Assembly: GCA_031409275.1 (NCBI GenBank)
Contig: JANNXA010000050.1
Coordinates: 64,001-128,000 of the forward strand
Length of the DNA: 64,000 bases
Reading direction: 5' to 3'
Source of the DNA: Planctomycetota bacterium
Lineage (GTDB): Bacteria; Planctomycetota; B15-G4; SIAN01
Below are positions 1-64,000 of this stretch, piece by piece. Made by a program: the position numbers and the translations under genes. The first letter of the stretch is position 1; each line of letters begins with the position of its first letter. Below the pieces are notes generated by a model. That model saw only the letters and a program-made list of their open reading frames with translations, was not told where the DNA came from and ran no database searches.

Positions 1-298
1 CCGCCACCAGCGTCTGCGTCCCGTGCGCGGCGCTTGGCACCCCCGTCTCGAGCGCCACCACCGGTCCGCGCCGGCGCCATGCCGCCACCACGACGGGCGG
101 CGTGCAACGCACGGGCAGGAGATGGGGCCGCCATGGCGTCATCGCAGCGGCGATGGTAGCGCCGGGCCCGAGGGCCTTGCCGAGCGCCAGCGCGGCGGCG
201 AGCATCGCCTCCGTCTCATCCGCCTGCGCGACGGAGCCGTCGATGGCCGCTTGCCGCGTCGTTCCTTGCTGGTCCGCGCCGCTCCTGCTGCTCGTCAC
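1..298 (-). CDS. Possible 5' part of a gene running off the left edge (hypothetical)
   Basis: Open minus-strand frame from a GTG near 298 to the edge (…ADETEAMLAAALALGKALGPGATI…VVALETGVPS…) with coding-like codon usage; no family recognised and start uncertain. Confidence 0.3.
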   Translation of the reverse strand, partial: MTSSRSGADQQGTTRQAAIDGSVAQADETEAMLAAALALGKALGPGATIAAAMTPWRPHLLPVRCTPPVVVAAWRRRGPVVALETGVPSAAHGTQTLVA

Positions 299-1382
299 GG
301 CGTTCGCGCCGAGCGCGCCGCGCGACGGCGAGTCCGCGCTGGCAAGCATGAAGGAGCGGACGGCAAAGCTCGAGCGAGTGCATCTCCTGGTGCGCAACGA
401 GACCCAGATCGGCGACGCGGCGGCGACGGTTCGCTACCTCGAGAGCGTCATCGACGTGCGCGCCGGTCAGGTCCGCACGCTGGTGCGCGACTTCGGCCGC
501 GCGACGCCGCACCTGCTCTGCGTCTACGCGGACGGCGTGCTGCGGGTGAAGCAGCTCGAGTGCGGACAGGTGGCCGAGCAGCTCCGCACCTTCTCGCTGG
601 CGGACGCACTCAGCGTCACCACCGCCGGCGAACTCGCGGTCGCCGCGTTTGCTGGACTGCCTCCCAGCGTCGGGGGCGCGATCGGCAAGGCGAGCCTGGC
701 CGAGGTCGGCGAGACGGTCGCCGGGGTCGGCTGCACGCGGGTCGGACTGCCCGCGAAGGGGAGCGCCGACCTCTGGATCGGCGACGGAGACGGCTTCCCG
801 CGCCGACTGCGCGCGCAGATCGGATCGCTGCGCCTCGAGGAGGAGGTGATCGAGATCGACCTCGCCAGCGATCTTCGTCGCGTCGACTTCTCGATCGTCG
901 TCCCGCAAGGGCGGCGACTGCTCGACCTCGCGCAGGCGCGCCGTGACTGGGCTGCGCTCTCGCCCGAAGCGGACCGCTGGCCGAAGCCCGGCGAGGACTC
1001 GCCTGATTTCGCCGGCGCCGACCTCGACGGCGCGGTGCGGCTCCTTTCCGAGACCAGCGAGCGTGACGTCGTGCTGGCGTTCTGGAACCCGGAGGTCAGC
1101 GCCTCGGTCGATCAGGCGGGCACGCTCGAAGCGGCCTGGCGGGAGCGCACGCGCAAGGAGCTTCTCTTCTGGCATGTGGCGGCCGGCCGCGGCGCAGCGA
1201 CCGTTCGCGCTGCCGTCGCACGCAGCTCGCTGCGCGAGACGGTGGTGATCGCGGGCGAGCATGCCCAGAACGCGTTCCAGCAATTCTCGATCTGGCGCTG
1301 CCCGGTCTTCGTGCACATCACCGACATGCAGGTGGTCGCGATCAGCGACGACCTGGCGGTGGCGAAACGGTGGCTGCGCTGA
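243..1382 (+). CDS. Exported protein: LolA-like N-terminal region plus C-terminal thioredoxin-fold (TlpA/AhpC-like) domain lacking CxxC
   Basis: ATG at 243, hydrophobic N-terminus; 'LWIGDGDGFPRRL' resembles LolA-like folds; 'PGEDSPDFAGADLDG…VVLAFWNPEVSAS…CPVFVHI' is redoxin-like. Confidence 0.6.
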   Translation: MAACRVVPCWSAPLLLLVTAFAPSAPRDGESALASMKERTAKLERVHLLVRNETQIGDAAATVRYLESVIDVRAGQVRTLVRDFGRATPHLLCVYADGVLRVKQLECGQVAEQLRTFSLADALSVTTAGELAVAAFAGLPPSVGGAIGKASLAEVGETVAGVGCTRVGLPAKGSADLWIGDGDGFPRRLRAQIGSLRLEEEVIEIDLASDLRRVDFSIVVPQGRRLLDLAQARRDWAALSPEADRWPKPGEDSPDFAGADLDGAVRLLSETSERDVVLAFWNPEVSASVDQAGTLEAAWRERTRKELLFWHVAAGRGAATVRAAVARSSLRETVVIAGEHAQNAFQQFSIWRCPVFVHITDMQVVAISDDLAVAKRWLR

Positions 1383-1546
1383 GAGCCGATCCCGGCAGGT
1401 TCTCGGTCACCGTGCTTGCGGCGACCCCGCATCTGCTTCGTTGCGCCTCCTCACCGAATCTCTTCACCGATTCGCCTCGTCGGCGCGCCTCGCATCCGCT
1501 GGGTCGGCGCGGCGCCCGGCTCGGTCGCACCTACCGAGATCGGCTC
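1383..1546. mobile_element. MITE-like element A (164 bp), 18-bp imperfect terminal inverted repeats, TGA duplicated on both sides
   Basis: gagccgatcccggcaggt (1383-1400) vs acctaccgagatcggctc (1529-1546); TGA at 1380-1382 and 1547-1549; nested internal palindromes. Confidence 0.7.
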
Positions 1547-1567
1547 TGAGCGGTACGCCCGCCGCGC

Positions 1568-3178
1568 TCAGATCGTCCGCTCGTAACGGTCGAGCGCCAG
1601 CTTCCAGACCGGGACGCCGCAATATCGGTCGCCTTCCGGGCAGTACGGGGTGACGCCGCCGCGCAGTCGCAGCAGGCAAGGAGCGCCCAGATGCGCCCCG
1701 ATCCGCGGATCGACCTGCGCGATCTGCTGCGCCTCGTCGAGACTCGCCGCGAAGATCTCCTCCTGCGCGTTGTAACAGAGGCGCGAGACGAGCTTGTGGT
1801 GCAGCGCCAGCAGATCGGCCGACTCGGTGAAACGAATCGAGACGGCGTTGGGAAGCACGTACTCCGCGAACTCCTCGCTGACTCCGAGCGCGAGCAGTTC
1901 GCGGCGGCCGGCGAAGGCGCGCTCGATCGCCGCCTCGTAGAGCCGCTGCGCGCGCGGCTCGAGCCGGACGAGCGCCGGCGTGACGAAGTCGGCATCGTCG
2001 CCGAGTTGCGCGGCGAGGATGGGTCGCGATCCAGGCACCATGCGATGGCGCTGATCCTGCGAATCGGCGGTGTGCGACAGCTTCTTGCGGAAGCTGTAGC
2101 TGACGTGCTGCAGGCAGCGCGACAGCTTGCTGTTCATCCCGATCTTGAGCGACTGGCCGAGCAGCGGATTGCTGGCGGGAGACAGCGCGAGATCGATCGC
2201 GGCGCCATCGGCGAGCGCCGCGCGCGGCAGTCCCAGCACCTCGCGGACGGAGCTGGCCAGCAGCTCCTCCTGGCCCTGCTTCCACCCCACGAGCTTCGAC
2301 GTGCGTCCGCCGAGGCTGTCGTCGAACTCGCGGCGAAACGCCGCTCCAGCTCCGGCGCTCCGCGCGGCAGCGAACGACTCGAAGGCGCGCCACTCGGGCG
2401 TCTCCTCGATCGGCATCGGGTCTTCGACGACGCGGGCGAAGAGCGGATCGTGCTGAACGACCGCGTCCAGCATCGACCGAACCAGCCAGCGCTGCTCGAG
2501 CGGCGTGTCGAACTGGTCGCAGCTGCGGTGGTAGCGCAGGAGGGTCAAGGCGCTGATGGTGTGATACAGGTAGGCGTGGATCGCCACCGGCAGCACGTAG
2601 CGCGCGACCTCCTGCGCCTTCTTCTGAACCGCTGGCCGCCACTTGAGCTCCGTGGCACGGCGAGCGGGGAAGCGGCGGAAGTACTCGGCGGCGGCGACCG
2701 GCGTCAGCAGCTCGGTCAACTGCTGGTAGTCGCTGACGAGGCCGTCGCAGATGGCGCGGAACGCCGCGAGCGCCTGGCCCTCGAGCGGCGGGATCGCGTA
2801 GTGGCCGGGCTTCACCGTCACGTAGCGCTGGCTGACCTGCTCGGAGTTGTAGAAGGCGTGGCTGTGCAGGAAGGACCACAGGCAGTGGCGCGAGATGCGG
2901 TCGATGGTGAACTGGAAGTGGGCGTGCTGCAGTGTGGTGTGATGGCCGGCCTGATAGGTGCTGGCCGCGATGCGATCGCGCAACGCCACCCGCTTCGCGC
3001 GCTGCTCGTCATCGAGCCCGTCTCCCGAGACGTCCTCGACGCGCAACACTCCCTTCGACGAGTAGCACGTCCGTGCCGTCGCGACCGCGTTCTCGTACGG
3101 GCGAGCGAACGCGTTCTCGAGGCGGACGATGGGCACGCCGGAGACGAAGGGGACGAGCGGGGTCGGGGAAGTTGGCAT
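1568..3178 (-). CDS. thyX: FAD-dependent thymidylate synthase with two tandem ThyX domains
   Basis: ARTCYSS, GHHTTLQH, EQVSQRYV, ARYVLP in domain 1; QDQRHR, AEYVLPNA, RLCYNAQEEI in domain 2. Confidence 0.85.
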   Translation of the reverse strand: MPTSPTPLVPFVSGVPIVRLENAFARPYENAVATARTCYSSKGVLRVEDVSGDGLDDEQRAKRVALRDRIAASTYQAGHHTTLQHAHFQFTIDRISRHCLWSFLHSHAFYNSEQVSQRYVTVKPGHYAIPPLEGQALAAFRAICDGLVSDYQQLTELLTPVAAAEYFRRFPARRATELKWRPAVQKKAQEVARYVLPVAIHAYLYHTISALTLLRYHRSCDQFDTPLEQRWLVRSMLDAVVQHDPLFARVVEDPMPIEETPEWRAFESFAAARSAGAGAAFRREFDDSLGGRTSKLVGWKQGQEELLASSVREVLGLPRAALADGAAIDLALSPASNPLLGQSLKIGMNSKLSRCLQHVSYSFRKKLSHTADSQDQRHRMVPGSRPILAAQLGDDADFVTPALVRLEPRAQRLYEAAIERAFAGRRELLALGVSEEFAEYVLPNAVSIRFTESADLLALHHKLVSRLCYNAQEEIFAASLDEAQQIAQVDPRIGAHLGAPCLLRLRGGVTPYCPEGDRYCGVPVWKLALDRYERTI

Positions 3179-3237
3179 CGGGGCAGGGAGGATAGGCAGC
3201 GTGCCGCGCCGAAGCGACGCCGCGCCGGTTGCCGCCG

Positions 3238-3936
3238 TCAGCGGCGATGGGTGATGGCGTCACGCGCCAGCTGGTCGACCCGCTCGTTACGCGGGTCGCC
3301 GGAATGGCCGCGCACCTTGACCAGCTTCAGGTCGGTGAACTCGGTCATGAGCGCCTTCACGCGCGCGATGAGGGCGACGTTTTCCTTGGCCTTCCAGCCC
3401 TCCGAGAGCACTCCAATCGCGTACTGGCTGTCGGTATGGACGCGGACCGGGAGGTCGCGCTGCTTCACGGCCTGCAGGCCCGCCTCGATCGCCGTGAGCT
3501 CGGCGATGTTGTTGGTGCCATCCCCGAGGTAGCGCGAGATCTCCTTGGTCTTCCCCTTCCACTCCAGCAGCACGCCGATCCCGGCGGGCCCCGGATTGCC
3601 GAAGCATGAGCCATCGGCGTAGATGATGAGATCGCCGCCGCGAGCGCTCTTCGTTGCCGCCGCCGCCTTGCGTGGGCGCGGAGTCGTGACCGCCTTTCGG
3701 CGGGCGGCCTTCGGCTTCGCGGGCGCCGCGGCCGCGTCGGGCGACGCCGACTCCGACTTCGCCGCTGCGGATTCGGGCGGCAGGTCACGCAGATCCGCCT
3801 CCTTGGCGCTGTAGGTCGTCGCGTCTTCGCGGCGGTAGCGAATCTGGACGAGTCCGCGCTGGCTCACCAGCACACCGGCGTCGTCCGCCTCCGCCCAGAC
3901 CTTGCCGTTCCGGTAGAGCCTCCGCACCAGCGCCAT
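3238..3936 (-). CDS. rnhA: Ribonuclease HI with N-terminal extension domain and Ala/Lys/Pro linker
   Basis: IYADGSCFGNPGPAGIG, TNNIAEL, TDSQY, KVRGHSG…NERVD; GGAGG RBS before ATG at 3936. Confidence 0.92.
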   Translation of the reverse strand: MALVRRLYRNGKVWAEADDAGVLVSQRGLVQIRYRREDATTYSAKEADLRDLPPESAAAKSESASPDAAAAPAKPKAARRKAVTTPRPRKAAAATKSARGGDLIIYADGSCFGNPGPAGIGVLLEWKGKTKEISRYLGDGTNNIAELTAIEAGLQAVKQRDLPVRVHTDSQYAIGVLSEGWKAKENVALIARVKALMTEFTDLKLVKVRGHSGDPRNERVDQLARDAITHRR

Positions 3937-4128
3937 CGATCCACCTCCGCGCCCTGCCGATCCCCGCGTCGAATCCGCCGCTCCCGCGACCGGACGGCGA
4001 TCGAGACCATTGTGCCGTGGCGCCGGCACGAAGGGTTTTCCCGCTCCACCTCCGATCGCGAGAAGACCGATCCAGCGAGACAGGCGCGACCGGCAGGTCG
4101 ATCTTCCGCGCGCCACGGAGCATGAGGC

Positions 4129-4890
4129 ATGGCCGACGTTCGCGCCGCCCACGTGGCCTATCAGGTTCATTCCGCGAGCCCCACGGCGATCGCGCCGAGC
4201 GAGCTCGAGGCGATCCTGGCGCGCCACCCCGTCACCACGGGCCACATGGAAGCGAGCTGCTTCCATGGCGCCGACGCGGCCCGCTTCGCCCGCGACTCGC
4301 TGCCAGCGGCGAGCGACTTCTCGCCGCCGCTCGAGTTCGAGGCCTATGCGCGACTGCGACAGGCGAAGTCGATCTGGAACATCGATGTCCGCGAGGTCGA
4401 GCCGGAAGATCTCGGCTACTTGCGCTCGGCGCTCCTGGTGGCTGGCGAGATCGCCGCAGTCACTTCGGCCATCGTGGTCGACACGCTGGCGTACAGCGTG
4501 ATGGGCGCGTCGGACATCGTGCGCGAAGTCGACCGCGCCTTCGACCCGCAGCGGCACGTGAGCATCCACGTCGATCGCGGCGTGCGTCCCTTCTTCGTGC
4601 ACACGCACGGCATGGAGAAGTTCGGCCACGTGGACTTCGAACTCCAAGGCGTTCCGCGCGCTTCGGTGGAGGTCGCACGCCGCCTACTTCGCCATCTGGT
4701 GGCGGCGGTGGTCTCGGGCGGCCAGTTCAGCGAAGGCGAGCAGACCCAGCTCTGCGGATTCCACTTCGCGTTCGGGCGGTCGGAGTGCGACGACGCCGCG
4801 CACTTCAGCAACGGCAGCCTCTGCCTGCGCAGCTTCCGCCTGGTGTCCGGCCTCGCGACACCGGAGATGGAAGGGATGCTGATCGCGTGA
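4129..4890 (+). CDS. Hypothetical protein (C-terminal HTHGMxxFGxxDxE motif, DUF4261/DUF4026-like)
   Basis: Good codon usage, GAGG before ATG; 'VHTHGMEKFGHVDFEL' motif. Confidence 0.6.
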   Translation: MADVRAAHVAYQVHSASPTAIAPSELEAILARHPVTTGHMEASCFHGADAARFARDSLPAASDFSPPLEFEAYARLRQAKSIWNIDVREVEPEDLGYLRSALLVAGEIAAVTSAIVVDTLAYSVMGASDIVREVDRAFDPQRHVSIHVDRGVRPFFVHTHGMEKFGHVDFELQGVPRASVEVARRLLRHLVAAVVSGGQFSEGEQTQLCGFHFAFGRSECDDAAHFSNGSLCLRSFRLVSGLATPEMEGMLIA

Positions 4891-4930
4891 TCGGCGGCAC
4901 CGCGCGCCGAGCTCGGCCGGCGCGGGACGT

Positions 4931-7009
4931 TCAGTAGACGCGCGCCGGCAGGATCACCATGGTGAGGCCGCCGAAATGCAGGCGCTTCTGCAGCGCCACT
5001 GCCGTTTCGTTGTGCAGGAAGCGCTGCAGGAACCCCTCGTTCTTGAAGATGACCTTGCCGGCGAAGAAGGTCGCGCGCGGATATTCGCCAGCGACTTCGC
5101 GACAGAGTTGCTCAGCGGCCTCGACGGCGTCGGTCCCGATGGTCAGGCGATGTCCCGACGGCACGCCGAGGCGGCGCGCGAGATCGACGTAGCGGCGCAG
5201 CATCGACTCGGTGCGCTGCTCGAGCCCGTCGACGGCATGGTCACCCTTGAACGCCCCTGAGTCGATCACCCCCACCGACACGAAGATCACGTTCTTGAAG
5301 TGATCCGGGAACGAGCGGAAGACGTTCAGGACGGTGTGGATGCCAAGCCCGCCCCAATTCGAGACCAGGACGACCGCGGTCGGCTGCGTCGGATCAGGTG
5401 CCCGCTCGACGCCGGTTTCGGGGAGCGGCAGATGGGCGAGGTCGGAATAGAGCGCGGAAAGGCGCTTGGCGACGTCGACGTAGTGACGCCGGATCACGAG
5501 GCAAGCGGCAACGCAGGCCCCCGTCACCGCGATCGTCACCCAGCCGCCCTCGGTGAACTTCTCGAAGATGGTCACGACCAGGATGGCGGCGCAGACGACC
5601 GTTCCGGTCACGAAGAGCGTGAGGCGGGCGGAGCGGTGCTCGGGGTCCTTCGTCGTGCGGGACCAGTAGATCGTCATCGCCAGCATCGAAAGCGCGAACG
5701 TCGCGAAGACGTTGATGCTGTACATCGTGACCAGGCGCCCGATCACGTCCGTGCTGCCGTGTCCCGTGGCATCCCCGCCGGTCGCGCGCGCGGCGTAGAG
5801 CAGCGCGAACAGCGAGGCGACCGCCATCGACACCACGCCGTTCTGCGTCGTGAGTCGCTCCGAGAGCGCGGCGAAGCGGCGCGGCGCCCACGAGTCGACT
5901 GCGAGATTCGCCAGCGTGCGCGGACCGGCGATGAATCCGGCCTGCGCCGCCACCAGGAGCAATGCGGCCTCGCTGATCATCGTGAGGAAGACCAGCACCT
6001 TCCCGCCTGGCACCCCCGCAAGGACGTTGCGCGCCAGGATGGAGTTCATCGTCTCCTTCTCGCCGGCGGCAAGCGGCCGAATCCCCCAGAGCAGGTAGCA
6101 GAGGATGAGGCCCGACGCGACGAAGGCCAGCGAGATCGCCATGTAGCGCATCGTCGTCTTGGCGGTGCGGACTCGCGGCTCGCGCAGGATCGACATGCTG
6201 TTCGAGACGGCCTCGATGCCGGTGTACGTGCCGCCGCCGAGAGAGAAGGCCTTGAAGAACAGCAGCAACATCGCGATCGGGCCGAAACCGGGGTCGTGCC
6301 AGTCGCGACGGAAATCGTCCGCCAGCAGTTGCGCGCGCGGCCCGGCGTCGCCGACGTGGGCGACGATGCCGCCGACGATGAGCAGCGCGTGGGTCACCAG
6401 GAAGAGCAGGAAGATCGGCACCAGCGCGACGACCGATTCCTTGACGCCGCGCAGGTTGAGGACGACCAGAAGCACCAGCAACAGCACGTCGACCGGGATC
6501 ACCCATGACTCAGGGAACGGCATCACCTGGCGCAGCACGTCGCGCAACGCGTTGCCCGCTGCCGCGACTGAAACCGTCACCGTCAGCACATAGTCGACGA
6601 GGAGCGCGCAACCCGAGATCAGCCCGATGCGCGGGCCGAGCAGCTTGGTCGAGACGACGTAGCCGCCGCCGCCATGCGGGAATTTCTCGATGATCCGCGA
6701 GTAGCACGAGGAGATCAGGAACACGGTCAGCGCGGTCGCCACCGCGAGCCCGATGGCGAGGTAGGTGTGGCTCTGCAGCGCCTTGAAGGACTCCTCGGGC
6801 CCGTACGCCGACGAGGAGAGCCCATCGGCACCGAGCCCGACCCAGGCGAGGAATGGGATCAGGGAAAGGTGCTGGAGGAGCGTCTTGTCCTCGAGTTCGA
6901 GCGGAGCGCCGAACAGGAGGTGACGCATCCGAACGCGCCAACGCGGCCGCGCGCTCGGCGTCGGATCAGTGGCGGCGGGCGCGGGTCGCGCGGTGTCGGG
7001 TTCGGTCAT
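4931..7009 (-). CDS. APC-superfamily permease, KimA/YdaO-like (K+ or amino acid transporter)
   Basis: GADGLSSSAYGPEE, GGGGY, DYVLTV, NLRGVKES, TGIEAVSN; about 12 TM segments plus cytoplasmic C-domain. Confidence 0.85.
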   Translation of the reverse strand: MTEPDTARPAPAATDPTPSARPRWRVRMRHLLFGAPLELEDKTLLQHLSLIPFLAWVGLGADGLSSSAYGPEESFKALQSHTYLAIGLAVATALTVFLISSCYSRIIEKFPHGGGGYVVSTKLLGPRIGLISGCALLVDYVLTVTVSVAAAGNALRDVLRQVMPFPESWVIPVDVLLLVLLVVLNLRGVKESVVALVPIFLLFLVTHALLIVGGIVAHVGDAGPRAQLLADDFRRDWHDPGFGPIAMLLLFFKAFSLGGGTYTGIEAVSNSMSILREPRVRTAKTTMRYMAISLAFVASGLILCYLLWGIRPLAAGEKETMNSILARNVLAGVPGGKVLVFLTMISEAALLLVAAQAGFIAGPRTLANLAVDSWAPRRFAALSERLTTQNGVVSMAVASLFALLYAARATGGDATGHGSTDVIGRLVTMYSINVFATFALSMLAMTIYWSRTTKDPEHRSARLTLFVTGTVVCAAILVVTIFEKFTEGGWVTIAVTGACVAACLVIRRHYVDVAKRLSALYSDLAHLPLPETGVERAPDPTQPTAVVLVSNWGGLGIHTVLNVFRSFPDHFKNVIFVSVGVIDSGAFKGDHAVDGLEQRTESMLRRYVDLARRLGVPSGHRLTIGTDAVEAAEQLCREVAGEYPRATFFAGKVIFKNEGFLQRFLHNETAVALQKRLHFGGLTMVILPARVY

Positions 7010-7060
7010 CGTCGAGGAGAGCGCGACACGTGATCGTGCGCGGCCGCTCCTGGTCCTCCG

Positions 7061-7849
7061 CTACTTGCCAGTGAACGCCGCCGGCTGCTTGGCGAGGAAG
7101 GCGTCGAGGCCGATCTTGCAATCGGCAGAGGCGAAGAGCCTGGCCTGCAGTTCACGCTCCAACGCGAGCCCGCTCTCGAGCGGCAGGGCGCCGCCGGTCT
7201 GCACCGCGCGCTTGATGGCGCCGACCGCGGCGGAGGCTTTGTTCGGCGGGCAGAACTGCTGCGCGAACGCCTGGACCTGGGTTGCGAAGTCAGCCGCCGG
7301 GAACACTCGTTGCACCAGTCCGACCCGTTCCGCCTCGGCGAAATCACACGTCTTGCCGGTCACCATCCAGTCGAGCGCGCGCGTCGGCCCGAGCACCCGG
7401 GTCAGGCGTTGCGTTCCGCCGGTCCCCGGAAGCACGCCAAGCGCGACTTCCGGCAGGCCGATCTTCCCGCCGTCTTGCTTCGCGATGCGAAAGTCGCAAG
7501 CGAGCGCGACTTCGAGGCCGCCGCCGACGCAGTGGCCGTTCAGCGCCGCGATCGTGAGCTTGGGCGTGTGCTCGAGGCGCAACAGCGTCTCGTTCGCGTG
7601 CAGACAGAAGTAGTACTTGAACGACGGCGTCATCTGCTGGAGCTTCGCGATCGACGCGCCAGCGCAGAAGAACTTGTCGCCAGCGCCGGTCAGCACGATC
7701 ACGTAGACCGATTCGTCCATCCTGGCGGCGAGGACGCACGCATCGAGCGCGAGCATCATCTCGTGGCTGTAGCCGTTGACCGGCGGATCCTCGAGTGTCA
7801 GCCAAGCGACGCCGCCGCGGATCTCGTACCGAACCAACTGCGCGTTCAC
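7061..7849 (-). CDS. Enoyl-CoA hydratase/isomerase (crotonase) family protein
   Basis: FFCAGA, IAALNGHCVGGGLEVALACDFR, GLPEVALGVLPGTGGTQRL. Confidence 0.9.
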   Translation of the reverse strand: MNAQLVRYEIRGGVAWLTLEDPPVNGYSHEMMLALDACVLAARMDESVYVIVLTGAGDKFFCAGASIAKLQQMTPSFKYYFCLHANETLLRLEHTPKLTIAALNGHCVGGGLEVALACDFRIAKQDGGKIGLPEVALGVLPGTGGTQRLTRVLGPTRALDWMVTGKTCDFAEAERVGLVQRVFPAADFATQVQAFAQQFCPPNKASAAVGAIKRAVQTGGALPLESGLALERELQARLFASADCKIGLDAFLAKQPAAFTGK

Positions 7850-7932
7850 GCTTCAGTCTCCACGGCTGCAATGAGGCGCAGAGCTTAGCGGCATCGCCGG
7901 CAGCCCCGGTCGGAGCGCCCCCATCGACAACG

Positions 7933-7967
7933 GAGCGAGCCGACGGCATGACACCGTCGGCTCGCTC
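7933..7967 (-). terminator. Perfect 14-bp stem-loop, probable terminator downstream of the lipoprotein gene
   Basis: gagcgagccgacgg-catgaca-ccgtcggctcgctc; only a weak U-tract. Confidence 0.55.
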
Positions 7968-8024
7968 GTGGAGTCTTGAGTCAACTGCCGGGCGGAGCGC
8001 TCGTGCGCAGGGCCAGCGGGCCGC

Positions 8025-8420
8025 CTACTTCTCGAGGCTCGGCCACGGGTCGCTCTTCCAGGGATAACCCTCGGAGAGCGTGTAGAGGTCGATCGGCTGC
8101 AGGTCGTTTCCAGGCGAAATCGACGCGAGCAGGTAGATCGGCGACACGCACGCATCGGCGGCATAGACCACCGTGTACGCGATGTGCTTCAGCATGTGGA
8201 GCGGAATGTTGAGCGGCGCCAGCAGTACCGGCGTCGCGTCCTTCGAGTCCGCACCCCAGTCGAGCGAGTCGTACACGGCGGAGAGCGGCACCGTGACCGG
8301 TGAGGTCACGACGACGGCGAGATCGGTGCCGACTCGCTTGAGCGAGCCGCAACCGGGCAAGCTCAGGCTGGCCGCGGCGGCGAGCGCCGCAAAAGCCTTC
8401 AAGCTGGTCTTCACTCCCAT
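8025..8420 (-). CDS. Small lipoprotein (hypothetical)
   Basis: GAGGAG RBS, MGVKTSLK…SLPGC lipobox. Confidence 0.7.
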   Translation of the reverse strand: MGVKTSLKAFAALAAAASLSLPGCGSLKRVGTDLAVVVTSPVTVPLSAVYDSLDWGADSKDATPVLLAPLNIPLHMLKHIAYTVVYAADACVSPIYLLASISPGNDLQPIDLYTLSEGYPWKSDPWPSLEK

Positions 8421-8631
8421 CCTCCTCGATGCCAACCTCCGCCGCATCGGCGCGACGTTGGGGTCCCGGGTTCATCCCCGGGACGTCACTTGCCCCGGCG
8501 GAACACACCACTGCGATTGAGTCAGGTCGTTGGTTCTGCGCTGATCATCGACGCGGCCCGTCACCGGTCGCAAAAGCCATCTGGCCCCCGCCCGAATCGG
8601 ACCGCGTCCTACCGTGCCACCGACTTGCGGA

Positions 8632-8706
8632 TGGAGCCAGAGAAGGGGATTGAACCCTTGACCCCCGCTTTACGAAAGCGGTGCTCTACCGCTGAGCTAC
8701 TCTGGC
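8632..8706 (-). tRNA. tRNA-Thr(CGT)
   Basis: gccagagtagctcagcggtagagcaccgct-ttCGTaa-agcgggggtcaagggttcaatccccttctctggctCCA; complete cloverleaf with encoded CCA. Confidence 0.96.
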
Positions 8707-8737
8707 CGATCGTTCACCGTTCCGGCGCGACAGCCTA

Positions 8738-10825
8738 TTACTTCGTCGCGCCACGCAGCAGATTCGCGCGCTCGGCCGAGCCGAGGAACGCCGCGCAACC
8801 CAAGGCGCGGCCCGCCGCGAGGCGAACCGCCGCATTGCTGTCACCCGCCGCTGCATCCATCACGGGCTTCAGCACGTCTTCGGACGGCGCCGCCGGCATC
8901 TTCGCGAAGATGCCACCGAGCGCCCCCGCCGCGGCGACTCGAATCGCCTCCGAGCGCGCGCTGTCGGCAAAGATCGCCGAAACCGCCGGAGCGCTGTCCG
9001 TCAGCCCGAGATGTCCGACAGCCATCAGCACGCCACCGAGGACCGAATCCTCGCTGCGGGCGAGCGCCGCGTTCAGGTTCGTCGCAACTCCGCCGATGGC
9101 CGCTGCCGGCAGATGGCCGAGCATCCCAGCGGCACGTTCCGACGCCGCGAGAGCCGCGGCGCGCTCGTGGTTGAGGTCGGGCAGCGCCGCCTTGACGGTC
9201 TCGACCAGTGCGGTGGCTGCGATCGGGTCGGTGACGAAGCCCTTCACCTTGCCCTTGCCCTCGTACTGCGACTTCACCGTCTCCGCCGAGGCCGCATCGC
9301 TGACGACGATGAGCGCCGCGGCGTTCGCGCGGAAGTCCGAGTCGTAGACGAACTGGTCGAGCGTGACGTCCGCGAGGCTCGCCCGCACGATCACGGCGTC
9401 CTTCGGCGGAACGGTGCGCGACCGGGCAAAGCCAAGCCCGCCGTTGTCAGCGGTGACGACGCTGTAGCCGGCCGCACGAAGCGCCGCAGCCGTCGCGTTG
9501 CGGGACTCGCTGCGATCATCGATCACCAGGACCGTGCGCAGCGCGTCTTCGCCAAGCGCCTGTCCGAGCGCGGTCACGACGTCGGCGCTCTGGTCGCCCG
9601 CCGAGGCGAGCGCGAAGGCGGCTGCGTAGCGGACCGACTTGTAGTTGGAAGCGAGCGCGGCGCGGACGGCGTCGGTCGTCGCACCCATCGACTCGAGCGC
9701 CTTGAGCAGCTCGACCGATGCCATCGAGAGGTCGTTGGCCAGCGCGAAGGTCAGACCTTCCGAGCAGCCCTTCGGGCCACCCGAAGCGATCATGACGTCG
9801 AGGTCCACGTTGGCTTCGGGCGCCTCGCCCTCGGCCCCCATCTCCTTGGTCGCGGCAAGCGACGCCTTCTCGGAGGCGTAGGCCGCGAGCAAGGCGGCCT
9901 GAGCCTGATCGGCGCCGACCGCTGCGAGGCACGACTGCTGGGCGAGCCGGATGTGGCGCAGGACGGCGGGGACCTTGGTCGCCACCACCGCGTCACCCGA
10001 CCAGTTCCACACCGCATCCTTGGTATCGAACGGCGCCACGACCGAGCGGTCGTTCTGGAGGTAGCGAGTCGCCGCCTCGAGATAGAGCGCCGTCGACGCC
10101 GGCAGCGAAGCCGCCGACTTGCCGGTGATCTTCATCAGCGCTTCTTCGGCAGCGCCACGGTTGACCGAGTTCTTGGTGGTCTCAGCGACGCGCTTCAACG
10201 CCGGAACGGCGCGCTGGTCACCGATCACTCCGAGGCACGCAGTCGCATTGCGGACCACTCGCTCGTTCTCGGCGTCGAGCGCCGCGATCAGCGGCAGGAC
10301 CGAATCGCCCGCCATGTGGTTCAGGCAGGTGATCGCCTTGACCCGGCGCTCCTGGTCGTCTTCGTCGCCAAGCACCGCGACGAACGGCGCAGCGCCGTAT
10401 TCGCCATGGTTGGCCGACAGAGCGTAGAGGGCGTCGCGCGCGTCGAGGAAGGTCCCGTTGAGGGCCGCGTCGACCAGCTTGGCGATCGCCTCGGCGTCAT
10501 CGCTCTTCTCGGTGCGAGCCACGGTGGCCAGTTCGAGGAACCGCTTCGCGGTCGACTCGAACTCGCCGCCCTTGGTCAGCATCAGGGAGAAGAGCTCCCT
10601 GCCTGCCTGGCCATAGAGCCGCAGGGCGTCTTCGTGCGAAGGGTTCTCGGCGAGGATTTCCTGGAAGGTCTTCAACGCCTCGTCGAGGCGTCCGCGGAAG
10701 TAGAGATCCGCCCCTCCCTTGAACTTGTCATCGACCGACTGCGCCCTCGCCGGCGCCGTGGCCATGAGCCCGAGCGCGAGAGCGAGGACAACGCGGACCG
10801 AGCCGGCATACGAGAAGGAGAACAT
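8738..10825 (-). CDS. Exported TPR/HEAT-repeat protein with embedded pseudo-receiver domain
   Basis: AGGAGG RBS, signal peptide (…APARA-QS), TPR-like helix pair, HEAT repeats (VRYAAAFAL, VRLAAGRAL), receiver-like 'TVLVIDD…GYSVVTADNG'. Confidence 0.75.
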   Translation of the reverse strand: MFSFSYAGSVRVVLALALGLMATAPARAQSVDDKFKGGADLYFRGRLDEALKTFQEILAENPSHEDALRLYGQAGRELFSLMLTKGGEFESTAKRFLELATVARTEKSDDAEAIAKLVDAALNGTFLDARDALYALSANHGEYGAAPFVAVLGDEDDQERRVKAITCLNHMAGDSVLPLIAALDAENERVVRNATACLGVIGDQRAVPALKRVAETTKNSVNRGAAEEALMKITGKSAASLPASTALYLEAATRYLQNDRSVVAPFDTKDAVWNWSGDAVVATKVPAVLRHIRLAQQSCLAAVGADQAQAALLAAYASEKASLAATKEMGAEGEAPEANVDLDVMIASGGPKGCSEGLTFALANDLSMASVELLKALESMGATTDAVRAALASNYKSVRYAAAFALASAGDQSADVVTALGQALGEDALRTVLVIDDRSESRNATAAALRAAGYSVVTADNGGLGFARSRTVPPKDAVIVRASLADVTLDQFVYDSDFRANAAALIVVSDAASAETVKSQYEGKGKVKGFVTDPIAATALVETVKAALPDLNHERAAALAASERAAGMLGHLPAAAIGGVATNLNAALARSEDSVLGGVLMAVGHLGLTDSAPAVSAIFADSARSEAIRVAAAGALGGIFAKMPAAPSEDVLKPVMDAAAGDSNAAVRLAAGRALGCAAFLGSAERANLLRGATK

Positions 10826-11188
10826 TTCGAGGACTTCCTCCTTGTCCAAGCCGACCACAGCACGTGGTCGGCGGAGTCGCTGGCAGCGCGAGCCACCAAC
10901 GGAGAGTCCGATCCGCGAGGACCGGCACGGTCTGCGCAAACGCGGTCGCGTCAGCGGGCGCGTCCGAGCATCCCTGGAACGTGGTCATGGAAGGGCCGCG
11001 CCGCCTTCCAAGCGACGCACGAGTGGGCCATATAGGAGCCTACCGCGCGCCGGTAACCACGCCTCAACCCTCGCAACGACAAGCACTTACGCTCGGGTTG
11101 ACGGAAAGGGCGGGATTGTAGCGAGAGCGTTTTCAGGGTCAAGCAAGCGCTTGATCCCACCGCCGCGACGCGGTCTTATCCCGCGCCC

Positions 11189-12061
11189 ATGAACCCCCAA
11201 CAATCGCCCTCGAGTCTCGTCGTGATCGGTGCTGGAACGATGGGACACGGTATCGCGCAAGTCGCTGCGCTAGCCGACCTTAAGGTCACACTGGTCGATC
11301 AGGATCGAGCTGCCCTCGAGCGCGGCCGGAAGCGGATCGACGAGCTCCTCGCCGGCGCCATCGCACGCGGCAAGTTGACCGAAGCGGACCGCGTGCGCGC
11401 CGTCGCCAATCTCTCGACCTCAACCGACGCGATCGCTGCCGCGCGCCAGTGCGACCTCGTCATCGAGGCGATCGTCGAGAAACTCGACGTCAAACAGGCG
11501 CTCTTCGCGCAACTCGAGGCGGTGGTGCCGCCGCACGCCATCCTCGCCAGCAACACCTCCTCGTTGCCGCTCACGAAGATCGCCGCGCCGCTCGCCCGTC
11601 CGGAACGGCTGATCGGCATGCACTTCTTCAACCCCGTCTTCCTGATGAAACTCGTCGAGATCGTCGTTCACCCGCGCACCAGCGCGGAAGCGAAGGCGGC
11701 CGTCCTCGACGTCACCCGACGCATGGGCAAGACCCCGATCGTGGTGAACGACTCGCCGGGGTTCGCGTCAAGCCGCCTCGGGGTCATCCTCGGGCTCGAG
11801 GCGATGCGCATGGTGGAGCAGGGCGTCGCCTCTCCGGCGGACATCGATACGGCGATGGAGCTGGGCTATAACCACCCCATGGGGCCCTTGAAGCTCACCG
11901 ACCTCGTCGGCCTCGACGTGCGCCTCGCCATCGCCGACACCCTCTCGAAAGAGATCGGCGGCGATCAGTACCGAGCGCCGCAACTACTGCGCGACATGGT
12001 CGCGCGCGGCGATCTCGGGAAGAAGAGCGGGAAGGGGTTCTACGACTGGAAGCAGGGGTAG
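11189..12061 (+). CDS. 3-hydroxyacyl-CoA (3-hydroxybutyryl-CoA) dehydrogenase
   Basis: VIGAGTMGHGIA, VIEAIVE, ASNTSS, GMHFFNP, LVE, HPMGP, GKKSGKGFY. Confidence 0.92.
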   Translation: MNPQQSPSSLVVIGAGTMGHGIAQVAALADLKVTLVDQDRAALERGRKRIDELLAGAIARGKLTEADRVRAVANLSTSTDAIAAARQCDLVIEAIVEKLDVKQALFAQLEAVVPPHAILASNTSSLPLTKIAAPLARPERLIGMHFFNPVFLMKLVEIVVHPRTSAEAKAAVLDVTRRMGKTPIVVNDSPGFASSRLGVILGLEAMRMVEQGVASPADIDTAMELGYNHPMGPLKLTDLVGLDVRLAIADTLSKEIGGDQYRAPQLLRDMVARGDLGKKSGKGFYDWKQG

Positions 12062-12222
12062 CAGCCCGTTGGAGAAGTCACCGCGAGTCTGGCGAGCGGA
12101 TTTCGAGTCGGGACGAGGAGGAGGTTCGAAGCCAACTCCCCGGCGAGTTGTCGAGAGACTCCGACGAAGTACCGGCTTGAAAGACGCCGCCAGGCGACAC
12201 GGGGAGTTCTCCAACGGGCTGC
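12061..12222. mobile_element. MITE-like element B (162 bp), 16-bp perfect terminal inverted repeats, TA duplicated
   Basis: TA-gcagcccgttggagaa … ttctccaacgggctgc-TA (TA at 12059-60 and 12223-24); the whole element folds back on itself. Confidence 0.78.
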
Positions 12223-12336
12223 TAGACCGCGCCGCGCCACCGTCTTCTTGATGCGGCCTCCAGGCACGCGCGACCGTTCGAAGCGCTCGGCCACGGCTAA
12301 CCTGCGGCACCGTTTTGCGCCTGGCAGGATCGATTG

Positions 12337-15300
12337 ATGGGCCGCGTCGTCCGCACTCCCTTCCTCCTGAGCGGCATCTTCGCCGTCGCCCTGGCCGCCC
12401 CACTGCCCGCGCAGGAGGCGACTCCGGCCGGACCGCCTGCGCCGCTGACCGGCGTGGCCGAGGGCGACGCCCCCGGCGGTGTCGATTTTCGCGACGCCGA
12501 GGCGGTGCGCACCGAACTCGCCCGCGTGCGCGAGCTCTACGGCAAGCTCGACCCCGCCCTGCAGGCCAACCGTGCTCGACTGCTCCAGCGCCAGCAAGAC
12601 GCGCTCAGTCGGCAACGCGACTTTCTGGTCCAGCAAGGTCGGCTCGAGACGCTCCCGCAAGAGACCTCCGACGAAGCGCTCGCCGCCGCCGAAGCGCAAC
12701 GCGACGCCGCGCGCGCCGCGTTCCGTTCCTTCGATCCGAGCGGGCTGATCGACCATCTGCGCGAATTCGCGGACATCGAGGCGCTCACGCCACGGATCGC
12801 CACCGAGTTCGAGGAGCCGCTCGCCGCCGCGCAGCGGGCCGCCGAAGCGCTCGACAGCGAGCTCGCCGCCGTGACAAGCGAGGTCGAGGCCGCACCGCGC
12901 CGTCGCAGCGAAGCGTGGGCAGCTGCGGAATCGGCCGCCTCCGACCTCTTCGCGACCCGCACGCGCCTCGACAGCAGCGAGTTCGGCGCGGACGAGCGGG
13001 CCGACCTTTTCGAGCAGGCGCTCGCGGCGGAAGAGGAGCTGGTCCACCACCGCATGCGGGCGGCCTGGATCGAACAGGTGACACCGCTCCTCGAGAAGCG
13101 GCAGTCGCTCCTCTCCTCGCGCCAGCAGGCGGCACTCGCCGGCGCGGAGCTGGCCGAGGCGCGACTGGCGGTGGCCCGCCGCTACGCGCAAGAGCAGCTC
13201 GTCGCCGCGACCCGCGACGCCGAGGAGGAGGTGCGCGAACGCGAACGCCAGCTCGCGGCCAGCAGCGACGACGAGCAGCGCGCCATCAACGAAGCCGCGC
13301 TCGAGAATTCACGTCTGGCCGCGCAACAGCGCAGCGCGGAGGAGCAGGCGGCGGATCGCACGGCCGAGGTCGCCGCAGCTCAGCTCGCGCTGGCGGCAGC
13401 GATCGCGCAGCGCGATCGCTACGTCGCGCTCTACGGCGGCGACACCGGCGCCGACCCCGCGGCGCGTACGCCCGACGCGGTGCAGGTGAAACGGGAGATC
13501 GAAGAGCTGCAGGAGCAGACCCGCTACTTCGAGCACCAGTCTCGGCGAAGCGATCTGCGCACCGAGTTGCGCACCGCGCAAGATGCGCTCGACGCGGCGC
13601 AAGCGCAGGCGGAGTCCCGCGGCAAGGACCTGGTCCGGCAACGCGACGCCGCGCGAGCCGCCGCGACGGACAGCGCGTGGCGGACGCTCGAGCCCCGCTT
13701 CACGCAGCTCGGGAAGGAGCGAAGCGAGACGTTGGCGCTGCTCACCCGTTCGGCGATGCAGCGGGTCGACGCCATCGAGCGGCTGCTCGCCATCGAGTTG
13801 CAGACCTGGGAGGTGAGGAACGACGCGCTCGCGCTGTTGCGCAGCGCCAACCTCTTCCTGCACGAGGATCGACGCATCACCCGCGAAGCGATCGCGAGTG
13901 GCGCCGCCGACCTGATCGAGCTGCCGGCGTTCGCGCTCACCCAGTCCTCCGCCGCGCTCGGATGGGTCCGCGCCGAAGGCAACGTCGCACGTCTGCTGCG
14001 CTGCCTCGCCGCGCTCGTGCCGATCGCGCTGATGGCGCTGCTGGCGCGGCTCTGGCTCACGCGGCGCATCGCCCGCCTGGCCGCGCTCGAGTCGGTCGCC
14101 AGCCTGCCGGTGCGCAGCGCCTTGCTTCTCGCGCACCTCGGCCGCGTCGCATGCACCGCGGCGTTCTTCTGGGCCGCACCGCACGTCATCACCGCACTCT
14201 TGCCGGCGCTGCCCGAGCGGATCGGCGAACTGCTCCACGACCTCGGCATCCTCTTCGCCGGCCTCTGGGCCGGTCTCGGGCTCAGCCGCGAACTGCTCCG
14301 TCCCGACCCGCCCGAGCGAATGGTGCTCGCGGTCGATCGCGCCACCGCGCGCCGCGTCGGCATCGGCGTCACGTTCCTGCTGTGGCTCTCGCTCGGCGTC
14401 TTCGCGCTCGACCGGCTGCTGGAGGCTTTCGCCTGGCGCAACGTCGGCGCCATGGCCGCCATCGACCTGGCCTACAAGGCGGTGGCCGGCGCGGTCGTGA
14501 TGTTCCTGCTGCTCGAGCGGCAGCTCGTCTTCAGTCTGCTGCCGCCGCCGGAACGGGCCATCGGCCGCCTGTTGCGGCGCATCGCGGCGCTGGTGCAGCC
14601 GCTGCTGGTCCTGCTGGTGCCGACCGTCGTCGTCCTCGATGGCGTCGGCTTTCGCATCCTCGCCGCCTTCATCACTCGCATCGCGGTCCTGCTGCTCGCC
14701 GCGTTCCCGATCGGATCGATCGCCTACCAGATCATCGTCTTCGCCCTGGAACGGTGGCGAGCGCGCGAGCTCGCCCGCCCGCTCGCAAGCGAACGCGATC
14801 TGGCGCGAGTGGCCGCGGTCGACGAACTGGTCCGCTTCGTCGCCCGCGTCGCCGTCATCCTGCTGGTGGGCTTCGTGCTGCTGCAGGTCACCGGGACCTC
14901 CTTCGCCAGCCTCCGCCGATTCTTCGAGCGGCCGCTGCCACTCCAGGATGGGACCGACCTCGCCGCGCGCCGCAGCTGGTGGGACGTGCTCGTCGCGCTG
15001 CTGATCGCCTTCCTCGCGCTGCGGTTCGCGCGCCACGTGAAGATCCTGCTCGAAGGCGTCGTGCTGCCTGCCACGCAGTTCGCGCGGAGCACGCAGTACA
15101 CGATCACGACGCTCGCGGTCTACCTGCTGCACGGTTTCGGCTTCTGGCTCGCGCTGAGCCAGGTGCTCGACGTCCGCAACCTCGGCTACCTCGTCGCCGC
15201 GCTGTCGGTCGGCATCGGCTTCGGCCTGCAGGAGATCATCAGCAACTTCGTCTCAGGCCTGATCCTGCTGATCGAACGACCGCTCAAACCGGGTGACACG

Positions 15301-15816
15301 ATCGCGCTTGGCGACGGCTCCATCGGCACGGTGCGCGAGCTCGGCATCCGGGCCACCACGATCCAGACCGGCGACAACGTCCACATCCTGGTACCCAACC
15401 GCGAGTTCATCACCCAACGAGTCGTGAACTACGACACGATCGACCCGAAGATCCGCATCGCCGTCGATGTCGGTGTCGCGTACGGAAGCGACGTGAAGCG
15501 GGTGCGCGACGTGCTGCTCGAGGTCGCCGCGAAGGACGGGCGCGTGATGAAGCGACCCGTTCCCGAGGTGCTGTTCACCGCGTTCGGCGAGAGCTCCCTC
15601 GACTTCCGCCTCGGCGTCTGGCTCGAGGACAGCTCGCAGAACGCGCGCATCGCCAGCGACCTGCGCTTCGCCATCGACGCGGCATTCGCTCGCGCCGCCA
15701 TCGCCATTCCGTTCCCCACGCGCGAGCTGCGTCTGTCGGCGGACGCGCCGCTGCGCGTGCGAATCGACGGAGCTGCGCCGCCCGTGCCCCCGCCCGCCGC
15801 CCCGCCTGGAGCTTGA
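12337..15816 (+). CDS. Large MscS-family mechanosensitive channel (MscK/KefA-like)
   Basis: Signal peptide, long coiled-coil periplasmic region, multiple TMs, ALSVGIGFGLQEIISNFVSGLILLIERP…GD, VPN, VGVAYGSD, FGESSLDF. Confidence 0.9.
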   Translation: MGRVVRTPFLLSGIFAVALAAPLPAQEATPAGPPAPLTGVAEGDAPGGVDFRDAEAVRTELARVRELYGKLDPALQANRARLLQRQQDALSRQRDFLVQQGRLETLPQETSDEALAAAEAQRDAARAAFRSFDPSGLIDHLREFADIEALTPRIATEFEEPLAAAQRAAEALDSELAAVTSEVEAAPRRRSEAWAAAESAASDLFATRTRLDSSEFGADERADLFEQALAAEEELVHHRMRAAWIEQVTPLLEKRQSLLSSRQQAALAGAELAEARLAVARRYAQEQLVAATRDAEEEVRERERQLAASSDDEQRAINEAALENSRLAAQQRSAEEQAADRTAEVAAAQLALAAAIAQRDRYVALYGGDTGADPAARTPDAVQVKREIEELQEQTRYFEHQSRRSDLRTELRTAQDALDAAQAQAESRGKDLVRQRDAARAAATDSAWRTLEPRFTQLGKERSETLALLTRSAMQRVDAIERLLAIELQTWEVRNDALALLRSANLFLHEDRRITREAIASGAADLIELPAFALTQSSAALGWVRAEGNVARLLRCLAALVPIALMALLARLWLTRRIARLAALESVASLPVRSALLLAHLGRVACTAAFFWAAPHVITALLPALPERIGELLHDLGILFAGLWAGLGLSRELLRPDPPERMVLAVDRATARRVGIGVTFLLWLSLGVFALDRLLEAFAWRNVGAMAAIDLAYKAVAGAVVMFLLLERQLVFSLLPPPERAIGRLLRRIAALVQPLLVLLVPTVVVLDGVGFRILAAFITRIAVLLLAAFPIGSIAYQIIVFALERWRARELARPLASERDLARVAAVDELVRFVARVAVILLVGFVLLQVTGTSFASLRRFFERPLPLQDGTDLAARRSWWDVLVALLIAFLALRFARHVKILLEGVVLPATQFARSTQYTITTLAVYLLHGFGFWLALSQVLDVRNLGYLVAALSVGIGFGLQEIISNFVSGLILLIERPLKPGDTIALGDGSIGTVRELGIRATTIQTGDNVHILVPNREFITQRVVNYDTIDPKIRIAVDVGVAYGSDVKRVRDVLLEVAAKDGRVMKRPVPEVLFTAFGESSLDFRLGVWLEDSSQNARIASDLRFAIDAAFARAAIAIPFPTRELRLSADAPLRVRIDGAAPPVPPPAAPPGA

Positions 15817-15820
15817 TTCG

Positions 15821-16777
15821 ATGCTGCGTACCCATCGGCTCGTCGGCGGCCACTGGAACACCGAGGAGGGCATCGCCGCGGCGCGTGCCGCCGCCGTCGC
15901 GCGCGAACAGCAGTCGGCGTGGGTCGAGGCGATCGCGCCGAACGCCAGCGAGCAGGAAGTGCTGCGCGACGCTTGGAAACTGCCCGCCGAGTGGATCGAT
16001 GCAGCGCTCGAAGAGCAGCATCCACCGCGCCTCGTCGAGCGCGACGACATGCTGTTCGCGGTCGTTCACGTGCCCAAGCCGGGGATGGAAGTCGCGACAC
16101 GCAAGCTCTGCATCTTCCTTGGCGGACACTGGCTGGTGACCGTCGTGCGCGTGCCGCTGCCCCTCCTCGACCCGCTCCACTTGGTGCTCTGCCGCAACGC
16201 TGCCTACTACCTTGCGTTGCCGGAGCGCATCGTGCACGCGCTGCTGCACCACATGGCCGACATCTTCGAGGAGCGCATCGACGAGAGCATCGACCTCGCC
16301 GAGGAGCTCGAGGAAGGCGCGATGGGACACGAGGCGGGGATCCTCCCGCGCCTCCATCAACTGCGTCGTCGCACCGCGACGTTCGCACGCGTCCTGCGCG
16401 CCCAGCGCGACGTCTGCCAGGCGCTCGCGCGTGGAGGCCACCCGCTCTTCTCGCGCGAGATCGAGCCCTACCTGCGCGATGTCGCCGACCACATGCTGCG
16501 CATCTACGACCTGCTCGAAGCGGTGCGCGACAGCATCCTCGCCGCGCGCGACGGCCACCTCACCGCGATGAATCACCAGCTGAACGTGACCATGCGCACG
16601 CTCACCGCGGTCGCCACCACGCTGCTGCCGCTGAGCCTCATCGCCGGCATCTACGGCATGAACTTCGATCACCTGCCGCTGCTCCATTCGCCGTGGGGGC
16701 TGCCGATCGTGCTGGCCGTGATGGCCACCATCGGCCTGCTGGTGTGGCGCTGGCTGCACCGCAATCGTTGGCTCTGA
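15821..16777 (+). CDS. corA: CorA-family Mg2+/Co2+ transporter
   Basis: YLRDVADH, N..MRTLT, AGIYGMNF, two C-terminal TMs. Confidence 0.9.
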   Translation: MLRTHRLVGGHWNTEEGIAAARAAAVAREQQSAWVEAIAPNASEQEVLRDAWKLPAEWIDAALEEQHPPRLVERDDMLFAVVHVPKPGMEVATRKLCIFLGGHWLVTVVRVPLPLLDPLHLVLCRNAAYYLALPERIVHALLHHMADIFEERIDESIDLAEELEEGAMGHEAGILPRLHQLRRRTATFARVLRAQRDVCQALARGGHPLFSREIEPYLRDVADHMLRIYDLLEAVRDSILAARDGHLTAMNHQLNVTMRTLTAVATTLLPLSLIAGIYGMNFDHLPLLHSPWGLPIVLAVMATIGLLVWRWLHRNRWL

Positions 16778-16813
16778 ACCGCGGCAACGCCGCGCGGCCG
16801 CGCGATGGCGGCG

Positions 16814-17839
16814 CTACTGCGGCGGGTTCGCCGTGACCTCCTGGCTCCGCTTGACGAGGCTGGCCACGATGGCCGTTCCGAGGATCCCGAACACCACTCC
16901 GAGCGAAGTCGACGTGCCGAGGTGGACGTCGAAACCGACCGCGACCATCTTCGCGCCGATGAACATGAGCACCAGCGCGAGGCCGACGTTCAGGTAACGG
17001 AACGCGGCCATCAGCAGCGCCAGCAGCACGAAGAAGCTGCGCAGTCCGAGGATCGCGAAGACGTTCGACGTGTAGACGATGAACGGGTCGAGCGTCACCC
17101 CGAAGATCGCCGGGATCGAATCGACCGCGAAGACGACGTCGCTCGCCTCGACCATCAGCAGGCAGAGGAAGAGGGTCGTCGCGCAACGCTTGCCGTGCTC
17201 GACCACGAAGAAGCGCCCATCGTGCGGCGCGTCGCTCATCGGCAGGACTCGACGCAGCGAACGCAGCATCCAGCTCTTGCCCGGATCGCTCTCTTCGTCC
17301 TTCTTGGCCAGCAGCTTCGCGCCGGTCAGCACCAGGAAGAACCCGAATCCGTACGCGAGCCAGGTGAAGCGCTGCAGCAACGCCGTGCCCGCAACGATGA
17401 AGAGGGCGCGCAGGACCAGTGCACCGAGGATGCCCCAGAAGAGGACGCGGTGCTGGTGCCTGCGCTCGACGCCGAAGAACTTGAACAGGAGCAGGAAGAC
17501 GAAGAGGTTGTCGAACGAGAGCGACAACTCGACGACGTAGCCGGTGAGGAACTCCTGCGCCGGCGCGGCGCCGAGCTTCCACGCGATGAAGCCGCAGAAG
17601 AGCAGCGCCAGCAGCACGAACGCGCCGCCCGTGACCGCCGCCTCGCGCATGCGCACCTCGTGCGCCTTGCGATGCAGCACGAAGAGATCGAGGAAGAGCA
17701 CGCCGCCGACCACGAGCCCGAACAGGACCCACAGCCGCCAGTCGGCCGCGAGGCGCGCGGGCAGTTCGGCTCCCTGACCTGGAACCACGTCCTGCAGTGC
17801 GCGCAGCGGCGCGCCAGCGATTGCCGCGAAGCTCATCAT
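16814..17839 (-). CDS. TerC/Alx-family membrane protein
   Basis: ELSLSFDNLFVF, QHRVLFWGILGALVLRA, DVVFAVDSIPA, YTSNVFAILGLRS; ATGA overlap with upstream gene. Confidence 0.9.
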   Translation of the reverse strand: MMSFAAIAGAPLRALQDVVPGQGAELPARLAADWRLWVLFGLVVGGVLFLDLFVLHRKAHEVRMREAAVTGGAFVLLALLFCGFIAWKLGAAPAQEFLTGYVVELSLSFDNLFVFLLLFKFFGVERRHQHRVLFWGILGALVLRALFIVAGTALLQRFTWLAYGFGFFLVLTGAKLLAKKDEESDPGKSWMLRSLRRVLPMSDAPHDGRFFVVEHGKRCATTLFLCLLMVEASDVVFAVDSIPAIFGVTLDPFIVYTSNVFAILGLRSFFVLLALLMAAFRYLNVGLALVLMFIGAKMVAVGFDVHLGTSTSLGVVFGILGTAIVASLVKRSQEVTANPPQ

Positions 17840-18498
17840 CGACGCCAGGTCAGGTCGTCGAACTGGGTGCGCGCGTCGGCCTTCGTCCACAAGCCGATGC
17901 GACCGGCGTCGAATCCACTGACCGCGTCGACATCGCAAAGGCAGAGCAGCTGCTCGGCGCCGTCGACCGATACGGTGAAGCGTTCGTCGTCGAACGTGAC
18001 GGCCAGCAGGTGCCAACCGTCGCCAAGCGCGAGGTCCACGCTGTCGAGCAGCTGCCGCTTCCCGTCCTTCACGACGAACGCGCGCAGGTTCTTCTCCAGC
18101 GGGTTGAAGCGCGCCAGGAAGTAGTTCTTCGAGTCCTGCGCCAACCAGACCAGGCCGCCGCCTTGATCGATCACGCCGTCGAGCGCCCGGAAAACGACCG
18201 AAGCGCTCCCTTCATCGGCCTCGACGCCGGTCAACAGCGCGAGGTTGAAGTCCTCCTTGCCGCGCTGCTCCGACTGCTCGATCACCTGCGGCGGCGACGG
18301 CGCGTCGCTGACGGCGACGCTGCGCCAGGTGCCGCTCAAGGGCTCCAGGAAGCCGAGCGAACGGAACCGATCGGACTCCGGCTGCGTGCTGACGGCGAGG
18401 TTGTTCCAGCTGTTCACTCGCTGGGAAGCGCAGCCGGCGGCAAGCGCCAGCGCTGCGAGAGTGCCGGTTCGCCGCTTCCAATGCGAGTGAGTCGCCAT
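17836..18498 (-). CDS. Lipoprotein with concanavalin/DUF1080-like beta-sandwich
   Basis: Lipobox LAAGC; DQGGGLVW…NYFLARFNPLEKN…GRIGLWTKADA..FDDL. Confidence 0.7.
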   Translation of the reverse strand: MATHSHWKRRTGTLAALALAAGCASQRVNSWNNLAVSTQPESDRFRSLGFLEPLSGTWRSVAVSDAPSPPQVIEQSEQRGKEDFNLALLTGVEADEGSASVVFRALDGVIDQGGGLVWLAQDSKNYFLARFNPLEKNLRAFVVKDGKRQLLDSVDLALGDGWHLLAVTFDDERFTVSVDGAEQLLCLCDVDAVSGFDAGRIGLWTKADARTQFDDLTWRR

Positions 18499-18672
18499 CG
18501 CCGCTGCCTGCTCCATCAAGTGCCGATGCCGGCGTTTCAGGGTCGTGGAGTGTAGCGGCCACGCGCGCCAGGATTCGTGCTGCGAAGCCAGCCCGACCAC
18601 CGCGCCGACGTCATCGAATTCCTCGCCACGACGGCGCAACCGACGCGGCGGCGCTCCTATACTTCGCCGCCC

Positions 18673-19971
18673 ATGACGCAAGCGACCGCCAACACCAGTC
18701 CGCGCAGCAAGGGGCGCTCCCCGCTGCTGTTCATCTTCCTCACGGTCTTCATCGATCTGCTCGGCTTCGGGATCGTCATCCCGCTCATGCCGACCTATTC
18801 GAAGTGGTTCGGCGCGAGCGGCTTCACTTTGGCGCTCATGCAGTCGTCGTTCTCGGCGATGCAGTTCTTCTTCGCGCCGATGTGGGGGCGCCTCTCCGAT
18901 CGCATCGGACGCCGCCCGGTCCTGATCGGCGGCCTCATCGGGACGTCGCTTTCCTATGTCGTCTTCGCCAACGCGTCGTCGCTCACGATGCTGTTCGCGT
19001 CGCGCCTGCTGGCCGGCTTCTGCGCCGCCAACCTCTCCGCCGCGCAGGCCTACATCGCCGACGTCACCGAGGAGAAGGATCGCGCCAAGGGCATGGGGAT
19101 GATCGGCGCGGCGTTCGGACTCGGCTTCACCTTCGGGCCGCTGCTCGGCGTGATGACGAGCCGCAGCCATGACGGCGCGCAGTCGCTGCCGTCGCTCCCT
19201 GGCTACCTCGCCGCCGGGCTGTCGCTCGCCGCGGCGCTGTTTGGCTACCTGAAGCTGCCCGAGCCCGCCGTGCGCCGCACCGGCATGCGCCTGTTCCAGC
19301 TCGGCGAGCTGAAGAAGGCGCTCGCGAACGGCCGGACCGGAATCCTGATCGTCCTCAACTTCCTGAACCTCTTCGCCTTCTCCTGCTTCGAGGCGATGTT
19401 CATCCTCTTCGGCCTCGCGCGCTTCCCCGCCAAGTTCGGGCTCGATGTCGCCATCGAGAATGCGTCGCTGAGCCAGGTCATCGAGGCGGGCCGCTACGCC
19501 GGCAAGTACATGTTCGCGATCGGCATCCTCTCGGCGCTGGTGCAGGGCGGCTTCATCCGCCGCCTCGTGCCGAAGTACGGCGAGGCGCGCCTGATCGTGG
19601 TCGGCCCTTTCATCCTCGCCATCGCGCTCGCGACCGTCGGCTTCGCCACCAACTGGTGGGTCGTGATCGGCGGCTGCTTCCTGATGCCGTTCGGCTTCGG
19701 GCTCTCGAACCCCTCGGTGCCAGGCCTGCTCTCGCGCGCCGCCCCGGCCGATCGACAAGGCTCGTATCTCGGCATGTGCCAGTCCGCCGGCAGCCTGGCG
19801 CGCGCGACGGCGCCTGCGTGCGCCGGCATCGTCTTCGACCAGGTCGGCCCGAACGCGCCATTCCTGATGGCGGCGGCGGTCCTGGTCGGCACCACGCTGC
19901 TGGCCAACGGCTACCGCTCGCGCTTCGGCGCCAGCTTCGCCACCGCGGCTCCCACCAGGAACGGAGCATGA
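18673..19971 (+). CDS. MFS transporter, TetA/DHA1-like
   Basis: IFLTVFIDLLGFGIVIP, motif A GRLSDRIGRRP, AQAYIAD, GAAFGLGFTFGP. Confidence 0.9.
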   Translation: MTQATANTSPRSKGRSPLLFIFLTVFIDLLGFGIVIPLMPTYSKWFGASGFTLALMQSSFSAMQFFFAPMWGRLSDRIGRRPVLIGGLIGTSLSYVVFANASSLTMLFASRLLAGFCAANLSAAQAYIADVTEEKDRAKGMGMIGAAFGLGFTFGPLLGVMTSRSHDGAQSLPSLPGYLAAGLSLAAALFGYLKLPEPAVRRTGMRLFQLGELKKALANGRTGILIVLNFLNLFAFSCFEAMFILFGLARFPAKFGLDVAIENASLSQVIEAGRYAGKYMFAIGILSALVQGGFIRRLVPKYGEARLIVVGPFILAIALATVGFATNWWVVIGGCFLMPFGFGLSNPSVPGLLSRAAPADRQGSYLGMCQSAGSLARATAPACAGIVFDQVGPNAPFLMAAAVLVGTTLLANGYRSRFGASFATAAPTRNGA

Positions 19972-20465
19972 ACCCGCCGCCCCCCGCCGCCCCCACGCCG
20001 CCGACCGAGCTCTCCGTGCAGGAGCGCTACTCGCCGCAGAGCATCTGCTTTGGCTGCGGGCCAGCGAACGCGCAGGGACTGCACATCCGCAGTTTCCTCG
20101 TGGGCGAGGAGCTCGTGGCGCAGTGGCACGCGCAACCGCACCACCAGGCGTTCCCGGGAATGCTGAACGGCGGCATCACCGGCGCCTTGCTCGACTGCCA
20201 CAGCAATTGGATGGCGGCGATGCACCTGATGAAGGCCGCCGGCCTCGAACAGCCGCCGTGCACCGTCACCGCCGAATTCGCGGTCAAGCTGAAGCGTCCG
20301 ACGCCGGTCGAAGGGGCGCTGACGATTCGCGCGCGAGTCGTCGAGTCGACGTCGGATCGCGCCGTGATCGACGCCACCCTCGATGCGAACGGCAAGGTCA
20401 CGGCCACCTGCCGCGGGATCTTCGTCGCCGTCAAGCCAGGCCACCCCGCCTACCACCGCTGGTAA
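19968..20465 (+). CDS. PaaI-family hotdog thioesterase
   Basis: CFGCGPANAQGL, HQAFPGMLNGG…LLDCH, CTVTAEFAVKLKRPTP. Confidence 0.85.
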   Translation: MNPPPPAAPTPPTELSVQERYSPQSICFGCGPANAQGLHIRSFLVGEELVAQWHAQPHHQAFPGMLNGGITGALLDCHSNWMAAMHLMKAAGLEQPPCTVTAEFAVKLKRPTPVEGALTIRARVVESTSDRAVIDATLDANGKVTATCRGIFVAVKPGHPAYHRW

Positions 20466-20475
20466 GGTCCGCTCC

Positions 20476-21039
20476 ATGAGCAAGAAGAAGTCGCCTCCGC
20501 TGCCCCCCATCGTCGGCGTGCTGATGAGCACCAAGGGCGAATGGGAAACGCTGCAGCACACCAGCGATACGTTGAAGAAGCTCGACGTGCCGCACGAGTG
20601 CCTGATCATCTCGGCGCATCGCACGCCCGATTTCCTCGCGGACTACGCGCGCAGCGCCGAAGAGCGCGGCCTGCAGGTGCTGATCGCGGGCGCGAGTGGC
20701 GCCGCCCATCTGCCTGGCATGCTCGCGGCGCACACGCTGCTGCCGGTGTTCGGCGTGCCGCTCGAGAGTCACGCGCTGAAGGGGATGGACTCGCTGCTCT
20801 CCATCGCGCAGATGCCGGCCGGAGTGCCGGTCGGGACGCTCGCCATCGGCAAGTCGGGCGCGATCAACGCCGCGCTGCTCGCCGTCGCGATGCTGGCGCG
20901 CCACGACGCGGAGCTGCGCGAACGCTGGGCGACCTTCCGCCGCGAGCAGAACGAGCGGGTGCGCGCCGAACGGGTCGGTCCGGTGAGCCGTGCCCCCGCC
21001 GCGCCCGGCCTCGCACCGAAGACGCAATCGGCAGGCTGA
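20476..21039 (+). CDS. purE: N5-CAIR mutase PurE, copy 1 (divergent phosphate loop)
   Basis: SAHRTP, AAHLPGM, LPVFGVP, DSLLSIAQMPAGVPV; MSTKGE replaces MGSxSD. Confidence 0.85.
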   Translation: MSKKKSPPLPPIVGVLMSTKGEWETLQHTSDTLKKLDVPHECLIISAHRTPDFLADYARSAEERGLQVLIAGASGAAHLPGMLAAHTLLPVFGVPLESHALKGMDSLLSIAQMPAGVPVGTLAIGKSGAINAALLAVAMLARHDAELRERWATFRREQNERVRAERVGPVSRAPAAPGLAPKTQSAG

Positions 21040-21089
21040 TCGCCGCAGCGCCGCGCGCACGCTCCGCCCCCACACCGCACGAGGAAACG

Positions 21090-21599
21090 ATGAGCACTGC
21101 CAAGGTCGGGATCGTCATGGGCTCGGCTTCGGACCTGCCGAAGCTCGAGCGGGCGATCGAAGTCCTGAAGGGGCTGTCCATCAGCGTCGAGGTGCGCGTG
21201 ATGTCGGCGCATCGCACGCCCGAAGATGTCGGCGAATGGGCCAGCAGCGCCGCGAAGCGCGGTCTGCAGGTGCTGATCGCGGCTGCCGGTGGCGCCGCAC
21301 ACCTCGCGGGCGCCGTCGCCGCTCGCACGCTGCTGCCGGTCATCGGCATCCCGGTCGCGACGGAACCGTTCAACGGCCTCGACTCGCTGCTCGCCACCGT
21401 CCAGATGCCGCCTGGCGTTCCGGTCGCCACGGTCTCCGCCGGTGCGTGGGGCGCCGAGAACGCCGCGTTGCTCGCCGCGCAGATCCTCGCCCTTTCCGAC
21501 TACGAGCTCGCGGCGCGCCTCGCTGCCGACCGCGCCAAGCGCGCCGACAAGGCGCGCCAGGCCGATCGCGACCTGCAGCAGGGCCGCAAGGGCAGCTGA
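21090..21599 (+). CDS. purE: N5-CAIR mutase PurE, copy 2
   Basis: MGSASD, SAHRTP, AAGGAAHLAG, DSLLATVQMPPGVPVA. Confidence 0.92.
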   Translation: MSTAKVGIVMGSASDLPKLERAIEVLKGLSISVEVRVMSAHRTPEDVGEWASSAAKRGLQVLIAAAGGAAHLAGAVAARTLLPVIGIPVATEPFNGLDSLLATVQMPPGVPVATVSAGAWGAENAALLAAQILALSDYELAARLAADRAKRADKARQADRDLQQGRKGS

Positions 21600-21604
21600 G
21601 CGCG

Positions 21605-22237
21605 ATGAGCTACCAGGAGCACGCGCCTCCGGCCGATCTCGAGCCGTACGTCGCGTGCTTCTGGACGCACACTGCAACGAGACGCGAATCGGCTGCGGCG
21701 GCGAGCCCCCGCCCGCCCCACGTCGTCCTGCCCGATGGCTGCGTCGACGTGCTGCTGCTGCGCGACGCACACCGCGCGGATGCCCCGCGCGCGTTCGTCG
21801 TCGGTGCGATGACGCGACCGCAGCAGGTCGACGGGGTGGAAGCGCTCGACGTCGTCGCCGTCCGCTTTCGCCCTGGCGGTGCAAGCGCCTTCTTCGATGC
21901 GCCGCTGGTCGAATGGCAGGACGACGACCTCCCGCTCGCGGAGGCGTGGCGCGATGTCCGCGAATTCGACGGCGACGCCCCCGCCGCGACGCGCGACGCG
22001 CTGCTCGCCGAGCTGCGGCGACGACGAGCGCGGCAAGGCGCGAGGCGCGGGCGCGCGGCACGACGACCTCGGCTGAGCCGCGATCGCCGCCCGATGTTCC
22101 ATTCCTGCAAGACGCCTCGACGTCGCACGACGATGCTCTTCCCGCGACTGCTGCGCCGTCGCTCCCGCGCCGTGCGGGAGCGCACCGACGAACCGCGCCG
22201 ACCCACCCTCCGGAGCTTTCGATGCCGGCCCAAGTGA
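21605..22237 (+). pseudogene. AraC-family (DUF6597-type) regulator lacking its HTH domain
   Basis: N-domain intact (YQEHAP…YVACFW…VLPDGCVD…AVRFRPGG), then a low-complexity Arg-rich tail; no room for an HTH before the next gene. Confidence 0.65.
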
Positions 22238-22626
22238 ACAAGCTGACGCCCGTCCTCGTGGTCGAGTCGATCGAGCCGTGCCTCGCCTTCTGGATCGAGC
22301 GACTCGGCTTCACGAAGAGCGTCGAGGTGCCCGGGCCCGACGGCAAGGCGCTCGGCTTCGTGATCCTGCAGCAAGGCGCGATCGAGTTGATGTTCCAGTC
22401 GCGCGCCAGCATCGCGCACGACGTCCCGGGCCTTGGCAACGTCGGCGGCAGCGCCGCGCTCTTCCTCGAAGTGGAGAGCCTCGCCCCGATCCGCGCCGCG
22501 GTGGCCGGCCTCCCCGTCACCGTGCCCGAGCGCGAGACCTTCTACGGCACGCGCGAGATCGGCGTCCGCGAGCCGGGCGGCCACGCGGTGACGTTCGCCG
22601 AGTTCGTGAAGAAGCCGGGGAGCTGA
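22222..22626 (+). CDS. VOC/glyoxalase/bleomycin-resistance family protein
   Basis: LTPVLVV…FWIERLGF…ETFYGTREIGVREPGGH. Confidence 0.88.
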   Translation: MPAQVNKLTPVLVVESIEPCLAFWIERLGFTKSVEVPGPDGKALGFVILQQGAIELMFQSRASIAHDVPGLGNVGGSAALFLEVESLAPIRAAVAGLPVTVPERETFYGTREIGVREPGGHAVTFAEFVKKPGS

Positions 22627-22724
22627 GCCCGATCGGCGAAGTCGTGTAACGGCGCGCCTTCGATGCGGGTGTCACCTTCGAATCTCACGCGCCCACGCGG
22701 CGCTGAACCTCGAAGGAGCCTGCC

Positions 22725-24422
22725 ATGCCTCGCCTCGAACTCCGCCGTCTCGTGCGCCCCATCACCACAACCCTTGCGCTCGCCGCGGCGCCGCTCGCCC
22801 ACGCGCAGCTCGCCCACTCGATCACCTACGGCGACCAGTACGGCGAACGCCACGGCCACGCCATCGCCAACGTCGGCGACCTCGACGGCGACGGGCGCGA
22901 CAACCTCGTGGTCGGCTCGCCGCGCTACGACTTCGGCATCACCTTCAGCGCCGGCCGCGTCTACGTCTATCCCGAGGTCGGCAACAACGGGCCGATCTAC
23001 AAGCTCGACGGGACGCAGACCGGCGCGCAGTTCGGTCACGCGATCTGCGGCATCAGCGACTACGACGGCGACGGCGCCAACGACTTCGCGGTGGGCTCGC
23101 CGTACTGGAACACCGCGACGCTGACCGACGCGGGGAAGATCGAGGCGTTCAGCGGCAAGACGGGCCAGCTGCTCTGGACCGTCACGGGCACGGCGGCGAA
23201 CGAGCAGCTCGGCCTCGTGCTCGCGTCGTGCGGCGACCTCGACGGCGACGGCCGGCCCGAGTTCCTCGCAGGCGAGCCGGGCCCGAGCCAGGTGAAGATC
23301 TTCAACCGCGGCGGCAGCCTGCTGAACACGCTCTTCCGCGGCGGCGACGTCGCCTTCGGTACCAGCGTCTCGCGCACCGGCGACATCGACGGCGATGGCG
23401 TCGACGAGATCCTGGTCGGCGAGCCGGGCTACGACACCATCGTCCCGTTCCATCTCGACTGCGGACGGGTCGTGATCTACTCCGGCGCGACGCTCGGCTT
23501 CATCGATCACGTGGTGAGCACGGCCAGCTTCGAGCGTTCCGGCGAGAGCTGCGCCGCGGTGGGCGACATCGACCAGGACGGGACCGACGACTTCCTGATC
23601 GGCACGACGCAGGCGGACGCAGGCGGAAACACCGATTGCGGCAGGGTGTTCGGCTACAGCGGCGCCACCCGCCAAGCCTTCTTCCGGGGCTACGGCTCCG
23701 GCGCCGGCGTTCACATGGGCCACACGATGGTCGGCATCCCCGACATGGATCGCGACGGCTTCCCCGAGTTCGCCGCGACCGAGCTCGACGGCGGCGCGCT
23801 CGGCACCGGCGCGATCCACGTCTGGTCGGGCAAGGACTTCCACGAGCTGTGGAGCTTCGAGGGCTGGAGCGACTCGACCTCGACGAGCGAGCAGCTCGGC
23901 TACGCGCTGGCGGCCGGCGACTGGAACGGCGACGAGTACGGCGACTTCGTCTGGACCGATCCGCTCCACGACTCGAACTTCCTCGACGGTGCCGGCTTCA
24001 TCGAGCGCGGCGTGACGATCGCCCACCTCGGCTGCCCGGCGTGGACCGAGGAGTACGGCAGCGGCCTCGCCGGCACGAACGGCATCCCCCACCTGATCGC
24101 GCAGGATGCGCCGCACGTCGGCGACGACTTGAACGTCTTCGTCGAGAACTCGCTCGGCGCGCCGACGATCGCCGCGCTCTTCCTCGGCGTCGACCCGGCC
24201 ACCACGCCGTTCAAGGGCGGCACGCTGCTGGTCGACCCGGCGCTGACGCTGATCTTCCCGCTCGACGCGGCGGGCACGCTGTTGACCGGCGACATCGAGT
24301 ACGACGCGTCGCTCTACTTCGCCGAGTTCTACGTGCAGGTCGCCGAGGCCGACCCGAACGCGGTGAAGAAGATCTCGCTCACGCCGGGGCTCAAGATCCA
24401 CTGCGGGCTCGAGCTGCAGTAG
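22725..24422 (+). CDS. Exported FG-GAP repeat (integrin-alpha-like beta-propeller) protein
   Basis: Signal peptide; about 7 repeats of G..(V/I)…GD(L/I)DGDG..D..VG.P. Confidence 0.88.
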   Translation: MPRLELRRLVRPITTTLALAAAPLAHAQLAHSITYGDQYGERHGHAIANVGDLDGDGRDNLVVGSPRYDFGITFSAGRVYVYPEVGNNGPIYKLDGTQTGAQFGHAICGISDYDGDGANDFAVGSPYWNTATLTDAGKIEAFSGKTGQLLWTVTGTAANEQLGLVLASCGDLDGDGRPEFLAGEPGPSQVKIFNRGGSLLNTLFRGGDVAFGTSVSRTGDIDGDGVDEILVGEPGYDTIVPFHLDCGRVVIYSGATLGFIDHVVSTASFERSGESCAAVGDIDQDGTDDFLIGTTQADAGGNTDCGRVFGYSGATRQAFFRGYGSGAGVHMGHTMVGIPDMDRDGFPEFAATELDGGALGTGAIHVWSGKDFHELWSFEGWSDSTSTSEQLGYALAAGDWNGDEYGDFVWTDPLHDSNFLDGAGFIERGVTIAHLGCPAWTEEYGSGLAGTNGIPHLIAQDAPHVGDDLNVFVENSLGAPTIAALFLGVDPATTPFKGGTLLVDPALTLIFPLDAAGTLLTGDIEYDASLYFAEFYVQVAEADPNAVKKISLTPGLKIHCGLELQ

Positions 24423-24458
24423 CCGGCGCCAAGGTGCGACCCGCCGCCGCGCGAGCAT

Positions 24459-24713
24459 TCAGCTCCGCGGCGGCGCCTTCGGCGGGTCGCCGAGCTCCCA
24501 GCGCATGCGCAGGAAGAGCTGCTCCACCTTGGCGCGCGCCCACGGGGTCTTGCGCAGGAAGCGCAGGCTCGAGGTGACGGTCGGGTCGAACATGAAGCAG
24601 CGGATCGGGATCTCCTGCGCCATCGCGCGCCAGCCGACGCGCGCCGAGAGCTCGGTGATGATCGTCTCGAGCGTGATGCCGTGCAGCGGATTGCGGGGCT
24701 GGTGCGATTCCAT
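24459..24713 (-). CDS. VF530/DUF2132 family small DNA-binding protein
   Basis: NPLHGITLE…IRCF..DPTV.SSLRFLRKTPWARAKVE. Confidence 0.88.
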   Translation of the reverse strand: MESHQPRNPLHGITLETIITELSARVGWRAMAQEIPIRCFMFDPTVTSSLRFLRKTPWARAKVEQLFLRMRWELGDPPKAPPRS

Positions 24714-24721
24714 CGTCAGGT

Positions 24722-25249
24722 TCAGCTCCCGCGCCGGCGTGTGAGTTCGCGTGGATCGACGAAGCAGAGCCAGCGCATCAGCATCGCGCCCAGGAGCAGG
24801 CTCGCCGCGTGGAGGACGTGGTTCAGCCACGCGCGCTCGCCCGCCAGTTGCCCGGCCATCTTCAGGCCGAGCCAGTGATAGCTCTTCTCCAGTTCCATCA
24901 CGACGCACATCAGCGCGAAGAGGAGGAGGAAGGAGAAGCGGTAGAGCGACGACTGCCACAGCCGCTGCGTCTCGCGCCGATCGCGCGTGAACAGGCGCTT
25001 GATCACGTAAAGGCCGGCGATGCTGCACGGGACCGCCAGCAGCTTGAACCACTGCACGTTCAAGTCGCCAAGCCAGGTGCCGTCCGACGGCGCGCGCACC
25101 AGGTAGCGCAGCGGCGAGTCGCCCAGTCGCTCGCTCCAGCCGGGATCGATGTCCGTCAACAGGTCGGAGGCGAAGCGGCCCGCGCCGATCAACGCCAGCG
25201 GCACGGCGACGAGGAGCGAGGCGCTCGGCGAGCCGCCCTTCGTGCTCAT
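24722..25249 (-). CDS. Hypothetical membrane protein (about 4 TM)
   Basis: ATGA-coupled to the aminopeptidase; hydrophobic segments. Confidence 0.6.
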   Translation of the reverse strand: MSTKGGSPSASLLVAVPLALIGAGRFASDLLTDIDPGWSERLGDSPLRYLVRAPSDGTWLGDLNVQWFKLLAVPCSIAGLYVIKRLFTRDRRETQRLWQSSLYRFSFLLLFALMCVVMELEKSYHWLGLKMAGQLAGERAWLNHVLHAASLLLGAMLMRWLCFVDPRELTRRRGS

Positions 25250-27246
25250 GGCCGCCACTTCAGCAGCTCGTCGATCGTGTCGCGCGAGACGGCGTGGTAG
25301 CTCGCGCGCGCCTTGGCGTAGATCGACTGCGCAAGCGGCTTGCCCCAGTCGCTCTTCATCAGCTCCTGGTAGAGCGGCTTCAGGAACTTGCGCCGCCCCT
25401 GCGAGGTCAGGAAGTGGTCGAGCGCGGCGAACGCCGGCTCGTAGCGGTGCGTGATGCACGGCAGCAGCCAGGCGAAGAGCACCTCCGAATTGCCGCGCTG
25501 CGAAAGCGCGAAGGCTGCATCGAGTTCGGCGAGCTGCGCGTGGGTGGCGCTGGCGGGAAGCTGACGCAGGAAGTGCTGCCACTGCTGCGTCGTGAATCCC
25601 GCGACATCGAGGGAGCGCGCCGGCGTCCCGGCGAGGAACCGCTCCATCGCGGTGGTCGCGCGGGCGAGAGCGGTCGACGTCGCGCGCGGGCAGTTCGACG
25701 GCAGGCCCGGCCCATCGACCCACGCGGGGATCTGGAGCGCGCGCTTCCACTCCGGCTGTCCGGTCAGCAGTTCGCGGTCGAGGAAGGCGAGGAAGTCGTC
25801 GGTCGTGCGGCTCGTGAAGGCATTGCCGTCGAACCACGCGCGCAGGAAGCGGTCGAACCGCTCGCGCCCCACCGTTTCCTCGATCGCCTGCAGGAAGCGG
25901 GCGCCCTTCTCGTAGGCGATGTCGGTCATGCCGTCGTCGGGGTTGCGCCCCTCGAGCGCAAGGCGCAGATGAGTGTCCTTGCGCTGCCCCGCGGCGGTCA
26001 TCTCGGCGACGCTCTTCTCCAGATCCTGCAGCCCCAGCACGGCCAGCGCTTCGTCGAACTCCTCGCCGAAGAGCGCCTCCATGATCCGGTGCTCGAAGTA
26101 GACGGTGAACCCTTCGTTCAACCAGAAGTCGTTCCAGGTGGCGTTGGTGACCAGGTTGCCCGACCAGCTGTGCGCAAGCTCATGCGCGACCAGCGACACC
26201 AGCGAGCGATCGCCCGCGAGGATGGTGGGCGTCGCAAAGGTGAGGCGCGGGTTCTCCATGCCGCCGAACGGGAAGCTCGGCGGCAGGACCAGCACGTCGT
26301 AGCGCCCGAAGCGGTACGGGCCGTAGAGCTTCTCGGCCGCACCGATCATCGAGTCGAGGTCGACGAACTCGGCGGAGGCGCGCGCAATCACCGGCCGTTC
26401 GGCGTAGACGCCGCAGTTGCGGCCGAGCGACGCGAAGGCGAGATCGCCCACCGCGAGCGCCATCAGGTAGCTCGGGATCGGCTGCGGCATGTCGAACTCG
26501 TAGACCCCGTCGGCACGCGCGACCTGCGGATTCGACGCCGACATCAGCGCCAGCAGCGGCGGTCCGGGCGGCGCCTTCAACGCGATGCGCGCGGAGTAGG
26601 TCATTCGCACCGCCGGCGAGTCCTGGCAGGGAATCCAGGTGCGCGCGAGGATCGCCTGCGACTGCGTGAAGAGGAACGGCGACTTGCCGCCCGCCGTCTG
26701 TTCCGGCGCGAGCCACTGCACGGCGGCCGCGGCCGGGCTCGTCGCGTAGTCGATGTGGACCCACAGCACTTCGGCGCCGCCGCCAGCAACGGCAACAGCC
26801 ACCGGCGGGAGGTCGAGCGTGAGCGCGGCGCCGAAGTCGGGCTGCGCCGGACTCAAGGTGAAACGAGCCGGTTGCGCTGCCGCGAGGCCGCCCGCATTCG
26901 GCGCGGCGCGCGACGTCGTGACGCGCGCAATGGAGAGGTCACGCGTGTCGAGCACGAGTTGCGTGGCGCCGGGCTGCCGCGCCACCTCGAGGCTCGCGCG
27001 ACCCGCCAGCGTCTTCGTGGCGAAATCGACCGCGAGGTCGAGCTCGAGCCGCTGTACCCGCGCCTCCTCCGGTCGCGAAAAGGAGTGGCTGTCGCGCGCC
27101 ATGGATCGCTCTCCCACGTGGCCGGAAGTCGCCGATGCCGCGGTCGCGCCACCCGCCGCCGCTCTCGGCTCATCGAGCGCGCAGCCCAGCGCCGCAAACC
27201 CCAAGAGTGCCGCGCATCCGGTTCGTCGTCGCACGATCGTCCTCAC
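25246..27246 (-). CDS. M1-family zinc aminopeptidase (LTA4-hydrolase-like), probable lipoprotein
   Basis: GGMEN, HELAH-x18-E, YEKG, GRRKF; lipobox AALGC if the GTG near 27246 is the start (alternative ATG 27102). Confidence 0.92.
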   Translation of the reverse strand: MRTIVRRRTGCAALLGFAALGCALDEPRAAAGGATAASATSGHVGERSMARDSHSFSRPEEARVQRLELDLAVDFATKTLAGRASLEVARQPGATQLVLDTRDLSIARVTTSRAAPNAGGLAAAQPARFTLSPAQPDFGAALTLDLPPVAVAVAGGGAEVLWVHIDYATSPAAAAVQWLAPEQTAGGKSPFLFTQSQAILARTWIPCQDSPAVRMTYSARIALKAPPGPPLLALMSASNPQVARADGVYEFDMPQPIPSYLMALAVGDLAFASLGRNCGVYAERPVIARASAEFVDLDSMIGAAEKLYGPYRFGRYDVLVLPPSFPFGGMENPRLTFATPTILAGDRSLVSLVAHELAHSWSGNLVTNATWNDFWLNEGFTVYFEHRIMEALFGEEFDEALAVLGLQDLEKSVAEMTAAGQRKDTHLRLALEGRNPDDGMTDIAYEKGARFLQAIEETVGRERFDRFLRAWFDGNAFTSRTTDDFLAFLDRELLTGQPEWKRALQIPAWVDGPGLPSNCPRATSTALARATTAMERFLAGTPARSLDVAGFTTQQWQHFLRQLPASATHAQLAELDAAFALSQRGNSEVLFAWLLPCITHRYEPAFAALDHFLTSQGRRKFLKPLYQELMKSDWGKPLAQSIYAKARASYHAVSRDTIDELLKWRP

Positions 27247-27413
27247 CGTCCCGAAAGCAGCTCGCCGCGAAACGGCGCAGGATGCCGGCGCGGCCGAGCG
27301 GGAGGAAGACCGGAGGAGCACCCGCAGGCGACCGCGCTCGAAAGCGACGGCGGCGCCCGGCCCGCTCGGGCCGAACGCCGCCGTTTCAAGAGCTCGATCG
27401 TCGGACGGTTGGG

Positions 27414-29510
27414 CTACTGCAAGAGCACGAAGTCGAGCGCCGCCGTGCGCAGGCGGTACTGGCTGTCGATCGCATAACCCGCCGACCAGGTCGGCGCGGC
27501 GCTCTCGCCGATGCGAGCGAGCGAGTCGACCGCCTGCCAACGAGTCGCGCGCCCCGTCGACGCGTCGTCGAGCAGCGCCACCAGTTCACCCGCGCTCCGT
27601 CGGCACTCGAACATGCCGAGCGCTTCGGCCAGCACCGCAGCGCTGGCATCGCTGGTCTCCCCTTCGAGGCGCGTCGCCAACCGCTCCATCGTTTCGAGCG
27701 AGCCCAGCCGCGCCAGCGCCCGCGCCGACGCGACCCGCAGTTCCGGCGAACTCGAATCGTCGTCGAGGCGCTCCGCGAGCGGCCGCCTGGCCATGGCCGC
27801 GACACCACCACCCGCCAACCCGAGCGCTTCGGCCCAGTAGGGCGCGCTCGACGTCGCCGCGTCGATCTCGAGGCGTCGCAGCAGTTCGGGCACCGCCGCG
27901 CGATCGCGCGCCAGACCCAACGCCAGACCCAGCGCCGCATCGGTCGAGGCGTTGCGCGAGATCGTCAACGCTTCGCGCAGCGTGGCGCACGCCTGGAAGT
28001 GACGATCCGAATCGCCCGCCTCGCCGCGCACGCCAATCCCGAGCGCGAGTGCGGCGAACGGCCGGTCGTAGGAGAGGCGCGGCGCGAACACGCGGTCGCC
28101 GAGGAAGTGCGCCACCGCGTCCGCAGCCGCTGCCGCCTCGGGATACGCCGCCGACGTCTCGAGCAGACGGCCAAGCGCCATGAAGGAGAACGAGCGCACG
28201 TCGGGCGCCCCGCGTCCGTCGCAGTTCTGCTGGAGGACCGAAACGAGTTCACCATCGCTGGCGCGGCCGAGCGCGCCGAGCGCGATGACGGCCGCCGTGC
28301 GCACCGCTTCGACCCCGTCGTCCGCCCCCGCGAGATGGACCAGCATCGGAAGCGCCGCGCGAGCGAGCGCCGGAGCGACGCGCGACATCGCGATCGCCGA
28401 CTGCGCGCGCACGAAATCGGTGGCGCGTGCATCGGCGAGCGTCGCCAGGAGCTTCGAGGCGACGGCTGGATTTTCGGGAGCAGCGTGCGCTGCGCCGAGC
28501 AGCGCCGCGCCGGTGATGTGCTCGCAATCGCAGGAGTCGGCCACCGCGAGCAGCGCCGCGGCACTCTCCGTCCCTTTCGCCAGTCCGAGCGCAAGCGCCG
28601 CGAGCTGGCGGCGACTGCAATCGATCGGACCGCCGGCGTCGACCAGAGCGCGCCCTTCGCGCGAGTCCGCCGCGATCGCCGCGAGCTTCGCGCGCGACTC
28701 GCCATCGCCGCAGAGGCCAAGCGCCACCAGCGCCGCGTCGCGCATGACGAGCCGATCGTCGTCGAGCGCGCGCACGACGAGCGGCGCCACCATCGCGCCG
28801 TCCCGCGCTCCCGCCACTCGCGCCAGCGCGAGCAGGGCAGCGCTCGCCACCTGCGGATCCTCATCGTGCAGCCGTTGCGCCAACCGCGGCCACAGCGTCG
28901 ATCGGAGGAACAGCGGATCGAGCGCTGCGACGTCGACGCGATCGGGGGTCTGGCCCGGCTCCGGCGAGGGCCAGAACGCGCCGCCACCGCTCCAGGCGAT
29001 GCCGTTCACGCGCCACCACTCTTCCCAACCGCCGATCGACTCGTCGTGCGCGCGGCGCGTGGCCGGGCCGCTGGCACGGGGCGCGCCGCCGGGCGGCGGC
29101 GGAGTGGCCGGTTTCGGATCGGCGCGCTTGGTCACGGGGCGCAACGCGGCCGGCGCCGGCTTTGGCGTCGCGGCCGGCGTGCTGTCGCGCTGGGCCGGTC
29201 CGTCCGACTTGGTCGACGGGCGCCGCGGGGTGGACGGGTGTTCGTGACCGTCCTTCGGGGTCGAGGTGCTGGGGCGGTCCTTGTCCGCTTCCGGCTTCTT
29301 CGTCTTGTCGCCGACGCCCTTGGTGCCTTTGCCGGACCCACCGGGTCCTTTGTGTCCCATCCCCGGTCAGAAACCCGGCGGCTCCGGCTGCTCGACGCGG
29401 CGATCGCCGGCGGGGTCGCCCGCCTGCGCCGATGCGGTGGCGACGAGGAGCGCACTGCCAGCTAGCAGCGCTCGGGTCAGGAGGAAGGGGGGATGCGATC
29501 GACGAGACAT
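27414..29510 (-). CDS. Exported HEAT-repeat protein with an in-frame UGA at codon 48 (29367-29369)
   Basis: GGAGGT RBS (29516-29521), ATG 29510, signal peptide, UGA, then in frame with the 648-aa ORF (Pro/Lys-rich linker, WEEWWRVN, many HEAT repeats). Confidence 0.7.
29334..29348 (-). promoter_or_regulatory. Candidate bacterial SECIS-like hairpin
   Basis: GGACCC-GGU-GGGUCC starting 18 nt after the UGA, with G at the start of the apical loop. Confidence 0.35.
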
Positions 29511-29721
29511 GGAGCACCTCCGATTCGCAATGGGGACGACCTACGGCAGATCGGGTGGACGATCCGTGCCAAGGAAATGGCGTACCGCGGCGTCGCACTC
29601 GGGGCCGACCGCTCGAGCATCGACCCGAACGGTCACGCCGTGGTAACCGATCGAGCCCGCGCGCCGAGGAAGCCGCGATTCGCGCGGCAAACCGTGACAA
29701 GTCGCGTCCGGCCGCTCGCCG

Positions 29722-30657
29722 CTAATCCGCCATCAGCAACAGCGGCACGCCTGCTGTCGCGAGCAACGTCCCGAACCACGCGATCCAGCGATAGCGCTCA
29801 TGCAGGATCCCGACGGCCATCGGCAGCAGGAAGAGCGGTGTGGTCGACAAGAGGCACAGCGCGACGCTGGCGTCGAGATTCGCGTAGGCCGCCTGCTGCA
29901 AGAAGATGCCGAGGAAGGTCGCGAGGAAGACGGCGACGAGCTCCCTGCGCATCTGCGGCAGCATGCGCAGCGGCGCGAAGTCGATGGCGCCCCGTCGCAT
30001 CGCCAGCGTCGCCAGGAACGTCCCGACCGCCGCGCCGCTCATTCGCAATGTCGAGCCGGGCAGCACCCCGACCGCGCTGATCGCATGGTGCGTCATCACG
30101 CCGGCGGTCGCATTGCACAGCGACGACACGACGCCGCACAGCGTCCCGCTGATGCGCAGCCGTCGCGCAGCGGCGTCGGCGACCGCGTCGCTCGCCCCGG
30201 TCGTCTCACGCTTCGCTCGCCCGAAGATCACCAGCAGCACGCCGCCAAGCACCATCGCGATGCCGCCAAGGTCGCGCATGCCCAGCGATTCGCTGCCGAG
30301 CGCGAAGCCGAGCGCCGCCGACCAGATCGGCGAAAGCTGGTTCAACGCGATCGCCGGCTGCGCGCCGAGTCGCTTCACCGCCTCGAAGAGGAAGACGTCT
30401 CCGACCGCCAGACCGAGTGCGCCGGACAGCAGCAGCACGCCGCCGTCGCGGGTCGCGAGTGACCGCCACGCGACGCCACCGTCGATCAGCAACGTCGACG
30501 TCCAGAACAACAGCAACGCGATGGCGATGCGAAACGCGTTCATCGCGCGCGGACCGTGGCGCACGATCGCCGCCTTGAAGAGGACGGTCGAGATCGCCCA
30601 CGACGCGGACGCGGCGAGCGCGGCGCTACCGCCGGCGACCGCTGGCGACCACGTCAC
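29722..30657 (-). CDS. DMT/EamA-family transporter
   Basis: About 10 TMs in two repeats; SGALGLAVGD, STTPLF. Confidence 0.85.
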   Translation of the reverse strand: MTWSPAVAGGSAALAASASWAISTVLFKAAIVRHGPRAMNAFRIAIALLLFWTSTLLIDGGVAWRSLATRDGGVLLLSGALGLAVGDVFLFEAVKRLGAQPAIALNQLSPIWSAALGFALGSESLGMRDLGGIAMVLGGVLLVIFGRAKRETTGASDAVADAAARRLRISGTLCGVVSSLCNATAGVMTHHAISAVGVLPGSTLRMSGAAVGTFLATLAMRRGAIDFAPLRMLPQMRRELVAVFLATFLGIFLQQAAYANLDASVALCLLSTTPLFLLPMAVGILHERYRWIAWFGTLLATAGVPLLLMAD

Positions 30658-32183
30658 TTCCCCTCGTCTTTCTTCGGCGCCAGATCGACGCCGTCGTCAC
30701 CCACGTAGCCGAGCCGCTTCAAATCGGCGAGCAGCTTGCCGTCGATCGCTTTCAACTCCTGCTCGAAGCGTGCCTCGAAGAGAGGAATCTGGCGCAGGGC
30801 CGACGCGCGCTTCTGCTTCCACTCGGGATCGTCGTGCGTCGGCACCGACCGGATCGGCCGCGCTTCCAGGAGCGCGGGCGCGAGCACCTGGCGCAGCGGT
30901 CGGCCGGCGCCGTCGTGCGCATAGGGCAGACCCGCGCGCACCAGCAGTGTCGGCAGCACATCTTCGACACGGCCGACGCTCTTCACGTCGGCGCGGGTGG
31001 CGTCCAGCGCAAGCGACTGCTTGCGAAAGCTCGGCCCAAGCGCGAGGAAGACGCCGGGCGGCGCATCCTGATGGTTGCCCGAATCGGCGCGGCCGGTGCG
31101 ATCGTCGGGAAACGGCTCGTTGCGCGCGACCGCATGGAAGCCGTGGTCGGACAGCAGGAGGAAGTCGGCGTCCGGCGCGCGGCGACGCAGCTCGCCGACG
31201 GTGTCATCGACGAAACGGTAGGCCTCGCGGATCATCGAGCCGAAGCGCGCGACGTCCGCTTCGCTCGGGCGATCTTCGAAGACGGTCGGCTCGAAGTAGC
31301 GCCAGAACATGTGAGAGGCGACGTCAGCGCTTCCCAGATAGAGGAGCAGCGCGTCGGCGCGCTCCTTCGCCTCGAGCACGTCGAAGGCCGCGGCGGCGAA
31401 GAGCAGATCCGCGTAGTGGGCCGTGCGCAGCACCGAATAGAGCTGCGAGGGCAGCTTTCGCGCGACCGGCGGTGGCGCTCCGAAGCGCGCGGTGAACGGG
31501 TCGTTCCCCGCCTCGATGGAATCGCCAAGCTGCACGGCGTGCGCGTCCATCGTGTCGGCCCGTTCCGGCGGCCAGACCTGGTTCTGCACGCCTTTCAGGT
31601 AGCTGCCTTTCCAGATCGTGACACCTTCGGAGATGTCAGCCTGCGCACGCGTCGACGTCTGCGCGACCATCCCGCCCTTGATCGGCTCGACCGGATAGGT
31701 GCACCACCAGCCGATCACCTCGGTCGACAGTCCCGCTTCGTCGTAGAGGTTCCACAGCGCCTTGCTCTGGCGATGCATGCTGAGGAAGAGGTGCGGCTGC
31801 TGGTCGGCGCCCTTGTAGGCGAAGCCCTTGATGCCGTGGTCGGCGGGGAGCTTGCCCGTCGCGACTGTCGTCCAGATCACCGGCGACAGCGTGACGTCGA
31901 GCGTGGCGAGTTCACCGGCGAACCCCTCGTGCGCCAGCGCGGCGAGATTGGGCAGCGCGCCCTCGGCCATGAAGCGCAGCAGCAGGTTCCATTCGAGTCC
32001 GTCGGCGCCGAGCACGATCAGCGGGCGCCGGCCCGCGGGATCGTTCGCCTCAGGCCCCTTCGCCTCGGTCGGCGACTCGCCGCACGCCGCCGCGACGCAG
32101 CAGAGCGCGGCCGCCAGCAGCGTGCGGCGCCGCACTCTCGATGTCGCCGCATGCGGGAGATGGATTCGCAGAGGGAGCTTCAA
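30654..32183 (-). CDS. Alkaline phosphatase superfamily (type I phosphodiesterase/nucleotide pyrophosphatase) lipoprotein
   Basis: Lipobox VAAAC, LGADG, TLSPVIWTTVATG, D..SH.FW, LSDHGF, C-terminal LKRLGY. Confidence 0.82.
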   Translation of the reverse strand: MKLPLRIHLPHAATSRVRRRTLLAAALCCVAAACGESPTEAKGPEANDPAGRRPLIVLGADGLEWNLLLRFMAEGALPNLAALAHEGFAGELATLDVTLSPVIWTTVATGKLPADHGIKGFAYKGADQQPHLFLSMHRQSKALWNLYDEAGLSTEVIGWWCTYPVEPIKGGMVAQTSTRAQADISEGVTIWKGSYLKGVQNQVWPPERADTMDAHAVQLGDSIEAGNDPFTARFGAPPPVARKLPSQLYSVLRTAHYADLLFAAAAFDVLEAKERADALLLYLGSADVASHMFWRYFEPTVFEDRPSEADVARFGSMIREAYRFVDDTVGELRRRAPDADFLLLSDHGFHAVARNEPFPDDRTGRADSGNHQDAPPGVFLALGPSFRKQSLALDATRADVKSVGRVEDVLPTLLVRAGLPYAHDGAGRPLRQVLAPALLEARPIRSVPTHDDPEWKQKRASALRQIPLFEARFEQELKAIDGKLLADLKRLGYVGDDGVDLAPKKDEGK

Positions 32184-32303
32184 GGTCGCAACCTTTTAGC
32201 GCCGCCACCGGAAGCGGTGGCTCCACGCTTGCGGCGCAGCGGCGGCACGGCTGTACTGCCCGACTCGCGAAGCAACGGACCCGGAATGAAGGAGGAGCGG
32301 GGC

Positions 32304-32969
32304 ATGAGCCAACCCGAGCAGCCCGAAAGCGCCAGCGGCGTCTCGCGACGTCGATTCCTGAAGGGAATGGGCGTGACCGCCCTCGCCGCGGGGGCGCTCG
32401 CCCCGAAGATGCCGGCGGTCGCCGTGCCAAACGGCTCTGCGAACGCTGCGCCGACCGCGCCACCGGCGACGCGCCTGTTCGGTCCCGCACCGGTCGCCGT
32501 GAAATTGCAGATCAACGGCAAGGTGCGCGAACTGCGGCTCGAGCCGCGCGTCACGCTTCTGGACGCGCTGCGCAACCACCTCGACCTCACCGGCGCGAAG
32601 AAGGTGTGCGACCGCGCCACCTGCGGCGCCTGCACGGTGATCGTCGACGGCAAGGCGATCTACTCCTGCACCATGCTCGCCGTCGAGGCGCAGGGCAGGG
32701 CGATCGAGACCGTCGAAGGGCTCGCGGAGGCGAGCGGCGGCAACTCGACGATGCAGCGCTGCTTCGTCGAGAACGACGCGCAGCAATGCGGCTTCTGCAC
32801 CCCCGGATTCGTGATGGCGTGCGAGTCGTTCAAGCGCGCCAACGGCAGCGCGACGCGTGAACAGGTGCTCTCCGAGCTCGGCGGCAACCTCTGTCGTTGC
32901 GGCACCTACCACGGCGTCGCCAATGCCGTCGCGGACGCTCTGAAACTCGGCGCGAACGGAGGCAAGTGA
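32304..32969 (+). CDS. 2x[2Fe-2S] subunit with Tat signal, PaoA/YagT-like
   Basis: SRRRFLKG Tat motif; CDRATCGAC…C; QCGFC…NLCRC. Confidence 0.92.
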   Translation: MSQPEQPESASGVSRRRFLKGMGVTALAAGALAPKMPAVAVPNGSANAAPTAPPATRLFGPAPVAVKLQINGKVRELRLEPRVTLLDALRNHLDLTGAKKVCDRATCGACTVIVDGKAIYSCTMLAVEAQGRAIETVEGLAEASGGNSTMQRCFVENDAQQCGFCTPGFVMACESFKRANGSATREQVLSELGGNLCRCGTYHGVANAVADALKLGANGGK

Positions 32970-32970
32970 C

Positions 32971-35094
32971 ATGGTCGATCTTGCTTGGCCCGATCCGGGC
33001 GACTGCTCGATCCTCGGCAAGCGCACGACGCGCATCGACGGCCCCGACAAGACGACCGGTCGCGCGAAGTACACCTTCGACATCAACCGGCCGCGCATGT
33101 TGTGGGCGAAGTTCGCGACCTGCCCGTACGGACGCGCGAAGATCACGGCGCTCGACACCAGCGCGGCGGAAGCGATGCCCGGCGTCGTCGCCGTCGAGGT
33201 GATCGCCAGCGTCAGCACCGAGTGCAAGGTCGCCTTCCAGGAGGTCGCGATCGTCGCCGCCGAGAGCGAAGAGATCGCGCGCGAAGCGGCGCGCCGCATC
33301 AAGATCACGTGGGAGGTGCTCGAGCCGTGCGTCCATGACGACGACGTCGACATGGCCGGCAACAAGGCGAAGAAGGGCAAGGAGCAGGTCACCGACGGGT
33401 TCGATGCCGCCATCGACGGTGCGGCGGTCGTCAGCGAGACCGAGGTTGGCTGCTCGATCCTCACCCACTGCTGCCTCGAATCGCACGGCTCGATGGTCGA
33501 GGTCAGCGAGCAGGACGGCAAGGTCGCCGTCACCGCCTGGGCCTCCACGCAGGCCGTCTCCGGCATCGGCGGCGAATTCGCGCAGGCGATCGGCGTCGAC
33601 GGCTCGCAAGTGCACGTGATCTGCCAGCACATGGGCGGCGGCTTCGGCTCGAAGTTCGGCGCCGACTTGTGGGGCGCGTCGGCCGCGAAGCTCGCGCAGA
33701 AGACCGGTCGTCCGGTGAAGGTGATGCTCGAGCGCGACATGGAGATCGCGCTGGCCGGTTCTCGCCCGTCCGCGTTCGCGCGGATGCGCGTCGGCGTGAA
33801 CGACGACGGCGCGATCGTGGCGTGGGAATCGGCCGCATGGGGCAGCGGCGGCAACGGCGGCGGCATGGGCGCGCCCGGCCTGCCCTACGTCTTCGGCAAC
33901 ATCCCGAACCGCAAGACGCAGACGACGCCGATCTTCACCAACACCGGCGGTGCCCGCGCCTGGCGCGCGCCGAACCACCCGCAGATGTGCCTGTTGACCA
34001 TGGCCGCGCTCTCCGATGCCGCCGCCGAGCTCGGCATGGATGAGCTCGAGTTCTTCCGCAAGAACCTCGAACTCACGGCGCGCGCCGACGTCTACCGCGA
34101 GGAACTCGCGATCGCCGCGGAGCGCATCGGCTGGAAGTCGAAGTGGAAGTCGCGCGGCGAACAGAAGGGCGTGCTGCGCCGCGGGCTCGGCCTCGCGATG
34201 CACACCTGGGGCGGCGGTCCTCACACCAGCAACGTCCAGTGCACGCTCCATCCCGACGGCGCCGTCGAGATCCGCTGCGGCACGCAGGACCTCGGCGTCG
34301 GCGCGCGCACCGCGATCGCGGTGGTCGCAGCCGAGACGTTCGGCCTGCCCATCGATCGCATCACCGTCCTGATCGGCGACAACCGCTATCCGGCCTCGGA
34401 TGGCTCGGGTGGCTCGACCACGATCGGCGCCATCAGCTCCGGCACCCGCGACGCGTGCATCAAGGCGATCAACCAGGTCATGGCCGCCGTGGCGCCCGAA
34501 TTGAACGCGGCGCCGGAACAGCTCGTCGCCAAGGAGGGAATGGTGCGCGCGGCGGGATCGACGGCCGGCGGGCTGCCGTTCGCCGAAGCGTGCCGACGCC
34601 TCGGCGCGCAGCCGATCGTCACGATGGGAACGACGCAACGCGCGCTCGCGAGTTCGCAGGTCGGCGGCGTGCAGATGGCCGAAGTCGAGGTCGACTGCGA
34701 GACCGGCATCGTCCGCATGCTGAAGATGGTCGCGGTGCAGGATTGCGGCCGCATCATCGACCTGCTCACGACGGAGAGCCAGGTGCGCGGCGCGATGATC
34801 ATGGGAGTCTGCGCGGCGCTCTACGAGGAGCGCGTGATGGACCCGGTGACGGGCGCGCTGCTCAATCCCGACATGGAGTTCTACAAGCTCGCCGGCATCG
34901 CCGACGTCGGTGAGCTCGACGTCCACATGATGCAGACGGACGCGCACCTGAAGCGTGGCGTGATCGGCATCGGCGAGCCGCCGGCGATCTCGCCGATGGC
35001 GGCGATCAGCAACGCGGTGGCGAACGCCATCGGCGCCCGCGTGAAGCGCTGCCCGATGACTCCCGATCGCGTGCTCGCGGCCTTGAAGGCGTGA
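32971..35094 (+). CDS. Molybdopterin-binding subunit, xanthine/aldehyde oxidoreductase family (PaoC/YagR-like)
   Basis: GGGFGSK, WRAPNHP, QDLGVG, SGGS, SQVRG, GIGEP. Confidence 0.9.
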   Translation: MVDLAWPDPGDCSILGKRTTRIDGPDKTTGRAKYTFDINRPRMLWAKFATCPYGRAKITALDTSAAEAMPGVVAVEVIASVSTECKVAFQEVAIVAAESEEIAREAARRIKITWEVLEPCVHDDDVDMAGNKAKKGKEQVTDGFDAAIDGAAVVSETEVGCSILTHCCLESHGSMVEVSEQDGKVAVTAWASTQAVSGIGGEFAQAIGVDGSQVHVICQHMGGGFGSKFGADLWGASAAKLAQKTGRPVKVMLERDMEIALAGSRPSAFARMRVGVNDDGAIVAWESAAWGSGGNGGGMGAPGLPYVFGNIPNRKTQTTPIFTNTGGARAWRAPNHPQMCLLTMAALSDAAAELGMDELEFFRKNLELTARADVYREELAIAAERIGWKSKWKSRGEQKGVLRRGLGLAMHTWGGGPHTSNVQCTLHPDGAVEIRCGTQDLGVGARTAIAVVAAETFGLPIDRITVLIGDNRYPASDGSGGSTTIGAISSGTRDACIKAINQVMAAVAPELNAAPEQLVAKEGMVRAAGSTAGGLPFAEACRRLGAQPIVTMGTTQRALASSQVGGVQMAEVEVDCETGIVRMLKMVAVQDCGRIIDLLTTESQVRGAMIMGVCAALYEERVMDPVTGALLNPDMEFYKLAGIADVGELDVHMMQTDAHLKRGVIGIGEPPAISPMAAISNAVANAIGARVKRCPMTPDRVLAALKA

Positions 35095-35110
35095 GCGGAG
35101 GAGCGCAACG

Positions 35111-36094
35111 ATGAACGCATTCGAATACGCCCGTCCCACGACTCTTGCCGAGGCCGTCGCCCTGCTCTCCCCCACCGAGGGGGAGACGGCGCTGCTGGCC
35201 GGCGGCACCGACCTCTTGAGCTTGATGAAGGACTTCGTCGTCGAGCCCAAGCGCGTCGTGTCGCTGATGGGAATCGAGCCGCTGGCGCAGATCACCATCG
35301 GCAACGATGGCCTGCACCTCGGCGCCACGGTGACGCTCGACGCGCTGATGCAGTCGGGCGCCCTCAACCAATGGGCGGCGAAGTGGCCCGCCCTCTGGCA
35401 CGCGACCGCCGGCATCAAGAGCCCGCAACTGCGCGCGATGGGAACGGTCGGCGGGGAACTGCTGCAGCGGCCGCGCTGCTGGTACTACCGCCGCGGCCAC
35501 GGCCTGCTGGCGCAGGACGCGAAGGGCGAGTCGATGGTCGCGAGCGGGGACCATCGCTACCACGCGATCCTCGGCAACAGCGGCCCTGCCAAGTTCGTCC
35601 ACCCGTCGAGCCTCGCGCCGGCGCTGATCGCCTGCGGAGCCCTCGCGGAGCTGACCTCGCCACGCGGCACGCGCACGCTGCCAGTCGCGGAGCTCTACCG
35701 CACCCCGACCTCGAGCGGCGAGCGCGAGACGACCCTGGCCCTCGATGAAGTCCTCACCGCGGTCGTGCTGAAGAAGCCAGTCGTGAAGAGCGCGACCTAC
35801 GAAGTCCGCCCGCGCCAGGGACTCGACTGGCCGCTCGTCGCGGCGGCCGTGGCGCTCGAGCTGAACGGCGGCAAGGTGGCCAGCGCGAGCGTCGTGCTCG
35901 GTCACGTCGCGCCGACTCCGTGGCCGGTCGTTGAAGCGGCGACGCTGGTCGGCAAGACGCTCGATGACGAGACCATCGCGGCCTTCGCCGCTGCGGCGCT
36001 GAAGAGCGCCACCCCGCTGAAGGACAACGCCTACAAAGTCGACCTCGCGCAGGTCGCGATCCGACGGGCGTTCAAGGCGGCGATGAAGAGCTGA
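35111..36094 (+). CDS. FAD-binding subunit (PaoB/YagS-like)
   Basis: AGGTDL, PQLRAMGTVGG, QRPRCWYYR, HPS, N.YKV. Confidence 0.9.
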   Translation: MNAFEYARPTTLAEAVALLSPTEGETALLAGGTDLLSLMKDFVVEPKRVVSLMGIEPLAQITIGNDGLHLGATVTLDALMQSGALNQWAAKWPALWHATAGIKSPQLRAMGTVGGELLQRPRCWYYRRGHGLLAQDAKGESMVASGDHRYHAILGNSGPAKFVHPSSLAPALIACGALAELTSPRGTRTLPVAELYRTPTSSGERETTLALDEVLTAVVLKKPVVKSATYEVRPRQGLDWPLVAAAVALELNGGKVASASVVLGHVAPTPWPVVEAATLVGKTLDDETIAAFAAAALKSATPLKDNAYKVDLAQVAIRRAFKAAMKS

Positions 36095-36135
36095 TCCGGC
36101 TGACGGCGACCGATCCAAGAACGAGGAGAGACCCG

Positions 36136-36369
36136 ATGAGCTTCGCCAACCTCCGCCCCGCAGCCGGCCACCGCCTCTGCCGACAACTGCGCTGCAAGGA
36201 GATGTACTACAACTCGCCTGACCAGCTCGAGCGCGCCCGCGCCAACCCCGCCGAGGCGCTGGCGAACAAGCACTTCTGGTGCTTGAAGACCTTCACCGCG
36301 ATGGGCCCCGAGAACGAGCCGTGCAGCGCCGACGCCTGTTCGCCCTCCCGGTCCTGCTACGAAGCGTGA
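36136..36369 (+). CDS. Small six-cysteine hypothetical protein (77 aa)
   Basis: GAGGAG RBS; CRQLRCKEMYY…FWCLKT…GPE..PCSADACSPSRSCY. Confidence 0.75.
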   Translation: MSFANLRPAAGHRLCRQLRCKEMYYNSPDQLERARANPAEALANKHFWCLKTFTAMGPENEPCSADACSPSRSCYEA

Positions 36370-36458
36370 TCCGGGGCGCCAACGACCGATAGAGTCCTGA
36401 CCGCGCATCGTCCGCCACGCCGCCGAGAGGGGCGGCGACCGGAACCTGGAGTTCGCCC

Positions 36459-37193
36459 ATGAAGTCGCTGCTCGTCGCGCTGCTCGCCAGCGCACTGTCC
36501 GCGCCCGCTTCCACCGCGCTTCCTCCATCCACGGAGCCGACCAAGCTGCGCGGCGACTACCTCGAAGCGCGCACCTGCGATGTCTGGGTCGGCGCCTGCT
36601 TCGCCAACTCCGAGACGAGCGAGCAGGGCAAGCAGGCGACGCTGGTGTGGAAGTTCACCGAAGGGTCGTGGAAGGGCGTCGATCTCGGCGGGCTCGCCAC
36701 CGCGCTGATCATCACCGCGAAGTCGACGCTCGGCGATCCGTACCACTCCGCGCTGCCGGTGCGCGACGTGCTGCTGGTCGACGCGCGCGCGAGCGATGCG
36801 CAGTTGAAGGCGATGCGCGACTTCGTGGCGACGCAGACCGGCGAGCTCGGCGCGAACGTGATCGAAGAGATCGCGACCACCCTCGAGCTCGAGGTCGACT
36901 GCTGCGACAAGGAGGGGTGCGCGAAGTTCGCGGCCGGCGAGATCGCCAGGATCGAGACGCGTTGCCTGCACGCCGAGGACAAGGTGTGCGGTCACGAGGA
37001 GACCTACTACCCGCCGCTGGTCGGACTGGCGCAGAAGCACGCGGTCTACACCGTCGAGCACAGCGTGAAGGGGACCTTGCTCGACCTCGCGTGGATCGAT
37101 CGCGACTCGCACAGCGCGTTCCTCGGCAAGTTCGAGCTCGAATCGCCCGCCGCGCCGCGCACGGTCGACCCCGACGAAGTGAAGGCGCGCTGA
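36459..37193 (+). CDS. Exported DUF1326-like Cys/His-rich protein
   Basis: Signal peptide; GDYLEARTCDVWVGACFANSE, G.W.GVDL.GL, CGHEE.YYPPL. Confidence 0.72.
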   Translation: MKSLLVALLASALSAPASTALPPSTEPTKLRGDYLEARTCDVWVGACFANSETSEQGKQATLVWKFTEGSWKGVDLGGLATALIITAKSTLGDPYHSALPVRDVLLVDARASDAQLKAMRDFVATQTGELGANVIEEIATTLELEVDCCDKEGCAKFAAGEIARIETRCLHAEDKVCGHEETYYPPLVGLAQKHAVYTVEHSVKGTLLDLAWIDRDSHSAFLGKFELESPAAPRTVDPDEVKAR

Positions 37194-37243
37194 GCGAGGC
37201 AAAACGCGCGGCCCCATCGGCGCGCGCACGAAAGCGACCGCCC

Positions 37244-38011
37244 ATGGAATCGAGCCCCATTTCGCTGCGCCGACTCATGGTGCCGCTGCTTGGCACCTTG
37301 CTCATCGCGACCACGCTGGCGTGGACCGCGACGCAGCAGTCTCCCGCGGCACCGAAGCCGGGCTTCACCGTCGAGGTGGTGGCCGCCATCGACGGCAAGA
37401 GCAGCGTCCCGGAGCAGGTGCCGGAGGCGTTCGCCAAGTTGCTGGGGCACGAAGGCGTGCGTGTCCTCGCGCCCGACGCGAAGCGGCGCGCCGAGTTCTG
37501 GTTCTGCCTCGAGCTGCCGCTGCTCGCGAAGGCGGGCGGCGTCAGCAGCGTGCTGCTCAATCGGCTGGTGCCGGGCGCCTTCGTCGGCGTCGTGCGCACG
37601 CCGGGTCGCACGAACGACTACCGCGACCAGGAGATCGAGGCGGGCGTCTACGCGCTTCGCTACTACCACCAGCCGAGCGACGCCAACCACCTCGGCACCT
37701 CCGACTCGCGTGACTTCTTCCTGCTGACCAGCCTCGCGGAGGAGAAGTCGCCGGCGCCGATCGCCGCGAAAGAGGACCTGATCCCGCTCGCCGTCGCCGC
37801 CTCGCCGAGCGACCACGCGCTCTGCCTCTACGTCGCCCCCTCCAGCGAGCCGCCCCCCACCGACGGGGCCCTCGGTGCCGCGAAAGTCGCGCGGCGCGGC
37901 GAGCATGAGGAGTACGCGCTCGAACTCACGCTCGCGGCGCGCGTCGACGGCGCCGCAGTGGGCGAGCCGCTGCGCCTCGCGATCGTCATCGACGGCCACA
38001 CCGCGCACTGA
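37244..38011 (+). CDS. Exported hypothetical protein
   Basis: N-terminal signal/TM; conserved-looking DYRDQEI..GVY.LRY..QP.D.NHLG.S..RDF. Confidence 0.68.
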   Translation: MESSPISLRRLMVPLLGTLLIATTLAWTATQQSPAAPKPGFTVEVVAAIDGKSSVPEQVPEAFAKLLGHEGVRVLAPDAKRRAEFWFCLELPLLAKAGGVSSVLLNRLVPGAFVGVVRTPGRTNDYRDQEIEAGVYALRYYHQPSDANHLGTSDSRDFFLLTSLAEEKSPAPIAAKEDLIPLAVAASPSDHALCLYVAPSSEPPPTDGALGAAKVARRGEHEEYALELTLAARVDGAAVGEPLRLAIVIDGHTAH

Positions 38012-38013
38012 GT

Positions 38014-38082
38014 TTGGTGGCGCGCGCCTCCAAAGTCGGCGCGACAGCATTGGTTGGCGCGCGCCTCCGAAGTCGGCGCGAC
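38014..38082. repeat. Two tandem ~32-bp direct repeats, each a small hairpin (REP-like), between convergent genes
   Basis: ttggt-ggcgcgcgcctccaaagtcggcgcgac / ttggttggcgcgcgcctccgaagtcggcgcgac. Confidence 0.7.
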
Positions 38083-38092
38083 GGTGTCTCCG

Positions 38093-39211
38093 TCACTTCG
38101 CGGTCGGGGTCCGCGATCGGAACGGACCCGACAAGGTGCGGGCGAGCATGCGGTGGAAAGCGTGCACTCCGACTTCGGCGAGCGGCGCATAACGGCCGCC
38201 GCGGTAGGCGCGTGAGGCGAGGCCGGCCTGCACCTGCAACGCGGCGCGCTCGTCCTCCAGCTCCACCTGGACCAGTCCGGATCCGGCGCCACGATCGTGC
38301 AGCTCCGGCCGCTCGACGAAGGCGTGGAAGCGGACGCGCGTTCGCGTCGGGCCGATCGGCTCGACGACGTTCAGCGACAGGCCCCACGGATAGAAGTTCA
38401 GCATCGTGGTCGGGAAGAGCCAGAAGTAGAGCGCGCCGATGCGGCTGCCATGTTCGGGATGGCCCGTCGGAAGCTCGAACGTCGGCTCGCCTTGCGCCGC
38501 GATCCCGACCTGCAACGTCGAATGGTCGAACTTCTCGTAGCGGTAGCTCTTCCAGTCGAGGCGCGCGGTGAGGCCAGGGTGGAGGAAGGGGATGTGCAGC
38601 CCCTCGAGGTAGTTCTCCACGTAGAGGCACCAGTTCGCCTCGAACTCGAAGGTGCGGTCGAGCGACGCGTCGCGCCGCCACGCCGCCGGTGCGAAGCTCG
38701 CGATGCGCGCCTCGACCGGCGCGATCACTTCGCGCCAGGACGCCTCGGGCTCGAGCGCGCCAAAGAGCAATCCGCGCCACTGCGCCACCTCGAAGCGCGG
38801 GAGCGCGTCGTCGGCATCGGGGAAGCCTTCAAGCAGCTCGAAACCGGGCGCGCTGAGGCAGCGACCATCGAGTTCGAAACGGCGACCGTGATAGGGACAG
38901 CGCAGCGGTCGCCCGCTGCCGGCGCACTCGACGACGAGGTGGGCGCGATGAGTGCAGGCGTTCGAGAGGAGGCGCAGCACCCCATCGTCCCCGCGCACCA
39001 ACACGACCGGCTCATCGACGCTGCCTGGCAGCAGCACGAGCGGCCGCGCCGACCCCGCCGCCTCGAGTCCTGACGCCGTGCCGAGGCAATGCCAGCCACG
39101 CCGCAGTGAAGTGCGCGCCAGCGTCGCCGCCCATCCCGGATCGCGGTAGAGGTCGGGCGAAGGCAGGCGCGCGCGCGTGATCTCGGGATCGATGTCGAGC
39201 TGCCACTTCAT
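38093..39211 (-). CDS. Rieske non-heme iron oxygenase alpha subunit (choline monooxygenase-like)
   Basis: CTH…CPYH Rieske ligands; ENYLEGLHIPFLH; EDE. Confidence 0.9.
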   Translation of the reverse strand: MKWQLDIDPEITRARLPSPDLYRDPGWAATLARTSLRRGWHCLGTASGLEAAGSARPLVLLPGSVDEPVVLVRGDDGVLRLLSNACTHRAHLVVECAGSGRPLRCPYHGRRFELDGRCLSAPGFELLEGFPDADDALPRFEVAQWRGLLFGALEPEASWREVIAPVEARIASFAPAAWRRDASLDRTFEFEANWCLYVENYLEGLHIPFLHPGLTARLDWKSYRYEKFDHSTLQVGIAAQGEPTFELPTGHPEHGSRIGALYFWLFPTTMLNFYPWGLSLNVVEPIGPTRTRVRFHAFVERPELHDRGAGSGLVQVELEDERAALQVQAGLASRAYRGGRYAPLAEVGVHAFHRMLARTLSGPFRSRTPTAK

Positions 39212-39765
39212 CGCTTGCCCCGCTTCTTCGCACCCTTGGGACTCTTGCTCGGCGCTGACGGCTTCGGTTTCGCCGCTGGAACAGCTGGCGGTGGCGCCGC
39301 CTCGACGGTCGGCTCCTCGCGCTCGTAGCCGAACCACTCCATCCAGTCGTCGACCTCGCGCTTCGAGAGCGCGCGCGTGCCGGGCGGCGCGCGCTGCGCC
39401 ACCGGCTTCAGCTTGCGCAGGAACGCCGCAACCCGCTCCGTGCGCACTCCGAAGAACGGGGCGCGGTCGAGCAGATCACGATCGTCGCTGACCAGCACGA
39501 CATCGGAGAGGTCGCGCGCATGGCGCAGCTTCTCGAGCAGCAGCAGGTCGGCGTTGCCGCCGTCGCGCGCGAACGCGACCTCGATGCGCCGCGGCACGCT
39601 CTGCTCGGCGCCGTGCACTCGCTCGCGCGCGTCGAAAGCGACGTAGGCGGCGCAACCCGTCGCCGCGAGGCGCGAGAGCAGCTCGGCACGCCGCTCGTGC
39701 AGCGGAGCGCCGACGCCGAGGCGGCCCGAGAGGATCACGTTGTAGCCGTCGACCCAGTAGCGCAT
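39208..39765 (-). CDS. NYN-domain (YacP/Rae1-like) ribonuclease
   Basis: VDGYNV, AFD, NAD, VSDDRD acidic tetrad. Confidence 0.82.
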   Translation of the reverse strand: MRYWVDGYNVILSGRLGVGAPLHERRAELLSRLAATGCAAYVAFDARERVHGAEQSVPRRIEVAFARDGGNADLLLLEKLRHARDLSDVVLVSDDRDLLDRAPFFGVRTERVAAFLRKLKPVAQRAPPGTRALSKREVDDWMEWFGYEREEPTVEAAPPPAVPAAKPKPSAPSKSPKGAKKRGKR

Positions 39766-39837
39766 CGTCGCCTCGCGCGCCGCGAAACAGCGGCGAGTCT
39801 ATGCTCGCCCGCCCTTCACCGCCCGCGAGGCTTTGCG

Positions 39838-40761
39838 ATGGCCGCGTCCGCCGCTCCCGAGATCGTGCTGCTCACGGACGAGCGGCTGATCGCCGCCCCG
39901 CCCGGCAACGCCTACAACGCGCAGGTCCACCACGAGGAGCGATTCCTCGCCGGCGCCTTCGAACGGCTGGGATTCACGGTGGCTCGCGTGGCGTGGTCCG
40001 ACCCCGCCTTCGACTGGACGCGGCCGCGCGCGGCGCTCTTCCGCTCGACGTGGGACTACTTCGAGCGGCCCGCCGAATGCGCCGCGTGGCTCGACCGCGT
40101 CGCGCCGATCACGCGGCTCTTCAACGAGCCGGCGCTGGTGCGCTGGAACTTCGACAAGCGCTACCTGCTCGAGTTGGCCACGCGCGGCGTCGCCATCGTG
40201 CCGACCGAGCGGATCGAGCGGGGCGCTGCGCTCGAACTCGCGCGCCGCGTGGCCGCCGGACCGCGCGAAGGGCTCGTCGTCAAACCGGCGGTTTCGGGCG
40301 CCGCGCGCGAGACGTGGCGCGTCGATGCCGCGAACCTCGCGCAGCGCGCGCCGCACCTCGACGCGCTGCTGCGGCAGGAGGCGCTGCTGGTGCAGCCGTT
40401 CGAGCCGGCCATCGCGACGCGCGGCGAGTTCTCCTTCATCGTCATCGCCGGTCGCTGTCGCCACGCCGTGCGCAAGGTCCCGAAGCGCGGCGACTTCCGC
40501 GTCCAGGACGACCACGGCGGCACCGTGCAGCCGCATGAGCCGAGCCACGCCGAGGTCACCTTCGCCGAGCACGCGGCCGCCGCCGCGCCCTACCCGCCGC
40601 TCTACGCACGCGTCGACGCCGTCGAAAGCGCCGCCGGCCTGCGCTTGATGGAGCTCGAGGTGATCGAGCCCGAGCTCTTCTTCCGCTTCCGCCCGCAAAC
40701 GGCCGAAGAGCTGGCGGCGGCGTGCGCGGGGCGGGCGACAGGCGGCCACTCGAAGAGCTGA
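39838..40761 (+). CDS. ATP-grasp ligase (RimK/GshB/DcsG-like)
   Basis: RSTWDY, WNFDKRYL, VVKPAVSG, GDFRVQDDHGG, YARVD, LMELEVIEP. Confidence 0.85.
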   Translation: MAASAAPEIVLLTDERLIAAPPGNAYNAQVHHEERFLAGAFERLGFTVARVAWSDPAFDWTRPRAALFRSTWDYFERPAECAAWLDRVAPITRLFNEPALVRWNFDKRYLLELATRGVAIVPTERIERGAALELARRVAAGPREGLVVKPAVSGAARETWRVDAANLAQRAPHLDALLRQEALLVQPFEPAIATRGEFSFIVIAGRCRHAVRKVPKRGDFRVQDDHGGTVQPHEPSHAEVTFAEHAAAAAPYPPLYARVDAVESAAGLRLMELEVIEPELFFRFRPQTAEELAAACAGRATGGHSKS

Positions 40762-40833
40762 AGTCCGCGCCGCCGCGATCTCGCAGGCGCTGCTCCTGCT
40801 CCTCTTCATCGCCTTCAGCGCGGACCGCCTCGC

Positions 40834-41556
40834 TCAGCGGCGGCGGAACTCGAGGAAGTAGTTCTCGGCGAGGAAGGTCTCGCGACGCAGGAGCTCGAAG
40901 CCGGCGGCCTCGATCTCGGCGCGGAAGGTCGCCTCGTCGGCGCGCACGTGGCCGAGGATGAAGGCGCTCGAGACGCCCGGGATCTTGTGGAAGTCGATCA
41001 CGACGAGGCGACCGCCGGGCACCAGCGCGGCGTGGATCGACGCGAGCGTTTCCGACGGATGCTCGAAGTGGTGGTAGGTATCGCAGACGAAGACGACGTC
41101 GACGCTGGCCGACGGCAGCCGAGTCGAGCGGTCGTCGCAGAGGAGCACGTCGACGTTGGGCGTGGCGTCGAAGAGCGCGCGCTGGCGCAATTGCTGGATG
41201 AAGAGCGGCGCGAAGTCGACCGCGATCACGCGGCCCGCGGGGCCGACGGCGCGTGCGAAGTAGGGCTCGAAGAGGCCGGTCCCGGCGCCGACGTCCGCCA
41301 CGCGGTCGCCGAACCGCAAGCGCACCGCATCGGCGATCTCCACTCGACGCGCGTAGATCTCGCGGCTCTCGCGTTCGAACTTGGCGACGAAGGAGTCGAC
41401 CTCCGTCATCGCACGGAACTGCTGGTTGATGGCAGCGACGTCGACCTGCGCCGGAGCGGCGATCGGGGCAGCGATCACGGCCGCCGCCGTGGACGGTTCG
41501 TTGGCGCGGCACGCCGCGAGCGCCGTGATCGCCAGGAGCGCGAGGAGGCGCTTCAC
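40834..41556 (-). CDS. Class I SAM-dependent methyltransferase with lipoprotein signal
   Basis: GTG start overlapping the upstream stop; lipobox ALAAC; VADVGAGTG, DTYHHF, PGGRL. Confidence 0.85.
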   Translation of the reverse strand: MKRLLALLAITALAACRANEPSTAAAVIAAPIAAPAQVDVAAINQQFRAMTEVDSFVAKFERESREIYARRVEIADAVRLRFGDRVADVGAGTGLFEPYFARAVGPAGRVIAVDFAPLFIQQLRQRALFDATPNVDVLLCDDRSTRLPSASVDVVFVCDTYHHFEHPSETLASIHAALVPGGRLVVIDFHKIPGVSSAFILGHVRADEATFRAEIEAAGFELLRRETFLAENYFLEFRRR

Positions 41557-42554
41557 TTCGAACCCCGGACGCCCGCCAGGAACGCCCGCTTCACGAAGAC
41601 GGGCACCATGGCGCGGCGCCATTGCGGATCGCCGTCGATGTTGGTGAGCGGCACCACGACTTTCTGGGCGTGCTGACCGGCAGCGATCAACGCCGCGAGG
41701 TCGTCGGGTTTGCGCCCGCGCAACAGCTCGCCGATGCCGGCGATGGTGCGCGGCGTCGCTGCGATCGCGCTGACGACCAGCGTCGCATCGGCGACGGTGC
41801 CGTCGTTCTGCGTCGTCCACGCCGCCGCCACCGAGAGGCGCGGGAAGTCGATCGACGCGCGCGGCCGAAGCTTGGCGTAACCCGACCACGTCCCCCCAGG
41901 CGCCGGCGCCGGCACCGTGATGCGTGTCAGCAACTCGTCGGGCGCGAGGCGCAGGTTCATGACGCCGTCGGGCTTGTAGAAGTCGGCGATGGCGACCTCG
42001 CGCGTCGCTTTCGAACTGCGGATGGTGAGGCGCGCTCCCAGCGCGACCAGCATCGTCGCCGTGTCGTTGCTGGCGGCTGCGACGCAGCTCTTGCCGCCCT
42101 TCACGACGTGGCAGACGGTGCCATCCTTCTTCAGGCAGAAACCGAGGCTCTGGCGCCAGAAGTGGCTCTGGTTGATCCAGACGCAGCGAGTGTCGAGACA
42201 GACATTGCCGCCCAGCGTCCCCATCGTGCGTTGCGTCGGGCCGGCCACGGACGCTGCTGCCCGCGCCAGTCCAGGTGCGTGCGCGGCCACCAGCGGATGG
42301 CGCTCGACCTCTTCGAGCGTCGTCATCGCGCCGAGCTCGAGCTCGCCGGCGGCGTTTCGCGCGATGCCGCGCAGCTCGCCGAGATCGGAGAGCGCGATCA
42401 CGACCTCCGGCTCGTAGAGGCCGTGCTTCAGGTTCGGCATCACGTCGGTGCCGCCCGCGATCACCTTGGCCTTCGCTCCGTGCTGCGCGAGCAGCGCCAA
42501 TGCCGCGTCGACGCTGGCCGGCTTCGCGAAGGCGAATGGTTCGAGTCGCAGCAT
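41553..42554 (-). CDS. FAD/[4Fe-4S] subunit, 4-hydroxybenzoyl-CoA reductase beta (HcrB)-like
   Basis: AGGTD; insertion DTRC..INQS.FWR…CLKKDGTVCHV…C; R.SIDFP. Confidence 0.85.
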   Translation of the reverse strand: MLRLEPFAFAKPASVDAALALLAQHGAKAKVIAGGTDVMPNLKHGLYEPEVVIALSDLGELRGIARNAAGELELGAMTTLEEVERHPLVAAHAPGLARAAASVAGPTQRTMGTLGGNVCLDTRCVWINQSHFWRQSLGFCLKKDGTVCHVVKGGKSCVAAASNDTATMLVALGARLTIRSSKATREVAIADFYKPDGVMNLRLAPDELLTRITVPAPAPGGTWSGYAKLRPRASIDFPRLSVAAAWTTQNDGTVADATLVVSAIAATPRTIAGIGELLRGRKPDDLAALIAAGQHAQKVVVPLTNIDGDPQWRRAMVPVFVKRAFLAGVRGSK

Positions 42555-44953
42555 CAGCGCTTCCCTCCGCGCGCGGCCGCATCGGCCGCCTCCTTGGCCT
42601 GCAGCGCGGCGAGCACCTTGCCGGGCGTGAAGGGCAGCTTGGTCAGCCAGATGCCGCAGGCGTCGTGGATCGCGTTGGCGATCGCCGGGATGGTCGGATG
42701 GAGCGGCCCCTCGCCCGCTTCCTTCGCGCCGTAGGGTCCTTCGGGATCGAGCGACTCGACGATCGACGCGTGGAACTCCGGGCAGTCGAGCGACGTCGGG
42801 ATCGTGTAGTCGAGCAGGTTCGGGCGGGTGGTGAGGCCGAAGCGATTCACCGCGTGGCTCTCGAGGAAGACCTCGCCGAAGCCCATGTAGGCACTGCCTT
42901 CGATCTGCCCCTCGACCAGCACCGGCGCCAGCGCGCGGCCGCAATCGTGCGACGTCCAGACGTGCGGCACCTTGACCTCGCCGGTCTCGAGGTCGACGTC
43001 GACTTCGGCGACGCAAGCGGTGAACGAGTAGGCAGGCGACGCGCCGATGGTGCCGCCGCGGTAGTCGCCGCCGAGATTCGGCGTGTTGTAGGAACCGGTC
43101 GCGCCGAGCGTCTCGAAGCGCGCCTCGGCGAGATGGAACGCCTTCACGCTCGGCAGCACGCGCGCGCGATCGTTCAGGTCGAAGACGAAACCGCCGGCCA
43201 GCGCGACCTGCTCGGGCGGCACGTCCCATTCCGCGGCGACCGCCTGCTGCACCTGCTTGCGCAGCTTCCTCGCCGCGTGGATCGCCGCGTTGCCCACCAT
43301 GAAGGTGATGCGCGAGCTGTAGGCGCCGAGGTCGACCGGGCAGAGGTCGCTGTCGGCGGCGACGACGCGCACGTCCTCGACGCGCAGGCCGAGCTCCTCG
43401 GCGACGATGTAGGCCACCACCGAGTTGCTGCCCTGCCCGATGTCGCTGGCGCCGCTGAAGACGGTGACGAGGCCGCTGCGATCGACCTTCAGCTGGATGC
43501 CGGCCTGCGGCATGTCGTTGGGGTAGACGCAGTAGTTGGTGCCGCTGATGTACATCGAGCCGGCGCAGCCAAGCCCCTTGCCGCGACCGAGCTTGCTTCG
43601 GCGCGCCTTCCAGCCGCTGGCCGCCTCGACCTGATCGAGGCATTGATCGAAGCCGTTGCTGGTGACGCGCTGGCCGTTCACCGTCGTCGTGTAGGCGCCC
43701 TGGAAATTGCGCCGGCGCACCTCGATCGGATCGAGCCCGGCCTGGTGCGCCAGGCGGTCGAGTTGCACTTCGAGCGCGAAGCGCGGCTGCACGGAGCCGT
43801 GGCCGCGCTTGGGGCCGCACGGCGGCTTGTTGGTGAAGACGCGCGTCGAATGGAAGCGGTAGTTGGGCAGGTCGTGCGGGCCGGTCAGCAACTGGCCGGA
43901 GTAATAGGTGGTGACCAACCCGAAGCTCGAGTAGGCGCCGCCGTCGATCAGGATCTCGCTGTCGACCGCCGTGAGGCGCCCGTCGCGCGTCATGCCGGTC
44001 TTGAAGTGCATCTGCATCGGGTGGCGGCCGCGATGCGCGTAGAACTCCTCCTCGCGCGAGTAGAGGAACTTCACCGGACGGCGCGTCTTCATGGCCAGCT
44101 TGGCCGCGCAGAACTCGAGGCTGAACGGGTCGCTCTTGCCGCCGAACGCGCCGCCGAGGTGCGGCTGGATCACGCGAATCTGCGGCGCCGGCAAGTCGAG
44201 CACGCGCGCGAGTTCCCGATGGACGTAGTGCGGGATCTGCGTCGCCGACCAGAGCGTCAACACCCCATCGGAGCCGTAACGCGCCAACGCGACGTGCGTC
44301 TCGATCGGCGCGTGCGCGGTGCCGTGGAACTCGTAGTCATCCTCGACCACGAAGTCCGACTTCGCCATCGCGCCGTCCGGGTCGCCGAACTCGAGCAGCA
44401 CTTCCTTGGTGATGTTGCCGTGCTTGTTGCCCTCGTGGATCGCGATGTCCTTCCTCGCGAGCGCTTCGGCGGGGTCGAAGAGCGGGGTGAGCAGTTCGTA
44501 GTCGACCTCGATGATGCGCAACGCCGCCTGCGCGGTCTCCTCATCGACGGCGGCAACGGCGGCCACCGGATCGCCGATGAAGCGCACCTTGTCGACGGCG
44601 AGCGCCGTCTCGTCCTGCGTCCATGGGATGACGCCGAACTTGACCGGCATCTCCGCGCCGGTCACGACACCGAAGACGCCCGGCAGTGCCTCGGCCTTCG
44701 AGGTGTCGATCCGCTTGATCCGTGCGTGCGGATGGGGACTTCGCAGCGTTTTTCCGTGCAGCATCCCGGGCAGCGCGAGGTCGTCGGTGTAGAGCGCTTC
44801 GCCGGTCGCTTTGCCGGCGGCGTCGACCTTCCTCATCCGCTTGCCGATCACCTCGAAACGGGCGCCGGGCGGTTGCGGCCCGAACGTGCGATTGGGCGAG
44901 CGGACGTGCTGCAGCGGATCGGCACGATCGACGGGGAGCTTGCCGGCGCTCAT
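42554..44953 (-). CDS. Molybdopterin subunit, 4-hydroxybenzoyl-CoA reductase alpha (HcrA)-like
   Basis: GGAFGGK, KRGHG, DIGQG, YSSR, GQIEG, GAKEAGEG. Confidence 0.82.
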   Translation of the reverse strand: MSAGKLPVDRADPLQHVRSPNRTFGPQPPGARFEVIGKRMRKVDAAGKATGEALYTDDLALPGMLHGKTLRSPHPHARIKRIDTSKAEALPGVFGVVTGAEMPVKFGVIPWTQDETALAVDKVRFIGDPVAAVAAVDEETAQAALRIIEVDYELLTPLFDPAEALARKDIAIHEGNKHGNITKEVLLEFGDPDGAMAKSDFVVEDDYEFHGTAHAPIETHVALARYGSDGVLTLWSATQIPHYVHRELARVLDLPAPQIRVIQPHLGGAFGGKSDPFSLEFCAAKLAMKTRRPVKFLYSREEEFYAHRGRHPMQMHFKTGMTRDGRLTAVDSEILIDGGAYSSFGLVTTYYSGQLLTGPHDLPNYRFHSTRVFTNKPPCGPKRGHGSVQPRFALEVQLDRLAHQAGLDPIEVRRRNFQGAYTTTVNGQRVTSNGFDQCLDQVEAASGWKARRSKLGRGKGLGCAGSMYISGTNYCVYPNDMPQAGIQLKVDRSGLVTVFSGASDIGQGSNSVVAYIVAEELGLRVEDVRVVAADSDLCPVDLGAYSSRITFMVGNAAIHAARKLRKQVQQAVAAEWDVPPEQVALAGGFVFDLNDRARVLPSVKAFHLAEARFETLGATGSYNTPNLGGDYRGGTIGASPAYSFTACVAEVDVDLETGEVKVPHVWTSHDCGRALAPVLVEGQIEGSAYMGFGEVFLESHAVNRFGLTTRPNLLDYTIPTSLDCPEFHASIVESLDPEGPYGAKEAGEGPLHPTIPAIANAIHDACGIWLTKLPFTPGKVLAALQAKEAADAAARGGKR

Positions 44954-45471
44954 CGTCCGCCCCCGACCAGCGTCGCCGGCAACCCGAGATGGGCCGCCTT
45001 GCCGGCGCGCACCGCCTGCTCGACCGCCTCGAAAATCTTCGTGTAGCCGGTGCAGCGGCAGAGGTTCGAGGCGAGCGCTTCCTTGATCTCCGCGCGGGTC
45101 GCCTCGGGCTTCGCGTCGAGGCAGGCGCGCGCGGCGAGGATCATCCCGGGCTGGCAGAAGCCGCATTGGAGCGCGCCGGCCTCATCGAACGTCCGCTGCA
45201 GCAGGTCGAGTCCGTCCTTGGTGACGAGCCCTTCGATGGTGGTGATCGCGTGGCCGACCGCGTCGCCGACCAACGTGATGCAGGAGAGGCGCGCGCGGCC
45301 GTCGAGCAGCAGCGTGCAGGCGCCGCAGTCGCCCTTGTCGCAGCCCTGCTTGGTGCCGGTGAGGCCCAAGCGGTAGCGCAACACCTCGAGCAGCGTCCAG
45401 TGCGACGGCGCGGCGACGTCGACATCGCCGCCGTTCACGCGCAGGCGCAGGATCTTGGTTTCGGCGGTCAT
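44950..45471 (-). CDS. 2x[2Fe-2S] subunit, HcrC-like (no Tat signal)
   Basis: KQGCDKGDCGAC…C; QCGFCQPG; NLCRCTGY. Confidence 0.9.
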   Translation of the reverse strand: MTAETKILRLRVNGGDVDVAAPSHWTLLEVLRYRLGLTGTKQGCDKGDCGACTLLLDGRARLSCITLVGDAVGHAITTIEGLVTKDGLDLLQRTFDEAGALQCGFCQPGMILAARACLDAKPEATRAEIKEALASNLCRCTGYTKIFEAVEQAVRAGKAAHLGLPATLVGGGR

Positions 45472-45782
45472 CCGCGTCGGTGGTTCCGGCAAGGCGCGCA
45501 CCGGTTTGGCGCGGCGCAGGAGGCGCGGATGTTAGCCCGCGACCGGGCGCTGCTGTGCCGTCGCGACCGCCGACACCGTTCCGACCGCGACGGCGGCGGC
45601 TAGGCTGCAGCGGCGAACCATCGCCCGCGCGCCGCGCGAGCTCGTCCTCGTGGAGCAAACTCGTCGTGGACCGTGCCCTGCGCTTCGCCCCGTGGGCCCC
45701 AAGAGCGCCTGACAGAATGGACGCTTCGCACCGAGGCCGAGCGAGGGCGTCTCGGGCGAGCAGACCGAAGCAGGCGACTCCG

Positions 45783-47579
45783 ATGGAGTCGCCGATGGAG
45801 GTCGACGCAGTCCAAGGCGGCCGCAGCCGGCCGAATGCAGCGAACCTTCTGTTAGGCGCTCTGACGACTCTGACCTCGCCTTTCGCGCTGCCCGCTCCGG
45901 CACAGACACCGCCCCCTGCCGCCGCGACGGCGCCGTGGCGCTTCACCGACGTCGCGATCGGGTCGGGCCTCGACGCCTTTCGCCACACGTTCGGCGACGA
46001 CGCCTTCAGCAAGATCATCGAAGACACCGGTTCCGGCGTGGCGTTGATCGACTACGACGGCGATGGCTGGCTCGACGTGCACTTGTCGAGTGGGCAGTGG
46101 ATCGAGGGCTTCTCCGACCCGGCGTGGCGGGAACGAGCGGCCGGTGGCCGCAGCCGCCTCTATCGCAACCTCGGCGGGATGAAGTTCGCCGAAGTCACCG
46201 ATTCGGTCGGGATCACCGAGCGTGGCTTCGGGATGGGCGCGGTGGTCGGCGACTACGACGGCGATGGTGACGAGGACCTCTACGTCCTGAACCGTGGCGC
46301 AAACGTCCTCTATCGCAACGACGCGTCCGCGAACGGCGCGCGCCACTTCACCGACGTCACTGCTGAAGCGGGCGTCGCCGGCCCGCTCCTGCTGAACGGC
46401 CAGCTGAAGTGGAGCGTGAACGGCTGCTTCTTCGACGCCGATGGTGACCTCGACCTCGATCTCTACGTGACCAACTACCTCGCCTTCGACCCCGCCTTCA
46501 AGGATCCGCGCCTGCCCAAGGAGTACCCCTACGAGGGACCGGAGTCCTATGCCGGTCAGCAGTCGCTCCTCTACCGCAACGACGGCGGCGGCAAGTTCAC
46601 GGACGTCACCCACGCGGCCGGACTCGACCATCCCGACGGCCGCTCGATGGGCGCCGTGGCATGCGATTTCGACGGCGACGGCGATCTCGACCTCTTCGAG
46701 GCGATCGACTCGCGGCCCGACGCGCTGTGGATCAACGACGGCAAAGGCCGCTTCGCCGAGCACGGGGTGCAGGCCGGCATCGCATTCGACGGCAATGGCG
46801 CCCCGATGGCCTCGATGCACGGCTCGGTCGGCGACTTCGACGGCGATGGCCGTTTCGATCTCTTCGTGCCGGCGCTCTTCACCAGCGCGTTGTTCCGAAA
46901 CCTCGGTGTGCGCGATGCGGACTCGCCGCTCGGTCGCGTCGTTCATTTCGAGGAGTGTGCCGCGCGATCGGGCGTGCTGCCGGCACTGCTCGGCAAGGGG
47001 TCGTGGGGTTCGGGCATCGAGGACTTCGACCTCGACGGCGACGTCGACCTCCTGGTGGTGATGGGCGGCGCCTTCGACCTGAAGGCGGCCGATCCCGATC
47101 GGCTCTTCCGCAACGAGGGTGACTTCGCGTTCCGCGACGTGTCGGCCGCGCTCGGACCCGATTTCGGTGCCGGCCGCGTGAGCCGCGGCGCCGCGTTCGG
47201 CGACCTCGACCACGACGGCGACGTCGACTACATCGTGAACGTGAAGGATGTCGGCGCGCCACCGCGATTGCTGCGCAACGACCTGCCGCGTGGCCCGTCA
47301 GGGCCCCACCACCTCAGCGTGCACCTCGTCGGCGCCGGCATGAACCGCGACGCGATCGGCGCGCGTGTCACGTTGCGCGCGAACGGCCGAACGCAGGTGC
47401 GTTCCGTGACCCGATCCAATTCCTACCTTTCGCAGTGCGATCCGCGGCTGCACTTCGGACTCGGCTCGATCCGCACGATCGACGCCCTCGAAGTGCGCTG
47501 GCCGTCCGGTCGCACGCAGATCGTGAAGGTCGAAGCGGTCGATTCGCCGCTCGAAGTCCGCGAGGAGTCCACGAAGTGA
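45783..47579 (+). CDS. CRTAC1-family protein (FG-GAP/VCBS repeats plus ASPIC/UnbV domain)
   Basis: Repeated DYDGDG.D motifs, LYRN.G, NRDAIGARV, SYLSQ…LHFGLG…VRWPSG; start uncertain. Confidence 0.88.
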   Translation: MESPMEVDAVQGGRSRPNAANLLLGALTTLTSPFALPAPAQTPPPAAATAPWRFTDVAIGSGLDAFRHTFGDDAFSKIIEDTGSGVALIDYDGDGWLDVHLSSGQWIEGFSDPAWRERAAGGRSRLYRNLGGMKFAEVTDSVGITERGFGMGAVVGDYDGDGDEDLYVLNRGANVLYRNDASANGARHFTDVTAEAGVAGPLLLNGQLKWSVNGCFFDADGDLDLDLYVTNYLAFDPAFKDPRLPKEYPYEGPESYAGQQSLLYRNDGGGKFTDVTHAAGLDHPDGRSMGAVACDFDGDGDLDLFEAIDSRPDALWINDGKGRFAEHGVQAGIAFDGNGAPMASMHGSVGDFDGDGRFDLFVPALFTSALFRNLGVRDADSPLGRVVHFEECAARSGVLPALLGKGSWGSGIEDFDLDGDVDLLVVMGGAFDLKAADPDRLFRNEGDFAFRDVSAALGPDFGAGRVSRGAAFGDLDHDGDVDYIVNVKDVGAPPRLLRNDLPRGPSGPHHLSVHLVGAGMNRDAIGARVTLRANGRTQVRSVTRSNSYLSQCDPRLHFGLGSIRTIDALEVRWPSGRTQIVKVEAVDSPLEVREESTK

Positions 47580-48049
47580 ACGCTCCCAGCCCCGCGCCCG
47601 AGGTGGCCATCCGCCCCGCGCGCCTCGACGACGCCGCCGCCATCGTCGAGTTCAACCACCGCCTCGCCCTCGAATCGGAGAACAAGGCGCTCGACCACGA
47701 GACGCTCACGAAAGGGGTCGACGCGGCGCTGCGTGACCCGCGACTGGCGCGCTACTTCGTCGCCGTCGCGGGCGAGAAGCAGGTCGGCCAGATCATGATC
47801 ACGGAGGAGTGGAGCGATTGGCGCAACGGCCTGATCTGGTGGCTGCAGAGCGTCTACGTCCACGCCGAGTGGCGCGGGCGCGGCGTCTTCCGCCTCCTGT
47901 TGAACAAGGTGGTCGCGCAGGGCAAGGCGGCCGGCGTCATCGGCCTGCGCCTCTACGTCGAGCATCACAACAGCCGCGCTCAGGAGACCTATCGCCGCAG
48001 CGGATTCGCCGACGCTGGCTACCAGGTGATGGAACGGCTGCCGCTGTGA
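47576..48049 (+). CDS. GNAT N-acetyltransferase
   Basis: EWSDWRNG..WWLQSVYV…RGRGVF…LRLYVE..N..AQ.TY…GF. Confidence 0.88.
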   Translation: MNAPSPAPEVAIRPARLDDAAAIVEFNHRLALESENKALDHETLTKGVDAALRDPRLARYFVAVAGEKQVGQIMITEEWSDWRNGLIWWLQSVYVHAEWRGRGVFRLLLNKVVAQGKAAGVIGLRLYVEHHNSRAQETYRRSGFADAGYQVMERLPL

Positions 48050-48247
48050 GGCGGTCCGGGGGCACAGGTCGGCCCCCGCCACGGACGATGAAGCTTCGCG
48101 CCTGCCTCCCCGGCGATCCGCCGGCGGCGACGTGACTCGACCGACCGCCCCGCAACGCCCCTCCTCCGAAAAGCGCCCGCCATCGAAACGACGCCCCTGA
48201 ACGCCCCAACCGCTGCCGCCGACGCCCGCTCCGAAGGGTCGCCGCCG

Positions 48248-49237
48248 TTGCACGTGCAACGGCTCCCCACGCGCGACGCCCGCTTCGACGCGGCGCGTCT
48301 TCGCGTCGCCGAACCGGCGCCCCACTTCAGCAGCGGCTGGATCGCCTATCGGGAAGCGCAGGGCTACCGGCCGGCATGGCTCCTCTTGTCGAGCCGCGCC
48401 GGAACCCCCGTCGCGTGCGGCGTCGCCTGGGTGAAGCGACCGCGCTGGCGTCCGTGGGTGCGCCCGCACGCGCTGCTCGATCGACTGCCGTGGCCACTCG
48501 TCGGCAGCGATGCCGCGAGCGCAGCGACGCACCAGTCGATCGCGCACGCCCTGGTCGACCACTTCGAACAGGCCGGCTTCGCGCGAGCGGAGATCGAGTC
48601 GTTCGACGGGCCGTGGCCGGCGCCGGACCTTGCGGCGCTCGGCTGCACGAGCCGCGAGCGGCTCGAGTTCCTGCTCGACCTGCGCGCGAAGACGGAGGAG
48701 CGCTTCGCCGCCATCAAATCGAGCCATCGCCGCAAAGTGCGCGACGCGGAAAAGGCGGAAGTGACCGTGGCCGACGAGACCGGCACGACCAGCCTCGCGC
48801 TGCTCCACGAATTGCAGGGCCACACGCAAGAGCGGCGCGAAGGGCGCGGCGAGACGATGTCGCTGCCCGAAGCGCAGCAATACGAACGGCTCGGACGCTG
48901 CTTCGTCGGCGGCGGCAGCGGGCGCCTCTTCGTCGGCCGCAAGGACGGCGCCGCGGTCTCGGCCATCCTGTGCGGCGTCGAAGGGAGTCGCGCCTACTAC
49001 CTGATGGGAGGCACGAGCCCCGCGGGCTTCGCGTGCAACGCCGCCACGATGGTCCTCTGGCGTGCGAGCGTCCTGCTCGCGGAGCGCGGCGTGGTCGAGA
49101 TGAACCTCGGCGGCGTGCCGCGCGAGGCCGAGCAGGAGGGCCACGCCGAGCATGGGCTGTGGCGATTCAAGGAAGGCTTCGGTCCGCGCCGCGTCGAGTG
49201 CCGCAGCGGGGTCTGGCAGCGAGGGACACGACGATGA
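48248..49237 (+). CDS. FemAB/CelD-BcsL-like GNAT-fold protein
   Basis: LLDL…F…HRRKVR.AEK, AYYLMGG, MNLGG, GLWRFKEGFG. Confidence 0.75.
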   Translation: MHVQRLPTRDARFDAARLRVAEPAPHFSSGWIAYREAQGYRPAWLLLSSRAGTPVACGVAWVKRPRWRPWVRPHALLDRLPWPLVGSDAASAATHQSIAHALVDHFEQAGFARAEIESFDGPWPAPDLAALGCTSRERLEFLLDLRAKTEERFAAIKSSHRRKVRDAEKAEVTVADETGTTSLALLHELQGHTQERREGRGETMSLPEAQQYERLGRCFVGGGSGRLFVGRKDGAAVSAILCGVEGSRAYYLMGGTSPAGFACNAATMVLWRASVLLAERGVVEMNLGGVPREAEQEGHAEHGLWRFKEGFGPRRVECRSGVWQRGTRR

Positions 49238-50442
49238 GCCTGCGCGGCCGCGCGCTCCTCGAGCGGATGAAGTGGTCCTGGAAGGGCGCGCCGCTCGCCG
49301 CCGGTTGCGCGTGGCGGGACGGCGCCGGTCTGCGCGCACCGCGCGATCTGCGCGTGCACCTCGACGCGATCCTCGGCTGGATCGAGCGCGGCCACGATGC
49401 GACCGCGCGTGCCGGCGTCGCGCGCAGCTTCGTACTTCGCCGCCACCACCGCTACGGCATCACGGGCTGGCTCCCCGCCTATCCCGAGACCACCGGTTAC
49501 ATCATCCCGACGCTCTACACCGCAGCACGCCAGCTCGGACGTCCAGAGCTTGCGACGCGGGCGAGCGAGATGGCGGAGTGGGAGGCGTCGATCCAGTTGG
49601 CGGACGGCGCCGTGCGTGGCGGCACCGTCGCCGATGCGGTCAGCCCTGCGGTCTTCAACACCGGCCAGGTGCTCTTCGGATGGGTCGCGGCCTACGACGC
49701 GACCGGCGCCGCGCGCTGGCTCGAGTGCGCGGCACGCGCGGGCCGCTGGCTGGTGCAGCAGCAGGATGACGACGGCGCGTGGCGGCGCGGCGCTTCGCAG
49801 TTCGCGGCGGTCGGTGGCCACGTCTACAACGCTCGCGCGGCGTGGGGCCTGGCGCTCTATGGCGTGCGCGCCAACGATGCGGCGGCCAGGCAGGCGGCGC
49901 GGCGTTCGGCCGAGTTCGCCCTGAAGAACCAGCTCGACAATGGCTGGTTCGCCGACAACTGCCTCTCCGATCCGCTCCACCCGCTGACCCACACCATCGC
50001 CTACGCGGCGCAGGGCGTGCTCGAGATCGGGCTGCTGCTGGACGAGGCGCGCTTCGTCGAGGCGGCGCGCAAGACGGCGCGAGGCATCGCCAGCGTCCTC
50101 GGCGCCGACGGCTTCCTGCCGGGTCGGCTCGATCGTGATTGGCATCCGGCCGTCGGCTGGTCGTGCGTGACCGGCGCCGCACAGATGGGACTCGTCTTCG
50201 ATCGCCTCGAAGCGCTGGACCGCAGCGGCCAATGGAGCGCGGCGAGCGACCGCGTGCTGCACCACGCGCTGTCGGCGCAAGACCTCGATGCCAGCGACGG
50301 CGGCGTGCGCGGCGGAGTGCCCGGATCGTTCCCGATCTGGGGCGGCTACGGCAGCTACGAGTACCTCAACTGGGCCGCGAAGTTCCTCGCCGACCTGCTG
50401 CTCGGCCGTCTGGCGGGCACACCGGGTGGCACCGGCGGCTGA
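49234..50442 (+). CDS. Alpha/alpha-toroid (prenyltransferase/squalene-cyclase-like repeat) protein
   Basis: YPETTGYIIPT, IQLADG, FNTGQVLFG, QQDDDGAW, NQLDNGWF, THTIAY, NWAAKF. Confidence 0.72.
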   Translation: MSLRGRALLERMKWSWKGAPLAAGCAWRDGAGLRAPRDLRVHLDAILGWIERGHDATARAGVARSFVLRRHHRYGITGWLPAYPETTGYIIPTLYTAARQLGRPELATRASEMAEWEASIQLADGAVRGGTVADAVSPAVFNTGQVLFGWVAAYDATGAARWLECAARAGRWLVQQQDDDGAWRRGASQFAAVGGHVYNARAAWGLALYGVRANDAAARQAARRSAEFALKNQLDNGWFADNCLSDPLHPLTHTIAYAAQGVLEIGLLLDEARFVEAARKTARGIASVLGADGFLPGRLDRDWHPAVGWSCVTGAAQMGLVFDRLEALDRSGQWSAASDRVLHHALSAQDLDASDGGVRGGVPGSFPIWGGYGSYEYLNWAAKFLADLLLGRLAGTPGGTGG

Positions 50443-50464
50443 CCGCGGCGCGCTCCGCCGTCGA

Positions 50465-50500
50465 CACCAGGAGCGGCACCAGGAGCGGCACCAAGCGCGG
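50465..50500. repeat. Three 12-bp tandem repeats in a convergent intergenic gap
   Basis: caccaggagcgg caccaggagcgg caccaagcgcgg. Confidence 0.6.
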
Positions 50501-50514
50501 CGCGCGGCGCCGAC

Positions 50515-51222
50515 TCAGTCCGTCGCCGTCCCCTGCTGCTCTTCTCCGAGGAGCAGCGACATACGCACGAGCTCGGCAAGGCTGCCCGCTTCCATCTTCT
50601 TCATGACGTTCGCGCGGTGGACCTCGACGGTCTTCGGGCTGAGATGGAGCGACGACCCGACCAGCTTGTTGGGGTTGCCCTGCACCACGAGGTCCATCAC
50701 CTGCTTCTCGCGCGGAGTGAGGGTGGCGCGGCGACGACGGATTTCTTCGTGAGAGGTGCGCGAGCGGCGGCGACGCGCGTCTTCCGTCAGCGCAGCCTCG
50801 ATTCGATCGATCAGGATCTGGCCGCTGAAGGGCTTCTCGATGAAGTCGAACGCGCCTTGGCGCATCGCCTGCACGGCGACCGGCACATCGCCGTAGCCGG
50901 TGACGATCAAGATCGGCATCGCGATCTCGTCGGTGGCCAATCGCTGTTGCAGGGCGAGCCCGCTCATGCCAGGCATCCGGACATCGAGCACCAGGCAGCC
51001 GGCGCGATCGGGATTGGATCCTGCGAGGAACTCGGCGGCGGAGCTGAACGTCTCCACCCGATGACCGCTCGTTTCGAGCAGCTTGCGAATGAGCCGCAGC
51101 AGTGCCGGATCGTCGTCGACGACGTAGACCGCCGGATCGTTCGAGCGAACGACAGGATCGGATCCGGCGATGACCGATTTAGAAGGGCCGCCGCCAGGCA
51201 ACGGGCCGTCACGCATGCTCAT
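50515..51222 (-). CDS. FixJ/LuxR-family response regulator
   Basis: VYVVDDD, LDVRMPGMSG, TGYGDV, FIEKP, LTPRE…G.PNK…SPKTVEVHRANVMKK. Confidence 0.92.
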   Translation of the reverse strand: MSMRDGPLPGGGPSKSVIAGSDPVVRSNDPAVYVVDDDPALLRLIRKLLETSGHRVETFSSAAEFLAGSNPDRAGCLVLDVRMPGMSGLALQQRLATDEIAMPILIVTGYGDVPVAVQAMRQGAFDFIEKPFSGQILIDRIEAALTEDARRRRSRTSHEEIRRRRATLTPREKQVMDLVVQGNPNKLVGSSLHLSPKTVEVHRANVMKKMEAGSLAELVRMSLLLGEEQQGTATD

Positions 51223-51482
51223 GAACTGGTAGCTCCCGCCGAAACCAACACCCCCGCGTTGACTGCAGCACGCTATCCATCCGTGGATGCCAACGTTGCG
51301 TAGGGCGCCCGCAGACGATCGCAAAACGAGTACCGGCGTGAACCTGCGGACTTCGCCGACCGAAACCGGGATTCCCCTCATCGATGCGGAGTCGCGACGG
51401 ACTCCACCCGAAACGACGCCGACGTGTTACGAGTCGGCCGACCCGCAGCAACCATCGGCCGGCTCACCCAACGCGTCGCGGT

Positions 51483-53036
51483 TCACCCGAGCAATCGTTC
51501 GACCCATGCCCGCGGTCCCTGGAACGCGCTGCGCGCGAGGTAGTGCTCTACGCCGCGCAAACCGCCGAGTTCCTCGCCGCCGCCGGCACGACCGGGGCCG
51601 CCATGCAACAAGTCGGGCAGCACCATTCCCGGAGGCAGAGTGATGCCCTCGCTCTTGCTGTCGACGAGGCAAATGCGGCCGACCCACGGCGCGATCGCCT
51701 TCGCTACCGCGCCGCCCCATTCGCGGTCATCGGAATAGACACTGGTAACGAGCATTCCGCCGCCGCGCCGCACCAGCGCGACCGCGTCGGCCGCCGCACC
51801 GGAGTACGGGATCACGGTCGTCACTGGTCCAAAGATCTCATCGCGATGCGCCTCGTCGATCGCCTTCTCGCTCTTCGCGACGAAGACCATCGGACCGCAG
51901 AAGAACCCCTTGCCGGGCGCGATGTCGATCAGCGTCGCCGGTCGTTCCTCGCCAAACGCCACGTCGGCAACGGCGCGCATGCGCTTGCAGCCGGCGTGTA
52001 CATCTTGCATCTGCTGGCGCGTTGCCAACGGACCGACCTCGACGTCGCGGCTCGCCGGATGACCGACCTTGATGGCGCGCACCCGATCGACGAGTTCTTC
52101 GAGGAACGCCGCTAGGTGAGCCTGCGGGACCAGCACGCGCCGCGTCGCGGTGCATTTCTGGCCCGACTTCTCGGTCATCTCGCGCGCGACGTCGCGCAGC
52201 AGCGTCTGCCATGCCGAACTGCCGGGCTCGACGTCCGGCCCCATGACGGCCGCGTTCAAGCTGTCGGCCTCGACGTTCACTCGCACGCCATGTCGCAGCA
52301 GCGCCGGGATCGAGCGCACCGTCGTGCCGGTGCCGCTCGATCCGGTGAAGGCGACGGCGTCCTGCGGTCCCAACCGCTCGAGCAGCGGCGTCACCGTGCC
52401 GAGCAGCTGCTGGAACGCTCCGTCAGGAAGCACATTCGCCGCGACGAGCAGTTCGGCGAGTCGCGCCGCCGTCCACGCCGTCGCCGTCGCCGGCTTGTTG
52501 ATCACCGGCGCGCCGGCCAGCAGCGCGGTCGCCGCCTTCTCCGCGAAACCCCACGCCGGGAAGTTGAAGGCGTTGATGAAGATCGCGACCCCCTCGCGCG
52601 CCACGTAGAGATGGCGGCCTGCGAGCTTCGCGCCGCGACCGATCATGACCGGCTCGCCATCGGCGAGTTCGCGCGCGTCGCCGAGCTTCTTGCCGAGCTC
52701 CGCGTAGGCCTGCAGCGTTCCTGCCGCGCCGTCGATGTCGAACTTGGCGCCGCCGCGCGTCGTGCCACCGTTGGCGACCGACGTCTCGATCAGTTCGTCG
52801 CGATGGTCGGCGATCGTCGCCGCGAGCTTGCCGAGCAGTTCGCCGCGCTGCGCGAAGGTCAGCGCCCGCAAGGCTGGCCCGCCACGCGTACGCGCATGGT
52901 CGAGCACCGCCGCGAAGTCCACACCGCCGCAGCTCGCCTGCGCGCAGACCTCTTCGGTCGCAGGATTCAGCAACGGCACGAGTTCGCCCTTGCCGTGCGC
53001 AAAGGCACCGCAGACGTAGCTGGTCAGGGTCGGCAT
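51483..53036 (-). CDS. Aldehyde dehydrogenase, BoxD/PaaZ-ALDH type (3,4-dehydroadipyl-CoA semialdehyde dehydrogenase-like)
   Basis: FDIDG, INAFNFPAWG, FTGS, EADSLN, KSGQKCTA, EIFGP, HGGPGRAGGGEELGG; no MaoC domain. Confidence 0.85.
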   Translation of the reverse strand: MPTLTSYVCGAFAHGKGELVPLLNPATEEVCAQASCGGVDFAAVLDHARTRGGPALRALTFAQRGELLGKLAATIADHRDELIETSVANGGTTRGGAKFDIDGAAGTLQAYAELGKKLGDARELADGEPVMIGRGAKLAGRHLYVAREGVAIFINAFNFPAWGFAEKAATALLAGAPVINKPATATAWTAARLAELLVAANVLPDGAFQQLLGTVTPLLERLGPQDAVAFTGSSGTGTTVRSIPALLRHGVRVNVEADSLNAAVMGPDVEPGSSAWQTLLRDVAREMTEKSGQKCTATRRVLVPQAHLAAFLEELVDRVRAIKVGHPASRDVEVGPLATRQQMQDVHAGCKRMRAVADVAFGEERPATLIDIAPGKGFFCGPMVFVAKSEKAIDEAHRDEIFGPVTTVIPYSGAAADAVALVRRGGGMLVTSVYSDDREWGGAVAKAIAPWVGRICLVDSKSEGITLPPGMVLPDLLHGGPGRAGGGEELGGLRGVEHYLARSAFQGPRAWVERLLG

Positions 53037-53086
53037 CGGTGGCTCCAGCGGGCGAAGAAGGGGCGGGGAGCTTAGCCTGCGGCGGC

Positions 53087-54118
53087 ATGGACGAACGCCT
53101 CGGGCCTCTCGCACGAAGCTTCACCGCCTGGTCGATCGATGCGCGCGACCACGAGTGCCCGCTCTACGAAGAGCTCGCGGCCCAGGTTGCGCGCGACGAA
53201 GAGATGCTGCGCCTCGCCGAGGAGGTCCGACGCCCCCCCGCGACGAACGTGCTTTTCGCCGCCGTCCACTTCCTGCTGCTCGGTGCGCCGCAAGATCCAA
53301 CCGCTCGCGAACTGGCCCGCTGGTACGGGAGCCTCGTCGCGACGCCGCTGCCGCCCGCGACGGCCTATCCAGCGTTCCGCGCCTTCGTGCTCGAACATCG
53401 AGCCGAACTGGTGCCGCTCCTCCACTCACGCATCACGCAGACGAACGAGACGCGCCGCGCCGCCTACCTGTTGCCGGCGTTCACCGCGATCCATCGCGCG
53501 AGCGGCGGCAGGGCCCTTGCGCTCATCGACATCGGCTGCAGCGCCGGCATCCACCTGCTGTGGGATCGGTTCGCCTACGACTACGGAAGCGCGCGCGCCG
53601 GAGACCCGAACGCGTCGGTCACGATTCGCTGCGAGTTGCGTGGCGCGCAGCCGCTGCCGCTCGACGACCGATTTCCGCTGTGTCCTTGGCGGCTGGGCAT
53701 CGACCTGAATCCGCTCGACCTCACCGATCCCGTCGAGCGCCGCTGGCTCGAATCGCTGATCTGGCCCGACCATGCCGGACGCCGCGCGCTCGCGAAGAGT
53801 GCCATCGCGCAACTGCTGGCCGACCCGCCACGCATCGTCCGTGGCGACGCCGTCGTGGTCCTGGCACGTGAGCTCGAAGCGGTTCCGCCCGAACTCGAGC
53901 TCGTCGTCTACCACTGCCACGCGCTGTGCCAGGCGCTCGCCGAGGAGATCGCCGCTTTCGGCGCGACCCTGCTCGCCCATTCGAGTCGCCGCCGCGTCCA
54001 TTGGCTCGCGTGCGAGGCGGACGAGGTGATCCTGCGCTCGCTCGACCACGGCACGACGGTCGAGCGCCTGCTGGCGAAGAAGGATGGCCACGGCCGCTGG
54101 ATCGAGTGGAAGTCGTGA
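53087..54118 (+). CDS. DUF2332 family protein
   Basis: PLY, AAVHFLL, TQTNE..R, DIGCSAG..L.WDRF, GIDLNP, IWPD, DGHGRW. Confidence 0.8.
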   Translation: MDERLGPLARSFTAWSIDARDHECPLYEELAAQVARDEEMLRLAEEVRRPPATNVLFAAVHFLLLGAPQDPTARELARWYGSLVATPLPPATAYPAFRAFVLEHRAELVPLLHSRITQTNETRRAAYLLPAFTAIHRASGGRALALIDIGCSAGIHLLWDRFAYDYGSARAGDPNASVTIRCELRGAQPLPLDDRFPLCPWRLGIDLNPLDLTDPVERRWLESLIWPDHAGRRALAKSAIAQLLADPPRIVRGDAVVVLARELEAVPPELELVVYHCHALCQALAEEIAAFGATLLAHSSRRRVHWLACEADEVILRSLDHGTTVERLLAKKDGHGRWIEWKS

Positions 54119-54124
54119 AGCGAG

Positions 54125-54751
54125 TCAGTTGAAGCGTCGTGGATCGTCGAGCCAGGGATCGGTCGCGACGTCGGACTCGATCAGCCGCGCGATGATCGCC
54201 TCGCGCTGCGCGCGTGACTCGCAGACGACGACGACGCTCTCCGTCGGCGCATCGTCGGCACGTGCGAACGCGATGATGACGTCGCATTCGTCGGAACGCC
54301 GCCAGGCACGCGCGCGCGGCCACGGCCAGAAGCGACTGCGCCCGCGGTAGCGCAACTCGAGCGCGCCGTGCCAAACGGCCAACGACCCGCGCGACTCCCG
54401 CCAGGCAAGGCGACCGAAGAAGCACGACGCCGGCGCCAGCAGAAAGAGCGCCACGAGGACGACCGGCAGCGGAACGGTCTCGCCATCGCGGTCCGCATCC
54501 GATCGCCGCGCCGCCGACGCCCAAGGCCGCGCGGCGTCCGTCAGATGGCGCCACAACACCCACGCGGCTGGAACGCCAAGGACGAGGCACGCGAGCGCCA
54601 TCGTCGCCGCCCGCGCTCGTGAACCACCCAGCGCGAACAGTCGCGCTCCGAGCCGGCCACGGGCTGGCGACGGCCCCGCGCGCCACCCTTCCGACGGTTC
54701 CGACGGCTCGTCTCGGTCCACCCGTCGCTCCCCGCCCGCCTCGTGGCGCAC
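54125..54751 (-). CDS. Hypothetical membrane protein
   Basis: Two hydrophobic segments plus a PH-like tail; start uncertain. Confidence 0.45.
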   Translation of the reverse strand: MRHEAGGERRVDRDEPSEPSEGWRAGPSPARGRLGARLFALGGSRARAATMALACLVLGVPAAWVLWRHLTDAARPWASAARRSDADRDGETVPLPVVLVALFLLAPASCFFGRLAWRESRGSLAVWHGALELRYRGRSRFWPWPRARAWRRSDECDVIIAFARADDAPTESVVVVCESRAQREAIIARLIESDVATDPWLDDPRRFN

Positions 54752-54881
54752 GCCGCCGCTCGCTGCCGGCCGGCTCGCTCCTCGGCCAACCTCCCCGCGG
54801 ATTGAGCTGCCGGGCGACCGCCAATCGCTCGCGCGACGACGTCTCGCCCGGTCAGCTCCAATCCGCGCTCGAGCGCCTCTC

Positions 54882-56201
54882 TCAGTAGCGGTACCAATCA
54901 CTCTTGTACGGCCCCTGGAGCGGCACGCCGAGGTACTTCGCCTGCTCCTCGCTGAGCTTGCTGAGCTTCACGCCGAGCTTGCCGAGGTGCAGACGGGCGA
55001 CCTCTTCGTCGAGCGTCTTCGGCAGCTTGTGGACACCGACCGCGAGTGGCGGCTTCTGCTGCCACAGCGCGAGTTGCGCCATGACCTGGTTGGTGAAGCT
55101 CGCCGACATGACGAAGCTCGGATGGCCGGTCGCGCAACCGAGGTTCATCAAGCGGCCGCGCGCGAGCAGGATGAGGCTCTTGCCGTTCTTCAAGAAGAAG
55201 CGGTCGACCTGCGGCTTGATCTCTTCTTCGCGCTGGCAGTTCGTCTCCAACCACTTGACATCGATCTCGATGTCGAAGTGGCCGATGTTGCAGACGATCA
55301 CGTTGTCCTTCATCGCCAGCAGGTGGTCGCCGGTGATGACGCCCTTGCAGCCCGTGGTCGTGACGAAGATGTCGCCCTCACGGACGGCGTCCTCCATCGT
55401 GGTGACCTCGTAGCCCTCCATCGCCGCCTGCAGCGCGCAGATCGGGTCGATCTCGGTGATCAGGACGCGCGCCCCGAAGCCTCGCATCGACTGCGCGCAG
55501 CCCTTGCCGACGTCGCCGTAGCCGGCGATGACGACGACCTTGCCGGCGACCATCACGCCGGTGGCGCGCTTCAGACCGTCGGCGAGCGACTCGCGGCAGC
55601 CGTAGAGGTTGTCGAACTTGCTCTTGGTCACCGAGTCGTTGACGTTGATGGCCGGGACCTTGAGCAGCCCCTTCTCGTGCGCCTGATAGAGGCGATGAAC
55701 TCCCGTCGTCGTCTCTTCGCTGACGCCTCGCAGCTCCTTCAGCAGGTGCGGCATCTTCTGGTGCACCATCCACGTGAGGTCGCCGCCGTCATCGAGCAGG
55801 AGGTTCGGCCCCTTGCCGCCGGCGAACTTGAGCGACTCCTCGATGCACCAGTCGTACTCCGCTTCCGTCTCGCCCTTCCAGGCGAAGACCGGGATGCCGC
55901 GCGCGGCGATCGCGGCGGCCGCGTGATCCTCGGTCGAGAAGATGTTGCAGCTGCTCCAGCGCACGTCGGCGCCAAGATCGACGAGCGCCTCGATCAGGAT
56001 CGCGGTCTCGATGGTCATGTGCAGGCAACCGGCGATGCGCGCGCCGGCGAGCGGCTTGCTCTTGCCGTACTTGGCGCGCAACGACATCAGGCCGGGCATC
56101 TCCGGCTCGGAGATCTCGATCTCCTTGCGGCCGGCTGCCGCGAGCGACAGGTCCTTCACCTTGAAGTCCGTGAACTTCGGATCCATGACGAGCGGATTCA
56201 T
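54882..56201 (-). CDS. ahcY: Adenosylhomocysteinase
   Basis: [59 protein letters not shown]. Confidence 0.97.
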
Positions 56202-56237
56202 CGCGACTCTCTCCAGTTTGGGCTTCCGGAGCTTGCG

Positions 56238-57257
56238 CTACGGGAGCTCCGGGATTTGGCGGATCGATGCGGGCAGGCCGCGCGCCGCGTCGTTCGCGGC
56301 GTTCTGCGGCACCCGTGCGTGGATCAGGAAAAGCGGCAACGCGACGCGCCGGCCGCCGGGCGCCTCGACGACGTAGGCGTCTTCGACGCGATCGACGGCG
56401 ACGTCGACGAAGCCCGCCTTCTCGGCGCGGCTCTTCAGGTCGGTGGCGTCGAGACCGAGCTTCAAGTCGGCCATCGTCTCGCCCATCCACGCTTCCTTGT
56501 GCGGAAGGAGGTCGGTGATGACGAGACGACCGCCCGGCTTGAGCGCGCGGCGCATGTCGCGCAGCGCGGCGAAGAGGTCGGGGACGTGGTGAAGGACGAG
56601 GCTCGCGAAGATCGCGTCGACCTCGCCATCGGCGAGCGGCAGATGGTCGAGTTCGCCCTGGCGCAGTTCGACGTGGGCGAGGTGGTCGGCCAGGTTCTCG
56701 CGAGCGCGCGCCAGCATCGCGCTCGAGTGGTCGATGGCGATGACGCGGTCGACGACGCGCACCAGCGCGCGCGCCATGTAGCCCGTGCCGCAGCCGACGT
56801 CGGCCACGACGAGGCCGGGCGCGACCAGGCAAGCGAGCGCCCGCCAACGCGCCAGCCCTCGCTCGAACGCGCTGCCGACCATGTCCCATTCGGGCGCGAC
56901 ACGATCGAAGAAGGCGCGGCTCTTGTTGCGCCGCGCTTCCAGAACTGCCCCGAGCCGGGAGAGGTCGTCGGCGCGCCCGTCGATCGCCGCCAGCCGGCTC
57001 TCGATCGCCGCCCACAAGTCGTCGGGCAGCGCTTCGCCGCGCGCCAGCTGAACGAGCACGTGCGCGCCCTCGCGCCGCTCGTCGAGGAGTTGCGCCTCGC
57101 GCAGCACCTTCAGGTGGTTGCTGACGCGCGATTGCGACATCGCCACGGCGCGCGCCAGCTCTCCGACGGCCAGCTCTTCGCGCGCCAACAGGCCGAGCAG
57201 GCGCAGGCGGGTCGGGTCGGCGAGGATCTTCAGGAGGCTGGTCAGCGGGGCGGTCAC
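56238..57257 (-). CDS. sahR: ArsR-HTH plus SAM-binding methyltransferase-fold regulator (SahR-like)
   Basis: LADPTRLRLL…VGEL…QSRVSNHLKVL; SRAFFD, DVGCGTG, LVLHH; directly upstream of ahcY. Confidence 0.85.
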   Translation of the reverse strand: MTAPLTSLLKILADPTRLRLLGLLAREELAVGELARAVAMSQSRVSNHLKVLREAQLLDERREGAHVLVQLARGEALPDDLWAAIESRLAAIDGRADDLSRLGAVLEARRNKSRAFFDRVAPEWDMVGSAFERGLARWRALACLVAPGLVVADVGCGTGYMARALVRVVDRVIAIDHSSAMLARARENLADHLAHVELRQGELDHLPLADGEVDAIFASLVLHHVPDLFAALRDMRRALKPGGRLVITDLLPHKEAWMGETMADLKLGLDATDLKSRAEKAGFVDVAVDRVEDAYVVEAPGGRRVALPLFLIHARVPQNAANDAARGLPASIRQIPELP

Positions 57258-57258
57258 G

Positions 57259-57296
57259 ATTGATGAATCATGACTTCATGACTTGATGATGCAATA
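57259..57296 (-). promoter_or_regulatory. Promoter/operator of sahR-ahcY
   Basis: AT-rich island; TTGCAT-N16-CATGAT 9 nt before the GTG; overlapping (A/T)TCA-N8-TGA(T/C) palindromes. Confidence 0.6.
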
Positions 57297-57375
57297 GGCG
57301 GGTTGTCGGAACGAACGCCCTCTCAACTTGCCCCGCCCAGGAGAGCCGGCCTCTTATGAGTTCGATATCCGAACA

Positions 57376-59352
57376 TCAGCGGCGGTGAGAATCGAACCAG
57401 GCGATCGTCCGCTCGATCCAGCGCGTCTGCGCCGCTCGCCCGCGGAACAGGTGCCCCTCGTCGTGCTCGATCACCAGTTCGCACACTCGTCCCGCGACGC
57501 GCAGGGCGCGCTCGAGCAGGACGCTCTGTTCGAGCGGCACCCGTCGGTCGCGCCCACCGTGGAAGAGCAACAGCGGGGTGTCGATCGCATGGCACTGGCA
57601 AAGTGGCGAGCGCTCTTCGTAGCGCCGCGACGACTCCGCCGGCGCACCGCCGAGGCCGAGCAGCGCGAGCTGCGGCAGGTCGCTCGTCGCGGCGAACCGA
57701 CGCCAATCGCTGACCCCCGCCGACGCGGCCGCCGCCGCGAAACGCGAGCTTTGCGCGATGGCGAGCTCGGTGAGGAAGCCTCCGTAGCTGTGGCCGAGCA
57801 GGTAGAGGCGGCTCGGATCGACTTGTCCTTGCTCGACCAGCGCAACGACGACGGCATCGAGGTCGTCGAGTTCGCGCCCACCGAAGTCGCCGCGATTGGC
57901 GTCGCTGAAGATCGTCGAGTAGCCGGCCGATCCGCGCAAGTTCGGCGCGCAGACCGCGAAGCCGGCGGACGCAAAGGCCTGCGCATAGCCGTCGTTGAAG
58001 CGCGCCGTCTGGCGCCCGTTGCTGCCGCCATGCAGCAGGAAGAGCGTCGGCCACGGCGCCGGTGTCGGAGGCGTGAGCCAAAGCGCTTCACAAGCCTCCG
58101 CCTCCGGCATCGCCACGCGGATCGACTCCGCACGCGCGAGCGATCGTCGCGCCAGCGCCGCGTTGGGCTCGGCGAGGAGCGACGTTTCCCAATCGCGGCT
58201 CGATCCGCTGACCAGCCGTTCCGGGCATCCCGGCGTCGACTCGACCGCCACGAACGTCCCGTTCCGAGCGAGGTCGAACCACTGCCAGGAGCGGAGTCCC
58301 GCGGTGACGAAGCGCGCCGTCGGCGGCTCGCAGCCACGCCCTTCCGGTTCGATGACGACGACATGGTCCGCGAGCCCGTGCTGCGTGACGGTCACGACGC
58401 GGCCGCTCGCATCGACGCAGAGCCGTTCGCGAAAGCCGAGCACGCCATCCCCCAGCGACAGCGGCTGCGATCGCGTCAGGTTGCGCTGCAATCCCGACTC
58501 GAGGTCGAAGCGCACCAGGTCGCGCTTGCCGGGATGCAAGAGCGTCGGCGCCGACCACCACGCGCAGTGGAGTTGGTTCGAGTCGGCGTCGAACGCGGGA
58601 CGACTGGCGATGCCGCTGCCGTCGCTCAGGCAGCGCAGCGCCCCCGTCGCGAGGTCTGCGACGTAGAGATCGAGCGGCTCCCCCTCGGGAGATCCGCGTG
58701 GACGCTCGGTCGCGATGAGCGCCAATCTGCGCCCATCGGGCGAAAGGACCGCGTCCTCGATGGTGAGGCTTCCGAAGTCGAGCAGCGTCTCGCCCAGCTC
58801 GCGCGTCGCGAGATCGGCGCGAGAGAGTCGCGCCGTGCGGAAGCCTGGCCCCTCGACGACGTGCAGCACCAGCAACTCCTCGACGCCGCCGCGCGCGCGC
58901 CAGAAGAGCTCGAAGACTCCGCGCGACTCGTCGGGGAAGAGCGCAAGGCGGGCCGGCTCGTCGTCGGGAGCGATCCACACCTCTGCCTGCGGAGGCGCCC
59001 GCAGCACGAACGCGGCGCGACCGTCGCGAGCCCACGCGACGTCGCCGAGCGCCGTGTTCGCCAGGACCAGCGGCGGCTGCGCTTCGCCGGCGGCTCGCGT
59101 GAGGCGGTGATCGACCACGCGCAGCTCGGTGCCGGTGACGCCGTCGACCTCGAAGCTGAGCACGCGAGCGCCGTCGGGCCGCAGCGAAAGGGCACGGTAG
59201 TAGGTGCGGGAGAACAGCTCGGCGGGTGTCGGCGGCGGGCCGATCGCTCCGTCGACGGGCGCCCCATCGGCGCTCGCGGCCTCCATCCACCCGATCGTGA
59301 GCCCGCAGGCCAGCGCCCATTCGAGCCGTCGACTCGTCCGCGATCGCTGCAT
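57376..59352 (-). CDS. S9 family (prolyl oligopeptidase/DPP-like) peptidase, exported
   Basis: Beta-propeller repeats (SPDGRR), HGG, PNLRGSAGY, GHSYGG, D.RVP, EGH. Confidence 0.88.
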   Translation of the reverse strand: MQRSRTSRRLEWALACGLTIGWMEAASADGAPVDGAIGPPPTPAELFSRTYYRALSLRPDGARVLSFEVDGVTGTELRVVDHRLTRAAGEAQPPLVLANTALGDVAWARDGRAAFVLRAPPQAEVWIAPDDEPARLALFPDESRGVFELFWRARGGVEELLVLHVVEGPGFRTARLSRADLATRELGETLLDFGSLTIEDAVLSPDGRRLALIATERPRGSPEGEPLDLYVADLATGALRCLSDGSGIASRPAFDADSNQLHCAWWSAPTLLHPGKRDLVRFDLESGLQRNLTRSQPLSLGDGVLGFRERLCVDASGRVVTVTQHGLADHVVVIEPEGRGCEPPTARFVTAGLRSWQWFDLARNGTFVAVESTPGCPERLVSGSSRDWETSLLAEPNAALARRSLARAESIRVAMPEAEACEALWLTPPTPAPWPTLFLLHGGSNGRQTARFNDGYAQAFASAGFAVCAPNLRGSAGYSTIFSDANRGDFGGRELDDLDAVVVALVEQGQVDPSRLYLLGHSYGGFLTELAIAQSSRFAAAAASAGVSDWRRFAATSDLPQLALLGLGGAPAESSRRYEERSPLCQCHAIDTPLLLFHGGRDRRVPLEQSVLLERALRVAGRVCELVIEHDEGHLFRGRAAQTRWIERTIAWFDSHRR

Positions 59353-59432
59353 GCGCTTGCACTCCTCGCCCGCGCGTCCCAAGGTAGCGCGGCGCCGCGG
59401 GCGGTGCGCCGCGCGCGTTCCTGAGGACTTTC

Positions 59433-60206
59433 TTGCGCTACGTGATCGAACTCGACGACAGCGAGCCGCTCGCGCTCGATGCGACGCCCGCGCGCGGTGA
59501 CGCGCCGCTGGTGCTCTACCTGCATGGGCTCGGTTCGCATCGCGGCGGCACCAAGGCGACCTACCTCGAACAGGAACTGACTGCGCGCGGATTCGGTTTC
59601 GCGCGTTTCGACTTCCGCGGCCACGGCGAGTCGGGAGGAAGCTTCGACGAGCTGTCGATGTCACGTCAGCTTGCCGACGTCGCGGCGGTGGTTTCCGAGC
59701 TGGCGAGCGGCCGCGCCGGGACGCCGCCACGCGCGCTGCTGCTCGTCGGCGCATCGCTCGGCGGGTTGATCGCCGCGTGGCACGCCCTGCTCGCGCCCGA
59801 GCGACCGTTGCCGATCCTCGGCCAGGTGCTGATCGCGCCGGCGTTTCGGCTGCTCGAGCGCTACCTCGCCGCGGTCGGACCCGACGGTCGCGCACGCTGG
59901 GAGCGCGAGGGGCGCCACCACTTCGTCGGTCCCTGGTTCGAGTTCGACCTGCGCTGGCAAGCCGTCCTCGACGCGCAGCGCTACCCTCATCAGCGCTTGC
60001 TCGACGAGTCGCGAGTCCCGCTGCTGCTGATCCATGGCACCGCGGACGAGACGACCCCCGTGCAAGTCAGCGAGGAGTTCGCGCGTCAGTGCGTCCCCCA
60101 GCGCCCGCGGCTGGTGACGATCGCGGGCGGCGACCACCGACTGACCGCGCACCGTGAACGACTGCGCGACCTGATCCTCGAGTTCGCGCAAGGAGTGGTT
60201 CGATGA
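59433..60206 (+). CDS. Alpha/beta hydrolase (esterase)
   Basis: HGLGS, FDFRGHGES, GASLGG, HG.ADE, GGDH. Confidence 0.85.
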   Translation: MRYVIELDDSEPLALDATPARGDAPLVLYLHGLGSHRGGTKATYLEQELTARGFGFARFDFRGHGESGGSFDELSMSRQLADVAAVVSELASGRAGTPPRALLLVGASLGGLIAAWHALLAPERPLPILGQVLIAPAFRLLERYLAAVGPDGRARWEREGRHHFVGPWFEFDLRWQAVLDAQRYPHQRLLDESRVPLLLIHGTADETTPVQVSEEFARQCVPQRPRLVTIAGGDHRLTAHRERLRDLILEFAQGVVR

Positions 60207-61330
60207 CGCTGAATCGATCGCTGACATGGAGCACGTTGCTGCTCGTGATCGCACCGCTCGGTTCGACGGGCGACGACGACAAGAAGCCGCCTCTCCCCGC
60301 CGACACGCTGCGCGATGCCGACCTGCTCGGCGCCGCGCGGCTGGGACTCGGCGACGTCGTCCCGGGAGTCGAGTCGACCCCGCTCGCAATGGCGCGTCTC
60401 GCGCTCGGCCGCCGCCTTTTCTTCGATCCGATCCTCTCGCTCGACCGCACCGTCAGTTGCGCCTCGTGCCACGATCCAGCCGCCGCGTTCGCCACCAACG
60501 ATGTGCAGCCACTCGGCGTCGGCGGCGAGCGGTGCGATCGCAACTCGCCGCCGATCTTCAACCGCGCCTTCGGGACCACCCATTTCTGGGACGGCCGCGC
60601 CGCCACGCTCGAGGCGCAAGTGCTGATGCCCATCGAGAACCCGCACGAGATGGCGCTGCCGCTGAATGACGCGATCGCGCGCCTCGCGAATGACTCCGAC
60701 TACCGAGCGCTCTTCGCTGCCGCCGGCGCGCCGCAACCCGACGCCGATTCGCTGTCGCACGGGCTCGCGGAGTTCGTCCGCCGCCTCGTGGTCGGCGACT
60801 CGCCGGTGGATCGCTTCCGCGCCGCGCAAGGGAAGTTGACGCCGCAGGAACGGCGCGGGCTGTGGCTCTTCGAGAGCAAGGGCGCGTGCTGGAAGTGCCA
60901 CGCGGGGCCGAACTTCAGCGATGAGAAGTTCCACAACACCGGCGTCGGCGTGAAGGATGGCCTGCCCGAGCCGGGCCGCTTCACCGTCACCGCCGACGAG
61001 GCCGATCGCGGCGCCTTCAAGACACCGACGCTGCGCATGGTGGCGAAGACGGCTCCGTACATGCACGACGGCAGCCTCGCGACCCTCGACGAGGTCGTTC
61101 GCTACTACGCTCGGGGCGGCAACAAGAACGACCATCTCGATGCGCGCATCGCGCCGATCGAACTCTCGGACGACGACGTCGCGGCGATCGTGGCGCTGCT
61201 CGAGGCGCTGTCGCGCAACGCCGCTGACGACGCCGCGCAAGCCGAGAGCGCCGACGAAGAGGAGCCGACACTCCTCGCGCCGGCGGCCAACCCGACCACG
61301 AAGCCGTCCGCCAAGCGCCGCGCGTACTGA
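60203..61330 (+). CDS. Diheme cytochrome c peroxidase/MauG family protein
   Basis: LGRRLFFDP.LS, CASCH, FWDGRA, CWKCH, FHNTG, FKTPTLR, PYMHDG. Confidence 0.9.
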   Translation: MTLNRSLTWSTLLLVIAPLGSTGDDDKKPPLPADTLRDADLLGAARLGLGDVVPGVESTPLAMARLALGRRLFFDPILSLDRTVSCASCHDPAAAFATNDVQPLGVGGERCDRNSPPIFNRAFGTTHFWDGRAATLEAQVLMPIENPHEMALPLNDAIARLANDSDYRALFAAAGAPQPDADSLSHGLAEFVRRLVVGDSPVDRFRAAQGKLTPQERRGLWLFESKGACWKCHAGPNFSDEKFHNTGVGVKDGLPEPGRFTVTADEADRGAFKTPTLRMVAKTAPYMHDGSLATLDEVVRYYARGGNKNDHLDARIAPIELSDDDVAAIVALLEALSRNAADDAAQAESADEEEPTLLAPAANPTTKPSAKRRAY

Positions 61331-61344
61331 GCGAGGCGCCGCCC

Positions 61345-63138
61345 TTGACCGCACGACATCCCGAACCTGCCGACGCGATGGAGTACGCGGTCCATCCGAT
61401 CGGCGTGGTGCGCTCGCCGTTTCGCGTGCATGTCGGGACGCCACGCCAGCCGGGCGTCGATCCGGTTGCCGACGGCGAGATCGTGTTGCGCGCCGGACTG
61501 CAGAACTGTCTCAAGGACCTGAAGGGCTTCAGCCACCTGTGGGTCCTCTTCTGGTGCAACTTCAGCCGCGGCTGGAACGCGCAGGTCGTCCCGCCGCGCG
61601 ACACGAAGAAACGGGGCCTCTTCGCGACTCGCTCGCCGCATCGCCCCAATCCGATCGGCCTCTCGGTCGTGCAGCTCCTCGACGTGCGCGGCACGCGGCT
61701 GCGCGTGCGCGGGCTCGACATGCTGGATGGCACGCCCGTGATCGACCTCAAGCCCTACGTCCGCTACGCCGACCTGCGCCCCGATGCGACCGATGGCTGG
61801 ATCGCGGAGCTGCCGACGGTCGCCGGCCCCGACCATCGCGATTGGAAGGCCGCCCCGAAGGTGCGTGCGGCGTCGAAAAGCGGGCGCGGCGCGAAGCTCG
61901 CGGCGCTCTTCGCGACGCTGCTGCTGCTGCCGCATTGCGGTCCCGAGGGCGCGACACCGCGACCGGATGCGTCGACACTGCAGCCAGGCCCCGCGCCCGG
62001 TCAGGCGACGATCGCGGCAGACGCGACCGCCGTCGAAGGCGACGGCGTGCTCGACGCGTGGATCGCAACGCCGCAAAAGGGCGATGAAGCGGGCGCTGCG
62101 TTGTGGTTCCAGCAGGCGATCGCGCAGCGCGGCGCGTTCCGCAGTCGCAGCGCGGTGCGTGCCTTCGAGCGGGCGCTCGAGCTCGACCCGGCCCATCTTG
62201 GGGCGCTGGTCGAGTACGGTTTCCTGCTGCTCGAGCCGGGCGCCGAGCAGAATTTCGGCCTGGCGCTGCTGCAGTTGCGCCGCGCGCAGCTGGTGGTGCC
62301 GGGTCAGCTTCACGCCATGGTCGGGGAAGGCGTCGCGCGCGCCGCGTTGCAGGACACCGTTCGCGCGGAACCGCTGCTGCGCCACGCATTGAGCGAGCTG
62401 CCGGACACCGCCGTCGGGCGGCGCGCCTGGGCCGCGAGCGCCCTCGGCGACCTCTGCGCGAATGACGGCCGGACCGATGAGGCGCTGCGGTTCTACGCGT
62501 TGGCGAGCGCCGACTCGGTGCCGGTGCTTCAGCGCGGCGGTGCCCTGGTCCATCTGGCCGACCTGCTGGCGCAACTCGATCGACCGGCCGAGGCGCAATC
62601 GGCGGTGCGCCGCGCGCTGCAGGTCGATCCGGAGAACGTGCGCGCCCACTACCTGTTGTCGCAGCTGCTGAGCAAGGCCGCCGACGTCGACGGCGCCGCC
62701 AAGGAGGCGCGCATCCATGAACTGCTGCGCGCGCTGCGCGACCATCTCTCCGCGCGCTACGTGAACGATGCCGCGCGCCGAACCGCGCTGTGGCGCGAGC
62801 TCGCCACGGCCTGGCCCGAGCACAAGCGCCTGCTCCACTCGCTCGTTCGCGACCAGCTCGAAGGCGGCGACTTCGTGGGCGCCAAGGTCACGGTGGCGGA
62901 GATCGAGGCGCGCGATGGAGCAAGCGCGGAACTGCACTGGCTCACCGCGCGCGCGCTCGCGGGCAACGGCGAGATCGACGCGGCGCGCCAACGCGTCCAA
63001 TCGATGGAACGGCTCGATCCAGCCGTACCGCGCGGCGTGGTGCGGACCGTGCTCGAGGATTGGCGGCGCGGCCAGCCGCAGGCGGTCGACAGCGACCTCT
63101 TCGAGCGAACGCTGCGCGCGTGGACCGACGGCACATGA
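61345..63138 (+). CDS. trmO: TrmO/TsaA tRNA methyltransferase domain fused in frame to a lipobox and TPR domain
   Basis: PIGVVRSPF, PRQ, GLFATRSPHRPNPIGLS, DMLDGTPVIDLKPY; then LLLLPHC and TPR repeats (ALELDP, ALQVDPEN); alternative start ATG 61378. Confidence 0.75.
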   Translation: MTARHPEPADAMEYAVHPIGVVRSPFRVHVGTPRQPGVDPVADGEIVLRAGLQNCLKDLKGFSHLWVLFWCNFSRGWNAQVVPPRDTKKRGLFATRSPHRPNPIGLSVVQLLDVRGTRLRVRGLDMLDGTPVIDLKPYVRYADLRPDATDGWIAELPTVAGPDHRDWKAAPKVRAASKSGRGAKLAALFATLLLLPHCGPEGATPRPDASTLQPGPAPGQATIAADATAVEGDGVLDAWIATPQKGDEAGAALWFQQAIAQRGAFRSRSAVRAFERALELDPAHLGALVEYGFLLLEPGAEQNFGLALLQLRRAQLVVPGQLHAMVGEGVARAALQDTVRAEPLLRHALSELPDTAVGRRAWAASALGDLCANDGRTDEALRFYALASADSVPVLQRGGALVHLADLLAQLDRPAEAQSAVRRALQVDPENVRAHYLLSQLLSKAADVDGAAKEARIHELLRALRDHLSARYVNDAARRTALWRELATAWPEHKRLLHSLVRDQLEGGDFVGAKVTVAEIEARDGASAELHWLTARALAGNGEIDAARQRVQSMERLDPAVPRGVVRTVLEDWRRGQPQAVDSDLFERTLRAWTDGT

Positions 63139-64000
63139 ACGGCCGCCTCTCATGGCGCGCGTCGTGGGCGCTGCTGCTGTGCGGCTGCGAGCCGCCTCCC
63201 GCAACGTCGACGCTCTCGCCCGCTGCTTCACCTGCTGCTTCGCCCGCTGCCTCGCCGCCGTCGCCGACTGGAGCGCTCGCCCCGACCGCGCGGACCGAGC
63301 CTTCGCCGGTGACCGAAGCTCCGAGTCGGCCCGGCCGCTTCGTCGAGCGCGGCGCCGGCAGCGGCGTCGACTTCGTCCACTGCAGCGGCGGCGCGGGCAA
63401 GAAGCTGCTGGTCGAGATCAACTCGGGCGGCGTCAGCCTGCTCGACTACGACGGCGACGGCGACCTCGACCTCTTCTTCGCCCAAGGGGCGGCGCTGCCG
63501 GGATTCGATCCACGCGGCCGCGATCTGCGCGATCGCCTCTATCGCAACGATGGCGGCTTCCACTTCACCGACGTCACCACCGCGACTTGCGCCTTCGACT
63601 CGACCTGCACCTATGCGGCGGCCTGTCCCGACATCGACGGGGATGGCGATCCCGACCTCTACCTCGTCAACGCCGGGCGCAACACGTGGTTGCGCAATGA
63701 CGTGGCCACGAACGGCCGCTTCACCGACGTCACCGCGGAGCTCGGCGCGGAAGCTCCCGAGTGGTCGACAGCCGCCGCGTTCGTCGACTTCGATCAGGAC
63801 GGCGACCTCGATCTCTACGTCGTCGGCTACGTCGATCTCGTCCTCGACCACCCGGGTTGCGGCAACTTGTCGAGGGGCGAGGAGTGGCGCAGCTACTGCC
63901 ATCCCGACGAGTTCAAACCGTCGCCCGATCACCTCTTCCGCAACGACGGCGGCCGCTTCGTCGACGCGAGCGACGCTCTCGGCGTGGCGGGGCTCGGCGG
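63135..64000 (+). CDS. CRTAC1/FG-GAP family lipoprotein, truncated by the window end
   Basis: ATGA overlap; LLLCGC lipobox; SPAA linker repeats; DYDGDGDLD, DIDGDGDPD, DFDQDGDLD. Confidence 0.85.
   Translation, partial: MNGRLSWRASWALLLCGCEPPPATSTLSPAASPAASPAASPPSPTGALAPTARTEPSPVTEAPSRPGRFVERGAGSGVDFVHCSGGAGKKLLVEINSGGVSLLDYDGDGDLDLFFAQGAALPGFDPRGRDLRDRLYRNDGGFHFTDVTTATCAFDSTCTYAAACPDIDGDGDPDLYLVNAGRNTWLRNDVATNGRFTDVTAELGAEAPEWSTAAAFVDFDQDGDLDLYVVGYVDLVLDHPGCGNLSRGEEWRSYCHPDEFKPSPDHLFRNDGGRFVDASDALGVAGLG

Follow-up and report, generated by a model that had tools for sequence, protein, structure and literature searches.

An apparently uncatalogued, exported HEAT-repeat selenoprotein candidate in Planctomycetota, with selenocysteine predicted on a flexible N-terminal arm

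Metal sites built on an N-terminal His are known from the histidine brace of LPMO and CopC and from the His1-Cys2 nickel hook of NiSOD, and where exported proteins conserve a His at the N-terminus, it typically belongs to a Cu or Ni site. As for selenocysteine (Sec), the bacterial SECIS (bSECIS) model specifies a loop of 3–9 nt with G at position 1 or 2, a stem of 4–16 bp, a distance of 16–37 nt from the UGA and an MFE of at most −7.5 kcal/mol (PMC13188914). Table 1 of the same paper catalogues 119 prokaryotic selenoprotein families; those that are exported or thought to bind metals include the ABC substrate-binding proteins SaoX/SaoB, MbdU and a copper-chaperone-like family, and the catalogued motifs include U-P-G-Q in PrdC form 2 and VPGU in a thioredoxin (PMC13188914). 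That table holds no HEAT or other helical-repeat family and none with Sec on a Pro/Gly tether, the word HEAT has 0 occurrences in the main text of that paper, in that of deep-Sep (PMC12013277) and in the main text and part of the supplement of BSepDB (PMC13326102), and a literature search for selenoproteins with HEAT repeats returned only papers that were unrelated, judged by their listing.

The gene considered here lies on the minus strand of the window, the whole 64,000-nt stretch of Planctomycetota DNA that was analysed. Translation of 29510-27414 (-) gives MSRRSH...EPPGF, one stop, and then PGMGHK... through to a TAG; the sole internal stop is the TGA at 29369-29367, which is codon 48, with 47 codons before it and 650 after it in a product of 698 residues. 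The first-pass annotation had proposed that the gene begins at ATG 29510, 150 nt upstream of and in frame with the called start ATG 29360, behind a GGAGGT ribosome binding site. The translation bears out the shared frame, and the Shine-Dalgarno GGAGGT is seen at 29521-29516 (-), 5 nt before ATG 29510, with an anti-SD duplex energy of −14.7 kcal/mol compared to −4.5 kcal/mol at ATG 29360. These energies were computed with what we take to be the anti-SD motif, the core of which occurs at the apparent 16S 3' end on contig C51. The codon score of the reading frame upstream of the TGA is neutral (−0.5), the other two frames being worse (−13 and −21), and no sigma-70 promoter was found for the gene.

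Codons 1–30 (29421..29510, -) comprise the start codon and a predicted signal peptide with a hydrophobic core score of 2.31; cleavage, after A-x-A near residue 30, was judged by eye. A Tat signal, considered for the RR near the start, was set aside by eye, as the Phe that we take to belong to the consensus is missing and relatives lack the RR. The predicted mature N-terminal segment (codons 31–47; 29370..29420, -) is without the His-Gly-Gly start typical of the family, and is followed by the TGA (29367..29369, -), predicted to encode Sec at about mature residue 18 in the context F-U-P-G-M-G-H. The internal ATG used as start by gene callers (29358..29360, -), which has a weak ribosome binding site, encodes Met51 of the U-P-G-M motif. 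A Pro/Gly/Lys/Thr-rich linker, predicted to be disordered, occupies codons 49–161 (29028..29366, -), and leads to a family motif W-x-x-W-W (codons 162–166; 29013..29027, -), invariant in alignment A3, and to the HEAT-repeat region with the TAG stop (27414..28898, -; Pfam HEAT_2 E 4e-16, alphaRep PDB sequence matches).

The hairpin GGACCC-GGU-GGGUCC, claimed to lie 18 nt after the UGA, was found at 29348-29334 (-). Its 6-bp stem starts 18 nt and its GGU loop 24 nt past the UGA, at −9.1 kcal/mol, and by our own script it passes all four published bSECIS constraints (6 bp, GGU, 24 nt, −9.1). It also resembles the hairpins of the selD, msrA and UxxC genes of the same genome. A strict hairpin of this kind, defined as a perfect stem of at least 6 Watson-Crick pairs closed by a triloop that begins with G, at +16..37, is seen after 26 of the 3316 predicted TGA gene stops in the source genome (0.8%) and 0.5% of its Cys codons, as against 9 of its 157 TGA read-through candidates, with 3925 genes called by a simple codon model. 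Folding of the whole 76-nt region is no better than that of shuffles (z = +0.59), so the signal consists of the local hairpin and its position. Read on the plus strand, the hairpin looks like a terminator as well, which is within chance (2 found, 1.1 expected).

The target scores 59.5 bits against the Pfam HEAT_2 model (cut-off 27.7), which is matched by 15/15 members of alignment A3; the Pfam scan of the target returned HEAT-type families only, and none of the NCBIfam models reached its cut-off. The best PDB sequence matches are alphaReps, then deoxyhypusine hydroxylase and Rpn2/Rpn1 (for Rpn2/Rpn1, E ~1e-8 to 1e-6, a lead regarding the fold only), while an ESM Atlas look-up gave only unnamed HEAT clusters. 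To our knowledge, no function is known for this HEAT-repeat family. Homologs occur in 9 copies in the source genome, in 42/42 genomes of its class and in 336/339 of a second class, and share the signal peptide, the Pro/Gly arm, W-x-x-W-W and the HEAT repeats. Paralogs often stand in tandem pairs or triplets (L255, L118, L119, L124). Some members are fused behind VIT and vWA domains, with the arm as an internal linker (G000:C28:56779-60372 (-), that is L257:6780-10373; L041; P0015), and in a second fusion type the arm and HEAT body are preceded by an N-terminal domain that bears a motif resembling R-C-A-[IV]-A-x-L (L053, L062, L064, L071, P0104, P0116, P0158).

A metagenome scan with the single target protein as query found no matches. 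For scanning loci, alignment A1 proved too heterogeneous and A2 was therefore used, giving a survey of 231 homologous frames (loci L020-L248) among the matches listed. Within these, 185 frames, from 170 distinct genes, run on from an in-frame signal peptide without interruption, and 9 read signal peptide, TGA and arm, although 9/231 is not an unbiased frequency because the sample was partly picked for short open frames; TAG or TAA at the UGA-type position was found in 0/231 of the listed frames. The rest comprise 22 partial or low-scoring frames that were skipped, 7 at locus edges and 8 unclear ones, including L036 (a Cys form) and L229 (TAG, without signal peptide, 190 nt from the contig end). 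The nine UGA forms are L020 (the target), L073, L074, L037, L067, L239, L159, L065 (= L199) and L200. TGA is in any case the commonest stop (117/180), and nine TGA out of nine would arise by chance with P = 0.02, or 0.12 counting 5 clades; as kin are not independent, P values for this and for the hairpin and tip comparisons overstate the case.

Conservation of the hairpin, which the first-pass annotation had made a test of the Sec reading, holds in these relatives. Among the matches listed, 7/9 UGA forms have a hairpin of −7.5 kcal/mol or lower with G in loop position 1–2, compared to control rates of about 9–15% for the same criterion (16/185, 415/3316 and 105/692). L073 (−2.9), whose hairpin has an extended stem with one mismatch, and L159 (−3.1) miss the strict cut-off. 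In the ortholog pairs L067/L239 and L065/L200 the stem sequences differ and the pairing is kept.

A near relative likewise retains the TGA rather than a sense codon. When assemblies were checked, contigs from runs X1 and X2 were identical to the target, although they may themselves be the source of the assembly, and X5, from another study, supplied one contig (depth 2.8) that spans 29137-29491 at 94.6% identity. It differs at 19 positions in 355 nt, with 0 in the TGA or hairpin. Upstream of the TGA, 3/4 listed changes are synonymous, codons 35–77 carry a single change, also synonymous, and in codons 78–110, within the linker, 12 codons are altered with 9 amino-acid changes. Constraint seems to act on the frame of the signal peptide and on the surroundings of the UGA, while the linker drifts.

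The Sec machinery sought in the genome is complete: selA, selB and selD score above curated cut-offs, and tRNA-Sec (selC) is present at 76 bits. The selD gene is interrupted by its own TGA and is one of nine strict-hairpin candidates, the others being an MsrA-like gene, three of UxxC/UxxT type, two ASPIC/UnbV propellers, one unclassified gene and the target, where some of the labels are presumptive and rest on motif. Both selB and selC were found in all six other checkable genomes (G010, G020, G027, G040, G061, G367), the UGA loci L073 and L074 being metagenome loci outside this genome-level check. Since selA is near-universal in the two Planctomycetota classes (40/42 and 120/121 genomes), co-occurrence with the machinery cannot discriminate. 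Sec use thus appears near-universal in both classes, and several genomes have two selA or selB copies.

Further Sec candidates of the source genome deserve mention in their own right. G000:C14:294193-297498 (-) (L258:4194-7499) and G000:C34:63098-65827 (-) (L259:4099-6828) encode large FG-GAP and ASPIC/UnbV propellers with thioredoxin-like tails, each with an in-frame TGA at an alike site (D-L-U-S-F-W-W and D-T-U-S-T-Y-W) and a G-triloop hairpin. G000:C14:122370-123089 (-) (L260:2371-3090) encodes a 240-residue protein with no Pfam match and with the hairpin, in which G-G-U-G-G-G-R-C directly follows a short hydrophobic start, making it a candidate for Sec at an exported N-terminal tip. TGA-interrupted genes of MsrA-like, UxxC and U-P-T-C type with the same G-triloop hairpin also lie at C37:62433 (+), C23:26950 (+), C27:33213 (-) and C28:70576 (-); the last matches Thioredoxin_7, and the labels of the others are presumptive and rest on motif.

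Because the near relative keeps the TGA, the Sec machinery is present and hairpins accompany the UGA in relatives, we consider it very likely, with a probability of roughly 0.87, that the codon-48 UGA is read as Sec, judging from sequence comparison, and we hold export of the protein to be highly probable too. The earlier proposal, in which a HEAT-repeat protein is exported and carries Sec on a flexible arm at its N-terminus, outside any redox fold, is thereby supported, and the outcomes named beforehand as refuting it did not turn up.

What Sec might do there is suggested by the residues that replace it. A FastTree phylogeny of the HEAT cores (midpoint root, approximate supports) places the nine UGA forms in five separate clades from 2 classes. 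The target's clade has 7 members: the 3 for which DNA is available all carry the UGA, at a mutual identity of about 33%, and the other 4 are gene calls without signal peptide, as would be expected if callers had started past a UGA. Among the matches listed, a His stands just past the signal peptide in 156/170 uninterrupted genes and in 0/9 UGA forms; the tip consensus of the His forms is H-G-G-x-Y-R-G-P, and in L037 and L074 a His directly precedes the UGA. Of the representatives that have a signal peptide (109), 83 show His only and 12 neither residue, while 14 are flagged for Cys, which plausibly belongs to the mature chain in about 10 of them. These calls come from a simple hydrophobicity heuristic; 2/9 Cys calls in the survey loci (L155, L161) probably lie inside the signal peptide.

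Several Cys forms are close kin of UGA forms. P0053 (Q-C-D, Cys just past the signal peptide) is in the sister group of the target's clade (support 0.92), L059 (Q-C-P) is sister to L067/L239 (U-P-G-M; support 0.90), and further Cys forms are L036 (Q-C-P-A-M), P0154 (G-C-P-P) and P0132 (H-C). U-P occurs in 7/9 UGA forms and U-P-G-M in 5/9, from three clades, and a Met within five residues is found in 6/9 UGA forms as opposed to 7/170 His forms. Sister proteins have their Cys at the corresponding place in the tip, but in MAFFT alignments U and C fall in different columns; the low complexity of the arm leaves no single U/C column, the equivalence of U and Cys is positional, and this non-aligning arm is the main weakness of the Sec/Cys argument.

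Taken together, we hypothesize that translation starts at ATG 29510, giving the signal peptide, and that SelB inserts Sec at the UGA using the hairpin just downstream. After export of the chain and cleavage near residue 30, Sec would lie about 18 residues behind the tip and 113 residues ahead of the HEAT body, on a flexible Pro/Gly arm of roughly 115 residues. In most family members the mature chain would begin with the conserved His (HGG-x-YRGP), and in several lineages the tip would carry Cys or Sec instead, often beside Pro, Met and His (U-P-G-M-G-H in the target). Cys or Sec with Met and His would provide soft donors that suit ions such as Cu(I), and the tip may catch metal or hand it over to a partner held by the HEAT body. 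By analogy with N-terminal metal sites, a role of Sec as soft-metal ligand, through a His-to-Cys/Sec swap on a tethered tip, is the function that we favour at slightly less than even odds. More tentative is the combined proposal that the tip is a tunable metal ligand that in at least five independent switches went from His to Cys to Sec, with U-P-G-M converging three times, and that UGA plus ATG in some members lets selenium decide between an exported and a cytoplasmic form. A function that is neither metal ligand nor redox is doubtful.

Alternatively, Sec could be a redox thiol that the arm swings onto partner disulfides or oxidants, to be reset by Cys298 and Cys329 of the HEAT body or by exported thioredoxin-like proteins. 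Most selenoproteins in the catalogue are redox enzymes (PMC13188914), several thioredoxin-like Sec candidates are encoded in the source genome, and Cys298 (28617..28619, -) and Cys329 (28524..28526, -) are confined to the target's clade, both occurring in the same 9 of 11 members and in 0/212 others. However, P0005 and P0051 of this clade, which have neither His1 nor Cys/Sec at the tip, keep both Cys, so that a structural disulfide is the more likely reading of the pair, as far as these comparisons go; in the four remaining clades the UGA forms have neither Cys, and the His exchange at the tip would be left unexplained. A redox role is therefore possible yet on the unlikely side.

It is also conceivable that the UGA works as a selenium switch, compatible with the metal-ligand reading, in which the exported form is made with selenium, and ribosomes that fail to insert Sec terminate at the UGA and begin anew at the ATG 6 nt downstream, so that a cytoplasmic HEAT protein results. 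Reinitiation after termination close to a stop codon is a known process, an ATG lies 3–4 codons past the UGA in 6/9 UGA forms although Met makes up 0.5% of arm residues, and the gene call of P0002, an ortholog at 67% identity, begins at the same Met as the called start of the target. On the other hand, the ribosome binding site at 29360 is weak, the hairpin begins 9 nt past the ATG codon, a nearby Met is absent from three UGA forms, and Met follows Cys in L036 too, where a restart does not apply. We regard such a switch as rather improbable; a short cytoplasmic form from ATG 29360 may be a side product, and is not needed to explain the data.

Since UGA is the leakiest bacterial stop, SECIS-independent read-through as Trp or Cys, keeping expression low, could be invoked for the 2/9 UGA forms with weak hairpins, but a G-loop hairpin at SelB distance in 7/9, Cys rather than Trp in sister proteins and the complete Sec machinery make it very improbable. 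Smaller still is the chance of a nonsense mutation that left a pseudogene, or a relic signal peptide ahead of a now cytoplasmic gene. The family is indeed multicopy, with 9 copies in the source genome, and some homologs are broken in other ways in these assemblies (L113, L127, L132, L205, L229), but a relative at 94.6% identity retains the TGA and shows mostly synonymous differences upstream of it, the TGA recurs in three clade members about 33% identical, and TTC-TGA-CCG precedes a matching hairpin. An assembly or sequencing error, conceivable in a metagenome-derived genome compared across runs on assembled contigs rather than raw reads (codon 48 being covered by contigs from X1, X2 and X5 and not from X3, X4 and X6), is the least credible of all, because the relative X5 from an independent study keeps both TGA and hairpin, and X1 and X2 have the same TGA.

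The surroundings of the gene are ordinary. Downstream lies a leukotriene A4 hydrolase-type M1 aminopeptidase (25249-27102, -), and upstream are an EamA transporter and a phosphodiesterase-family gene, followed by a xanthine dehydrogenase-type three-gene cluster (coordinates given for these upstream neighbours are 29725-30657 (-) and 32286-36091 (+)); at 20476-21596 (+) are two genes in tandem that we take, from a sequence motif, to be purE-like. Across five UGA loci, four His-type loci of the source genome, one Cys-type locus and the window, a scan of 85/110 predicted ORFs (mostly HEAT genes and already known genes being left out) found no shared operon and no shared metal-handling genes near family loci, and the neighbours were not conserved.

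Compared with HEAT_2 and PBS-lyase HEAT proteins of alphaRep type (PF13646, PF03130), the target has the same HEAT_2 repeats and alphaReps as best PDB sequence matches, while its family adds the signal peptide, the HGG-x-YRGP tip, the Pro/Gly linker and W-x-x-W-W. The likeness to the histidine brace and the nickel hook is one without demonstrated sequence or fold relation: the family His is predicted to be the first residue past cleavage and has His-Cys (P0132) and His-Sec (L037, L074) neighbours, whereas the target itself lacks His1. Such a natural His/Cys/Sec series at one tip would offer a route to compare selenium with sulfur or nitrogen as ligand, using short peptides, and an initial way into the function of a large, uncharacterised family that nearly every genome of two Planctomycetota classes contains.

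Among the families of Table 1 in PMC13188914, the exported or putatively metal-binding members and the U-P-G-Q motif recall the target, although in Pfam and NCBIfam searches it matches none of the domains or Sec motifs listed there (Trx-like UxxC/CxxU and others). The gene also departs from the usual pattern, in which Sec belongs to the active site of a redox fold and aligns cleanly with Cys, so methods that depend on alignment would miss such selenoproteins, and gene callers trim the signal peptide of the target and file the protein as cytoplasmic. With known SelB/bSECIS genes it shares the in-frame UGA, a hairpin within the reading frame, the G-first 3-nt loop, the 6-bp stem, the 24-nt spacing and the presence of selABCD; it differs in that Sec would sit in an exported arm, predicted to be disordered, that lacks UxxC, CxxU and a catalytic fold, and in that the tip otherwise carries mostly His, Cys being a minority. 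Relative to the catalogue as given in that table, these proteins are apparently an uncatalogued group of exported HEAT-repeat selenoproteins with a standard SelB/bSECIS gene layout, and, if the metal-ligand reading is true, they would use Sec outside redox chemistry and outside any fold, as a metal hook that can be swapped.
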